A DNA stretch of 62,911 bases, the filler included, from Octopus bimaculoides (taxonomy: Eukaryota): NCBI RefSeq assembly GCF_001194135.2. It is 5 parts of 5 records of this genome, joined end to end, with 100 filler letters (N's around TTAATTAATTAA, not from the genome) between each part and the next. Parts side by side here need not be neighbours in the genome. Positions count along the whole stretch, not along the records: positions 51,625 to 61,413 come from NC_068984.1; 4 more parts are not named here. One strand, written 5' to 3'. The number at the start of each line of letters is the position of its first letter. Position 1 is the first letter of the stretch. This document shows, piece after piece, positions 1 to 62,911 of the stretch. A program made the position numbers and the translations under genes. The notes under the pieces are model-generated. The model did not search any database. It was not told the origin of the DNA and saw nothing but the letters and a program-made list of their open reading frames with translations.

Positions 1-1673
1 ACCACCACCACCACCACCACCACCACCAACACCACCATCCATACCACCACAATCACCACTACAATCTCCCCCATCCCCCCACCACTACCCCCCCCAAGAT
101 GAATATCAACACCAAAACCATCAAATCGTCAACCACACACAACAAGCAATAGCAGCTACAACATCAACAACAACTACTACTACTACTACTACTGGTACTA
201 CTACTAACACCACTACTTTAACCACCACCACTACTATTACTAGTATTAGATTTATTGCTACCATCATCGCCATCACCGCCACCACTTCCACCAACCACAC
301 CTCTACCACCACCGTCATCCCACCACCGCCACCACCACCACCAGCATCACCACCGCCACCAGCATCACCACCGCCACCNNNNNNNNNNNNNNNNNNNNNN
401 NNNNNNNNNNNNNNNNNNNNNNNNNNNNNNNNNNNNNNNNNNNNNNNNNNNNNNNNNNNNNNNNNNNNNNNNNNNNNNNNNNNNNNNNNNNNNNNNNNNN
501 NNNNNNNNNNNNNNNNNNNNNNNNNNNNNNNNNNNNNNNNNNNNNNNNNNNNNNNNNNNNNNNNNNNNNNNNNNNNNNNNNNNNNNNNNNNNNNNNNNNN
601 NNNNNNNNNNNNNNNNNNNNNNNNNNNNNNNNNNNNNNNNNNNNNNNNNNNNNNNNNNNNNNNNNNNNNNNNNNNNNNNNNNNNNNNNNNNNNNNNNNNN
701 NNNNNNNNNNNNNNNNNNNNNNNNNNNNNNNNNNNNNNNNNNNNNNNNNNNNNNNNNNNNNNNNNNNNNNNNNNNNNNNNNNNNNNNNNNNNNNNNNNNN
801 NNNNNNNNNNNNNNNNNNNNNNNNNNNNNNNNNNNNNCATCATCGCCATCACCGCCACCACTTCCACCAACCACACCTCTACCACCACCGTCATCCCACC
901 ACCGCCACCACCACCACAACCACCACCGTCTCCGCTTCCGCCGCCACCACCATCCGAACAACCATTCTAAATGGTTTTACTGCCCAAAAGGCTTTAAGAA
1001 GACGAAACAACGAAACAATGAAAATGCAAAGCTATTGAGAGCGGTTTTGTGCCTGTGATAGCAATGAAATCGTTGAATAGAGAAGAGTTGCAAGGCCTTC
1101 TCTTGGAATACGATGCTTTCAATGTAAATGGGCTCTGGAAAAGACAAGCATACAAAAGAATTGATGTCATTCCCAGTTCTTGGACAATGGATCCAGACTG
1201 GATGTCATTATTGTTGTCTGTAGACTAGATTGATTAATTAACGATTATAATAGCGGCTTTTTAAACAGGACAACTTTCGCCATTTACAAGACGAGTGAGA
1301 CGAAGAAAAATTTTACATATCGATCTCACCCGTTTTTCAACGGGATCTCTAGAGTTTTTAAAAACAGTTAATTAGCCAACTCTTTCTCATTCATTCATAA
1401 ACACACACACACACACACACACTCAAAAACACACGCACACAGGAGTGTATACATACATACATACATATATATACATATACACGCACATAATCGCATGGGC
1501 ACACAATCATACCCCTACACGTAAACTATTATACAGAAAACACATCATTTTCATTATCACGTAAACTTTCTTTTCTTCGTTCTTCCTTTCTTTCGCTTTC
1601 TGTCGTTGTTTCTTCATTCATTAATTGTTTCTTTCTTTCGTTCGTTCTTTCTTTCGTTCTTTCTTTCTTTCTT

Positions 1674-1704
<31 letters not shown>

Positions 1705-2016
1705 ATCTTTCTTTCCTCTTCCAATCTCTGTCCTTTCTATCTCCCGATTCTATCTCTTCCACTTCTCTATATCCTGTCTCCGTCTGCCCGTATCTCTCTC
1801 GCCCTCTTTCTCTCTCTCTTTCTCTCCTCCATCTCTCCTCCATCTCCCTCTTTATGTCTATCTCTCAGTCTCTCTCTCCCTCTCCCCTCCCTCTCCCTTC
1901 TCTCTTCCCTGTCATAATCATAGATTCACCTTTAAGTTTGAAAACCTGTCTTCGAACAATTTAAACTAAACACATTTCTATGAACTCTCTCCCCCCCCTC
2001 TCTCTCTCTCTCTCTA

Positions 2017-2049
<33 letters not shown>

Positions 2050-2310
2050 ATACGCGCGCATAACACACACCATGTACGCACACACACACACACACACATA
2101 CACTCACAGCATGCACGCACACAATCGCATGCGCTCACAACCATATGTACACACAAACTATAACACATTATAACACACACGCACACATTTTCATCATCCC
2201 ATAAACATCCCTGTCTTTCTTTCTCCACTCTCATTCTCTTTTCTCTTTGTTTATCTGTCTCTCTTTTCTGCCTCCCCATTTCTTTCTTTCTCTCTCTTTC
2301 TTTCTTTCTC

Positions 2311-2354
<44 letters not shown>

Positions 2355-4842
2355 GTTCTCGTAGTCAGATTCACCTCTCTCAATTTTTAAAATCAACCTT
2401 CGATCTATTTAAGCTAAACATGTACATTCCAATAAAATCACACGCGCACACACATGCACACAATGCACAATGCACACAAACACACATACGCGCAGACACA
2501 AACACACACACACACATACACATAAACATTCACAACACACACACACGCACACAGACAATCTCATATGTTATATATTTCTGTTTACCTTTGCCAAGTTTTC
2601 TATTACAATATCCTCTGTGTCTTTACAGCTTTTTATAGACGCACACTCACACACACGCACACACACACACACATAGAGCTACGCACACGCGCATTCTCAT
2701 TATCATAATCCTCCATTACTCTCATTTCCATAGTCACAGATTAAACTTACTCAATTTTGAAAATCTTAGAATAATTTCACACGATTTGAACTAAACCTAA
2801 ACGCTTTAAGTGCGGGCATGGCTGTATGCTTCAGAAGCACGGTTTGGAACAATGTGGTTACGCGTTCAGTCCCACTGCGTGGCAGCCTGAGCAAGTCTCT
2901 TTTACTATAGTCCAGGGTCGACCAATCTCTTGTGAGTGATCTAGTTACACGAAAACTCTGGGAACACACAGGACGATTTTCTAGTTATATATATATATAT
3001 ATATATATGAGGAATCCCAGCAGCTCTTACTTCTTTGTGAAGGAGCTCTCATTTATTTTGAAACATGTGTAGGAATTAAAGGAACTTTTATTTGTATGCG
3101 TTTTGCTCCATTTATTATTATTATTCATATATATATATATATATAAATAAGTATATATAATAATAAATAGTATATATATACGTATATATNNNNNNNNNNN
3201 NNNNNNNNNNNNNNNNNNNNNNNNNNNNNNNNNNNNNNNNNNNNNNNNNNNNNNNNNNNNNNNNNNNNNNNNNNNNNNNNNNNNTATATATATATATATG
3301 ACGGGTTCTCTCATTTCCCCTCTACCAAATCCGCTGACAAGGTTTTGGCTGACGTGAGGCAACAATAGAAGACACTTGTCCAAGGTGGCACGCAGTGGGA
3401 ATGAACGCAGAACCATGTGGCTAGGAAGCAAATTTCTTACCCCACAGCTATGCCTGCGCCTACACATACCACAGCTGCATATACATGTAAAGGTGTATGG
3501 TTAACGGCGACAGACGATACTAGTTTCCTTGTAATCCTACTTTGCTCCGACGCTAAATGTATTTCATTTTCAGGACCTTGATATCGTTCTTGTTGGGTCC
3601 CCCTAAAATATGGAAGTGGAATATCAAACGGAACTGGGTTATTGATGAGGGTCTTTAGGACCCTACAGCCTCCCTCTCAAGCAGCAATCCTTTGTCGCAG
3701 TTCCTTCATTTCACACGCACGCTATTCTACTGATCCACTAACGCTCTGAGGATACATCATGGCTGCCAAAGGAATACTAGGAAATCACCTTCTTCATAAA
3801 CAATAGTTATCACCAATTTTTTATCTATGGACCCCATTGATTCTTATTTTGCTTGGGTGGGTCTTCAACCAATTGGTGTTTAAAATCCCTGTTATATATT
3901 TGTAATTAATATTATTAAAAAGAATTCCGTTCGGTCATGATTAACCATGGGTTTGCACCTAGAAAGTTACCTTCCGAGGCACAAGTCCGGGCAAGGTTGT
4001 TTATGGAAGACCAGCAGTCGCCGATACATACCAGCCTTCCTTCTTCGCGCCACCGAATAGCAAAGGCCGATACAGCTTAGAACCAGTGACATCACAACTC
4101 ATTTCTACAGCTGAGGGAACTGCACCAACATGAAATATAGTGTCATTTAATGTAGTGGTCACAGATTTTAAAAACGAAAATCTTATATGAACAGCCAAAG
4201 ATCATAACCCTCACGTCATTTGTTTTATTTTCCCATCTTAAAAGTTAAACTGCGTCTCCGACTCAGATGGAAGTAGAATTGCATCTCCGGTTCAGCTGGA
4301 AATAATGCCTCAGGAATTTGGTGTCGAGGATGTCACGAGGAACTATAAAAGTTTCTCAAGCTCTTCTCTAAGAATTTTTAACGCCAGCCACCTGTTTTAG
4401 TCAAACAAGTTTTCCACGAACATGAAGGAACTGCGAATAAAGAATTCCAGAGACTTTCGCTTTCCTGCTCCTTTTTTGCCTGCTTTTTCTCCCTCCTCAT
4501 ATGCATAAAATCTCAATTTTTACCTCCTCCAAGAAAGACTGAATAATTTCCTTGCGGCTGCTTTGAATCTTTTATGTCAGGAACTCGTCATTAATCATCT
4601 GGCACCGGTTTTTCCATTTTTTCTTTGGGTTCGCCAAAGCCTTTTTAAATTCAGATTAACGCATTTCGCTGACAATAGAGTTAAATGCGTTTAAGTTTTT
4701 CTGTAGCAGCCCATAAAGATGCTTATCCAGAAATGCTCAGGCCTGGCTATTGTGTGATCCGAGCCATTATAGTTCCATGTTTATAAGCACAGGCATGGGT
4801 CTGTGGGTGAGAGGATCGCTTTGCAACCACTTAGTTGCAGGT

Positions 4843-4933
4843 TCAATTCCACTGACAAACACCTTGGGCAAGCGTCATCAACTACTCCTAAAAGCTGAGT
4901 GAATTTGGTAGACAGAAACTGTAGAAACTCGTC

Positions 4934-4968
<35 letters not shown>

Positions 4969-5235
4969 CATGCGCGCGTGTGTGTATGCAAGCGTGTATG
5001 TGCATCAATGTGTGCATCTATGTGTGTATCTATGTGTATGTCTATGTGTGTGTCTTCGAGCTTCTGTTTATTCCCCGCAACCGTATGTCAAAAGGTATTG
5101 ATTTGTTTATATCCCGAAACTTTGCGGTTCGGCAAAAGGGACGATAGAAAAAATACCAGAGGTAAATAAAAAACAACAAACTAAGTTCTGGAGTCGATTC
5201 GATCGAGTAATCCAATGACTGAAACAAGAAAATGA
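4843..5235 (+). mobile_element. Diverged copy of the CORE-like SINE. Other partial copies at about 2810-2990(+), 3300-3440(-), 8850-9065(+), 19250-19460(+), 25620-25710(+), 37760-37830(-), 39850-40065(+), 44290-44400(+), 46300-46490(-), 58385-58470(-)
   Basis: Shared motifs CCTTGGGCAAG, TTTGGTAGAC.GAAAC, GGTTCGGCAAAAG and GCGGTGCTCCAGCATGGC. Confidence 0.75.
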
Positions 5236-6481
5236 TAAACGACAATGACAAGAGCTTGGAGGGTGCCTAAATAGCTAATAAGTTACTGATCTCTTTGAGA
5301 AGTGCTTTTCTTGCTTCAAATTTTGCAAATCCATTAATGGGTTTAAGAAGCACAGGTTTCTTCCACAAAATAGCCTTTCAGAATTACATGCGTTGGTCGT
5401 AGCGTAAAGCGCTATCGTAGAAAACAAGTTAGTCAGAAAATGTATGCTCTCTTATTAGAAGGATTTACTGAAAGCGTTTTAATTTTTTTCTTGTATTTAC
5501 TCATGTAAACATTTTATATCGTTTTGCTGAATGTTGCCACACCTTTCGGATGTCGTAAAATTGCGAATAAATCACCCTTATTATTTATAATATTCACTTT
5601 TACCGTTTAGGAAATCAGAGTTTGATTTCTACGATAATTTTATACGGTAAAAGAAACCTGTCCATGTGTTTACACCTGCTAAAAATTTCAGATCTGGAAT
5701 TAAGTAGTTTGGTGGAATTGCTGGATCTCAGGGGAATATGAAATCTTTCTGCTACGCATAAGTTACATTATTTAGACCCATTACCATATGGCTTAGATTT
5801 CTAGACTATTCGTCACTTAATTGTATATGGCGTGGAACTGTTCTTCAAATTCCGTACGTGGCTAGCCGATTTAGTTGCATCACTTTTAATAGATGTGCCG
5901 GAAAAAAGATAGGTGGTTTGTATGACGTCTCTTGAATTCGCCCTCACATAACGATAAACCTCTTTTGAATTGATTTATCGCGAAGCGTAGCTGTAACTGC
6001 AGCCTTGTATATGACAGAGTTTATCATACACACCTGGTCAAATGGGCAAACGTCAGGGTCTCAACAGTTACAAGTTAGAGTGGCTTCTTGGTGATTTTTA
6101 CGAGATATAATGTTCATATTGGGGCAACGGTTATATGATATCTTAATTCAACGTCTGATAAAGATTTTCCTATTTTTATGATTTATTGAAAATTCTATTT
6201 TAAAAGAAACAAATTTTTTGCCTACGTTAGTCTTAAAGTTTTCTTTAAATTTTATTTTTTCACTGTCCAGCGTCTTTGTTTCTAAAAGATATATATAATA
6301 AATAAACAGAGCCTGAAGCCTTCGAAAAGATGCATGGCGTATTTGAAAAATATGCTTGTTCAAGTATCAGAAAAGCATAAAGCTATTAGTAGCTCTTTCT
6401 GTTGTATATTAAACTGATACACATACACAAACACACAAACACGTACACACACACAAGCCCAAACACATATACATGTATATC

Positions 6482-6524
<43 letters not shown>

Positions 6525-6897
6525 ACATATATATATATATATACATACATTTTTATATATACATATATATATACATACACATACATACGCACACACACGC
6601 ACACACACGCACACACTCTCGAACATGAACACATACACATATGTACTCGATCCAGTCATTGTGTTTTAGTCGATTATATATATTGGCACTGACAATTATT
6701 TCACTCTGGTAATTATACGACCGTTTTCTCCTTATCGAACTGCTATGTTACGAAACACAAATGAACAGAATTTCATAATTATTGAATCTTTGTAAACACA
6801 AACACAGACACATGCGGACACTCACAACGTGCATGCAGACGTCCCTACAAAAATATATGGAAGCATGTACACATCCATCAATCTATCTATCTATCTG

Positions 6898-6977
<80 letters not shown>

Positions 6978-6979
6978 CC

Positions 6980-7065
<86 letters not shown>

Positions 7066-7493
7066 CCCTTCATAACCCTTCATNNNNNNNNNNNNNNNNN
7101 NNNNNNNNNNNNNNNNNNNNNNNNNNNNNNNNNNNNNNNNNNNNNNNNNNNNNNNNNNNNNNNNNNNNNNNNNNNNNNNNNNNNNNNNNNNNNNNNNNNN
7201 NNNNNNNNNNNNNNNNNNNNNNNNNNNNNNNNNNNNNNNNNNNNNNNNNNNNNNNNNNNNNNNNNNNNNNNNNNNNNNNNNNNNNNNNNNNNNNNNNNNN
7301 NNNNNNNNNNNNNNNNNNNNNNNNNNNNNNNNNNNNNNNNNNNNNNNNNNNNNNNNNNNNNNNNNNNNNNNNNNNNNNNNNNNNNNNNNNNNNNNNNNNN
7401 NNNNNNNNNNNNNNNNNNNNNNNNNNNNNNNNNNNNNNNNNNNNNNNNNNNNNNNNNNNNNNNNNNNNNNNNNAACAACACACATGAAAAACA

Positions 7494-7529
7494 ATGAAAG
7501 TAATAATAACGACATCAATATCAACAACA

Positions 7530-7561
<32 letters not shown>

Positions 7562-7602
7562 CATAATAATAATAATAACAATAATAATAATAATGATAAT
7601 AA

Positions 7603-7664
<62 letters not shown>

Positions 7665-8600
7665 GCAGTGGTATCTAACATATCCAAAAACAAAGTTAAA
7701 AGAAAAATGTCTGCCAACGCGAAATATAGAGAAAAAAAAATGATTTGCTAAAACGCAAAGAAATAAACTCACCCACTCCACTGCAACCCACAATCCACAA
7801 ATAAAAAAAACAAACAAACAAACAAAAAAACACACGAGTCAGTAAACCAAAAATATAATAATGAATAAATAAAAATAATAAAAATATATATAAATAAATA
7901 AATGCCACAACAACAAACAGCATCCAAATAAACAACAAAAAAAAAAAGAAAAGAAAAGAAAAGAAAGAGTGGAAACAAACAAATTATAACTACAAATACA
8001 AAACTATAGAAATAAATACAACTCTATCGTTTATAACTTTTGAAATTTCTGTCTAATGATCTATTGAGAAACGATTCTGAATGGGCAGAATCCACTAATT
8101 GTGCATTCTTTGAAAAAAGTCAAGTTTTCTGCTTGCCTTGTCAACAGTATAAAAATGTTTGGTTCTGTGTTTACCAATGAATATTAGTAGTCTATTGCTT
8201 CCTCCGTTTAGGTGGTGGTGGTGGGTAATAAATAGCGGTAGGAGAGCTTGGTGGTTGGTTGGTTGGCGGTTTTGGTGCTTGGTGAGCGTTTGTGTACGTG
8301 TGTATGTGTTTTTTTCTGTATTATTTGTATTTCGTATTTTTATTGCTGTTTAATCTGTGTGTGTGTGTGTGTGTATTTCGGTGTGTGTGTGTGGATGACT
8401 ATATGGAGGTCTATGTGTGTGTGTTTATGTGCGTTTGTGTGAGCGTTAGTTTTCGTTTTTTGTTTTTTTTTATATTTCGTGCTTTTGTATGGGAGGTGAA
8501 GTTGGAGCGAGTTAAAAACCGGGTGTATACGTATACATTTCTTTATATAATAATAACGATAATGTTAATAACAATAATAAACAATAATTACTATACGACA

Positions 8601-8657
<57 letters not shown>

Positions 8658-8810
8658 ATAGTAATAATATATATATATATATATATNNNNNNNNNNNNNN
8701 NNNNNNNNNNNNNNNNNNNNNNNNNNNNNNNNNNNNNNNNNNNNNNNNNNNNNNNNNNNNNNNNNNNNNNNNNNNNNNNNNNNNNNNNNNNNNNNNNNNN
8801 NNNNNNNNNN

Positions 8811-8859
<49 letters not shown>

Positions 8860-9468
8860 TTGTGTTTGTGTCTGTGTTTACGTCCCCCCAACATCGCTTG
8901 ATAACCGATGCTGGTGTGTTTACGTCCCTGTAACTTAGTGGTTCGGCAAAAGAGACCTATAGAATTAGTACCAGGCTTAAAAGAGTAAGTCTAGGGGTCG
9001 ATTCCTTCGACTAAAATGCGGTGCTCCAGCATGGCCATAATCAAAATGAGTGAAAAAAGGAAAAGAATAAAAGAATATGCTGGAAGAATTTGTTACTTAT
9101 TCCTTGAAGACGTCCATATTGTTCATATTCGTTCATCAAACGAATAAATCCCTTTTTAATTTCGTTCAATTCTTTCTCTAGTTCATTCCTTCTTTCCTTT
9201 TTTCTATTTATTTTCTTTCTTTCCTTTTTTGTTTCATTTTTGTCTTCTTTTTTCGCTTCTTCCATTTATTGTTTCTTTAATTTTTTCATTCCTTTTCCTT
9301 TATTTTCTTCATTTTTTGTTAATTCTTTCTTTCCTTCAGTTAATTAATGTATGCATGTATACGTCTGTCTGTCTATCCCCCTTCATTCTTTCTTTCTTTC
9401 ATTCTTTCTTTCTCTCTTTATGTATTTATGTATTTCATTCATTTTTTCTTTCTTTGACTTTCACTTTT

Positions 9469-9512
<44 letters not shown>

Positions 9513-10555
9513 TCATTCTTTCTTCCCTCCTCTCTTTCGGTTTTCGTTCTTTCTTTCTTCTGTTGTTTCTCTTTCCTTTCTTTCTTACTTCCTTCTTTTC
9601 TCTCTTCATTCATCTCCCTCTATTTGTTTCTTTCTGTTTATATTTCTTCGTTCATTTCTTTCTTTGTTGATTTCATTCATTCATTCCTCTTCTCTTTCTT
9701 CCTTTATTCCCCACTTCCTCTACTATGTACCGCTACTCAGCTTCCTCCTACCACTCACTCCCTGATATTATCTGTGTTCACTTACCAAAACGGAGAATTT
9801 ATATTTTCCTTCATTTTCATTTTTTTTTAAATGTTTTTCTAGTTAATCTTTTGTTCTTCGATAATTTCATCAATTGTAAAGTCACCACCACCACCACCAC
9901 CACCACCACCATCATCGTCACCATCATCATCATCATAATCATCATCGTCATCATCGTCGTCATCGTCATCGTCGTCGTCGTGGTAATTAGTGCCTCATTC
10001 GGAAGTTACTTTGTCCAGTTCACTGTTATAAAGTCACCACCGCCACCACCACCACCACCNNNNNNNNNNNNNNNNNNNNNNNNNNNNNNNNNNNNNNNNN
10101 NNNNNNNNNNNNNNNNNNNNNNNNNNNNNNNNNNNNNNNNNNNNNNNNNNNNNNNNNNNNNNNNNNNNNNNNNNNNNNNNNNNNNNNNNNNNNNNNNNNN
10201 NNNNACTACCACCACCACCACCACCACCATCACCATCACCGACACCACCACCACCACCACCACCACCATCATCATCATCCTCGTCATCATCATCATCTGC
10301 AGCCAAGTGGCATTGGTCGACCTTATCGAATGCTTTTGATGGATCTAAATTGATCGGAGCCCTACCGATGCCGGATTTACTGCACATTCCGTCAATAACG
10401 TAACACATAAGGTGGAGGTTGTCGTAGATGAATCTGTTCGGGATCGCACACGTCTGAGCTTCTCCAACCAAACCGTTAAGAGAAAGCGCCAAACTCTTGT
10501 ACCCAAACACTTGTACCCACGTGTCACTTTGATGGCATGCACTGCTCTCTCACTC

Positions 10556-10652
<97 letters not shown>

Positions 10653-10932
10653 ATAATAATAATAGTAATAGTAATATCATTAATAATAATAAAGATGATG
10701 TTATATTTATTAGTAATTAAAAGAACTTATTGAATGAAAAGCAAATCATTTTTTGTGATTATTGATTATCTTATCTTATTGTTATTGTTCTTATTGATCC
10801 TGTTGCTGCTGTCACTGTCACAGCAATATCGCCATCCTAGTCTTATCCTCCTCCTCCTCCTCTTTCTCCTCTTCCTCCTCTTCCTCTTCCTCCTCCTCCT
10901 CCTCTTTCTCCTCTTCCTCCTCCTCCTCCTCT

Positions 10933-10964
<32 letters not shown>

Positions 10965-11868
10965 CTCCTCCTCCTCCCCTCCTCCTCCACGCCCCCTCAT
11001 ACTTATAACGCTCTCATTATCATCAACCTCACCATCACCATTAACTTCATCTTCATCATCACGAACAACATCCACGTCGTCCTCCTCCCCATCGTCATCA
11101 TCATTAACATCATCATCATCACCACCATCACCGCCACCACGAATCCCCCAACCCCTATCCTTCCCACTCTCATCATCATCATCATCAACAACATCATCAT
11201 CCTCAATACATCATCATCACCCTCACAACCCTGCCACCAGCACCACCAGCACCACCACCACCACCACCGTCGTTGTCATCTTCATTAATTATTATTGCAC
11301 TTTCTTGCTCTTGCTTTTTAATTGTCGACGCTATTATATGGCATTGTGTATTTGGTTGTTGTTGTTGTTGTTGTTGTTATCCCTATTGCTGCACTTGTTG
11401 CTACTGTGGCTGCCGTTATCATTGTTGTTATTGCTGGTGTAGCTGTTGTTGTTGTTGTTGTTGTTGCTGTTGTGTTTGGTGTGGTCTTTCATTCTGCTAC
11501 CAGTTATCAGAATGTTCAGCCGACTGAGAATGTTGGCATCCGACAAAACTCGTTCATGCAAACATTGCATTCTTATGGGAGAGTGGGAGACGGACAAAAA
11601 AAAAAGAATTATTATTATCTTTATTATCATTATTATTATTATTAATAATAATAATAGTATTAGTAATAGTAATAATAATAATCATAATAATTATAATGAC
11701 AATAATAATGATAATATTATTATTGTTAATAATAATAATAAATAAGGATAAATAATAATAACAACAATAATAGGTAATAGTATTGATAATAACTGATAAA
11801 AAATAATAATGATAATGACAGTAGCAATGATAACAAGCAATAATAATAATGATGATCATAATAATAAT

Positions 11869-11939
<71 letters not shown>

Positions 11940-11967
11940 TAATGATAATAATAACAACAACAATAAC

Positions 11968-12042
<75 letters not shown>

Positions 12043-12569
12043 GATAATAATAATGGTAGTACCAGTAATGGGCAAAGGGGTAGGAAAGACGAAATAGAAG
12101 AAAGTATTTGGAAAATACTGAGAGCCCGATCACCGTCACTACCCCTACGACCATCACGACGACCACAAAAGAAAAATATTCAATTCTCTACATGAAAGGA
12201 AAAAAAAAAAGAAAATGAAAAGAAATATTTTTTTAAGAAATTCGTTTAAGTAATCGGAGTAAAGTGAAAATAAAAATTAGAATATAATATGATATAAATA
12301 ATAAATATATAGGAAACGATAAGGTTCTTAATCCATCTAGAATATTCTCGAAGATGTAGAGGGAAATATATAAGAAAGCAAAGAAAAAAAATATAAGAAA
12401 GAAAGATGAAATGATAACTGTTCGAAATTAAGAAAGAAAACGAAAATCCGGAATGAAAATCAAACCATAAATGTAATATAATTATTTAGTTTGTTTTCTG
12501 AAATAAAGACAAAGAAAGTAAAATAATTAGCGAAATAAATAAATAAATAAATAAATAAACAAATAAATA

Positions 12570-12652
<83 letters not shown>

Positions 12653-12672
12653 TAACGATTATGATGATAATG

Positions 12673-12736
<64 letters not shown>

Positions 12737-12751
12737 TAATAATAAATAATA

Positions 12752-12795
<44 letters not shown>
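7494..12795. repeat. Field of compound trinucleotide microsatellites: (TAA)n, (CAT)n, (CAC)n, (TAG)n, (CTC/CTT)n, (GTT)n
   Basis: Directly visible; explains the poly-N/I/Y/L/E ORFs. Confidence 0.95.
10295..10555 (-). mobile_element. L1/Tx1-like LINE RT fragment
   Basis: LVGEAQTCAIPNRFIYDNLHLM...INLDPSKAFDKVD (RT domains 2-3). Confidence 0.8.
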
Positions 12796-12809
12796 GCATT
12801 TCAAATTTT

Positions 12810-12922
12810 GGCGCGAGGCCAGCAATTTTGGTGGAGAGGAAAGTCTATTACATCAGCCCCAGTATTCAGCTGGTACTTATTTTATCGACCCCGGAAGGAG
12901 AAAGGTAAAGTCGACCTCGGCT
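12810..12922 (-). mobile_element. Nin-domain-like SINE fragment; relatives at about 17125-17270(-), 24020-24207(-), 27395-27615(+)
   Basis: GCCGAGGTCGACTTTACCTTTCTCCTTCCGGGGTCGATAAAATAAGTACCAG resembles the Nin central domain as recalled; not searched. Confidence 0.6.
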
Positions 12923-12959
12923 TGATTTTTATTTACATTTTTATTTACTTTCTTTAATT

Positions 12960-14300
12960 ATATTCAGCATTGAGAAATAATTTCTTGAATTTCACTGATT
13001 TGATCACTTGTAGCTGCAATGCCTAGGTCTTGAGTTCTGTATACATTCAAGGTCCCAATCTTGTTAATTATGTGTTTTGGAATATCAAAGTTTTTGCAAA
13101 ATTTTCCATATCTTTTCAGGCCATATTTTATAGACAGTATTGATCTAAACATAGGAAGATGCATTTTAGTTTTCAATTTTGATTTGATTACACCCATACT
13201 ACTGAACAACCATTCAACTTCTGCATTTGAGTTTGGCAATGTCTATAGATTAATGGCAAAATTTGCAACATCTCTATAAGGATTTCCTCCAGTAGCATCT
13301 TTATATTCCAAGACTTCCAGCCAGAATGCCTCAGCATCAGACGTATTTGTTCATTTAACTGAATTTCAATTGAAGCAATTTTTTCTTCATTTAAATGCAT
13401 TGCTTCTAAGACAGGTAAAATTGGCTCTTAGAAATGTTGCAAAATATTCCCTATTGAAAAACATTTAATATTCCTCAGTATATTAATATTTTCTGGCACA
13501 CGGTGCTTGAGCTCTTTATAAAGGCAGAGTAAAAATTGTGCTGTTTTGCGAATATTATTTTCTTCGGTGGCTGTTACAGTCTTCTTGATAATTATTTCTG
13601 CAATCTTTCTCTCGAACCTGTAACCTAAATTTGGTTTAGGATCCCAAAATGTTTCAGTAGAAGCATCCGGATCAAAAGGATCAATTCTACATGTTAGCAA
13701 CACTATCATATTAGCAACAGATATGCTCCTATTTGAAAGATCTTCAATTAGTTTTGTTTTGTCGACAGTGCTTGATTCAAACAGTTTATTCACTTCCTGA
13801 ACATGTTTTAAAATTGGATGCAAAAATAAAAGGTCAAGTTCATTCCTAGAATCACAAAACATTTCATGTAACGTTTGTGCTGTAAAGCATTTTTCTTTTG
13901 TAGTTGTAGTTTGCAAGTGAGTTTGCAATTCAAACCATTGGCTTAAAATTCTATTTATCGCTGGTTCTATTGACAACCACCTAGTTGTACAAGAATTTAC
14001 AAGTTTCAGAAGCTCTTTATCATTGATGGCAAGGTAAAGTTGTTTGTAGGCACTTTGTCTTGTTGAAGAATGAGAGAACTATTTATAGGTTTCGGATACA
14101 AAAAATTCTAAATTTATGGGCAGGAATTCAGCACAAGTGTGGGATACAGCAAACTGTAAAGAATGACATACACATCTAAATAGAAGTAATGATGAAACTT
14201 CTTTTAGTTTCTGGAAAACACCATTGTTGACTCTTGTCATTGCTCTAGCATTGTCGGTTCCTATACCCAGTAAATTTTTTATATCTAATTTCTTTTTTGC
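12960..14300 (-). mobile_element. hAT-superfamily transposase pseudogene
   Basis: Frameshifted ORFs carry GIGTDNA, RCVCHSLQ, TRWLSIEPAINRIL and the hATC-like SNAEVEWLFSSMGVIKSKLK. No TIRs recognised. Confidence 0.85.
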
Positions 14301-14302
14301 TA

Positions 14303-14426
14303 ATTCGTAGGCTCGATACGTACAAGTTTTTCTGACTTTTCCGAGCGTTAAATTAACACACCTGCTTGTCTGCTTGTTGTTCATACACCTGTCTTCGTCT
14401 TTTGTTTTTCTGTAAATTTCAACTAT
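14303..14426 (+). mobile_element. Short Penelope terminal-repeat fragment (same family as 19100-19222) abutting the hAT relic
   Basis: CGTAGGCTCGATACGTA...TACACCTGTCTTCGTCTTTTGTTTTTCTGTAAATTTCAA aligns by eye with 19105-19220. Confidence 0.75.
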
Positions 14427-15787
14427 ATATATATATACATATATATNNNNNNNNNNNNNNNNNNNNNNNNNNNNNNNNNNNNNNNNNNNNNNNNNNNNNN
14501 NNNNNNNNNNNNNNNNNNNNNNNNNNNNNNNNNNNNNNNNNNNNNNNNNNNNNNNNNNNNNNNNNNNNNNNNNNNNNNNNNNNNNNNNNNNNNNNNNNNN
14601 NNNNNNNNNNNNNNNNNNNNNNNNNNNNNNNNNNNNNNNNNNNNNNNNNNNNNNNNNNNNNNNNNNNNNNNNNNNNNNNNNNNNNNNNNNNNNNNNNNNN
14701 NNNNNNNNNNNNNNNNNNNNNNNNNNNNNNNNNNNNNNNNNNNNNNNNNNNNNNNNNNNNNNNNNNNNNNNNNNNNNNNNNNNNNNNNNNNNNNNNNNNN
14801 NNNNNNNNNNNNNNNNNNNNNNNNNNNNNNNNNNNNNNNNNNNNNNNNNNNNNNNNNNNNNNNNNNNNNNNNNNNNNNNNNNNNNNNNNNNNNNNNNNNN
14901 NNNNNNNNNNNNNNNNNNNNNNNNNNNNNNNNNNNNNNNNNNNNNNNNNNNNNNNNNNNNNNNNNNNNNNNNNNNNNNNNNNNNNNNNNNNNNNNNNNNN
15001 NNNNNNNNNNNNNNNNNNNNNNNNNNNNNNNNNNNNNNNNNNNNNNNNNNNNNNNNNNNNNNNNNNNNNNNNNNNNNNNNNNNNNNNNNNNNNNNNNNNN
15101 NNNNNNNNNNNNNNNNNNNNNNNNNNCACACACACACACACACTGAATCGTGCAATGTACCCAGTTACTCGATATGTCTCTAAACAAAACACAAACGGCA
15201 TACGTCAGGGTCAGCCGCCATTTTAAACAGAAACAAAATTGGAATATAATTGAAAACGAAAATACAAACGCTGTCTTTAAGAAACTATAGAATTAATTGC
15301 ACTTATTCATAACAGATCTGTCCCATTGCCAGATCGGTCTTCCAAAAGACCAGATGCGCCAAATTAGTCGCTTGCCAGTTCTTCTGTTTAAGCATCGCTA
15401 ATTTTGCATTCAGTTAATTGTCGTCCTTATATTGCAGCCGATATCGGTTGTTCGGTTTTGTTCTTTTTGAAGAACGGAATGTAAACAGAGAGATATATTG
15501 ACTTACGGATACATACACACATCAAAACGTGCTCACATAATCGTACAAACACACACACACACATGCATGCACACATACACACATGCATGTGTGTATGTGA
15601 GTGTGTGTTTGTGTGTCTGCAAACATGTGCGTGCGGGTCAACATGTGGATGTTAGTTGGAATAATTGCGTAAATATGTATATATGAATATGAATTTGTCT
15701 GTATATATATATATATGCATGTATATACATTCATATAATTGTATTTATATGAATACCTGAAGGGGTATATACATGCATACACACACA

Positions 15788-15834
<47 letters not shown>

Positions 15835-15855
15835 GTATATATATCGATATAGAAA

Positions 15856-16285
15856 CACGTGGTCTGATCAATAAGTATCAGGACTGTTGCCATAGTAACG
15901 AAGCTTAAGTATGCAGAGTAAAGCCTCTTGCCACAGATTGACCTTAAACTCTGCTGGGCATGCGCACTAAGTTTTAACGTTCTAGCTCTCTTCCGCTGTT
16001 TACAGCGGTGGTTGGAAAGATGTGTAGGGTGTGATCGTCGTGTTGAACATAACAGAAAGTTGAGCAGAGAATCTGCATCAAATTTTGCCAAAAGCTTGGC
16101 GATACCTGCTCAGAGGCTACGAAAAGTTTTCACAAGGTTTTCATCGTTCTCGACACAATCAAGGAGATCTTGTGCAACTGAAACCCGAGTGTCTTTTAGG
16201 TCAGCTGAAAGCAGTTTTGCCACAAACTTGGCAAGACACGCGTCTCATACCCATCTTGACAACATCTCAGGAAAATCACATCCTA
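15856..16285. mobile_element. Mariner relic with TIR-like left end and internal inversion
   Basis: CACGTGGTCTGATCAATAAGT end. The plus strand encodes EQRICIKFCQKLGDT, and the minus strand (16280-16130) encodes AKFVAKLLSADLKDTRVSVAQDLLDCVENDENL. Confidence 0.7.
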
Positions 16286-16519
16286 ATAAATGATGAGAGA
16301 GTAATAGTGTAAAACAACATGTAAAGCAAAGCAAAATGAGGAACCTTGGAAACTGGTGAATGACAGAATAGTGAAGAGTTATACAGAACCAGTATATGGG
16401 TAGGCATCGGGAGAAGAGTAATACGCTGTGGCTAAAGAGAGGACAGGCCTTGCGCATAGGTTTGGTGGATCAAGGATGATGCGGGGATACGCAACGATAA
16501 CAGGAGCCGGAGCAAAGAC

Positions 16520-16525
16520 AACAAA

Positions 16526-16581
<56 letters not shown>

Positions 16582-16609
16582 CGACAACATCAGCAGCAGC
16601 AGCAACAAT

Positions 16610-16649
<40 letters not shown>

Positions 16650-16707
16650 ACAGCAGCAGCAGCAACAGCAGCGGCAACAACAACAACAACCACAACAACA
16701 GCATCAA

Positions 16708-16738
<31 letters not shown>

Positions 16739-16830
16739 AGCAGCAACAACAACCACAACAACAACAACGGCAGCGCCAGGAGCAACAACAACAACAACGG
16801 CAACACCAGCAGCAACAACAACAGCAATAC
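16520..16830. repeat. Compound (GAC)n-(CAG/CAA)n array
   Basis: Directly visible. Confidence 0.95.
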
Positions 16831-17289
16831 TATGCCTTTTGTGTCCTGGACTCATTCGTTTTTCTCTTAGGCTGTGTTCTGATCTATAGAATTATGGATT
16901 CGGTACAGTTGCTTTACATTCACAGCGTGGAACTACGACGGTTATCAAAGCTTTTGGTCATGAATAGTTTCATACATAATTGTAGGTGTAGCATGGCCGG
17001 ATGGTTAAGAAAATATGCTAAAAGACTCAAAGCGAACGAGACCTAATTATGATAATGTTTGCAGACGCATGGCATGGCTAAAAATGGTTCTGATTTTTAT
17101 CTTTACCTTTAACTGTTCCGCTAATCCACTGCTTCCGTTTGGCACTAATTTTTATCGACTGGAACAAATAAAAGTCAAAGGTGATCTGGAATGGATTCGA
17201 ACTCAGAGAGCAGTGACCCGGAACAGATACTGCTAAGTACTCCAGAAAATGGTTTAACTCTGTCAGCTCACCACTTTCTAAAGTCTGTC

Positions 17290-17600
17290 TATCGTGAATA
17301 TTGTCGCGCCTCCTTCCTTTAAACGGGAAGGAAGAGCTATTTTCATCGTACTTGTGGCTATGGCGAAAGAATGTGTATGGTGGACGCGTCTGAAAGGTCT
17401 AGAGACAAAGACTTTCCTCTCTGGGCAATCTCTCATCAACTTCTTCAAGTATCACCTGAAGAGGAAGTTGAGAGTAGAAAGGGAAGTCTTGTCTAGTGAA
17501 TGCTTCAAAAAAAGATGGGTGAATGTAGCAAGGATGGCACGTGTGAACGACGGAGCCATCTTGAGCATAACCCTATGAACAAGAAAAAAAAAAATAAAAC
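17290..17600 (+). mobile_element. L1/Tx1-like LINE ORF2 C-terminus and A-rich tail
   Basis: AMAKECVWWTRLK...LINFFKYHLKRKLRVE...FKKRW, then a stop and an A-rich tract. Confidence 0.65.
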
Positions 17601-17862
17601 AAAAAGGCAAAAGAGAGTCACTTACTGTTATAGTTTCTTCAATGAGAATATTGACCAAGGTTACCGTGGTCTTTTCCGTGGGCNNNNNNNNNNNNNNNNN
17701 NNNNNNNNNNNNNNNNNNNNNNNNNNNNNNNNNNNNNNNNNNNNNNNNNNNNNNNNNNNNNNNNNNNNNNNNNNNNNNNNNNNNNNNNNNNNNNNNNNNN
17801 NNNNNNNNTACATTGTATTTGTCCCATCTTCGTTGAGCCCTGTGTGGCTAATAAAAGAAATG

Positions 17863-17898
<36 letters not shown>

Positions 17899-17935
17899 CA
17901 TCTACCTATCTATCTATCTATCTATCTATCTATCC

Positions 17936-17990
<55 letters not shown>

Positions 17991-18389
17991 CATCCATCTA
18001 TCTATCTATATATGTCACTGGCGATTCTGGTACTCGGGCTGTTCGGGCTTAGCCGGAGTATAAATTTAGCAAAGTGGACGTGTATTTGCAAGCTGATTTA
18101 ATTGCTGCCAACACTGACTTCAACTATATAATCGCAGCCAATAACTCCGGCTCTTTTTATTAAGCCGGTTCGCAGTTCATTTATTTTCGTTCAGCGTTTG
18201 GCGGTCGTCTTAGAGATACCCTGTGTCAGAAAATATCATTCGTAGCAGACGTTCTCCTGACATCATTCACATGCTCCTGACTCGGGCTCAGCAGTTACAG
18301 CCCGAGTTGTTATTTATAATCGTAAAAATTAAAAGTAATTAAATTCAATGTTTTCTTGAAACATTAAATTTCTATAGAGATTAGGATTT

Positions 18390-19222
18390 AAATCGCCATC
18401 ATATCCCTCACTCCTTTACCTGCACTTCTAGCAACGGCATTTACTGCATCTCCTGCTTTTTCTGTCCTTCTCTGTACATCTGTCAAACGGGATGCCGCTT
18501 CGCTGACCGGTTTGCGGAGCATCTCCGAGATATTAGACTCGGCAGTGACATCCCGGTCTCGCGCCGCTTCCGGTCTACCGGTCATTCATAACAACACCTG
18601 TCTGTGTTCAGATTGTCTTTGCACAGGGGCCATCTGGACTCCCGCCTTCGCCGTGAACAGGGATTAATCTTCTCACTTCGCTCCTTTGCCCCTAATGGGC
18701 TCAACTCTCATCCCCTCTTCACCTGACTCCCCTCCTCTCCTCTTCATCTGACACCTAATTCCTCTCTTCACTCCTACCCACCTTCTCTCTTCATTGTTAC
18801 CCCTTCCATCCACTCCACCCAACATTCTCACCCAAAACCCCCACCACCACCCTCACATCCCCACACCAACACCACACCACACTACACAACCACCACCACA
18901 CCACCTATCCACACGCATACACACACACTCTCATACGCACGCGCACCTTCGTTTTGGGATCACCGGTACTTCATTATCTCCCCTTCTTCCTAGCTGTCCT
19001 GTCTAACTACCTTTGTCCAACCAGACGCCATGATTGACCGCTAACTCCACAAGTTGTTTTATTCTCTCTCTGTTTATTTCCCCGTGTTCCTTTCTGTTGA
19101 CGAGCGTAGACTCGAAACGTAAAAGACTTCCTCACTTTCTCGAGCATCAAACTAATACACCTGCTTGTTGTTTATACACCTGTCTTCGTTTTTCTTTTGT
19201 TTTTCTGTAAATTTCAAATACA
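18390..19222 (+). mobile_element. Penelope-like element 3' part: GIY-YIG endonuclease relic plus terminal repeat
   Basis: Plus-strand frame at about 18435-18720 reads IYCISCFFCPSLYICQTGCRFADRFAEHLRDIRLGSDIPVSRRFRSTGHS*QHLSVFRLSLHRGHLDSRLRREQGLIFSLRSFAPNGLN (GIY-YIG pattern). It is followed by a pyrimidine/CA-rich terminal repeat. Confidence 0.85.
19090..19126 (+). ncRNA. Variant hammerhead-like motif in a Penelope terminal repeat
   Basis: CTTT(CTG)-TTGACGA-GCGTAGACTC-GAAA-CG-TA^AAAG. It has a U3 core variant, a weak stem II and an ACGT palindrome as stem III, and lies downstream of a GIY-YIG ORF. Confidence 0.4.
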
Positions 19223-19498
19223 TGCGTATGTATGTATGTGTGTGCATACGTCTGTGTGTCTGTGTTTGTCCCCCCCCCAACATCTCTTGATAACCGATGC
19301 TGGTGTGTTTACATCCCCGTAACTTAGCAGTTCGGTAAAAGAGACCGATAGGATAAGTACTATGTTTAGAAGGAATAAGACCTGGGGTCGATTTGCTCGA
19401 CTAAAGGCGGTGCTCCAGCATGGCTGCAGTCAAATAACTCAAACAAGTAAAAGAATGAAAGAATAAAAGAATACACACATGCATACATACGTGCATAC

Positions 19499-19571
<73 letters not shown>

Positions 19572-19818
19572 AATGCGTGTATGTATAGATATATGTATAT
19601 ATTATATGTATGTATATATTCAAACATACATGCACATGCACGTACATGCGCATATAAGTATATACATTCATTTTCAATAGTCCATACGTCCATGGAATCC
19701 ATTCTCTCTCCCCTTCCTCTCTCTTCTCCTCTCTCTCTGTAAGTATTACTATATTTTATAGACAATAACAATAACAACTACATTGTTATTAAATCATCAC
19801 CATCCACACTATGGCTTA

Positions 19819-19819
<1 letters not shown>

Positions 19820-19862
<43 letters not shown>

Positions 19863-19981
19863 GTCCTTCGATTGGACCACTATCCGTCTCTCCTGTGGCA
19901 ATAAAATAAATTATTACTTGTTTATTTATTATATATAGTATTTTTTTATTTTTTAATTTGATTATTCTCATTATTATTATT

Positions 19982-20047
<66 letters not shown>

Positions 20048-20824
20048 TTCATTTGTAATCTTATTCTTGTTGTTTCCCTCCGAAACTCCTCCGCTTTCTA
20101 AAAACACGCTGCCGCCATCTTTTTATTTTTTTATTTTTTTATTTTCTTTCATCAAACCACTCATTCTCTCATTCATTCCATTTCATTCATTTTCATTGAT
20201 TCTTTCTCATTTATTCATCATTCATTCTCCATACGAAATCAGATTTTATTTGATTCCTGAAGCCTGTCTTTAAACAAAACAAAACCCCAAAAAACAAAAA
20301 AAAAGAACAGAATAAAAGAAGCAGAAAATAAACGACTAAAATAAATACAAAAACGCCATGTTATTTTTGTGTGTATGAAGATAGCCTTTTTACAGAAGGA
20401 GGATAACATCTTTGTGCTCATTGTTCCGTCCACAAAAGAAAACCGTCTAAAGTACAACAGCGAAATCATCTCGCACATTTGTCGCTTTTTATTAAACAGC
20501 TGTATGAGTTTCTTTCAGTGCAGCGCCAACACCAATAATACCACCACCGCCAACATCACCAACAACAACAACAACACCAGCAACAATATCATCATCATCA
20601 TCATCATCGTAATCATCATCGTCGTCGTCATCATCATCATCATCAGCAGCAGCAGCAGTAACCGCGATAGAGGAAGAAGAAGAAAAAGTTTGCCTTCTTA
20701 ATTGTGTAATTTTCTCTCTTTTCTCTCGTAAGGTATCTTATCAACGTTCCTTTCGTTTGTTGCTGTTGTTTTTGTTGGTGGTGGTGGTGGTATTGATGGA
20801 GTTCGTATTGCTGTTGCTGCTATT

Positions 20825-20858
<34 letters not shown>

Positions 20859-21732
20859 AAGAAGAAGAGGTTCTAGTTCTTGCTTTCCCTCTTTGACTTC
20901 TGTCCTCCTCTTCATTTACTTCCTCCTCCTCCCCCTCCTCCATCCTCCTCCGCCTCCTGCTCCTGNNNNNNNNNNNNNNNNNNNNNNNNNNNNNNNNNNN
21001 NNNNNNNNNNNNNNNNNNNNNNNNNNNNNNNNNNNNNNNNNNNNNNNNNNNNNNNNNNNNNNNNNNNNNNNNNNNNNNNNNNNNNNNNNNNNNNNNNNNN
21101 NNNNNNNNNNNNNNNNNNNNNNNNNNNNNNNNNNNNNNNNNNNNNNNNNNNNNNNNNNNNNNNNNNNNNNNNNNNNNNNNNNNNNNNNNNNNNNNNNNNN
21201 NNNNNNNNNNNNNNNNNNNNNNNNNNNNNNNNNNNNNNNNNNNNNNNNNNNNNNNNNNNNNNNNNNNNNNNNNNNNNNNNNNNNNNNNNNNNNNNNNNNN
21301 NNNNNNNNNNNNNNNNNNNNNNNNNNNNNNNNNNNNNNNNNNNNNNNNNNNNNNNNNNNNNNNNNNNNNNNNNNNNNNNNNNNNNNNNNNNNNNNNNNNN
21401 NNNNNNNNNNNNNNNNNNNNNNNNNNNNNNNNNNNNNNNNNNNNNNNNNNNNNNNNNNNNNNNNNNNNNNNNNNNNNNNNNNNNNNNNNNNNNNNNNNNN
21501 NNNNNNNNNNNNNNNNNNNNNNNNNNNNNNNNNNNNNNNNNNNNNNNNNNNNNNNNNNNNNNNNNNNNNNNNNNNNNNNNNNNNNNNNNNNNNNNNNNNN
21601 NNNNNNNNNNNNNNNNNNNNNNNNNNNNNNNNNNNNNNNNNNNNNNNNNNNNNNNNNNNNNNNNNNNNNNNNNNNNNNNNNNNNNNNNNNNTCTTCTTCT
21701 TCTTCTTCTTCTTCTTCTTCTTCTTCTTCTTC

Positions 21733-21764
<32 letters not shown>

Positions 21765-21813
21765 CATAGTCATCATCGTCGTCGTCGTTGTTCTTTTCGC
21801 TTTGCGATTTTCT

Positions 21814-21855
<42 letters not shown>

Positions 21856-22216
21856 TTACTCGCGCAGTTCTTCATGTCATAGCCGCCGCTGTTGCTGCTG
21901 TTGCTGCTGCTGCTGGTATTACTTCAGATGTAACGCTGTTGTTGTTGTTGTAACTCCTGCTGTTGTTACTATTACTGTTACTGTGGTGGCTATTGATAAT
22001 GCTTGCATTCTCAATTATGCATTATTGTCCTTACCTCTGTAGTAGTAGTAGTAGTAGTAGTAGTAGTACTAGTAACGGTGGTGGTGGTAGTCGTAGTAGT
22101 ATTTCAAGGGTACCATTGTTGGTTGTAGTAGTAGTAGTATAGTAGTGGTGGTGGTAGTGGTAGTGATGGTGGTGGTGGTGGTGGTAGTAGTAGCAAGGGT
22201 ACTGTTGTTGTTGGTT

Positions 22217-22283
<67 letters not shown>

Positions 22284-22374
22284 TGTTATTGTTGTTGTTG
22301 ATGTTGTTACTAATATTTGTTGTCGTGGTTGCTGCTTCATCTGCCGAAGCTATTGCTGCTACTGCTGATGTAGA

Positions 22375-22437
<63 letters not shown>

Positions 22438-22484
22438 CATTATTATCATTATTATTATTATTATCATTATTATCATTATTATTA

Positions 22485-22546
<62 letters not shown>

Positions 22547-23089
22547 ATTATTATTATTATTATTCTCTTTCATCGCGATTGTTTATGATAATGTTACATT
22601 CCTAATTACGTCGCGTTGTTATGGCCTATGTTATTGTTGTTGTGCTTGTTAATATCCTTTTCGTTGCTGTAGTTTAACCTCCGATCAAGCCGACCGGTGT
22701 TCAAAAAGCATTCCACCCGTGATCATCTCCCCTTCGGCAAAGAAGAATCCAAGTTGTCCTTTCATAAGATGGTCACATGATGATGATGACGATGATGATG
22801 ATGGTGGTGAAGATTCTAAGAAGATTTGGTTGCCATTTCTAGCAATTAGTATAACGCCCTTACGGATGTTTCGTCATCTTCTTAATGAGACGCTTATAAT
22901 GTGCTCGTTGTCGATGTTCCTGTTGTTGCTACGACTGATGATGACGACGATGATGATGATGATGTTGATGAAGATGATGACGATAGTGGTTATGGTGATT
23001 ACGATGATCATGATGATAATGTTGATTATGATGTTGTTGGTGGCGGTGGTAGTGGTGGTAGTGGTAATTATAATGATAATGATGGTGGC

Positions 23090-23133
<44 letters not shown>

Positions 23134-23230
23134 TGTTACTGCTGCTGCTGATGGTGATGGTTATGATGCTGATGATGTCCCTTGTGGCTAAGATATCCAT
23201 CATGCTGTTCTGGTCGCTGCTGCTCGTTTA
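19820..23230. repeat. Second field of compound trinucleotide microsatellites: (TTA)n, (TAG)n, (CTT)n, (GAT)n, (GGT)n
   Basis: Directly visible. Confidence 0.95.
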
Positions 23231-23339
23231 ATGAAGTCCTGCTGCTGATGTTGTTGTTCTGGTTGCTGTTGTTGCCATTAGCAACCATCACTGTGATTTT
23301 GACTTTTTCAGATACAATTGGTCTTTAGCTCGAGCTAAA

Positions 23340-23900
23340 CAACAATTGTATCCCATATTTTTTTTTACTTTTTATGTCTGCACATACACACAAACACACA
23401 CACAAACACTCTCTCACACACACACACACACACAGAGGCAAGCACAGACAAGCACACACAAGCACACACACACATAAACATACATAAGCACACAAATACA
23501 CAATGTCACCATATATATATATATATATATATACATACACACACACACAGAGACACAAGCATACACACACACACAAACGTATATAAGCACACAAACACAC
23601 AACGTCCCCATATATATATATACACACACACTCACGCACACACATGCACGCACACACATGCACGCACACACATGCACGCACACACATACAAGTGCACACA
23701 AGCACACACACACACACACACACACACACTCGTATACACACACAGACAAGCACACACACACATAAACATATATAAGTACACAAACACACAACGTCCCCAT
23801 ATATATACATACACACACTCGCACACACACACACGCACGCACACACATACAACCGCACACAAGTACACACAACGCCCCATATACATACACACACACACAC
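23340..23900. repeat. Higher-order minisatellite built from (CA)n/(TA)n blocks
   Basis: The anchor ACAACGTCCCCATATA recurs at about 23501, 23601, 23790 and 23871. Confidence 0.75.
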
Positions 23901-25857
23901 ACATACCCGCTTATATTCATCAACGTGTAGCCATATGACACCTTAGTTTTTAATTGCATTTTGTTTCCCTGCCATTTGTTTATTTATTTGTCCATTTACC
24001 TCTCAAGAACATTGCTATACAATAACCCCTTCTACTACTGGCACAAGGTCCGAAATTTTTGGGGTGGGGGATAATCGAATATATCGATCCCAATGTTCGA
24101 TTCATTTGTACTATTTTAATCGATTCCGAACGAATGAAAGGTGGAGTCGATTTCAGTGGCGTTTGAAATCAAAGCGTTTTATCCGGCGCTGTAACGATTC
24201 TACCGGTNNNNNNNNNNNNNNNNNNNNNNNNNNNNNNNNNNNNNNNNNNNNNNNNNNNNNNNNNNNNNNNNNNNNNNNNNNNNNNNNNNNNNNNNNNNNN
24301 NNNNNNNNNNNNNNNNNNNNNNNNNNNNNNNNNNNNNNNNNNNNNNNNNNNNNNNNNNNNNNNNNNNNNNNNNNNNNNNNNNNNNNNNNNNNNNNNNNNN
24401 NNNNNNNNNNNNNNNNNNNNNNNNNNNNNNNNNNNNNNNNNNNNNNNNNNNNNNNNNNNNNNNNNNNNNNNNNNNNNNNNNNNNNNNNNNNNNNNNNNNN
24501 NNNNNNNNNNNNNNNNNNNNNNNNNNNNNNNNNNNNNNNNNNNNNNNNNNNNNNNNNNNNNNNNNNNNNNNNNNNNNNNNNNNNNNNNNNNNNNNNNNNN
24601 NNNNNNNNNNNNNNNNNNNNNNNNNNNNNNNNNNNNNNNNNNNNNNNNNNNNNNNNNNNNNNNNNNNNNNNNNNNNNNNNNNNNNNNNNNNNNNNNNNNN
24701 NNNNNNNNNNNNNNNNNNNNNNNNNNNNNNNNNNNNNNNNNNNNNNNNNNNNNNNNNNNNNNNNNNNNNNNNNNNNNNNNNNNNNNNNNNNNNNNNNNNN
24801 NNNNNNNNNNNNNNNNNNNNNNNNNNNNNNNNNNNNNNNNNNNNNNNNNNNNNNNNNNNNNNNNNNNNNNNNNNNNNNNNNNNNNNNNNNNNNNNNNNNN
24901 NNNNNNNNNNNNNNNNNNNNNNNNNNNNNNNNNNNNNNNNNNNNNNNNNNNNNNNNNNNNNNNNNNNNNNNNNNNNNNNNNNNNNNNNNNNNNNNNNNNN
25001 NNNNNNNNNNNNNNNNNNNNNNNNNNATATATATATATATATATATAAACTGATGTGTGGAATGGAAGACAAAGAATTAAAAATTCGACATAAGAATTAA
25101 AAACAAAATGGATGACTAATTGACTATATGCAAACGAAAAAATATTTAAAAAAAAAAAAAGCTAAGGAGAGAATAAAGCGAAACGGTGAAAAACAATTTA
25201 TTTTTGACAAATAATTGTTAAACAATTGAGACAAATGTTTCAAGCGTTTTTAACCGAATGTTTGATATTCACTGAGTGAAAAAAACAAGCTAGTTAAGTT
25301 GTTACTGTCAGTTTGAAATGGAAAAAATTGTAGCCCGGAATATCCTTTCATATTTTCATATTTGTTTCTAACTCTTCCTTTCTATTGGTTCAGAACAAAG
25401 AAAACAGAAAGAATGTTTTATCGAAGAAGAGAAAAAATATAGTCGTTTGAAATGACAGCATATTACTGGTTGTTGTCAATAACAGTGTATGGTTATTCCA
25501 GCCGATGTGTAATAGGTACTAAACAGGATTCTACGAGTGGTTAGATATAATAGCGAACGCATCCTCAAATAACACTATTCAATTTACAATAGACACGGGC
25601 CCTGCTGTTTAGTTAAGAAGGTGGCTTTGCAGCCTTAGCGTTTCGTTTTCAGTTCCAATTCGCGGCACCTTGGGCAAGTGTCTTTTACTATAGCTCCGGG
25701 CCGATCAATGAGCGAGTTAAGTAGCATATAGGAGTCAACTTTGATGGTCATTCCTATTAATTGTGTATGTAATATAATTTTAATCTTCGGATTTTTTTAA
25801 ATATGCTAGGCCACTGGTTTTAATTGATAAATATCAATTTCTACCCTAATTATTAAA

Positions 25858-26364
<507 letters not shown>

Positions 26365-28092
26365 TATCCGCTGCATCGGAAATCTGCGATGGCTCCATGA
26401 CTACCGTCTTAGCTATAACCTTGGATCCCCAGTAATCCGTTACAGTACTTACCTAGCGTTTAGATCACCTTTGAACTAAGCCGCCATACTTTATATATAT
26501 ATATTTATGTTTATGTATATAAAGAGAGAGAGAAAGAGAAGTAAAGGAAAAATATAGTGACCTAACATAAGCGGTACAGAGTGAAAGAAGAAGAATCATA
26601 TAGACAAAGAAACAGAGGAGGAGAAGGGGAGGAAACAAATGAAAAAATAGCCATGGGAGGAGTTATACAGATGAGAAATTGTTTTTATTTTATTCTATTT
26701 TATTTAAAAACCATAAATATTTATTCGTTTAAAAAAGAATACAATAGCATTTATTCAATCATTTTATATAAGTACTAAGAAATATGATAAAAGTTAAATT
26801 GTATGCCACAATTCCAGATGCTAACCGTGGTGACAAAGTATACTTGCAAACTTCCCTGTCATAGGTCGGGTAATGTTCTAGTATATATATNNNNNNNNNN
26901 NNNNNNNNNNNNNNNNNNNNNNNNNNNNNNNNNNNNNNNNNNNNNNNNNNNNNNNNNNNNNNNNNNNNNNNNNNNNNNNNNNNNNNNNNNNNNNNNNNNN
27001 NNNNNNNNNNNNNNNNNNNNNNNNNNNNNNNNNNNNNNNNNNNNNNNNNNNNNNNNNNNNNNNNNNNNNNNNNNNNNNNNNNNNNNNNNNNNNNNNNNNN
27101 NNNNNNNNNNNNNNNNNNNNNNNNNNNNNNNNNNNNNNNNNNNNNNNNNNNNNNNNNNNNNNNNNNNNNNNNNNNNNNNNNNNNNNNNNNNNNNNNNNNN
27201 NNNNNNNNNNNNNNNNNNNNNNNNNNNNNNNNNNNNNNNNNNNNNNNNNNNNNNNNNNNNNNNNNNNNNNNNNNNNNNNNNNNNNNNNNNNNNNNNNNNN
27301 NNNNNNNNNNNNNNNNNNNNNNNNNNNNNNNNNNNNNNNNNNNNNNNNNNNNNNNNNNNNNNNNNNNNNNNNNNNNNNNNNTATATATATATATATATTG
27401 CTGGTAGAATGTTGAATTGGGTGAATCGCTAAAGTATCGGAAAAAAATGTCTTGCAGTGTTTTTTCCGATACTTTATATTCTGAGTTCAAATCTCAGCAA
27501 AGTCAACACTGTCTTTCAACTTTCCGCAATCGCTAAAAGAAAGTGCCAGCCAAGTACTGTGAACGATGGTTACAAATATACCCCTCCCCTCAAATTTGCT
27601 CGGTTTATGCCTTATATCTAAATCGGAAACAATGAACTATATTAATTGCTAGTCCAGTATATAGCAGAGCTATAAATTTTGGCTTCTGAGCTAGCAGTTC
27701 CGTGTTCAATACTTGAGGTGGCATAATGTATACAGACATACGACAGGGATTTCGATGTTCAGACGTAAGTATGAAAATAGTTTCCATTACAGAGAAATAT
27801 AGAGGAAGACGAAGAAAAAAAAAGAAACGATGGTGATATCTATGTATCAATTTATCGATCTATCGATCTCTTCAATTATCTCTCTGTCTCTGTGTCCCAG
27901 TGTCTGTGTGAGGTTTAGAACAATGTATTGTTTAGAACAATCATTTCTGCTTTTATGTTTTTATGTAGAAATGTATTTAGTATGTGTGTGTGAGTGAGAA
28001 AGAGAGAGAGAGAGAGAAAGAAAGACTCACACGCGCACACATATATTCATAATATATATATATACATAGAAATATATATATATATATATATA

Positions 28093-28192
28093 NNNNNNNN
28101 NNNNNNNNNNNNNNNNNNNNNNNNNNNNNNNNNNNNTTAATTAATTAANNNNNNNNNNNNNNNNNNNNNNNNNNNNNNNNNNNNNNNNNNNN
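28093..28192. other. Artificial 100-nt assembly linker N44-TTAATTAATTAA-N44; also at 35522-35621, 51525-51624, 61414-61513
   Basis: Identical 44+12+44 geometry four times; the 12-mer places stop codons in all six frames. Confidence 0.95.
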
Positions 28193-28260
<68 letters not shown>

Positions 28261-29251
28261 TGTACGTATATATGCATATACACATGTATGTATATATTTA
28301 TATATATATATTATGTTTGTGTGTGTGTGTGTAGTCGGACAAAATATCAAAATGAAATTGTATGAGAGACGATATTTCTGAAATTACATATATTTACTGC
28401 TTCCACAAGCTATAAATTGAGTATTTAATTTAATGCTGAAGATTCTTTTTTTTTGTATTTATATGTTATCATATTTATTTGTTTAATTATTTTATTCCAC
28501 TGATATTTATCTCTTATAACAATCTTGATACAGGATACACTAGTTGCTTTTCTTAAAGAGCGTCTGATACCATCACGTACCCCACACACATACACACGCA
28601 CTTTCATATATGTGTATACATAGTTTCAAAATTTAAACAGAAACACAACAGAGGAACGAACGGAAAATTCACACACAGGACAGAACGTTGCTCATTCCTA
28701 CTCAGTTATCTTTCAAAAGATCCTTGCATTTGAAGGCGTTTGCTTTGGCCATCTCCTATTTAGGGCACAATTGAAGCAGAGGTTCTCCAAAGAACCTCAA
28801 ATGTATTTTTGTTAAAAGTGACCAAATCCACGGGTCCATATTCGGCAATTTTTATCCATTCTCTCATTAATTCACCGAAAATACTCTTGTTGTCCCTGTG
28901 TCCATATATCCTCGTAGGATATTGTTGAAATCCTCCTTTTTTGCTTTTCTCACTCGTCATGATTTCTTAGGGCTTATCTCACCTTTATTAGTCTTCCAGA
29001 AATAGCAAAAGGAGGCGATACCAGATTCTGGCAAGACTGTTCACGATGTTTAAACATGCATACATACAGATACATACATGCATGAATACATATATACATG
29101 TGCATACATACATTCATGCATGCATGCATGCATACATACATGCATACACACATACATACATACATACATACATACATACATACATACATACATACATTCA
29201 CTCATACATACATGCATGCATACATACATACATACAGGCATACATACATAT

Positions 29252-29603
29252 ATACTGGGGCGTTGGGATATGAGACACTACCTAATCTTTAGAAATTAGG
29301 CATCTCAAAACAAGAAAGGAGAAAGCTGATTCAAAGTCTACAGATCCAATCCATCACTGGAACTGTAAAGATTTGTAAAACTTTCCCGAAGTTTATCATT
29401 TAAATATATATGAGCATGTCTAGATATGCAATGATATGCATGAAAATACATACTTAAAGCAAAGCATACAAATCTACATATATAGATCCAAACCAAATAC
29501 CTTGTTGTTAATGTTGAAATTCGAATGAAGGAACCTTGGATCTAGGTTAGAAACCGGCTCTTTCTCTATTGGCAAGAAATCTTGAAATAAAACTGAACAA
29601 TGA
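29252..29603 (+). mobile_element. R4-like LINE 3' end
   Basis: GALG...LGISKQERRKLIQSLQIQSITGTVKICKTFPKF* matches the C-terminus at 48280-48380. Ends TGA-(CATA)n. Confidence 0.8.
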
Positions 29604-30129
29604 CATACATACATACATACATACATACATACATGAATATATACACGTGTATGCGTGTGTATGATACATAGGCACTTTATAGTTGAATCATCAAGAAGCT
29701 GAAATATCTGCAGCAACAAAAATCTCTTAGTTAATTTAAACATCAAATGAGAGGATTTCATAAACAGTACTGAATGCTGTCCTTTCAAAGAAGACCAACA
29801 GGCGAAGCGAAGAATCGGTTCTAATGAGACATTGGTTTCGATGTTTACATTGAAAGAAAAGAGATGTCTTCGTCGAATTTTCTTCATTGAATTAACCACC
29901 GTGAAAAGGCGACGAGGCAGTATCAGGTATCCTTTTGCAGTTTGAATAGATCACTTTGAGGAAACTTTCTCAATTCTTATGGTAAAATTGGCATTAATTT
30001 TTGCACTGTGCTTTTTCTTTCTCTACAGATTATTCTATACGACAGAGGTTTAATTCGTATCGATTTTACCCTTTCAAAATCGGTTTAACTCCGAGACACA
30101 TCGGACACTGCATGGTATATGGGTGGATT

Positions 30130-30900
30130 TTCAGCAATGGAATCGACAAAAAGTATTTGTTCTGTCTATAGAAATGAAATTTTAATTGTCCGGTCATCAC
30201 CGAACGATGATTTGATTCGTTTCGCTTTGGAATTTTTTTCTCACGCAGATTCCCCCAATTTGGAAGGTTATGTTCTATCGTTACTGAGCTTTTGAATACG
30301 GCAGTTGAAGAAAATCCAAAGAATACTGCACGCGAATTAGCGAAACAGTGCAATCCAACTAAACAACGAAAAGTGTCTAAACTTGGTCAGTGTGTCCCTC
30401 ATCTTCAGAGTATTTCTCATTTTAATTAAAAAGTCGCCTGATGATCATCGTTGAAATGTAGACTTGTAACGGAATCTTTTACACCACAGATGCAAAATGC
30501 GTTCTCTTTTATCCTATGCAACGACAATGGACTGCAACTAGTGAAAAAGAATTGCTCCCCAAAACCAGGACTACATCGGAAAAAAATTTACATTCTGTGT
30601 TTGGTGGGATACGAGGAGTGTTGTCTATCATGAAGTATTAAGCCAAAATGAAACATTAAATGCAGAAAATTGCCGCCAATTGGGAACATTGCTCAGAAAT
30701 TTGTAGTAAAAGTCTCCACCATAGGTCAATCGCGTTACACTTACACGACACTGCAAGACAACATATTACTCAAGTCACTCAAAGATTATGACAAGAAATA
30801 CGGAAGGTTTGCCTCTTCCTTTTTACTATCCTCACCTTGCTTCATCATACTGTCGTAATTTCAGATCGTTGCAACATTGTTAAGAAGGAAAACAGTTTGA
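30130..30900 (+). mobile_element. Mariner (DD34D-type) transposase relic
   Basis: Broken frames: NPKNTARELAK, KLGQCVPH, PKPGLHRKK..CVWWDTRSVVYHEVLSQNETLNAE, LHDTARQH. Confidence 0.8.
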
Positions 30901-31292
30901 TAATTGAGAAGAGGTTAAAAGTAATATTCGATGTTTCATTGTTTCGAAACGTGAAACATCTTACGCCCATGAGATCAACAATTTGCCAAATAGATGAGAT
31001 TATGTTCTCAATAATGAGGGAAAATATCCTGATTACAAATATCAATTAACACTAACGAAACAATTGTTTCTTTCTCCATTTTGAAATGTGACAAAACTTT
31101 CTTTCGAATATTATGTATATAGGCATATGTACATACATACATACATGCATACATACATACATACATATACAAGTATATATGTATGTAATTCAAAAGCTTT
31201 ATTCGTGGAAATGATTAGAAGCTTATTACATAGTTTATTAGTTCATTATCACAGTTAAATTCGACTAACACACACTGTACGTGATGTGTCTT

Positions 31293-31344
<52 letters not shown>

Positions 31345-31357
31345 CACATATTATATG

Positions 31358-31394
<37 letters not shown>

Positions 31395-32351
31395 GTATGT
31401 GTGTGTGTGTTTAATGTATGCATATATATGTATATATATAGTATGTATGCATGCATGTATATATGTATATATGTATGTATGTATGTTTGTATGTATGTAT
31501 GTATGTATGTATGTATGTATGTATGTATGTATGTATGTGTGTATGTATGTGTGTATGCATAATGCAGAGTCAATCAAAATGTTTCCACACATTTCAAGAA
31601 AAGGAAAATGTGTAGAAATACTTTAATACATCTTTAACCGCTAGAATTACTAGAGATGTCCAAAATGGTGACCGTTAATCACTTATCCAGACACTTATTG
31701 GTACGGTGGACAGTTGCTTGGACAACATTGGCCAAAGTCCACGGTGGGATTGCTGCACAGGTCACTTCAGTTTCTTCACAAAGGACTATCAGTGTAGCTT
31801 TTCTGTGATACACAACACCATTTAGGTTAAAAGTCTTCTGGTGTTAAATCAGGAGAACATGAAGACAACACGAATTCACCTCTTCGTCCTATGCACGATG
31901 CTGACAAATTCTAATTCAGGTAAGCTTGCACGTCTCGGCACCACGTTTGAAAAAGGTGAAAATAGGCAAAAAATACTTTAAAGGTAACTTGTATTAATCC
32001 TGTGATGTCTGAATAAATTTAGTATTGAAGGATTTTTACTCGCTTTTCTCTTCCTGAAGGGTGTATACGCTTGTTAGGTGGACTCTGCATGACGTGTATA
32101 TAGATTGTGCATTAATTCATATGTGTGTGCGTGTGCGTATAAGTGTATATGCGTTTATATATACATATGTAAATGCTTAAATCAATACATGTATATAATA
32201 CACATAATAACATGTATCTTCATACATGCATGTCTACATATATATTTATGTGCGTGCATATATGTATGTGTTTGCATGTGTATGTGCGTGTATATGCATA
32301 TATGTATATGTACATATATAGTCACGTATGTATATATATAGGAACTTATTG

Positions 32352-32384
<33 letters not shown>

Positions 32385-32849
32385 GTATGTTTGATTGTGT
32401 ATGTGCACGTGAGCAGATATATTTAAAATTGTTAAAATATATATTTCCTTCTAACTCATCCATTATTTTTAAAAGCCATTGCTTTTTGCATATATACAAC
32501 CTATATATCTTATATACATATAAACTATATACAAATTATATACTTTATTTTTTATTTGGTAATGTACAAACTTAGTAAAAACAAAATACTTAAATTTCTA
32601 TTCCTTTCATGTTAAATTTACATCTTGATTTTCGATCCAAAAACTTTATCCTTCTACATTATATATACATGTTTTCTCTATTACCCTCTCTCAAAAATGT
32701 AAACAGTCTCTACATCTTCACATAGTTTTCCTTTAATATTCATTCCTACACACACACAAACGTATGTGTGTGTGTACTGGTGTGTGTATACAAAAAGCCC
32801 TAAACAGTGTGCACATGAAATACATGCATCATTGCACATGTTGAGTTTG

Positions 32850-33110
32850 AGGTCGATATCGTCACTGAAATACTCTCCATTACAAGTGTTACTACACCCT
32901 GTATCTATGCTAGCGATATGGAAATATTAGAAGCAACGAGGAATATCAATGATGTCATAAACTTACAGCGAGATTTAAATCCAATATACGAGCGTGCTGA
33001 AGAAAAATAAAAACGGTACGAAAATTATTACAGTTGGAGAAAAAAAAATATGATATAAAGGAACAAAATACATTGCGGTCCAGAATCATAAACATTACGT
33101 GACACAGAGG
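32850..33110 (+). mobile_element. CR1-like RT relic
   Basis: Decayed ADD..I.......DV.NLQRDL.PIYE.AEE pattern. Confidence 0.55.
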
Positions 33111-33478
33111 TCAATACAAGTAATGACGCACAAGTTATTTGAATAGTACTAAAATGGCGAAGATATGCAGATGATTGTAGGAATGGAATCGGAGATGATT
33201 CAAAAGCGGAGAAAAAGAAATTTTGTTGATGCTGTGGAGGACATTTCTATTCAGTCGTCTTGACTCTTTTTCTCACCTTTGATCCCCACATAATGTTAAA
33301 CTGATTATTGAACTTGAATTACACCAAAGCTACAACATTAAGGGGATTGTCTCAATGCAGAAGACGAGCTAAAAGAGAGACTGGTAAGAGTAAGACATTA
33401 CTCGCTTGGAGTAAGACAGAAGAGACATTAGCGAGGTATGTGTGTATATGTGCAAATAAATGAATGTCTGTACGTGTG

Positions 33479-33533
<55 letters not shown>

Positions 33534-33569
33534 TATTCTGACGTGACTCTATCTTTCTATCTATCTATA

Positions 33570-33602
<33 letters not shown>

Positions 33603-34309
33603 CTCTATCTATCTATCTATCTTTCTATCTATCTATCTATCTGTCTTCCTCTATCTTTCTATCTATCCCTCTGTCCTGGCCTCTACTTCACTGCTATACC
33701 CTTCTGTCCCTTCCTCCTTGTTCCACTTCCTCCCTCCACCATCCTCTCTGCTCTCGTGTGACCTGTGGTNNNNNNNNNNNNNNNNNNNNNNNNNNNNNNN
33801 NNNNNNNNNNNNNNNNNNNNNNNNNNNNNNNNNNNNNNNNNNNNNNNNNNNNNNNNNNNNNNNNNNNNNNNNNNNNNNNNNNNNNNNNNNNNNNNNNNNN
33901 NNNNNNNNNNNNNNNNNNNNNNNNNNNNNNNNNNNNNNNNNNNNNNNNNNNNNNNNNNNNNNNNNNNNNNNNNNNNNNNNNNNNNNNNNNNNNNNNNNNN
34001 NNNNNNNNNNNNNNNNNNNNNNNNNNNNNNNNNNNNNNNNNNNNNNNNNNNNNNNNNNNNNNNNNNNNNNNNNNNNNNNNNNNNNNNNNNNNNNNNNNNN
34101 NNNNNNNNNNNNNNNNNNNNNNNNNNNNNNNNNNNNNNNNNNNNNNNNNNNNNNNNNNNNNNNNNNNNNNNNNNNNNNNNNNNNNNNNNNNNNNNNNNNN
34201 NNNNNNNNNNNNNNNNNNNNNNNNNNNNNNNNNNNNNNNNNNNNNNNNNNNNNNNNNNNNNNNNNNNNNNNNNNNNNNNNNNNNNNNNNNNNNNNNNNNN
34301 NNNNNNNNN

Positions 34310-34541
34310 CGTAAACACACCACCATCGGTTGTCAAGCGATGTTGGGGGCACAAACACAGACACAGAAACATATACACACACATACACACACACATATAT
34401 ATATATATATATACATATATACGACTGGCTTCTTTCAGTTTCCGTCTACCAAATCCACTCACAAGGCTTTGGTCGGCCCGAGGCTATAGTAGAAGACACT
34501 TGCTCAAGGTGCCACGCAATGAGACTGAACCCGGAACCATG
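34310..34541 (-). mobile_element. Same SINE family, partial
   Basis: Both halves flank a (CA)/(TA) spacer; truncated by a gap. Confidence 0.85.
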
Positions 34542-34577
34542 TATGTATGTATGTATGCATGTATGTATGTATGTATG

Positions 34578-34608
<31 letters not shown>

Positions 34609-34649
34609 CAGCACTTAACTCAAATTTAAATGTAGTATTGCAGACAAAG

Positions 34650-35445
34650 TAGACTGGACCAGGAGAGATTGTAGCGTCTAAATGTCTTAATCAGTAGATG
34701 ACTTGCACATTAACACGTGTACTGAACCATCGTTTCCTGTGCATATTTCTAAGTTTGCCAATGAAATGTAGACGGCTAGTTGGAGGGATTCTAAGGACAT
34801 TCAGAACAAGAGGCCTAGAAACTATGATGGTTTTCTGGTTGACATTTGTCCTCAGTTGTCTAAACCATAGCTCCCAATTACGGTAACTAATTAATGTGAA
34901 ATTAATGATAGAACTTTAAGTAATGCAGTGCAGCTACAAGAAGGTTGCTTCAATGCAACATATCAACTATTGGGAAATGTTGCTACCTTAAAACTCTATT
35001 CCTTTGAGCGAACACGAAAAAGATATGTAGTAATATATATCTGGAAGATCCTCGAAGGTGTTGCTGTAAACTTTGGCGTTGAAAACTATGCTACTACCGG
35101 AAGAGGGACCTACTGCATCGTACCAAAGATCCCATCTTCACCGTCGAGATTTAGGACCAGACATTGCAATCTCTTAGGGTCCAAAAGCCCACAATTTTTC
35201 AGTATCCTACCGAATGATTTACGAGAGCCACATGGTGTGGACATTGATGGCTTCAAAATATAACTGGAGCTTCTACTGTGTAGAACTCCAGATCAGCTTA
35301 TTTCATGGGGAGAATCACAAAGAACTAAATGCGGAAACTGCTCCCACCTTGTCAATCTAATGTCAACCAAAAATAAAAGATCAGGAAAAACGTAGCAGCA
35401 TCAATGGCGGTTCCTCAGCATTGTCACAGCTTAAAGGCTGAAACA
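34650..35445 (+). mobile_element. CR1-like LINE 3' region
   Basis: LYSFERTRKRY..IYIWKILEG...VPKIPSSPSRFRTRHCN.LG...PQFF.ILP. Confidence 0.7.
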
Positions 35446-35456
35446 AATACAAGAGT

Positions 35457-35521
<65 letters not shown>

Positions 35522-35621
35522 NNNNNNNNNNNNNNNNNNNNNNNNNNNNNNNNNNNNNNNNNNNNTTAATTAATTAANNNNNNNNNNNNNNNNNNNNNNN
35601 NNNNNNNNNNNNNNNNNNNNN

Positions 35622-35667
<46 letters not shown>

Positions 35668-35682
35668 CTATTTTTCTATTTG

Positions 35683-35743
<61 letters not shown>

Positions 35744-35969
35744 TTGTCTGTCTATTTATTTATTTATCTGTCTAACTATACTTCTATGTATTTATATAAC
35801 TATTCATCCCTTTGTACACTTATATCAATCAATATTTTCTGTTAGTAACTAACGCTTTATCTCTCTCTCTCTCTTTCTCTATTATATTTATACACGCACA
35901 CACACACACACACACATATGTATACACACACACACACACACAAACAAACACACACACACACACACACAT

Positions 35970-36045
<76 letters not shown>

Positions 36046-36361
36046 CAATCAGTTGTACGTATCTGCTTTCGTACGACCATATACATTCGTCCCTATATCT
36101 CTTTATCATCTGACATCTTTGATCTGTCCAATGATAAACTACGTCATAGCCTCATCAGAAGAATGACTAGAAGTACAATTGACCAGCGAGCAGATGGACG
36201 TTCAAAGAAATTTCCATAATTAATTTCATATGCTATTATGTCAAAAATAATAATGTAATGGAACTGACTATCAAAGTGTGTCTATGCATATGTTTCGTGT
36301 TCTGTCCTGCCACGTTAATTTCATCATGTGATTATCACTTGCGGCACACGTGTCACTCAAG

Positions 36362-36393
<32 letters not shown>

Positions 36394-37208
36394 NNNNNNN
36401 NNNNNNNNNNNNNNNNNNNNNNNNNNNNNNNNNNNNNNNNNNNNNNNNNNNNNNNNNNNNNNNNNNNNNNNNNNNNNNNNNNNNNNNNNNNNNNNNNNNN
36501 NNNNNNNNNNNNNNNNNNNNNNNNNNNNNNNNNNNNNNNNNNNNNNNNNNNNNNNNNNNNNNNNNNNNNNNNNNNNNNNNNNNNNNNNNNNNNNNNNNNN
36601 NNNNNNNNNNNNNNNNNNNNNNNNNNNNNNNNNNNNNNNNNNNNNNNNNNNNNNNNNNNNNNNNNNNNNNNNNNNNNNNNNNNNNNNNNNNNNNNNNNNN
36701 NNNNNNNNNNNNNNNNNNNNNNNNNNNNNNNNNNNNNNNNNNNNNNNNNNNNNNNNNNNNNNNNNNNNNNNNNNNNNNNNNNNNNNNNNNNNNNNNNNNN
36801 NNNNNNNNNNNNNNNNNNNNNNNNNNNNNNNNNNNNNNNNNNNNNNNNNNNNNNNNNNNNNNNNNNNNNNNNNNNNNNNNNNNNNNNNNNNNNNNNNNNN
36901 NNNNNNNNNNNNNNNNNNNNNNNNNNNNNNNNNNNNNNNNNNNNNNNNNNNNNNNNNNNNNNNNNNNNNNNNNNNNNNNNNNNNNNNNNNNNNNNNNNNN
37001 NNNNNNNNNNNNNNNNNNNNNNNNNNNNNNNNNNNNNNNNNNNNNNNNNNNNNNNNNNNNNNNNNNNNNNNNNNNNNNNNNNNNNNNNNNNNNNNNNNNN
37101 NNNNNNNNNNNNNNNNNNNNNNNNNNNNNNNNNNNNNNNNNNNNNNNNNNNNNNNNNNNNNNNNNNNNNNNNNNNNNNNNNNNNNNNNNNNNNNNNNNNN
37201 NNNNNNNT

Positions 37209-37295
37209 ATTTCCAACATATGTTTCGAAGATTACAAATTATACCATCCATAGGAATCGGCAATGTTGAAAATGTAATCTTCTCTTCAGGGAAAT
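37209..37295 (-). ncRNA. Type I hammerhead ribozyme, canonical core
   Basis: Minus strand reads ATTTCC-CTGAAGA-GAAGATTACA-(36 nt)-TGTAATCTTC-GAAA-C-ATAT-G-TT^GGAAAT. Stem I is a perfect 6 bp, stem II a perfect 10 bp, and stem III is minimal with a palindromic loop. Predicted GUU cleavage between 37215 and 37214. Confidence 0.88.
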
Positions 37296-37715
37296 GCATG
37301 GGAACCAGCTCAAACGTAAGACATTTTAACCGAATGTGAGAACTATAGTTGGAGAAGGTTATTACGTAATATATTTGAAAAAGCCGTTGGAGATTAGGAC
37401 GCTACCAGACAGTACGTTGGACAAGAAGGGAAGAAAAGAAGGAAAGCAAAAAAGGAAAAAAGAAGAGAAATTCAGAGTGTGAAGTTGGGAGATAATAAGA
37501 TGATTTAAATCCGATAAAAATTGGAGAGGAATGTTATTTAAATAATGTGATCGTAAGGGGAAGTTAATCTTGTATTTCTACAAAAAATGCTGAGATAAAT
37601 GTATATAATCATATATACTCATGTATACGCGCATATATACACACATACATACTCACACACAAACATACATATACTCGAATAAATACATATATGCATACAT
37701 ATATACACTTACGTA

Positions 37716-37754
<39 letters not shown>

Positions 37755-39724
37755 CTAGTACTTATTCTATCGGTCTCTGTTGCCGAACTGCTAGGTTACG
37801 GAGACCTAAACACACCAACATCGGTTTGCCCCAGTACAGCACAGATTAGGCGAATTCATACTCTCCACTTTCGTTTAGTTTCGGTCAATTAACTATTTTA
37901 TCTGACCAAACTTACTCGCTGACCTTTCGGAATTTTGATGGTTTCGGCTCTCCGTTTATCTCAAAATCTGTTAATTTTATATCTCTATATATTCTTTTGG
38001 TCTTAATTATTGGTAGTTTCCAGTCGTTCATTACTTTTTTTAGATCCATTGACTATTACAATTTTTCTTCATACATACATACATACATACATACATACAT
38101 ACATACATACATACNNNNNNNNNNNNNNNNNNNNNNNNNNNNNNNNNNNNNNNNNNNNNNNNNNNNNNNNNNNNNNNNNNNNNNNNNNNNNNNNNNNNNN
38201 NNNNNNNNNNNNNNATATAGACACAGCTCGTTCACCAACACTAAAAATATAATATAACCAAATTCAAGCTAACCCCAGATCATCTATGTCTTTTTAAAAC
38301 TTCTAGAAATATCAACCAGACACACAAACTTGAAAAGCTGCCCTAGGTCTTACATAAAATAGAAAGATGTATGGAATAAATGTAATTCTAGATGCACCAT
38401 GTCTGAATAAATGTTACGATGTTTATATGTGAGATGTTTTTGATCATGTTTCATCGATTTGAGCTGACCTGGGACCAAACAGCCATCAACACCAACACCA
38501 CCGCCGCCGCCAAAACATGAATGTAAGTTTAATGTTTCGCAAAATATTCGGATGAATTAATAAAACCAAACGAAAGATTCTGCAAAAGGTTTGGAAGCGG
38601 CGGCATCTTAATGGTATCGGAATGTTATGTTTAAACTAATCAAGTTGCCGGACCATTCATATTCTACATTGAAAGTATCAGCGTACGGTATTGCAAAAGA
38701 AGCAGAAATCTTGTTACCGAAGAATATTATTGCCTATATATATCGGCATATTGATTCCAGATTGGCAATATATCAAAATGTAAATGTTACTTGCACGTCT
38801 TGCCAAATTTTCCAAAAGGTATCTCGAAGACCATGAAAGAGAGATTTTTGGATAGTCTCCAGACCAGAACCCCTATTAAGAATTGAAGGTAGATCATTAA
38901 CTCAAAAGTTGAATGCAAGAGATTTAAAAGTAAGGCAACTTTTACGTGCCTCAGATCAAGACGAGAGGCACTAATTAGAGCCCCGTGATATAGAAAACAC
39001 TTGCTAACAGGACGATCAAAAGAATAAAGCAAACTATAAACTGGCCATAATTCATGACTAGTATCGATTAGCAAGCCGTGGTATTGATTATTAGAGTTTG
39101 CTTGAAAATAAACGTAATTTATATGTAATTTTTTTAATCATAATGAAATAAGTCGATTTCATTTTAACGTAATATTTGATTAGAGATGGGGTAATATCAA
39201 CTGATTCATAGAAGATTCATATTTTCTTTGCTTTATATGCACACACACGCTCACACACTCACACACACTCACACACACTCACACACATGCATAATGTACA
39301 CACGTATTTGTGGCTTAGTATTAATTTTGAGAGCACGTTATCTATATACACATTCACGTATTCATACATATATTCATACATATATTCATACATACATATA
39401 TGCCTTCATACATACATACATACATACATACATACATACATACATACATACATACATGCATGCATACATACATACATACATACATGCATACATACATACA
39501 CTCATACACATGTGTTTGTCTATGTATGTGTGTATGTATGTATGTTTGTATGTATATCATATCCAAATTAACAATACATATGTCAATAGTAGTCCGCGCA
39601 TCGATGTGCGTACACGCAATTGAATAGGAAAGAGGATTCCAAATCGGTTATTTTTCTGTTTCTATGCCCAGAATTTATTTATATTGTTACATTCAGTAGC
39701 ATATGTATGTGTTTTGTATACGTA

Positions 39725-39784
<60 letters not shown>

Positions 39785-40104
39785 CGCGCGTGTGTGTATG
39801 AGTGTGTGCATGTGTGTGTGTATGAGTGTGTGCATGTGTGTGTGTCTTTGTGTCCGCGTTTGTCCCCTCTCCACTGCTTGGCAACCTATGTCGGTGTATT
39901 TATGTCCCCATAACGTAGCGGTTCTGCAAAGAGCCCGATAAAATAAATACCAGGTTTAAAACAAAACAAAAACAGTACTGGACTCGATTGATTCGACTAA
40001 AAGTTATTCAAGGCGGTGCCCCAGTATGGCCGCAGTCTAAGAACTAAAGCAAGTAAAAGATAAAATATAATAACGAGAAAATCTTATTATTAACCTCCTC
40101 CTTC

Positions 40105-40380
40105 GTTTAACTTTGGGGCGTGATATGACCACAACTCTATACAATACAATTCTTAGAAAGGAAGTTCTCTGAAAGCAAAAATATCATTACAATGTTGTGG
40201 AGAATATGCATAATTGACAATAATGAAATGTTTCTGGAAAATGTTGGTACAACAGACCAAATATTGTTAATTGGAATAGAGAAAAGAAAGTGGTCATCTT
40301 AGTGGAAATAAGTTGTTTAACTGTTGTTAATTTAATGTGACAGATGTTTACAGAAACCCTTGAGCAATGCAAGCGAAGAG
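40105..40380 (+). mobile_element. Older R4-like REL endonuclease relic
   Basis: RDMTTTLYNTILRK...YNRPNIVNWNREKKVVILVEISC. Confidence 0.6.
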
Positions 40381-40648
40381 TTAAACAAACTGTGTAAGGT
40401 GATGTAGTCAATGAATGAAAACAAAGAGAGGCGAAATTGCATCAACATACGTACGTTGTTTAATGACATTATGTTTTGAGAAAATATAGAGTCAGCAACA
40501 CTCGTATATGTGTATAAATATATATACTATATATTTATAGTATATGTGTAGGTATATATAGAAATATAAGCGTGGGGTGTGTAGAAAATAGAAGAAAAGG
40601 GAAATAAGGAAAGATTCTAACAATGCAGACAATTTTACAAAACAAAAA

Positions 40649-40686
40649 TCTTTATATTTCGGGCACAATGGTCTATATTCAGAAGA
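40649..40686 (-). pseudogene. Decayed hammerhead-like motif
   Basis: Minus strand reads TCTT-CTGAATA-TAGACCATTGTGCCC-GAAA-TA-TA^AAGA. Stem I is 4 bp, but G8 is T and stem II is broken. Confidence 0.4.
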
Positions 40687-40854
40687 AAGCCATCCAAGGA
40701 ACGAGTATCTTGTTTGTAAAACTTTCTTCATTCTTAGAAGCGTTCTTTATTTCTCTTTTCTTCCATTCTCTATATCTGTACTACAACGCTTCAAGCGAAA
40801 TATAATACTCATATATACATACATATACACATACACACATATATATATGCACAC

Positions 40855-41700
40855 ACAGAGCTCTATCTAGTATGCTCCAAAGATTTACAATTGGGTTCAT
40901 GTCAGGAGATTGGTTCGGCCAACGTAGCATTTTGATCCCATTTTTAGTCAGCCATTGTTGATTCCTTTTCGCTGTGTGGCATGGAGTCTCATCTTCCATG
41001 AATAAAAACTCATATTTCGTTATGTTATCGTGTGAATACATCGGAAGTAGTCCTTGCTTAAGTATTTCGATGTATTTTTCAGAGTTTATGGTTCCAACAC
41101 ATTCGATCAGCTCAGAACGACCGTTGCTGGTGACAGCTCCCCATACCATTACAGTGAGGCCGCCATGTTTCACAGTTGGTTGGAGTCGTTTCAAATCAAA
41201 TTCTTGATTGGGAATCCTCCAGAGCCAAACACGTCCACTGTCTGAAAATAATGCAAATCTGGATACATCTGAGAAAATCCCTCTATCCCAAAATAAACTG
41301 GATTTTTCTGACATCTCCTTAGCTCATTTCTTTATTTTCATGATATTAATTGGTTGAAGGAGAGGTTTTCTTCTAGCTGCTCGTCCATGATACCCAACCT
41401 TATGCAGATATGTAACACATGTTCCTGGACTAACTTCAAGCTGTTTTGCAATGTCAGAAGTCTTCGAACGGGGTTCGTTTTCCATAGTTCTCTTCAAACA
41501 GCGAAGCTTCCTTTCCGAGGGCCCAGGTCGGTCGGGAAGAGAATCTGTTGATTCTTTTCCTTGGCTTTTGAAGAATCAACAAGAAAGAATCAACAAGGAG
41601 AATCTTTTCATAGAGAAATTCCAACCATTTCTTAACACACACACCCCTCAGTGACCTTATTTCTCTATGAACAGACACAAACTTCCTGTTTTGAAAAAAA
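40855..41700 (-). mobile_element. Tc1 (DD34E-type) transposase relic
   Basis: FSDVSRF, PTVKHGG..VMVWG, EDETPCH, WPNQSPDMNPIVNLW. The catalytic E of PIENLW is V, and there is an upstream stop. Confidence 0.9.
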
Positions 41701-42926
41701 GAGTTCATAACTCTAACTAAAAACACTTGTCTCCCCTTACACACACTTCCTGTTTTGACACCACATTTCCTGCTTAACACAAACTTTTAACCCTTTTTTT
41801 AAACCTAACAAAACTCAACTCTCATGCATCCTTATTTTTCCTACCAATTTATACATGAACTACTATTGAACTACAAAAGCTCAAAGACAATATAATGTAT
41901 GGGTATATTTATTNNNNNNNNNNNNNNNNNNNNNNNNNNNNNNNNNNNNNNNNNNNNNNNNNNNNNNNNNNNNNNNNNNNNNNNNNNNNNNNNNNNNNNN
42001 NNNNNNNNNNNNNNNNNNNNNNNNNNNNNNNNNNNNNNNNNNNNNNNNNNNNNNNNNNNNNNNNNNNNNNNNNNNNNNNNNNNNNNNNNNNNNNNNNNNN
42101 NNNNNNNNNNNNNNNNNNNNNNNNNNNNNNNNNNNNNNNNNNNNNNNNNNNNNNNNNNNNNNNNNNNNNNNNNNNNNNNNNNNNNNNNNNNNNNNNNNNN
42201 NNNNNNNNNNNNNNNNNNNNNNNNNNNNNNNNNNNNNNNNNNNNNNNNNNNNNNNNNNNNNNNNNNNNNNNNNNNNNNNNNNNNNNNNNNNNNNNNNNNN
42301 NNNNNNNNNNNNNNNNNNNNNNNNNNNNNNNNNNNNNNNNNNNNNNNNNNNNNNNNNNNNNNNNNNNNNNNNNNNNNNNNNNNNNNNNNNNNNNNNNNNN
42401 NNNNNNNNNNNNNNNNNNNNNNNNNNNNNNNNNNNNNNNNNNNNNNNNNNNNNNNNNNNNNNNNNNNNNNNNNNNNNNNNNNNNNNNNNNNNNNNNNNNN
42501 NNNNNNNNNNATAATTAAATTTGTCCTTTAAATACATTCTGATAGAATCCAACAGGTTGAATCTTACGAACTGCATTTCGATCAATCAGTATGATGCTGA
42601 GATGTCACGGTTTGGTGAATGTACCAACTTGGTTAGCATTTATCTCGCTTTTTTAAACGAGTTATGTTAGACAATTGCTATGCGGCCTAGACGTCATGAA
42701 ACCATGGGAACGTCAAGGATTCTTTACTTTGACCGCACCTAAAGAAATAATTGTTTGGCTGTATTTTGGAATGTTATAAACAAAATTCCTGTTTTCATTG
42801 AATTCTATTGTTACTATTCCTACAATTTTCCAGTCAATGTTGATATGGTTAACACGACCACCATCATCACCATCACCTTTGTTATTGTTAGTGGTGGCAA
42901 TGGTAGTAGTAATAATTGCAGTAGTC

Positions 42927-42962
<36 letters not shown>

Positions 42963-43098
42963 TAAAGGTCACAATATATATATTAAAGCGCTACTAGTAG
43001 TTTCATATTTTGAGAGAACTCAAAACATTCTTACATATCTCTCACCAGATGGAGTACGTTTTTTTGTTGAATTTTGTGTCACACATTATATGCGTGTG

Positions 43099-43131
<33 letters not shown>

Positions 43132-43820
43132 AATTATGTATGTATGTATGTAATATATTATGATTATATTAAATTTATAACGTAACAACTGTCACAAATT
43201 TAAACTTCATTCTTCTGTTGGTTAATACACACACACACGGTCATATATATANNNNNNNNNNNNNNNNNNNNNNNNNNNNNNNNNNNNNNNNNNNNNNNNN
43301 NNNNNNNNNNNNNNNNNNNNNNNNNNNNNNNNTATGCATACATACATACAGACGTGTGTGTGTGTACTTATGCGTATATGCATGTGTGAAGAACACAAGT
43401 GGAATTTAAAGATACACAACATTTGTTTCACCAATATTCTTTATTGATGAATAGTTCCGTTACTGGGATTACATAATGAAAAACTTTAGCTTTTGTCTGG
43501 TTATTTTAAACCTAGGTAAAACAAAAAAAATTCAAATCGAGTCACATTACCAGTCATCGGCATATCCTACCTGTGTTCTTTTATACAAGTCCCATATCTG
43601 GAACCATCTCTCTGTTCGGTCTATAACTTGCATTGAATCCGGAACCTTCAAGTGTGTATACATATATATTGGTTCAAAAGTAAATTTAAGGGTAAGCGAG
43701 TTAGGCAGGTCAATATACAAAGTATATTAAATATTAAATACATGAAATACAAATATAAATATATATATACATTTACATAAAAAAAAGGAAGTGATCTTCC
43801 TTGAAGGCGGAGGCTTGTCT

Positions 43821-43882
43821 CATCTGACGATGGAATCAATCTACAAACATTATTTTGAACCACCCAGAAACAGCTGTTGGAT
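43821..43882 (+). ncRNA. Degenerate hammerhead motif (AGCT loop)
   Basis: CTGACGA-TGG-(30 nt)-CCA-GAAA-C-AGCT-G-TT^GGAT. Core and stems II/III fit, but stem I pairs poorly. Confidence 0.5.
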
Positions 43883-43986
43883 TTAAAATACTTTTCTTCA
43901 ACCCCTTCAATTCTTGATATCATTTCTATTTTGTATAAGTCGGACCTTTTTGTATATAATATAGATAGATTGTGTGTGTGTATATG

Positions 43987-44103
43987 TCATTGCTCAGTTT
44001 TATTTCAAGATTTCTTGCCAATAAGGAAAGAGCCGGTTTCTAACCTACATCCAAGGCTCCTTCCTTGGAATTTCAACATCATCAACGGGTATTTTTGTTT
44101 GTT
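43987..44103 (-). mobile_element. R4-like LINE 3' UTR fragment (same subfamily as 29490-29603)
   Basis: The reverse complement aligns closely with 29490-29603. Confidence 0.8.
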
Positions 44104-45383
44104 TGCTTGTATGTATGTATGTATGTATGTATGTATGTATGTATGTATGTATGCATGTATGCATGTATGTATGTATGTATGTATGTACCTATACCCCAAT
44201 AAGGGTTGAAAATCGATTAGTGCTGTTCATTTCGTTCGGCGTGTGAGTGACGCAACACCATTCTAGATCTAACAGTACTCAGGCATTGATATGTGGTTAA
44301 GAAACTCGATTTGCAGCCTCGTAATTTTGGAATCAATCCTACTGCGCCGCAGCACCTGGGACATGTGTCTTTCTACTGTAGCCCCAGACCGATTAATACC
44401 ATCAATCTACAGAGACATAATTAAATCTACCATGTTTATATACATACGCACACATACACACACACGTACATACACACATATACAACCGCGTGAGGTTGGG
44501 TTTGAATGATGTAACAGCACGTTGTCAACATTTAATAGTAACTTTTATTTCACAACGTGAGTCATTTTCAGGTTGGTCATGAATTAGAAAGTTTCCAAAG
44601 TCAACACAATTGAAAGGATAATTTTGTAGCATTCATAAATAGTTGATAACAAAAGCCCGGTATTTAAGCTTGCCAAGAGAGGAGTCAATATACACAATAG
44701 ATTCATATCGGCCAACTACTACGCAATATTCAGGTTGAGTAAGAGTCGTGTAAATAACTATATTAACAGTAAGAAAGAGTACTGAGCTGGACTGCGGATT
44801 ATCGCACACTGAAGATTGTTGCTAAAAATACATACTAATAGTAACCCTTTGAACAGAGACGTTCCTGAAGAATCTAGAATGGACTATCACGTGAAGAAGT
44901 CTGGCTGCTGATTGGTCCTTAACTTGGCCTCTCACGTGAACAAAGGTTGTGCTACGTCGTGAAGTTTACTTCGAATTCTGACGATTCGGTTTTGAGCCTT
45001 GCTACAATTGCAAGACCAAAAACCTTAACCACGCCACCATAACTATGTCCATTTTGCAACGATTCAACAACTCTGAGAACGTCTTAGTTTTAGTTCTTAG
45101 ATAAACATATTGCAAGAATGGCTCTCCAACGCCATATTGTATTTCAATAGTTGTGTTATGACACTTCTATAAACATTTGATGGGAATAATCTTACAGAAA
45201 TACTAGCAGTGTTTACTTAACGACTCTAGGCTACGTAACAGATCTATTGATGTGGAGTGGATACTGGATATCGATCGATTCTTTCTATTTACAAATTGTT
45301 CCTCTGTGTATTAATATTCCCAGAAGTGGAATTTTTCTTCCCCACTTTCTCCTTTCTCTCTCTCTTTCTCCCCCTCTCTCCCA

Positions 45384-45434
<51 letters not shown>

Positions 45435-45456
45435 ACTCTTTCTTTCTCACTCATGC

Positions 45457-45490
<34 letters not shown>

Positions 45491-45647
45491 NNNNNNNNNN
45501 TTTATATTTCATCCTCACATATTTACACACAAAAATATACACATAAGCGCACATATTTACTTCTTTTTCTTTTTTATCTCTCACAACTCTCTCTCTCTCT
45601 CTCTTCCTCATAAAAATATTCAGACTTTCGTTCTATATATCTCGCGC

Positions 45648-45684
<37 letters not shown>

Positions 45685-45815
45685 GCACACACATACACAC
45701 ACACACACTGTCTTCCTCATATAAATCCACACTTGTGTCCATTCTATCTAACCACCTATCAATCTACCGGTCTGCCTATATACCTACATGCAAACTTTCC
45801 CACCTACCTTCATTC

Positions 45816-45877
<62 letters not shown>

Positions 45878-46589
45878 GTCTGTCTGTCTGTCTATCTATC
45901 TAGCTATCTGAAAAGAACTCTGTGATATTGTCTATATCAAGACGTCAAGTAGGAGAGACGATATCAATTTGCCCTGATTTCCCACACAAAGTTAAACACT
46001 AAATATTCCGATGAAATGAAGTGACGGTTAATTAGACAGTTTTATTTGTTTATGGCCATCTCGACTGAGCCAGTTGGAAAAAATGTTTAGTATCAGTAGC
46101 ATGGAATGGTTCACATTGATCTCATCAAAAAGACAGATTTATGATTTATTTATGTAATAAATACATAAATATCATATAATAATTTCGTACTTAGAAACGT
46201 ATACGGTTGTTAAAGATAGCAGCCAAATCTCCCTCATCACACACCGATCAGGAAAGCGCTGGTATCTTTTATATTATCGTTTACCATGTTTTACTTAAAC
46301 AAGTAAAACATTGGACTATGGCCATGCTGGGGCATCGTCTTGAAGGGGTTTAGTCGAACAAATCGGCCCCCTGTAATCGTTTGTTTCTATTTGTTTGTTA
46401 TTTAGTCTATCAGTCTATTTTGCCGAACGACTAGATTAACGGGGGACGTGAGCAAACCGAAACGGGCCGCCAAGCGGTGGTGAGTTACAAGCATAAAAAC
46501 GCAATCACGCACGCACATACACACACACACATACACACACTCACACATACATACATACATACATACATACATACATAGTACGTACGTAT

Positions 46590-48483
46590 ATGGACAACTA
46601 TTCTAATCCTTACAACTGAGAACAGAATAATTGTTTCTGATAGAACAAGCATTTCAAAGGGAATATTCGTAGATAATCTTTCTGTACTTCTTTTCATTTT
46701 GGCACTAAATCCATTATCTTCCTCATGCAAAAAAACAAATGGTTACATGCTAGGATCTTAAACTGCTAGAGATATCAATGTTACTCATAATTTCTTTGTA
46801 GACGACCTGAAGATGTGTGCTAAAAGTGTTAACAAGGCCAAAAAACAACTGGAATTAATAACAAAATTTTCAGCTGATACAGGCATGGAATTTGGCCGAA
46901 AGAAATGTTCATATTTGGTTATAGAACGAGGTAAGTCAGTCCCCCAAACCCCAAACCTGTGCATCAACTGTCTCTCTATCTCCCCCATTCCACACAATGA
47001 ATGTTACAAGTACCTAGGCATACATGAAAATGTATCATATGAAGGCACTGTGAATGAAGATAGAGTGACTCGAGAATATTACACCAGACTTAGGAAAATA
47101 TGGCAGTCGGAATTTTCCTCTTACAACAAAACAATATCCTACAATGCATTTTCAGTACCAGTGGTGATCCCAACATTTGGGATACTTGATTGGTCTGTAG
47201 AGGAAATCCACTCCATAGATATCAAAACCCGCAAAATCCTGACAACAGCTGGGGACTTCCACAGAAACAGTGATGTTGACAGGTTCTACCTAAAAAGAAA
47301 TGAAGGTAGAGGCCAGAGATCAGTGCAGACGGCCTTCGAACGTCGTATAGTATCATTCAGGCAGCACCTGCTGAGCAACATAGATGCGGTGCTGAAAAGT
47401 GAAGTGAGCAACATTGTACGAGTTGGCAGTGAGCTCCTCAAGAAGCACTCTCCTCCTGATGAACTCCCATACAGCCCTAAAACATCTGGATTTTCTTACC
47501 TCAGAGGGGACTTGGATGGAAAGCACTCAGCATACCAAAAAAGACCATGCATGAGTATTTACACGAAGCGCAAACTCTATTGGACATAAAACCACTATAT
47601 CACATCACACTTTGAGGGCTGTGCGTTTGCAATCCAGTAACAGGAAATTGCCACGAACTACCTGATGAACAAGAGAGACAGTGACGGTCTTGTAATCCCA
47701 AGGCGCAACCGCCTGTGTAGGCTATGTCATGTTTCTGTGGAAGACATCACGCATGTGATTAGCAGCCGTCCTTAAATATCACGGTGCTACTGCCCTATGC
47801 GACATGATGTTGTAGCTAAAACAATGTACAATGCTATCCGCAAAAAGGACAGTCCTGAAATAAACTTAGAAAATCCCTCTGGAATACATTCATAAATACC
47901 AACTCAAGGAATACTGGTGGAATATTCCCCATCAAAACGTCTGTCAAATGTAAACATAACAGGCCGGATATTGTTGTTTGGGACAGAGGGGAAAAGGCAT
48001 GTACCATCATAGAGGCCAGATGCCCTGTAAATATAAATATCTCTTTGAAAATCAGAAGAAAAGAGGATATCTATGGACAACTGCTACGAAACCTCCAGCT
48101 TCTATATCCAGACTATGAATTCATATTCATACCAATAATAATTGGAGCACTAGGTTTTGTTAGTAAATGCTTAAAGGAGANNNNNNNNNNAGACTATGAA
48201 TTCATATTCATACCAATAATAATTGGAGCACTAGGTTTTGTTAGTAAATGCTTAAAGGAGAATCTGGATAAATTGGGATTTTCAGAAAGAGAAATCGACC
48301 GGCTAACCCGTACATTATAAATGCAATCTGAGAGTGGAACAGTAAAAATATGCAAGACTTTTCTCAAGTTCCAAATGTGAATTTGTCTGTGTTAGCTACA
48401 TCCCAAAGATGGAGCCTTGTATCTTTTTTTAAATCGGCTCCCTCTTCAGTGGAAGACTTATAATAATTAAGAAATAGAAGAGA
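46590..48483 (+). mobile_element. 5'-truncated R4/Dong-like non-LTR retrotransposon (RT, CCHC knuckle, REL endonuclease)
   Basis: FVDDLKM, YKYLGI, SDVDRFYLKRNEGRG, CRLCHVSVEDITHVISS, RHDVVAK, NRPDIVVWD, IPIIIGALG, GTVKICKTFLKF. Contains several stops and frameshifts. Confidence 0.9.
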
Positions 48484-48505
48484 CATACATACATACATAC
48501 ATACA

Positions 48506-48536
<31 letters not shown>

Positions 48537-48539
48537 GAA

Positions 48540-49690
48540 TGCCTTACTCGTGAATCAGTATGGCTTCCGTTGCAGTAGAAGCATCGCTGACATGATCTGC
48601 CTTCGCCAAATTCAGGAAAATGCATTGGGCAGAACATGCCTATGTATGCTGTGTTCATAGACTTCACAAAGACTTTAGACACACTATCTTGTGATGGACT
48701 TTGGGTGGCTCTTAAAGAACATAGAGATCTTAGAAGGTTCATCTACAGAATCAGGTCCCAGCACGACTGAATGCAGGCGTTCTTAGCAATACTTCAAGCG
48801 AATTTGTGGTGACAAATGGAGTTAAATAAGAGTGCGTACTTTCTTCAACACTGTTCTTCCTCTATCTCACAAAAGCGTTGGAAGTTGCCTTTGAGGGAAT
48901 TGGAGGGGGAGGGATTTACATCTAGACGCCGCATGATGTTGATTTGTTCAATGCTGCGCAGTATAAAGCTGAGACGCGCACTGCAAACGTCCTAGTATGG
49001 GAGATGTTGTTCGCTGACGATAGTGCGCTAGCTGTCCACAACGCTGAAGATATGCAGAAACTGGTAGATAACTTTGCCAGAGCTGTGTAACAGCTCCGCT
49101 TAAAGATTAACATAAAAAAAAAACGAATGCTTGCGGAGAACCTAAATTCCTCTCTTACAGAAAATAAACATTCATGTCTTTGATAAGATCTTGCCAAACA
49201 GGTCGGATTGGACGAAGTGGTTTCGTTGGATACCCTCCGCGTTCACCAGACCTTACACATTTAGACTTTTTTATGAGGATACTTAGACAAAGTCTACGTT
49301 ATGAAACTTGCAACGGTCGCTGATTTGAGAGCAGCCATTGAACGAAAACGGACATGAATTGGTGGCCCTGAGCAAAACATTCAAATACCTAAGCATCGTT
49401 ATCTCAGTTGATGCAAAATAGACCAGGAAATTACATACAGAATAAGCAGAATTAGTGCGTCATTTGGTAGACAGCAGAAGAGTTTGTGGGAAAACGGGCA
49501 TGTTTCCATACGTGTCAAATGTAAGGTGTACCAGGCTATAGTGCTTTATTCCCTGTTGTATGGAGTTGAAACCTGGATAGTCTATAAAGCTCTAGCAGAC
49601 AAGTTACATGCATATATGATGAGACAGCTACGACGAATCATGAATATTATCCGTCTTAACAAGATCAAGAATGAAGAGACCCTATGGTGA
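48540..49690 (+). mobile_element. RTE-clade LINE RT relic, interrupted at 49176-49350
   Basis: GFRCSRSIADMI.LRQIQE, YAVFIDFTKTLD, MLFADDSALAVHNAEDMQKLVD, KVYQAIVLYSLLYGVETW. Confidence 0.85.
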
Positions 49691-50130
49691 CAACGCGGAG
49701 CAATGGAATCGCAAATATCACGAGTCAATTCGTTTGGTATTTGTGTGCGTTTTCATTCAATGGCTGCTCTCAAATCAGCGACCGTTGCAAGTTTCATAAC
49801 GTAGATTTTGTCTAAGTATCCTCATAAAAAAGTCTAAATGTGTAAGGTCTGGTGAACGCGGAGGGTATCCAACGAAACCACTTCGTCCAATCCACCTGGT
49901 TGGCAAGATCTTATCAAAGACGGATCTAGCATCGCAATGGTAGTGTGGGGGGTGCCCCATCTTGCTGAAAATAAAACTCCTCATCTTCAAAGTTTTCTGA
50001 AACACTTGGCATGACAGACTGTTGCAGTAATTTGAGGTAAACAGGACCAGTCACAGTAGGGTCAAAAAAGAATGGTCCAATTAATCCTCTTGACGATAAG
50101 CCACACCACACTGCAACTCCTGGTAAGCTA
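49688..50130 (-). mobile_element. Tc1/mariner DD37D/DD41D-like transposase fragment
   Basis: [26 protein letters not shown](H), WIGR..YPPRSPDLTHLDFF. Confidence 0.85.
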
Positions 50131-50265
50131 ACATGTATGTATGTATGTATGTATGTATGTATGTACGTATGCATGTACGTATGTGTGTATGCATAAATAT
50201 ATATATATATACATATATATATATACAAAGGCATACATACACATATGAATATGTATGTACGTATT

Positions 50266-50302
<37 letters not shown>

Positions 50303-51136
50303 GCACACACACACACACACACACACAAGTTTATATGCTTACATATGTATGTGCGTGCATGTTTATAATAACAATGTTGTATTTGCGTGTATTTCTACTT
50401 TCAAAATAGCATTCACAGACTGAGAAAACATAACATATTGCTTACTGTATATCTGTTTAGCCTACTTTGCATCGCATCACCAAAGGTTTCATAACAGGAA
50501 ACAATCCTCAGTCAAAGACAGCCAGTAATAGTAACCCCGCCACTCAAGAAATGCAGCATTGGTACGTCGTCTCGGTGGTGACTTCTAGTTGACTACATCT
50601 GAGTTGTCATTTATTTAACTTCCGGTGGTGTGACGAGTCACGTCTGAGAATTTAATCCGTTTGGAGTATTCTGTTATATTTGGAGAGATGAAACTCATCA
50701 TGATGACACTTATTCATTGAATCCGTCTCTTGTTTAGAAAGACTTCTGAATTTTTCAACGTTGCACAAATTGAAAAAGCTTTCCCCTCTTATATTTGTTA
50801 TTGTAGGCTAAAGTGGACTTTGGAATTTTAAAATTAACTTGTCTCCAGTTACCACCAATGCAGCTGTGATGTGTCTGATTTATTTGCAAGTAAATTAGTT
50901 ATTATTTCTAGCTTCATTTGCATTTTAAAAGCTGCTCATTCTAATTATGTCGAAAGACAGCAGATCTTAGTGTAGTAGTATTGCTGCCGTCCGGTATACA
51001 GCAAGCCCATGGTTTAATTCATGTAGGTGACTCTGTGCACTTTTCTTCCAGCTAAGAGATATTTTACCTGATATATTACATGTTATTATTTTTAACGTTA
51101 TTCAGGCGGCGAAGTAGCTAAATCGTTAACATGCAA

Positions 51137-51524
51137 GAGTGGCTGTGTGGTAAGTAGCTTGCTTACCAGCCACATGGTTCCGGGTTCAGTCCCACTGCGT
51201 GGCACCTTGGGCAAGTGTCTTCTACTATAGCCTCGGACCGACCAAAGCCTTGTGAGTGGATTTGGTAGACGGAAACTGAAAGAAGCCCGTCGTATAAATA
51301 TGTATATATATATGTTTGTGTGTCTGTGTTTGTCCCCCCAACATCGCTTGATAACCTATGCTAGTGTGTTTACGTCCCTGTAACTTAGCGGTTCGGCAAA
51401 AGAGACCGATAGAATAAGTACTAGGCTTACAAAGAATAAGTTCTGTGGGTCGATTTGCTCGACTAAAGGCGGTGCTCCAGCATGGCTGCAGTCAAATGAC
51501 TGAAAGAAGTAAAAGAGTAAAAGA
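51137..51524 (+). mobile_element. Near full-length tRNA-derived CORE-like SINE with internal microsatellite
   Basis: A box TGGCTGTGTGG (51140), B box GGTTCAGTCCC (51183) and a CORE-like CACCTTGGGCAAGT, followed by a (TA)/(TG) spacer, a conserved second half and an (AAAAGAGT)n-like tail. Confidence 0.9.
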
Positions 51525-51624
51525 NNNNNNNNNNNNNNNNNNNNNNNNNNNNNNNNNNNNNNNNNNNNTTAATTAATTAANNNNNNNNNNNNNNNNNNNN
51601 NNNNNNNNNNNNNNNNNNNNNNNN

Positions 51625-51708
51625 TGATACACGAAGGAGTCATACCCAATGACTGGTGTAGCAGCATCATAGTCAACTGCTACAAAGGTAAAGGTGACGC
51701 TTTAGATA
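51625..51708 (+). mobile_element. RTE RT fragment
   Basis: IHEGVIPNDWCSSIIVNCYKGKGDALD. Confidence 0.7.
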
Positions 51709-51943
51709 CACTGGCTTGTGCGGGTGGCACATAAAAGACACCATTTCGAGCGTGGCCGTTGCCAGTATCGCCTGACTGGCCTTCGTGCAGGTGACACGTA
51801 AAAGCACCTACTACACTCTCTGAGTGGTTGGCGTTAGGAAGGGCATCCAGCTGTAGAAACTCTGCCAAATTTAGATTGGAGCCTGGTGTTGCCATCCGGT
51901 TTCACCAGTCCTCAGTCAAGTCGAGTTAAACGATGATGATGAT
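51709..51943 (+). mobile_element. Meta-domain-like SINE 3' part with (GAT)n tail
   Basis: GAGTGGTTGGCGTTAGGAAGGGCATCCAGCTGTAGAAAC ... GTTAAACGATGATGATGAT. Confidence 0.6.
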
Positions 51944-52110
51944 ATCCATATATACATATACATGCAACAAGTGGTAGAGTGAACCCATAAGCTTTTGTTG
52001 TAAATAACACATTTGAAAATCTTTGGCCATACTTTTTACAGAAAGAAATGTGACTGTTTTAAATGCAGGAATGTGTTAATTTTTTTTAAATATCAAAATG
52101 AAGTTATACA

Positions 52111-52116
52111 TTTATT
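52111..52116 (-). terminator. Candidate polyadenylation signal AATAAA for PCTP
   Basis: AATAAA on the minus strand about 190 nt after the stop codon. The region is AT-rich, so a chance match is possible. Confidence 0.4.
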
Positions 52117-52305
52117 TTGAAAAAGTGAACTTCCTAAAAGTGTTGGAAAATTGAACTCACAAAATATTATTTCTGTATTCTGATAAAGGAAAGCAACAAT
52201 GCTTTCCTTTTCACTAGTGAAACTATTAACAGTATAGAAAGGTACAGAAATAACTGAAATTTAAAAAGTAAACTTTCAATATAAACTTATAAATGCTAAA
52301 TTTTG

Positions 52306-52392
52306 TCAATTTTTGCCAGCTTTTGATTTAAGATATTTTGGATAATTTTTGCAAGCTGTGTTCATTTGTGTCAAGAATGCTGGGACAGCCGT
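52306..52392 (-). CDS. PCTP: PCTP terminal coding exon: TAVPAFLTQMNTACKNYPKYLKSKAGKN*
   Basis: Strong acceptor (TTCTTTTTTTCAG), phase 0, TGA at 52308-52306. Matches the PCTP C-terminal helix NGVPNFLKDMARACQNY. Confidence 0.92.
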   Translation of the reverse strand, partial: TAVPAFLTQMNTACKNYPKYLKSKAGKN

Positions 52393-53181
52393 CTGAAAAA
52401 AAGAATGAAAGAAAATAAATTTAATTAACAAACATCTACTAGAGCAAAAAAAAAAAATGCAATTTTATAGCAATTTAAGAATTTACCTTGTTTATTTAAT
52501 TCATCCTTTGTCTAATTAACCTAATTTATACATTTTACATATCTAATTTGCCTGAGATGTTCTTTATTAAAAATATCAAGAAGCTTAATAATGACAAAAT
52601 TATTTTGATAAATTCTTTAAGTTTTTCAAAATTAGTTGGAACAAAAACTGAATTTCAACAGAAATATGACAACACATGGGTTAAACATTGATGATTTGTT
52701 TTTCATCTCAGACTTTATCAAAGAATTGTTGGAAAAATCAAAATAACAGTCAAAAGGCTCAAAAGTGGTCACAACAAAGACAAAAGTTATAGCTAGTTTT
52801 AGAGAACTATCCTGTGGAATCTTAATATGTAAGATGAGACTAAGCAAGTTCACAATTCTATGTAGTCACTGCAAATGATGTGTTTACAAAAAGGTCCATC
52901 AAGGAATCATTCCTGAACCAGGTTTTTAAATGCAGTTGATGAAACTGGAATCACTGGCACCAGATCTTAGTATGTAATGAAGAATATAGCCTGTAGGATA
53001 TGGCAAATTTCATCACATCAGTGACATTAACAAGACAGTTCAAATAAAATAGAAATTGTGACACGAATATTACTAGGTTAGAAATTCAGTGAAATGTTAC
53101 TGCAATAAGTAACAAAGGGTTTCTCTCTGAACAAAATCCACATATGAAATATGTGTGTATGTACTGTATATAAAGAAAGTG

Positions 53182-53233
<52 letters not shown>

Positions 53234-53459
53234 GCATTACTATACAGTAATGCCTCACGCTTAGAGGGACTTTATAAGTCAAAACTACCAAAATAAGCAC
53301 ACATTTTCATTCAAGCCAACATGTGAATTGGTGAAAGGTGAAACTATACTAATAAGTCTCAATAAAGAGACTTCCAGAGTAGATGGCATGAACAGAAAAA
53401 TAATTCTGACAATAAAATGAACCATTAATATTTGATTTTTAACTTAGATTTCCATTTTT

Positions 53460-53950
53460 TAAATTTTAATTATTTATTTTTTACTTGCTGAGTCAGAAAG
53501 AAGGGGCAGAGTCCATGGCATTTGCAGGCCCTCTGAGACTTTGTGAGAATGGTGCTATTAATGTTTTGTCTAAATTGTTGAAAATCAATACCTGCAGGAA
53601 AGACACGGTTGAGGAGATTCCAGCAGACTGACATTTTGGGAATGAAGGATTGTGCATAGTGGTTAGAACAGGGAAAGACGGATGACGATGGACACACCAA
53701 CGGTGACATGAGGTGGAGAGACAAGTAGATCAGGGATGCCTGAGTGGTAGAGGTATGAAACCAGCCAGTTTCTAGAAGCTGAGGCTCTTATCAATAAAAA
53801 AGGAGACAGCATGCCAGTGGACCAGAGGTTGTAATGTGTCTGTTAGTGATAGAATATCAATCAGCTGAGTAGCTCTTTAGTAGAAACCCATGAGTAGCTT
53901 GATGTAGTCAATGATGTCTGTGTGTGTAACAGTAGCATTACCCCAAATAA
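53460..53950 (-). mobile_element. CR1/Jockey-like LINE 3' end in a PCTP intron
   Basis: NHYAQSFIPKMSVCWNLL..VFPAGIDFQQFRQNIN. Confidence 0.6.
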
Positions 53951-55147
53951 AAAAAGAAAACAAATACTAAGTCCAGAATAACTAGCATACTGTCTCTTTT
54001 TTCAAAAATAAAGAAGTACATGGGTCAGATCTGAGCATGCTGAAATTTACAGACAAGATGCAGACAAGTTTTCAAAATACTTTGTCATAGAGGCTCTATA
54101 GAATTATTTGATTACAGTCATAATTATTGTGCAGACAAGTTTCAAAATATAATTTCTCATTTAGGCTCCATGAGAGTATTTGTCTTCATGTAATCTATGT
54201 AGAACAAATCAGCTTGGCATAGTTCATCCCTCTACAAGCTGCAAACAAAGGAGTTAAGCTGTTGAAATTCTTGCTACTTACAACAGTGGACCAATTTTCA
54301 TTAAGTGGGTTGCCTATTGTGCAGTTAAGTGTCAAATGGCTTTGTAAAACTTACAGCATAACACTGCTAGTTGGACATGAACTGTTAACTTGCAGAAGTT
54401 TTCTTAACATGGAAAATAGTTATTAGGTTTATTTTAGCCAATCTTTCATCAGAAAACAAATGAGCATTAATGAACCATTTCTTTTAATTTCTTCAATCTT
54501 TTGGCTATGTACTGTAGTGGATTATTAGAGTTAGTGGTATACATTTATAAAGCCAAGCCTTTTCTCATCAAAATGCTACACTAACTGCATACCATTCCTA
54601 CTCAATATACCTGCCTTTCCTACTTTTACCATCCCTATAGTGTCTCACCCAACTAACACTTTATTAATCACTTTTTCCAATCTTCCTGTCCATATTTCCC
54701 TTCTAATCATTAATCTGCAGAAAGTTAATAGGAACATCAACTCAATTCTTCTCACAATTCTGAGAAGGCCCTTAAGAACTGTAAGCATTGTCCCTGTTGC
54801 TAAGACTAAACTGTAGACGTTTTAACAAATCAAATAATAAAGCAAATCTGGAAGGAAATGAGCAATAAGACATAAAATCAAATTTCCAGTGCCACACTCT
54901 ACTTATAAACCATGACTAATATAAATATTCCTTCAAAAACAATGGATATTGAAAAGAACATAGGTTAAAAGAAAAAGTATTTTATTTCAATGAAACATTT
55001 AAAAAAAATTGTGTGAGTTGAAAATGTTATGGATTATATCTTTTGTTGCTTCTAGATTAACATTCTTCTAACAAAAAGTGTAAACAAATTTGTTGTAATT
55101 TTACTTTTTATTTTGAAAATTAATTTGTTTTTAGAATAGATACAAAC

Positions 55148-55215
55148 CTTTGCAGCCCAGTTGATTAACCAAGTTGGTATCATGCCTTTCGGATCATCAT
55201 AATATTGCATGAAAA
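55148..55215 (-). CDS. PCTP: PCTP penultimate exon: (V)FMQYYDDPKGMIPTWLINWAAK
   Basis: 68-nt exon with acceptor TTTTAG and donor AAG|GTTTGT (phase 1 to 0). Near-identical to the PCTP motif VFMYYFDNPGGQIPSWLINWAAK and much closer to PCTP than to STARD7/10. Confidence 0.95.
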
Positions 55216-56083
55216 CTAAAATAGAAGAGAGATATTACGAAACAAAAGAAATTAGCAACATAAAACATAATAGCCAACCGGCAAATAGAATAAATGTCAA
55301 TCCTAATGACATGGATGATGGTGTGGAGCTGGGAAGTGGTCAGTGCTAGTGTGTGCGTGGTGATGTGATGTGGTGTTGTATAGTATGGTGGTGTGGTGTA
55401 GTGGTGTGTGGTGTGGTGTGGTGTGGTGTGGTGGTGCTGGGATGTAGGGGAGGTGAGAGNNNNNNNNNNNNNNNNNNNNNNNNNNNNNNNNNNNNNNNNN
55501 NNNNNNNNNNNNNNNNNNNNNNNNNNNNNNNNNNNNNNNNNNNNNNNNNNNNNNNNNNNNNNNNNNNNNNNNNNNNNNNNNNNNNNNNNNNNNNNNNNNN
55601 NNNNNNNNNNNNNNNNNNNNNNNNNNNNNNNNNNNNNNNNNNNNNNNNNNNNNNNNNNNNNNNNNNNNNNNNNNNNNNNNNNNNNNNNNNNNNNNNNNNN
55701 NNNNNNNNNNNNNNNNNNNNNNNNNNNNNNNNNNNNNNNNNNNNNNNNNNNNNNNNNNNNNNNNNNNNNNNNNNNNNNNNNNNNNNNNNNNNNNNNNNNN
55801 NNNNNNNNNNNNNNNNNNNNNNNNNNNNNNNNNNNNNNNNNNNNNNNNNNNNNNNNNNNNNNNNNNNNNNNNNNNNNNNNNNNNNNNNNNNNNNNNNNNN
55901 NNNNNNNNNNNNNNNNNNNNNNNNNNNNNNNNNNNNNNNNNNNNNNNNNNNNNNNNNNNNNTTTATATACATACATGCAGGTTGCGGTGAATAAACTGTT
56001 GTCTAAATTATGTATAAATGAAAATAACACTGATATCTCATTCTAACAGATATATTTACCAAAATTACATAAAAATATCTTGA

Positions 56084-56800
56084 AATACTAAAGCGTAAAT
56101 TTTTTGAATAAAATCGCCATGGGCTTCAACCACGGCCTCCAGATGACTAGAATCTCCTGCAACTTTTCTGGTCAGTTTCCTTGTTTAAGTTGGTGAATGC
56201 TGCCATAATTCTTGCCTTCAGTTCATCTTTGTTGGTACAAGGAATTTTGTTGGACTCTCACTCAACTGTGCTCCACACATAATAATCAAGGAGTTTGCAG
56301 TCTGGGGAGTTGGGTTGCCAGATTTTAGGGGTGGTATGGTCGCAGAAATTGTCTGACAGCCATGACTGGGTTCTCCTGCTCTGTGGCATGGTGCAGAGTC
56401 CTGTTGTCTGACGTAGGGTCTTCCAGCAGCCACCCTCTTGACCCAGGGCAGCACTACCTCCTCCAGATACTTGATGTAGGCCTCCATGTTGAGTCTGAGG
56501 CTATGTGGGAAGATGAATGGAGGAATAATATTGCCATCACTAGTGATCACTCGAAACACCATGATGTTGACTGAATGCTTGATTTTTATCACTCTCAGTA
56601 CATGTCCTCAGATTGACACCCAAACACTTTGAAATGTTTGTATGGGAACTTATGGCATGAATTCCAAGCAGCACAGCTTGTTGTTTCCAAATTTCTGGGA
56701 GAATGAATTGCATTATGGTACTGTTTTTCTCAGACGGTGTGCATCTGACCCTACTATACTGTGTAGTTGGCAGAATGAAAACAAACAATGTGCATACACA
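56084..56800 (-). mobile_element. Mariner-like (DD37D-like) transposase relic in a PCTP intron
   Basis: KHSVNIMVF.VITSDG..IPPFIF, QQDSAPCH, WQPNSPDCKLLDYYVW. Confidence 0.8.
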
Positions 56801-56847
56801 AAATAAAAAAAATTTATAGTGACAATTTACCCATCACACCCTGTATG

Positions 56848-56884
<37 letters not shown>

Positions 56885-57465
56885 NNNNNNNNNNNNNNNN
56901 NNNNNNNNNNNNNNNNNNNNNNNNNNNNNNNNNNNNNNNNNNNNNNNNNNNNNNNNNNNNNNNNNNNNNNNNNNNNNNNNNNNNNNNNNNNNNNNNNNNN
57001 NNNNNNNNNNNNNNNNNNNNNNNNNNNNNNNNNNNNNNNNNNNNNNNNNNNNNNNNNNNNNNNNNNNNNNNNNNNNNNNNNNNNNNNNNNNNNNNNNNNN
57101 NNNNNNNNNNNNNNNNNNNNNNNNNNNNNNNNNNNNNNNNNNNNNNNNNNNNNNNNNNNNNNNNNNNNNNNNNNNNNNNNNNNNNNNNNNNNNNNNNNNN
57201 NNNNNNNNNNNNNNNNNNNNNNNNNNNNNNNNNNNNNNNNNNNNNNNNNNNNNNNNNNNNNNNNNNNNNNNNNNNNNNNNNNNNNNNNNNNNNNNNNNNN
57301 NNNNNNNNNNNNNNNNNNNNNNNNNNNNNNNNNNNNNNNNNNNNNNNNNNNNNNNNNNNNNNNNNNNNNNNNNNNNNNNNNNNNNNNNNNNNNNNNNNNN
57401 NNNNNNNNNNNNNNNNNNNNNNNNNNNNNNNNNNNNNNNNNNNNNNNNNNNTATATATATATGTA

Positions 57466-58172
57466 TATAGCAATAAGAAAATGGAGGAGAATATGCGGTA
57501 TCCATCGACTTGCAGACAGTGTATTCCGTTGATTAATTTGTTTACTTTACAACTAAAATGACAAAAACCACAATATACAGATGCTTATGACATACCATGT
57601 CATATTAACAATTAAGGTTACAAATATAAAGTACATTTAGCAATTGGAGAATATATAGGAACTTACAGCCATTTCGGCCTAGCGTTGGCATGCCCCATTC
57701 TATCTCTATAGCTCCTGTGCGCCGGAGTAATTAGCAGATGAAAATGATGTAATGGGGGTACATGCATGATTCGCTAGGCCTCTTCAGAGATTCACAAAAT
57801 TTAATACAAATATAAAATAAAAGATAAAAATAAAAATAAGAATAAAGTAAAAATAAAAATAAATGAAAAATGAAAATATAAAAATATAAGGCACATAAAA
57901 AGCCTACAAACAGTATATAAGACCATATAAACAGTTTTAAACACTCCAATACACATGCCTGTGCCTGTGTACATAACCATACGTAGATATCTATGGGTAC
58001 AAAAGCATAGATAGATGTGTACATATGTGTGCCCAGATGTACGTCAACAGTCACTGCCACCACATGTGAGGGGGAAATATACATACATATATATATATAT
58101 ATATATATCCCCTCACACTGTCTGCAAGTCGATAGATACCGCATATTCTCCTCCATTTTCTTATTGCTATAT
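57466..58172 (-). mobile_element. PLE-like hammerhead repeat bounded by near-perfect ~57-bp inverted repeats
   Basis: 57466-57522 and 58115-58172 are reverse complements with one mismatch. The hammerhead lies at 57658-57793. Confidence 0.65.
57658..57793 (-). ncRNA. Type I hammerhead ribozyme in a PCTP intron, sense to the pre-mRNA
   Basis: Minus strand reads GAATCT-CTGAAGA-GGCCTAGCG-(87 nt, partly self-pairing GCATG..CCCCATT/AATGGGGCATGC)-CGCTAGGCC-GAAA-T-GGCT-G-TA^AGTTCC. Core intact, stem II 9 bp, stem I 5 bp with one bulge, stem III loop diverged from CAGCTG. Confidence 0.8.
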
Positions 58173-59089
58173 AAATTTAGGGTAAAATAACCCCCCTTTT
58201 ACCCACACCCACTTATTGCACTTGGTATAACACTAGTGTAACAATAATTGGGTACTCTCCCAGCAGTATATTGGATAGATACTATCCCTTAGTGGGTTGA
58301 ATACTCAACCCCTAACTCTCTTGCATTATATATATACATATATATATTTTTATATACACTACATACACACACACATACAGAAAACATAACAGGCTTCCAT
58401 GTAGTTTCCGTCTACAAAATCCATTCACAAGACTCTGGTTGGCCCAGGGCTATAATAGAAGAGACTTCAAGGCAATATATTGCACAATTAGATATAAGTA
58501 TAAAAAATAAATTATGGGGACATAAAAGCTTTTAGTCTGAGACACCACCATCTCAGCTGTATCCACTTATACAGAATATCACAGTATTTACAAAAATTAC
58601 ATGCTATCTCGAATATAATGCATCCTGTTACATTTAAGTGTATCCAAAACTCAGTAATATATTCTATCCCCTTTTATTCATACTTTTTTAAAATCTTGAG
58701 TGTAATGCAAGTAACCAATTCTGATTGTGATGTTTTGTATTAACTTTCTAGTATTACACACATTCATAGTGAAACCAACAAATTACTATATTTGAATACT
58801 GCTGTCATTCTACTGACAGAAGGTAGTGTTCAATAACCAATAATCAACTGAAATGATGATAGAACTTTGTAATTTGACAGTTTTCACCAGAATTTGTGAA
58901 ACATGAGAACACTTTTAGTATGTCAGAAATCAATTTATGGATCATTTGTTTGTCATAAAATAATCATCAAGCTGACAGGTGACACACATAAAATAAGCAA
59001 TATTCCAAATGTATTTTAGTTTCTAAGAGTTGGAATTGCCATTTTTCTTTTATATCTTTTTGTCAGAAGGGAAGCCTGTGTCCACGAAT

Positions 59090-60240
59090 CTTTATGAGGC
59101 CTCTGAGACAGGTGAAAAGGAGAGAGGGAGAAACCTCTGAATTTTCCAGAGATATGCAGGGTTGACTGTGTCAGATGTCACCTTGAGGTTGACAAAGATG
59201 ATGTAAAGGTGGCGATCTTTGTGGAACTCCCAAAATCTTTCAATAATGAGATGAAGGGCAAAAATATGGTTGGTGGTAGATTGATTTGGCAAGAATTTGG
59301 CTTGTTGTGGGCGGCAACTGCTTCTGATGGTGGAAAGAGCATGGTTGAGGAGGATCCTAGTGAAGAGCTTGCCTGGGATGGAGAAGAGGGTGATGCCCCT
59401 GTGGTTGCTGCTGAGTTTGTTGCCCTTCTGTTCCCAGAAAAGGAGGACAATACCTGGGTACAGTCATTTGGGAGCTGCTCTGACACCCATACACAGTTAG
59501 TGATGCAAGTGAGCCACTGGACCATGTTATCTCTGTCCACCTTCAACATTACCACAGAAAAAGTGCAGGTTCCAGGGGCTTTGCAGTCATTGAGCTTCTT
59601 CAGGGCAGCAGTCTTCAGTGGGGTGACAGGATCAAGTCTGCAAGTGTTGTTGGTTGCAGCTGAATGTGCAGTGATGATACGGCTGGGATCAATTGGGACA
59701 GGTGGGTGAAGAAGAAGAAGACTGAAGTGCTCCTTCCAGAGTTTAAGGTGGTCGGTTTCCATAGTGATGATGTTGCCATTGGTATCCTTCACCAGGGGCT
59801 GTCGTGAACTAAGGACTGGCATGGGCTCTGTGGAGTATGTTGAACACCTGGCTGAGGTTATTGTCGTTGCTTCCAGGTGCTCAGCTTCCTCCACCCGGAA
59901 CTTCTCTCAGTCATCTGTAATGACCTTGTTGCATATCCCATTGAGTCAACAGTACTCATGTCACTGTGCAGATGAGCCTTGTTATGACAGTTGAAGTTGA
60001 TTATCCCAACATCTGTAGTGAAATCCAGGATCACTTGGGAAGAGGTCTTGAGTTTACTGAGACATCACATGCAAACTGGTTGATGCTCAATTTGAAGACC
60101 TCCTAGTTATCAATCTCATCCTGAAACAATTGATAATAGAGAATGCAAATGCTGAGGCAATATTGGAATTGCAGAAATAGGATGAGTCTGGGTGGGGCTG
60201 GTACTGGTGGCAGGGTCCACCAATGACTTCAAGTTGTTAG
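59090..60240 (-). mobile_element. RTE-clade LINE relic in a PCTP intron
   Basis: WKEHFSLLL, KAPG, HRGITLFSIPGKLFTRIL, STTNHIFALHLIIE, YIIFVNLK..DTV. Confidence 0.85.
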
Positions 60241-60487
60241 TACTGCATATATTTTCTTAATCACCCTATTTAGTCATACTGTGATTAGTGTGGTTATTTC
60301 CAATGTTGAAGTACATACCACAATGTATCACATGTTAAAATATGGATGACAATTTGTGACATAAACTATCATCTTATTCTATGACTTGTATCTTATCAAT
60401 AAATTATAATTTCCTATATTTATAGCTGTAAAACAATTATTCCATATTATTTGGTAAATAGAAAAAGAAAATAAGAAAGTGAATTAC

Positions 60488-60662
60488 CTTTTGTACCTCC
60501 TTCTGGTTGTTTACTAATTACCAAACTTTGGTAGTAATCATCTACTCTGACTGTCATCCATTTCTCAGGGAAATTTGTTACTTCATCAACACTTTGAGCA
60601 ATGATCACATATACTTTGGCTCCTTTCCAGTCAATAATGCGTAGCTCTCTCTTATACACATA
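60488..60662 (-). CDS. PCTP: Phosphatidylcholine transfer protein (START domain), internal exon: YVYKRELRIIDWKGAKVYVIIAQSVDEVTNFPEKWMTVRVDDYYQSLVISKQPEGGTK
   Basis: 175-nt open exon with acceptor TTCAG and donor AAG|GTAATT (phase 0 to 1). The peptide resembles vertebrate PCTP (YVY..R.....G.K.HVILA.S......E....IRV..Y.QSL.I.....GSK). It splices in frame to the next two exons. Upstream exons lie outside the window. Confidence 0.93.
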
Positions 60663-60751
60663 CTGAATATGAGGTTAAGGTTTTTTTTAACTGAGTCATA
60701 TGATCAAATCCAACCTAAGTGGTATAACACATTGACCTTTTTGTTGATGGT

Positions 60752-60787
<36 letters not shown>

Positions 60788-60994
60788 AATATAAATACAC
60801 ACACACACACATATATATATAGACAAACAGACAGATAGATAGACAAAGAACAGAAAGTGGAATTAATGAGCTTACATTATTTTATCAACACTGAAAGGAT
60901 GAAAGCTAATTCAATCTCGACAGAACTTGAACTCAGATTGTAAGAGCTTTAGGAAATGTGGCTAAGTATGTTTTCTGACATGCTAATGATTCTG

Positions 60995-61413
60995 CCAGGC
61001 TTGCCGCATTCATGTATAATGATAATAACAACAGTAATAATAATACATAATATATACGTGGAAGACAATTGGAGATTTCTGCGGGACAACCTGTTGAGAG
61101 CCACAGACCAGATCTGTGGCTGGTGTAAAGTCCCCTCTCGACCCAGAGTAACGTGGTGGTGGAACAAGGATGTAGACGGGGCTATTACACAAAAGAAACA
61201 GGCTTGGAAGGACTGGAAGAATGGTGGTAGCAGGGAATTGTACCAATCTGCCAGAAGGGAAGCTAGGCGACAGGTTTATTTAGCCAGAGGGGAAGCAGAT
61301 AAGAAAAGATTTGCCAATGTTCTGCGCCGTGAGGACCAAAGACTCGAGGTATTTCGTGTTGCAAGACAGTGTAGGAGAGAGAATAGTGATGTTGTAGGAG
61401 AGAAATGTGTTCG
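60995..61413 (+). mobile_element. RTE-clade LINE fragment (APE-RT linker region)
   Basis: WRFLRDNLLRATDQICGW...TWWWNKDV.AI..KKQAWKDWK; ends at a gap. Confidence 0.8.
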
Positions 61414-61716
61414 NNNNNNNNNNNNNNNNNNNNNNNNNNNNNNNNNNNNNNNNNNNNTTAATTAATTAANNNNNNNNNNNNNNNNNNNNNNNNNNNNNNN
61501 NNNNNNNNNNNNNATATATATATATATACATACATATATACGACGGGCTTCTTTCAGTTTCCGTCTACCAAATCCAGTCACAAGGCTTTGGTTGGCCCGA
61601 GGCTATAGTAGAAGACACTTGCCCAAGGTGCCACGCAATGGGACTGAACCCGGAACCATGTGGTTGGTAAGCAAGCTACTTACCACACAGCATATATGTA
61701 TATATATATATATATA

Positions 61717-62110
61717 TTTTTTATTCTTTTATTTGTTTCAGTCATTTGACTGCGGCCACGCTAGAGCACCACCTTTAATCGAAAAAATCGAACCCCAGAA
61801 CTTATTATTTGTAACATTAGTACTTATTCTATCGGCATCTTTTGCCGAACCGCTAATTTACAGGGACGTAAACACACCAACATCGGTTGTCAATCGATGG
61901 TAGGAGGACAAAAAGAGACACACAAATACATACACACACACACACATATATATACGACGGGCTTCTTTCAATTTCCGTCAATCAAATCCACTCACAAGGC
62001 ATTGGTCAGCCCGAGGTTGTAGTAGAAGACATTTGCCCAAGGTACCACGCAGCAGGACTGAACCCGGAACCATGTGGTTGCGAACCAAGCTTCTTACCAC
62101 ATAGCCACTC
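61717..62110 (-). mobile_element. Same SINE family, full length; a second head lies at about 61533-61692
   Basis: Reverse complement of the 51137-51524 pattern. Confidence 0.9.
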
Positions 62111-62149
62111 CTATAATTATACGATGAAGATGATGATGATGATGATTAT

Positions 62150-62201
<52 letters not shown>

Positions 62202-62911
62202 CATACATACATATATGTATGTGTATATATATGTGTGAGTGTGTGTTTGTATGCACACACACACAAACACAGCCGCGCGTGCAATACTCATTGTTTATTA
62301 GTGTTCCTTGCTATTCATTGCGTAAATAGAGATCAAATATGGTTAGTCAGTACTGTTGCGTTTGGGACGTTGGCAACTTCATGTAACCGTAGATATTCAG
62401 TAGTTTGTCCGGAGTCCAATGAAGTCTACAGAACCTCAGTTTTCTTATGACCAACGGGTCTGACAATTAGTGCAGCGTGGGGAATATATCTGAGAGGCAT
62501 GGAACCAGCCACGTGATAAACGCCTCATGATTGTCAAATCATCTCGATGGGAAAAAAGCTCTTAGTTGCTTTATTCGCGGTCGTTGAAATACACAGTGAA
62601 AAATGTGTACAGTTAGTTTAGGTAGTAAGACAGTCATGTAAACTATTTGGGACTTACTGGAGCCGTCTGGAGTCGTGTGGTGCACCGAGGGAGCGCATAG
62701 ACAGAATTAATGTCTCCAAGTAGCTTAAAAAATGATCTCCTCCCTGGCAGATGACGCCATTGCCGGCTTGACATCCTGGTGGATATTTGTAAATTATTCA
62801 GAGAAAATTACTATTACAATTAAATTCCGCTAATCTTCCTTCATTGTTCTATTTTATTTTCTTGTTTTTCTCTATTTTATTTTTCCCTTTTTTTTCTTTT
62901 TTTTTTTTTTG

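What the first reader, a model, noticed from the sequence alone, without database searches (positions are those of the whole stretch)
57658..57793. Hammerhead ribozyme in sense orientation inside a PCTP intron
Seen: an intact core on the minus strand within the 5.3-kb intron (55216-60487), so it is transcribed with every PCTP pre-mRNA. Stem II is perfect and extended, but the stem III palindrome has changed from the CAGCTG seen elsewhere to TGGCTG. Inference: either attenuation of a harmful self-cleaver by loss of dimerisation, or a conditional switch in which cleavage competes with splicing. A-to-I editing or a trans partner RNA could tune it.
Basis: partly seen in the sequence, partly recalled or inferred. 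Interest (0 to 1): 0.75.

Follow-up and report, generated by a model that had tools for sequence, protein, structure and literature searches.

The report
Solo retroelement hammerhead in PCTP intron
A real hammerhead-ribozyme motif sits in the sense strand of an intron of the octopus PCTP gene, but it looks like a single stranded copy of a mobile-element ribozyme that needs a partner to cut, so it is most likely a harmless passenger, not a gene switch.

Summary
On the minus strand, 57793-57658 reads GAAUCU-CUGAAGA-[9-bp perfect helix II + 87-nt structured extension]-GAA-A-UGGCUG-U-A|AGUUCC. Every invariant hammerhead core base is present, with G10.1-C11.1 and a GUA cleavage triplet (cut predicted between 57664 and 57663). 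It lies in the sense strand of the intron 55216-60487, between two exons that match human PCTP (E 8e-19). Chance is excluded (about 1e-3 x 5e-4 per piece). No Rfam model detects it.

The regulatory interpretation has no support. The motif is a type I hammerhead of the metazoan Penelope-like/retrozyme class, with a long helix II, a short bulged helix I and a rudimentary helix III. Published members of this class cut only as dimers. Only one copy exists in the assembled 9.8 kb. UGGCUG still self-pairs through G-U wobbles (-4.7 versus -11.1 kcal/mol for CAGCUG), so dimerisation is weakened, not lost. The monomer's active fold is 5.4 kcal/mol above its MFE.

A 15-nt direct repeat brackets a 171-nt unit (p about 0.005), which suggests a solo retrozyme-like insertion. 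No other copies or orthologous introns could be fetched. Verdict: an ordinary transposable-element relic and a new member of a known kind.

The parts
57634..57804 (-). 171-nt unit that holds the whole hammerhead and is bracketed by a 15-nt direct repeat. Candidate single-unit retroelement insertion, 43% G+C.
57805..57819 (-). Upstream copy of the direct repeat, TATTTTATATTTGTA (putative target-site duplication).
   Evidence: p = 0.005 against composition-matched shuffles of the 80-nt flanks
57619..57633 (-). Downstream copy of the direct repeat, TACTTTATATTTGTA.
57788..57793 (-). Helix I 5' strand, GAAUCU. It forms 5 bp with AGUUC if U57790 bulges.
57781..57787 (-). Catalytic core box C3-A9, CUGAAGA.
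57772..57780 (-). Helix II 5' strand, GGCCUAGCG (G10.1 first).
57685..57771 (-). 87-nt extension of helix II that folds back on itself. The whole 105-nt hairpin has MFE -39.3 kcal/mol, z = -4.1; the insert alone has z = -1.7.
57676..57684 (-). Helix II 3' strand, CGCUAGGCC (C11.1 last).
57672..57675 (-). Core G12 A13 A14 plus A15.1.
57664..57671 (-). Rudimentary helix III: UGGCUG, then U16.1 (57665) and H17 = A (57664). The predicted cut is between 57664 and 57663.
57658..57663 (-). Helix I 3' strand, AGUUCC.
55216..60487 (-). PCTP intron that carries the element. It includes the N gaps 55460-55961 and 56885-57451.
60488..60662 (-). Upstream PCTP (START-domain) exon.
55148..55215 (-). Downstream PCTP exon.

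Best explanation
This is a solo, retroelement-derived type I hammerhead motif of the metazoan Penelope-like-element / non-LTR-retrozyme class.

How it got there (inferred): most likely a single 171-bp unit (57804-57634, minus strand) was retro-inserted into an AT-rich stretch of the PCTP intron. The insertion left a 15-bp target-site duplication.

What is shown directly: because the motif lies on the sense strand, it is copied into every pre-mRNA that reads through the intron.

What it does (inferred):
- Ribozymes of this class have almost no helix III. They become active only when two copies pair their self-complementary loop 3 into a shared extended helix III.
- This copy has no partner in the assembled sequence.
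- Its helix III is two weak pairs (A-U, U-G) on a GGCU loop.
- Its helix I is 5 bp with a bulge.
- No loop-loop tertiary contact is evident.
- As a monomer it should therefore cut very slowly or not at all, too slowly to compete with removal of an intron whose 3' splice site is about 2.4 kb downstream in this assembly.

Conclusion: it is a neutral passenger in the intron, not a regulator of PCTP.
For: 1. Complete core, G10.1-C11.1 and a GUA triplet. Not chance.
2. The architecture matches the published PLE-type minimal hammerheads. [quoted passage not shown] Here helix II is 9 bp, helix I is 5 bp, and loop 3 is self-complementary through G-U pairs.
3. Single motifs of this class showed no detectable cleavage, and dimers only low activity (PMC4209133; PMC6765202). 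Axolotl retrozyme hammerheads with a similar 1-2 bp helix III cut well only as dimers (PMC7229834).
4. Only one copy exists in the piece, even allowing 3 mismatches.
5. The hammerhead-compatible monomer fold is -35.5 kcal/mol against an MFE of -40.9.
6. A 15-nt direct repeat brackets a 171-nt, 43% G+C unit. Metazoan retrozymes are about 170-400 nt, below 50% G+C, with TSDs longer than 4 bp (PMC7229834).
7. Octopus genomes hold active Penelope-like families (PMC13282606), and the giant squid has 235 Rfam Hammerhead_1 hits (PMC6962438).
8. In Xenopus, 42-44% of retrozyme copies lie in introns, and monomers are spread evenly along chromosomes (bioRxiv 10.64898/2026.07.22.740005). Intronic solo copies are therefore commonplace.
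9. Slow intronic ribozymes do not affect splicing.
10. The surrounding intron is a mosaic of other transposon debris.
Against: - No second copy of this family could be obtained, so family membership, the consensus loop 3 and the unit boundaries rest on one sequence.
- The 15-nt repeat lies at the edge of an A/T-rich array. It was found post hoc, and a rival repeat pair exists.
- No PLE reading frame lies next to it.
- The 87-nt helix II extension is unlike described retrozyme or PLE hammerheads. The extra nucleotide between A9 and G10.1 that is typical of PLE motifs is absent.
- A 567-N assembly gap begins 207 nt downstream and could hide a tandem partner.
- Trans-dimerisation with transcripts of other family members is not excluded.
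- Activity was not measured.
Confidence: 0.75

Rival explanations
1. One reading: a functional intronic ribozyme. Either a once-harmful self-cleaver was attenuated by the CAGCUG-to-UGGCUG change, or it is a conditional switch. In the switch version, cleavage (tuned by a trans partner RNA, A-to-I editing or U1 binding) competes with splicing and sets PCTP mRNA output, as the CPEB3 ribozyme does.
For: - Sense orientation and an intact core.
- A heterodimer with a CAGCUG-type partner is still fairly stable at -7.9 kcal/mol.
- There is precedent for intronic ribozymes that affect mRNA yield (CPEB3, PMC10919898) and for domesticated intronic hammerheads in amniotes (PMC6155905).
- A perfect GUAAGU straddles the cleavage site, so U1 snRNP could in principle mask it.
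Against: - There is no conservation, expression or cleavage data.
- The class is nearly inactive as a monomer.
- The monomer's active fold is disfavoured.
- A single orientation is a coin flip.
- The two substitutions are no more pairing-preserving than expected for transitions.
- The domesticated amniote examples have stable canonical folds with tertiary contacts, which are absent here.
Confidence: 0.06
2. The carrier is not a 171-bp unit. It is the 3' non-coding end (pLTR) of a 5'-truncated Penelope-like element on the minus strand, running from about 58076 to at least 57458. A short inverted 5'-truncated copy sits next to it (58115-58179 and beyond, plus strand). Both were inserted into a (TA)n microsatellite.
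For: - Two 62-65-nt arms, 95% complementary, at 57458-57522 and 58115-58179, each abutting (TA)n.
- An assembly gap lies inside the (TA)n tract.
- PLE insertions typically show an inverted 5'-truncated copy that forms inverted repeats, a bias towards microsatellites including (TA)n, and assembly problems (PMC8557442).
- Hammerheads lie in PLE pLTRs.
Against: - No RT or GIY-YIG remnant is detectable.
- The arms share only about 62 nt and then diverge.
- (TA)n targeting is documented for Naiads, which lack canonical hammerheads.
- The arms could equally be the terminal inverted repeats of a MITE, or an unrelated fold-back repeat.
Confidence: 0.2
3. The element is a plus-strand, A-tailed SINE-like retroposon: a body at about 57637-57802 and an (AATAAA)n tail at 57803-57889. 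The hammerhead motif would then lie on its antisense strand and be incidental to its mobility.
For: - An A-rich array abuts the unit on the plus strand.
- A second candidate repeat pair, 57619-57636 / 57879-57896 (15/18), would bracket body plus tail.
Against: - A complete hammerhead with a 9-bp helix II on the 'wrong' strand of a SINE would be an extreme coincidence.
- No tRNA-like head was found.
- The 15/18 repeat is weaker than the 14/15 pair and lies inside low-complexity sequence.
Confidence: 0.05
4. A chance resemblance with no ribozyme ancestry.
For: No Rfam hammerhead model reports it. Folding of the 171-nt region as a whole is not exceptional (z = -0.42).
Against: The joint probability of core, 9-bp helix II, loop 3, U16.1/H17 and helix I is about 5e-7 per piece. 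The Rfam miss is explained by the 87-nt insert and the missing helix III.
Confidence: 0.01

Closest known systems
Minimal hammerheads of Penelope-like elements (Cervera & de la Pena 2014, PMC4209133; Lunse, Weinberg & Breaker 2017, cited in PMC6765202)
   Same: Type I topology, full core, G10.1-C11.1, long helix II, short helix I, almost no helix III with a self-complementary 15.2-16.2 stretch, and dimer-dependent activity expected. Mostly found as dispersed solo copies from truncated elements.
   Different: There is no unpaired nucleotide between A9 and G10.1. Helix II carries an 87-nt structured extension. No PLE reading frame or second pLTR is nearby. Loop 3 self-pairs only through G-U wobbles.
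Metazoan non-LTR retrozymes (Cervera & de la Pena 2020, PMC7229834; Li et al. 2026 preprint 10.64898/2026.07.22.740005)
   Same: Small (about 170-400 nt), low-G+C, non-coding units with a type I hammerhead whose helix III is a 1-2 bp stem on a palindromic tetraloop. TSDs are longer than 4 bp. Monomer derivatives are scattered through the genome, many of them in introns.
   Different: Retrozymes are defined by head-to-tail tandem repeats and by a canonical 4-bp helix II with loop 1/loop 2 contacts. Here there is one unit only, a 9-bp helix II with a long extension, and no evident tertiary contact.
Amniote intronic hammerheads HH9/HH10 (RECK, CTCL/C10orf118, DTNB; reviewed in PMC6155905)
   Same: A type I hammerhead inside an intron of a protein-coding gene, thought to derive from retroelement hammerheads.
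   Different: Those are ultraconserved across birds and mammals and fold as stable, active monomers with tertiary contacts. Here there is no conservation evidence, and the monomer fold is weak.
CPEB3 intronic HDV-like ribozyme (PMC10919898)
   Different: A different ribozyme fold, conserved in mammals, with a measured half-life of about 2-3 min matched to polymerase transit. None of this is known for the octopus motif.
Sm-alpha / Sj-alpha SINE-like hammerhead elements of schistosomes, and the discontinuous Clec2 hammerhead
   Same: Sm-alpha is a short non-autonomous retroposon that carries a type I hammerhead. Clec2 shows that a hammerhead can tolerate a very large insertion in one helix.
   Different: Sm-alpha hammerheads are canonical, fast monomers. 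The Clec2 insertion is in helix I of a type III motif in a 3' UTR, not in helix II.

Membership tests
Hammerhead ribozyme (class) | Core box C3 U4 G5 A6 N7 G8 A9 | tested here: met
   CUGAAGA at 57787-57781, minus strand.
Hammerhead ribozyme (class) | G12 A13 A14 followed by the A15.1-U16.1 pair and an N-U-H cleavage triplet | tested here: met
   GAAA at 57675-57672, U16.1 at 57665, H17 = A at 57664, triplet GUA.
Hammerhead ribozyme (class) | Helix II closed by G10.1-C11.1 directly on the core | tested here: met
   9 perfect Watson-Crick pairs, 57780-57772 with 57684-57676.
Hammerhead ribozyme (class) | Helix I formed by the sequences 5' of C3 and 3' of the cleavage site | tested here: met
   5 bp with one bulged U (GAA-U-CU / AGUUC), or 4/6 in the ungapped register. 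This is weak.
Hammerhead ribozyme (class) | Helix III | tested here: inconclusive
   The monomer has only A-U plus U-G on a GGCU loop. An 8-bp intermolecular helix is possible at -4.7 kcal/mol.
Hammerhead ribozyme (class) | Recognised by the Rfam hammerhead covariance models (a proxy, not a definition) | tested here: not met
   No hammerhead family matched at E <= 1 on the piece or at E <= 10 on 57560-57900. The likely reasons are the 87-nt insert and the missing helix III.
Hammerhead ribozyme (class) | Site-specific self-cleavage | not testable with these tools
   Needs in vitro transcription or RNA end mapping.
PLE-associated minimal hammerhead | Long helix II (6-8 bp) and short helix I (4-5 bp) | tested here: met
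   9 bp and 5 bp, compared with PMC4209133.
PLE-associated minimal hammerhead | Unpaired nucleotide between A9 and G10.1 | tested here: not met
   A9 is followed directly by G10.1, which pairs with the C next to G12.
PLE-associated minimal hammerhead | Palindromic 15.2-16.2 / loop 3 that allows a dimer | tested here: inconclusive
   UGGCUG is self-complementary only with G-U wobbles. The duplex energy is -4.7 against -11.1 kcal/mol for CAGCUG.
PLE-associated minimal hammerhead | Located in a pLTR that flanks an RT / GIY-YIG reading frame | tested here: not met
   No Pfam domain was found in any ORF of 57452-59900. The RT-like frame at 59400-59100 looks LINE-type and is not contiguous with the motif. 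A truncated solo copy is not excluded.
PLE-associated minimal hammerhead | Many-copy consensus families with covariation in the host genome | not testable with these tools
   No octopus genome is on hand. The metagenome, prokaryote-genome and viral scans gave only chance hits or none.
Metazoan non-LTR retrozyme | Unit of about 150-450 bp, G+C below 50%, non-coding, with a type I hammerhead | tested here: met
   171 nt and 43% G+C, compared with PMC7229834.
Metazoan non-LTR retrozyme | Head-to-tail tandem repeats (two or more units) | tested here: not met
   One copy only in the assembled sequence. A 567-N gap starts 207 nt downstream.
Metazoan non-LTR retrozyme | Target-site duplication longer than 4 bp, when present | tested here: inconclusive
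   A 15-nt direct repeat (14/15) brackets the unit, p = 0.005. It is in an AT-rich context, was found post hoc, and a rival pair exists.
Metazoan non-LTR retrozyme | Expressed as linear and circular RNA of unit length | not testable with these tools
   No transcriptome data.
Domesticated intronic hammerhead (HH9/HH10 type) | Sense orientation in an intron of a protein-coding gene | tested here: met
   Minus strand, the same strand as the PCTP exons.
Domesticated intronic hammerhead (HH9/HH10 type) | Conservation at the orthologous site across distant species | not testable with these tools
   The protein database returned no octopus PCTP, so no orthologous intron could be fetched.
Domesticated intronic hammerhead (HH9/HH10 type) | Stable monomeric fold with helix I / helix II tertiary contacts | tested here: not met
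   The active fold is 5.4 kcal/mol above the MFE, and helix III has 2 weak pairs.

The most novel reading that the evidence does not exclude
Octopuses may carry a so far undescribed hammerhead family whose helix II is a roughly 105-nt structured domain. Such a family would be invisible to the Rfam models and to the usual descriptors. Dispersed intronic sense copies such as this one would be cut in trans-dimers with abundant family transcripts. Alternatively, they would be gated by U1 snRNP binding to the GUAAGU that straddles the cleavage site, or by ADAR editing. Host pre-mRNAs such as PCTP would then be conditionally severed.
Probability: 0.04. Interest if true: 0.6.

Novelty: new member of a known kind. 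Interest (0 to 1): 0.2.

Why it matters
If the ordinary reading is right, the value is mainly in annotation. This is a bona fide hammerhead motif that the curated covariance models miss, because of an 87-nt extension of helix II and the lack of helix III. Hammerhead counts in cephalopod genomes based on Rfam therefore probably underestimate this class. It also gives a concrete seed (the 171-nt unit) for a genome-wide census in octopus. That census could link a retrozyme-like family to the active Penelope-like elements reported there. Only if the motif proved fast-cleaving or conserved would it bear on PCTP regulation.

Tried and rejected
1. Rfam scans of the piece (E <= 1) and of 57560-57900 (E <= 10) found no hammerhead. 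They gave only weak microRNA-model hits on TA/TG hairpins and a 16.8-bit UnaL2 3'-element hit at 57627-57679 (E 1.9), which I judge to be chance.
2. I tried to fetch orthologous introns through the PCTP protein. The protein collection returned nothing for the joined exon peptide, so it seems to hold no octopus proteins.
3. An exact look-up of the 141-aa ORF that spans the motif found nothing on record.
4. Pattern scans for family members:
   - Metagenome contigs gave 3 hits (L001-L003). All are chance matches in GC-rich, bacterial-looking DNA with no CUGANGA upstream.
   - Prokaryote genome contigs and viral contigs gave none.
5. A search for a second, degenerate copy in the piece, with up to 3 mismatches on either half, found none.
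6. There is no tRNA-like SINE head.
7. There are no Pfam domains in the ORFs around the motif.
8. The supplement of Craig et al. 2021 with cephalopod PLE consensus sequences is not held. Lunse et al. 2017 and de la Pena & Garcia-Robles 2010 are not held either.
9. I considered building my own covariance model. I rejected this because, with one sequence and no trustworthy seed other than Rfam's, it would be circular.

Full report
**1. The observation**

On the minus strand, 57793 to 57658 reads GAAUCU-CUGAAGA-GGCCUAGCG-[87 nt]-CGCUAGGCC-GAA-A-UGGCUG-U-A|AGUUCC.

In hammerhead numbering:
- C3-A9 is 57787-57781.
- Helix II is nine perfect Watson-Crick pairs that begin with G10.1-C11.1 (57780-57772 with 57684-57676).
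- G12 A13 A14 A15.1 is 57675-57672.
- U16.1 is 57665 and H17 is A57664.

It is 5 bp if U57790 bulges.

The 87-nt insert is not a floppy loop. It continues helix II through GCAUG/CAUGC and CCCCAU/AUGGGG. The 105-nt hairpin folds at -39.3 kcal/mol (z = -4.1), and the insert alone has z = -1.7.

**2. Is it chance?**

A scan for CUGANGA, plus a stem II of at least 5 bp, plus GAAA found this one site in the piece on either strand. Only 2 of 2000 Markov-simulated pieces reached a 9-bp stem.

The further features are a self-complementary loop 3 (G-U allowed), U16.1, H17 and a helix I of at least 5 bp. Together they occur at 4.9e-4 in random sequence. The motif is not a coincidence.

No Rfam hammerhead model reports it, even at E <= 10 in a 341-nt search. 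I attribute this to the long insert and the near absence of helix III. This is an inference.

**3. Gene context**

- The ORF pieces at 60662-60488 and 55215-55148 (minus strand) join in frame across a GT (60487) ... AG (55216) intron.
- The joined 81-residue peptide matches the START domain (E 2.9e-11).
- In the PDB it matches only human phosphatidylcholine transfer protein (1LN1, E 8.4e-19).
- The motif is therefore in the sense strand of a PCTP intron.
- The intron's 5272 positions include 1069 N in two gaps. One gap (56885-57451) starts 207 nt downstream of the cleavage site.

**4. What kind of hammerhead**

The topology is type I: helix I is open, and helices II and III are closed.

Helix III is only A15.1-U16.1 plus a U-G wobble on a GGCU loop. 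That is the hallmark of metazoan retroelement hammerheads:
- Canonical metazoan type I motifs have a 1-2 bp helix III capped by a small palindromic loop.
- Penelope-like-element (PLE) minimal hammerheads have a long helix II (7-8 bp), a short helix I (4-5 bp), a conserved G10.1-C11.1 and palindromic 15.2-16.2 (PMC4209133).
- These motifs work as dimers. Single copies gave no detectable cleavage and dimers only low activity (PMC6765202).
- Axolotl retrozyme hammerheads with a comparable helix III cut efficiently only as dimers (PMC7229834).

Two features differ from the PLE consensus. There is no unpaired base between A9 and G10.1, and helix II is greatly extended.

**5. The loop 3 change**

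Taking CAGCUG as the hypothetical ancestor, both differences are transitions that turn C-G into U-G and A-U into G-U. As RNA the stretch therefore still pairs with itself. The computed 8-bp duplex energies are:

| Pairing | Energy (kcal/mol) |
|---|---|
| native x native | -4.7 |
| native x CAGCUG | -7.9 |
| CAGCUG x CAGCUG | -11.1 |

Dimerisation is weakened, not lost.

By enumeration (mine), 15 of 135 possible two-site changes keep all pairs, and so do 6 of 15 two-transition changes. The pattern is therefore no evidence of selection.

As a monomer, the hammerhead-compatible fold is -35.5 kcal/mol against an MFE of -40.9.

**6. The carrier**

The motif has no second copy in the piece, even at 3 mismatches per half. 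No ORF around it has a Pfam match.

*Candidate 171-nt unit.* A 15-nt direct repeat brackets exactly 171 nt (57804-57634) that hold the whole ribozyme. The copies are TATTTTATATTTGTA (57819-57805) and TACTTTATATTTGTA (57633-57619), minus strand. Composition-matched shuffles of the 80-nt flanks reach this length in 0.5% of trials. A 171-nt, 43% G+C, non-coding unit with a TSD longer than 4 bp sits at the lower edge of metazoan non-LTR retrozymes (about 170-400 nt, below 50% G+C; PMC7229834). Such retrozymes have recently been argued to be non-autonomous derivatives of PLE pLTRs (preprint 10.64898/2026.07.22.740005). I take a solo retrozyme-like unit as the most likely carrier. However, the repeat lies at the edge of an (AATAAA)n array, and a weaker alternative pair exists.

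*Alternative: a PLE composite insertion.* Two 62-65-nt arms (57458-57522 and 58115-58179) are 95% complementary. Each lies next to (TA)n, and an assembly gap sits in the microsatellite. This recalls the inverted 5'-truncated copies, microsatellite targeting and assembly trouble described for PLE insertions (PMC8557442). Without other copies the two carriers cannot be separated.

*Background.* PLEs are active in Octopus vulgaris (PMC13282606). A squid genome has 235 Rfam Hammerhead_1 hits (PMC6962438).

**7. How it most likely works**

- Shown: the motif is part of the pre-mRNA sense strand.
- Inferred from the class: without a partner, the rudimentary helix III and weak helix I keep the monomer essentially inactive.
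- Inferred from Fong et al. 2009, as summarised in PMC10919898: only fast intronic ribozymes lower mRNA yield, and slow ones have no effect.
- The downstream 3' splice site is about 2.4 kb away in this assembly. That is roughly a minute of transcription at mammalian elongation rates, so only a ribozyme with k_obs near 1 per min could matter.
- In Xenopus, 42-44% of retrozyme-derived copies lie in introns despite a statistical depletion, so solo intronic copies are tolerated.

The parsimonious reading is a neutral passenger.

**8. What remains open**

- A tandem partner could be hidden in the gap.
- Trans-dimers with other family transcripts are possible.
- Nothing was measured.
- I could not obtain any related sequence. 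The protein collection has no octopus PCTP, an exact look-up failed, and pattern scans of metagenomes, prokaryote genomes and viral contigs gave chance hits or none.

**9. Verdict**

The regulatory interpretation is not supported. This is a new member of a known kind: a dimer-type, retroelement-borne hammerhead with an unusual 87-nt helix II extension that makes it invisible to Rfam. Interest is low to modest.

Noticed in passing
window 57458-57522 and 58115-58179: Inverted repeat with 62-65-nt arms, 95% complementary and 592 nt apart, enclosing the hammerhead. Each arm abuts a (TA)n tract. In the pre-mRNA the arms could form a 59-bp duplex (-106 kcal/mol), which is a plausible ADAR substrate. 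The arms might be PLE-style inverted copies, MITE ends or a fold-back repeat.
   Followed up: partly
window 57661-57666 (minus strand), with the T-rich tract 57800-57900 upstream: A perfect 5' splice-site hexamer GUAAGU straddles the predicted cleavage site. It is the only GTRAGT on the sense strand of the assembled intron. Together with the upstream T-rich tract and the AGs at 57783/57781, it could define a 115- or 113-nt cryptic exon. That exon would shift the frame and bring a stop codon. The candidate 3' splice sites (AAG, GAG) are poor.
   Followed up: partly
window 56885-57451 and 55460-55961: Two assembly gaps inside the intron. The first is flanked on both sides by (TA)n and begins 207 nt downstream of the cleavage site, so a tandem copy or a complex insertion could be hidden there. 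The second is next to a (GTG/TGG)n-rich tract at 55373-55436.
   Followed up: no
window 59095-59900 (minus strand): A frameshifted reverse-transcriptase-like remnant (…NHRGITLFSIPGK…FLPNQSTTNHIFAL…YIIFVNLKVTSDTV…) that looks LINE-type by eye and breaks off at about 59095. It has no Pfam hit at the thresholds used.
   Followed up: partly
window 56218-56592 (minus strand) and 60956-61413 (plus strand): An ORF with a Tc1/mariner-like DDE signature (…QQDSAPCH…), and a second LINE-like ORF that runs into the piece's edge. Both were judged by eye only and have no Pfam hit. The intron and its flank are a mosaic of transposon debris.
   Followed up: no
window 57627-57679 (minus strand): A weak match to the Rfam UnaL2 LINE 3' element (16.8 bits, E 1.9). 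It is driven by the CUGUAAGU and UGCUAAAUG blocks at the right spacing. Probably chance.
   Followed up: partly
window 58053-58129 and 58318-58380: Sub-threshold hits to several microRNA models (mir-297, mir-466 and others). They come from (TA)n/(TG)n hairpins such as GUGUGAGGGG(AU)nAUUUCCCCCUCACA. These are repeat artefacts, not microRNA genes.
   Followed up: no
window 58180-58326 (plus strand): The plus-strand arm continues for about 147 nt more, up to the next (TA)n at 58327-58356. The stretch 58115-58326 therefore looks like a 212-bp insertion between two (TA)n tracts. The minus-strand arm instead runs into (TA)n and the gap.
   Followed up: partly
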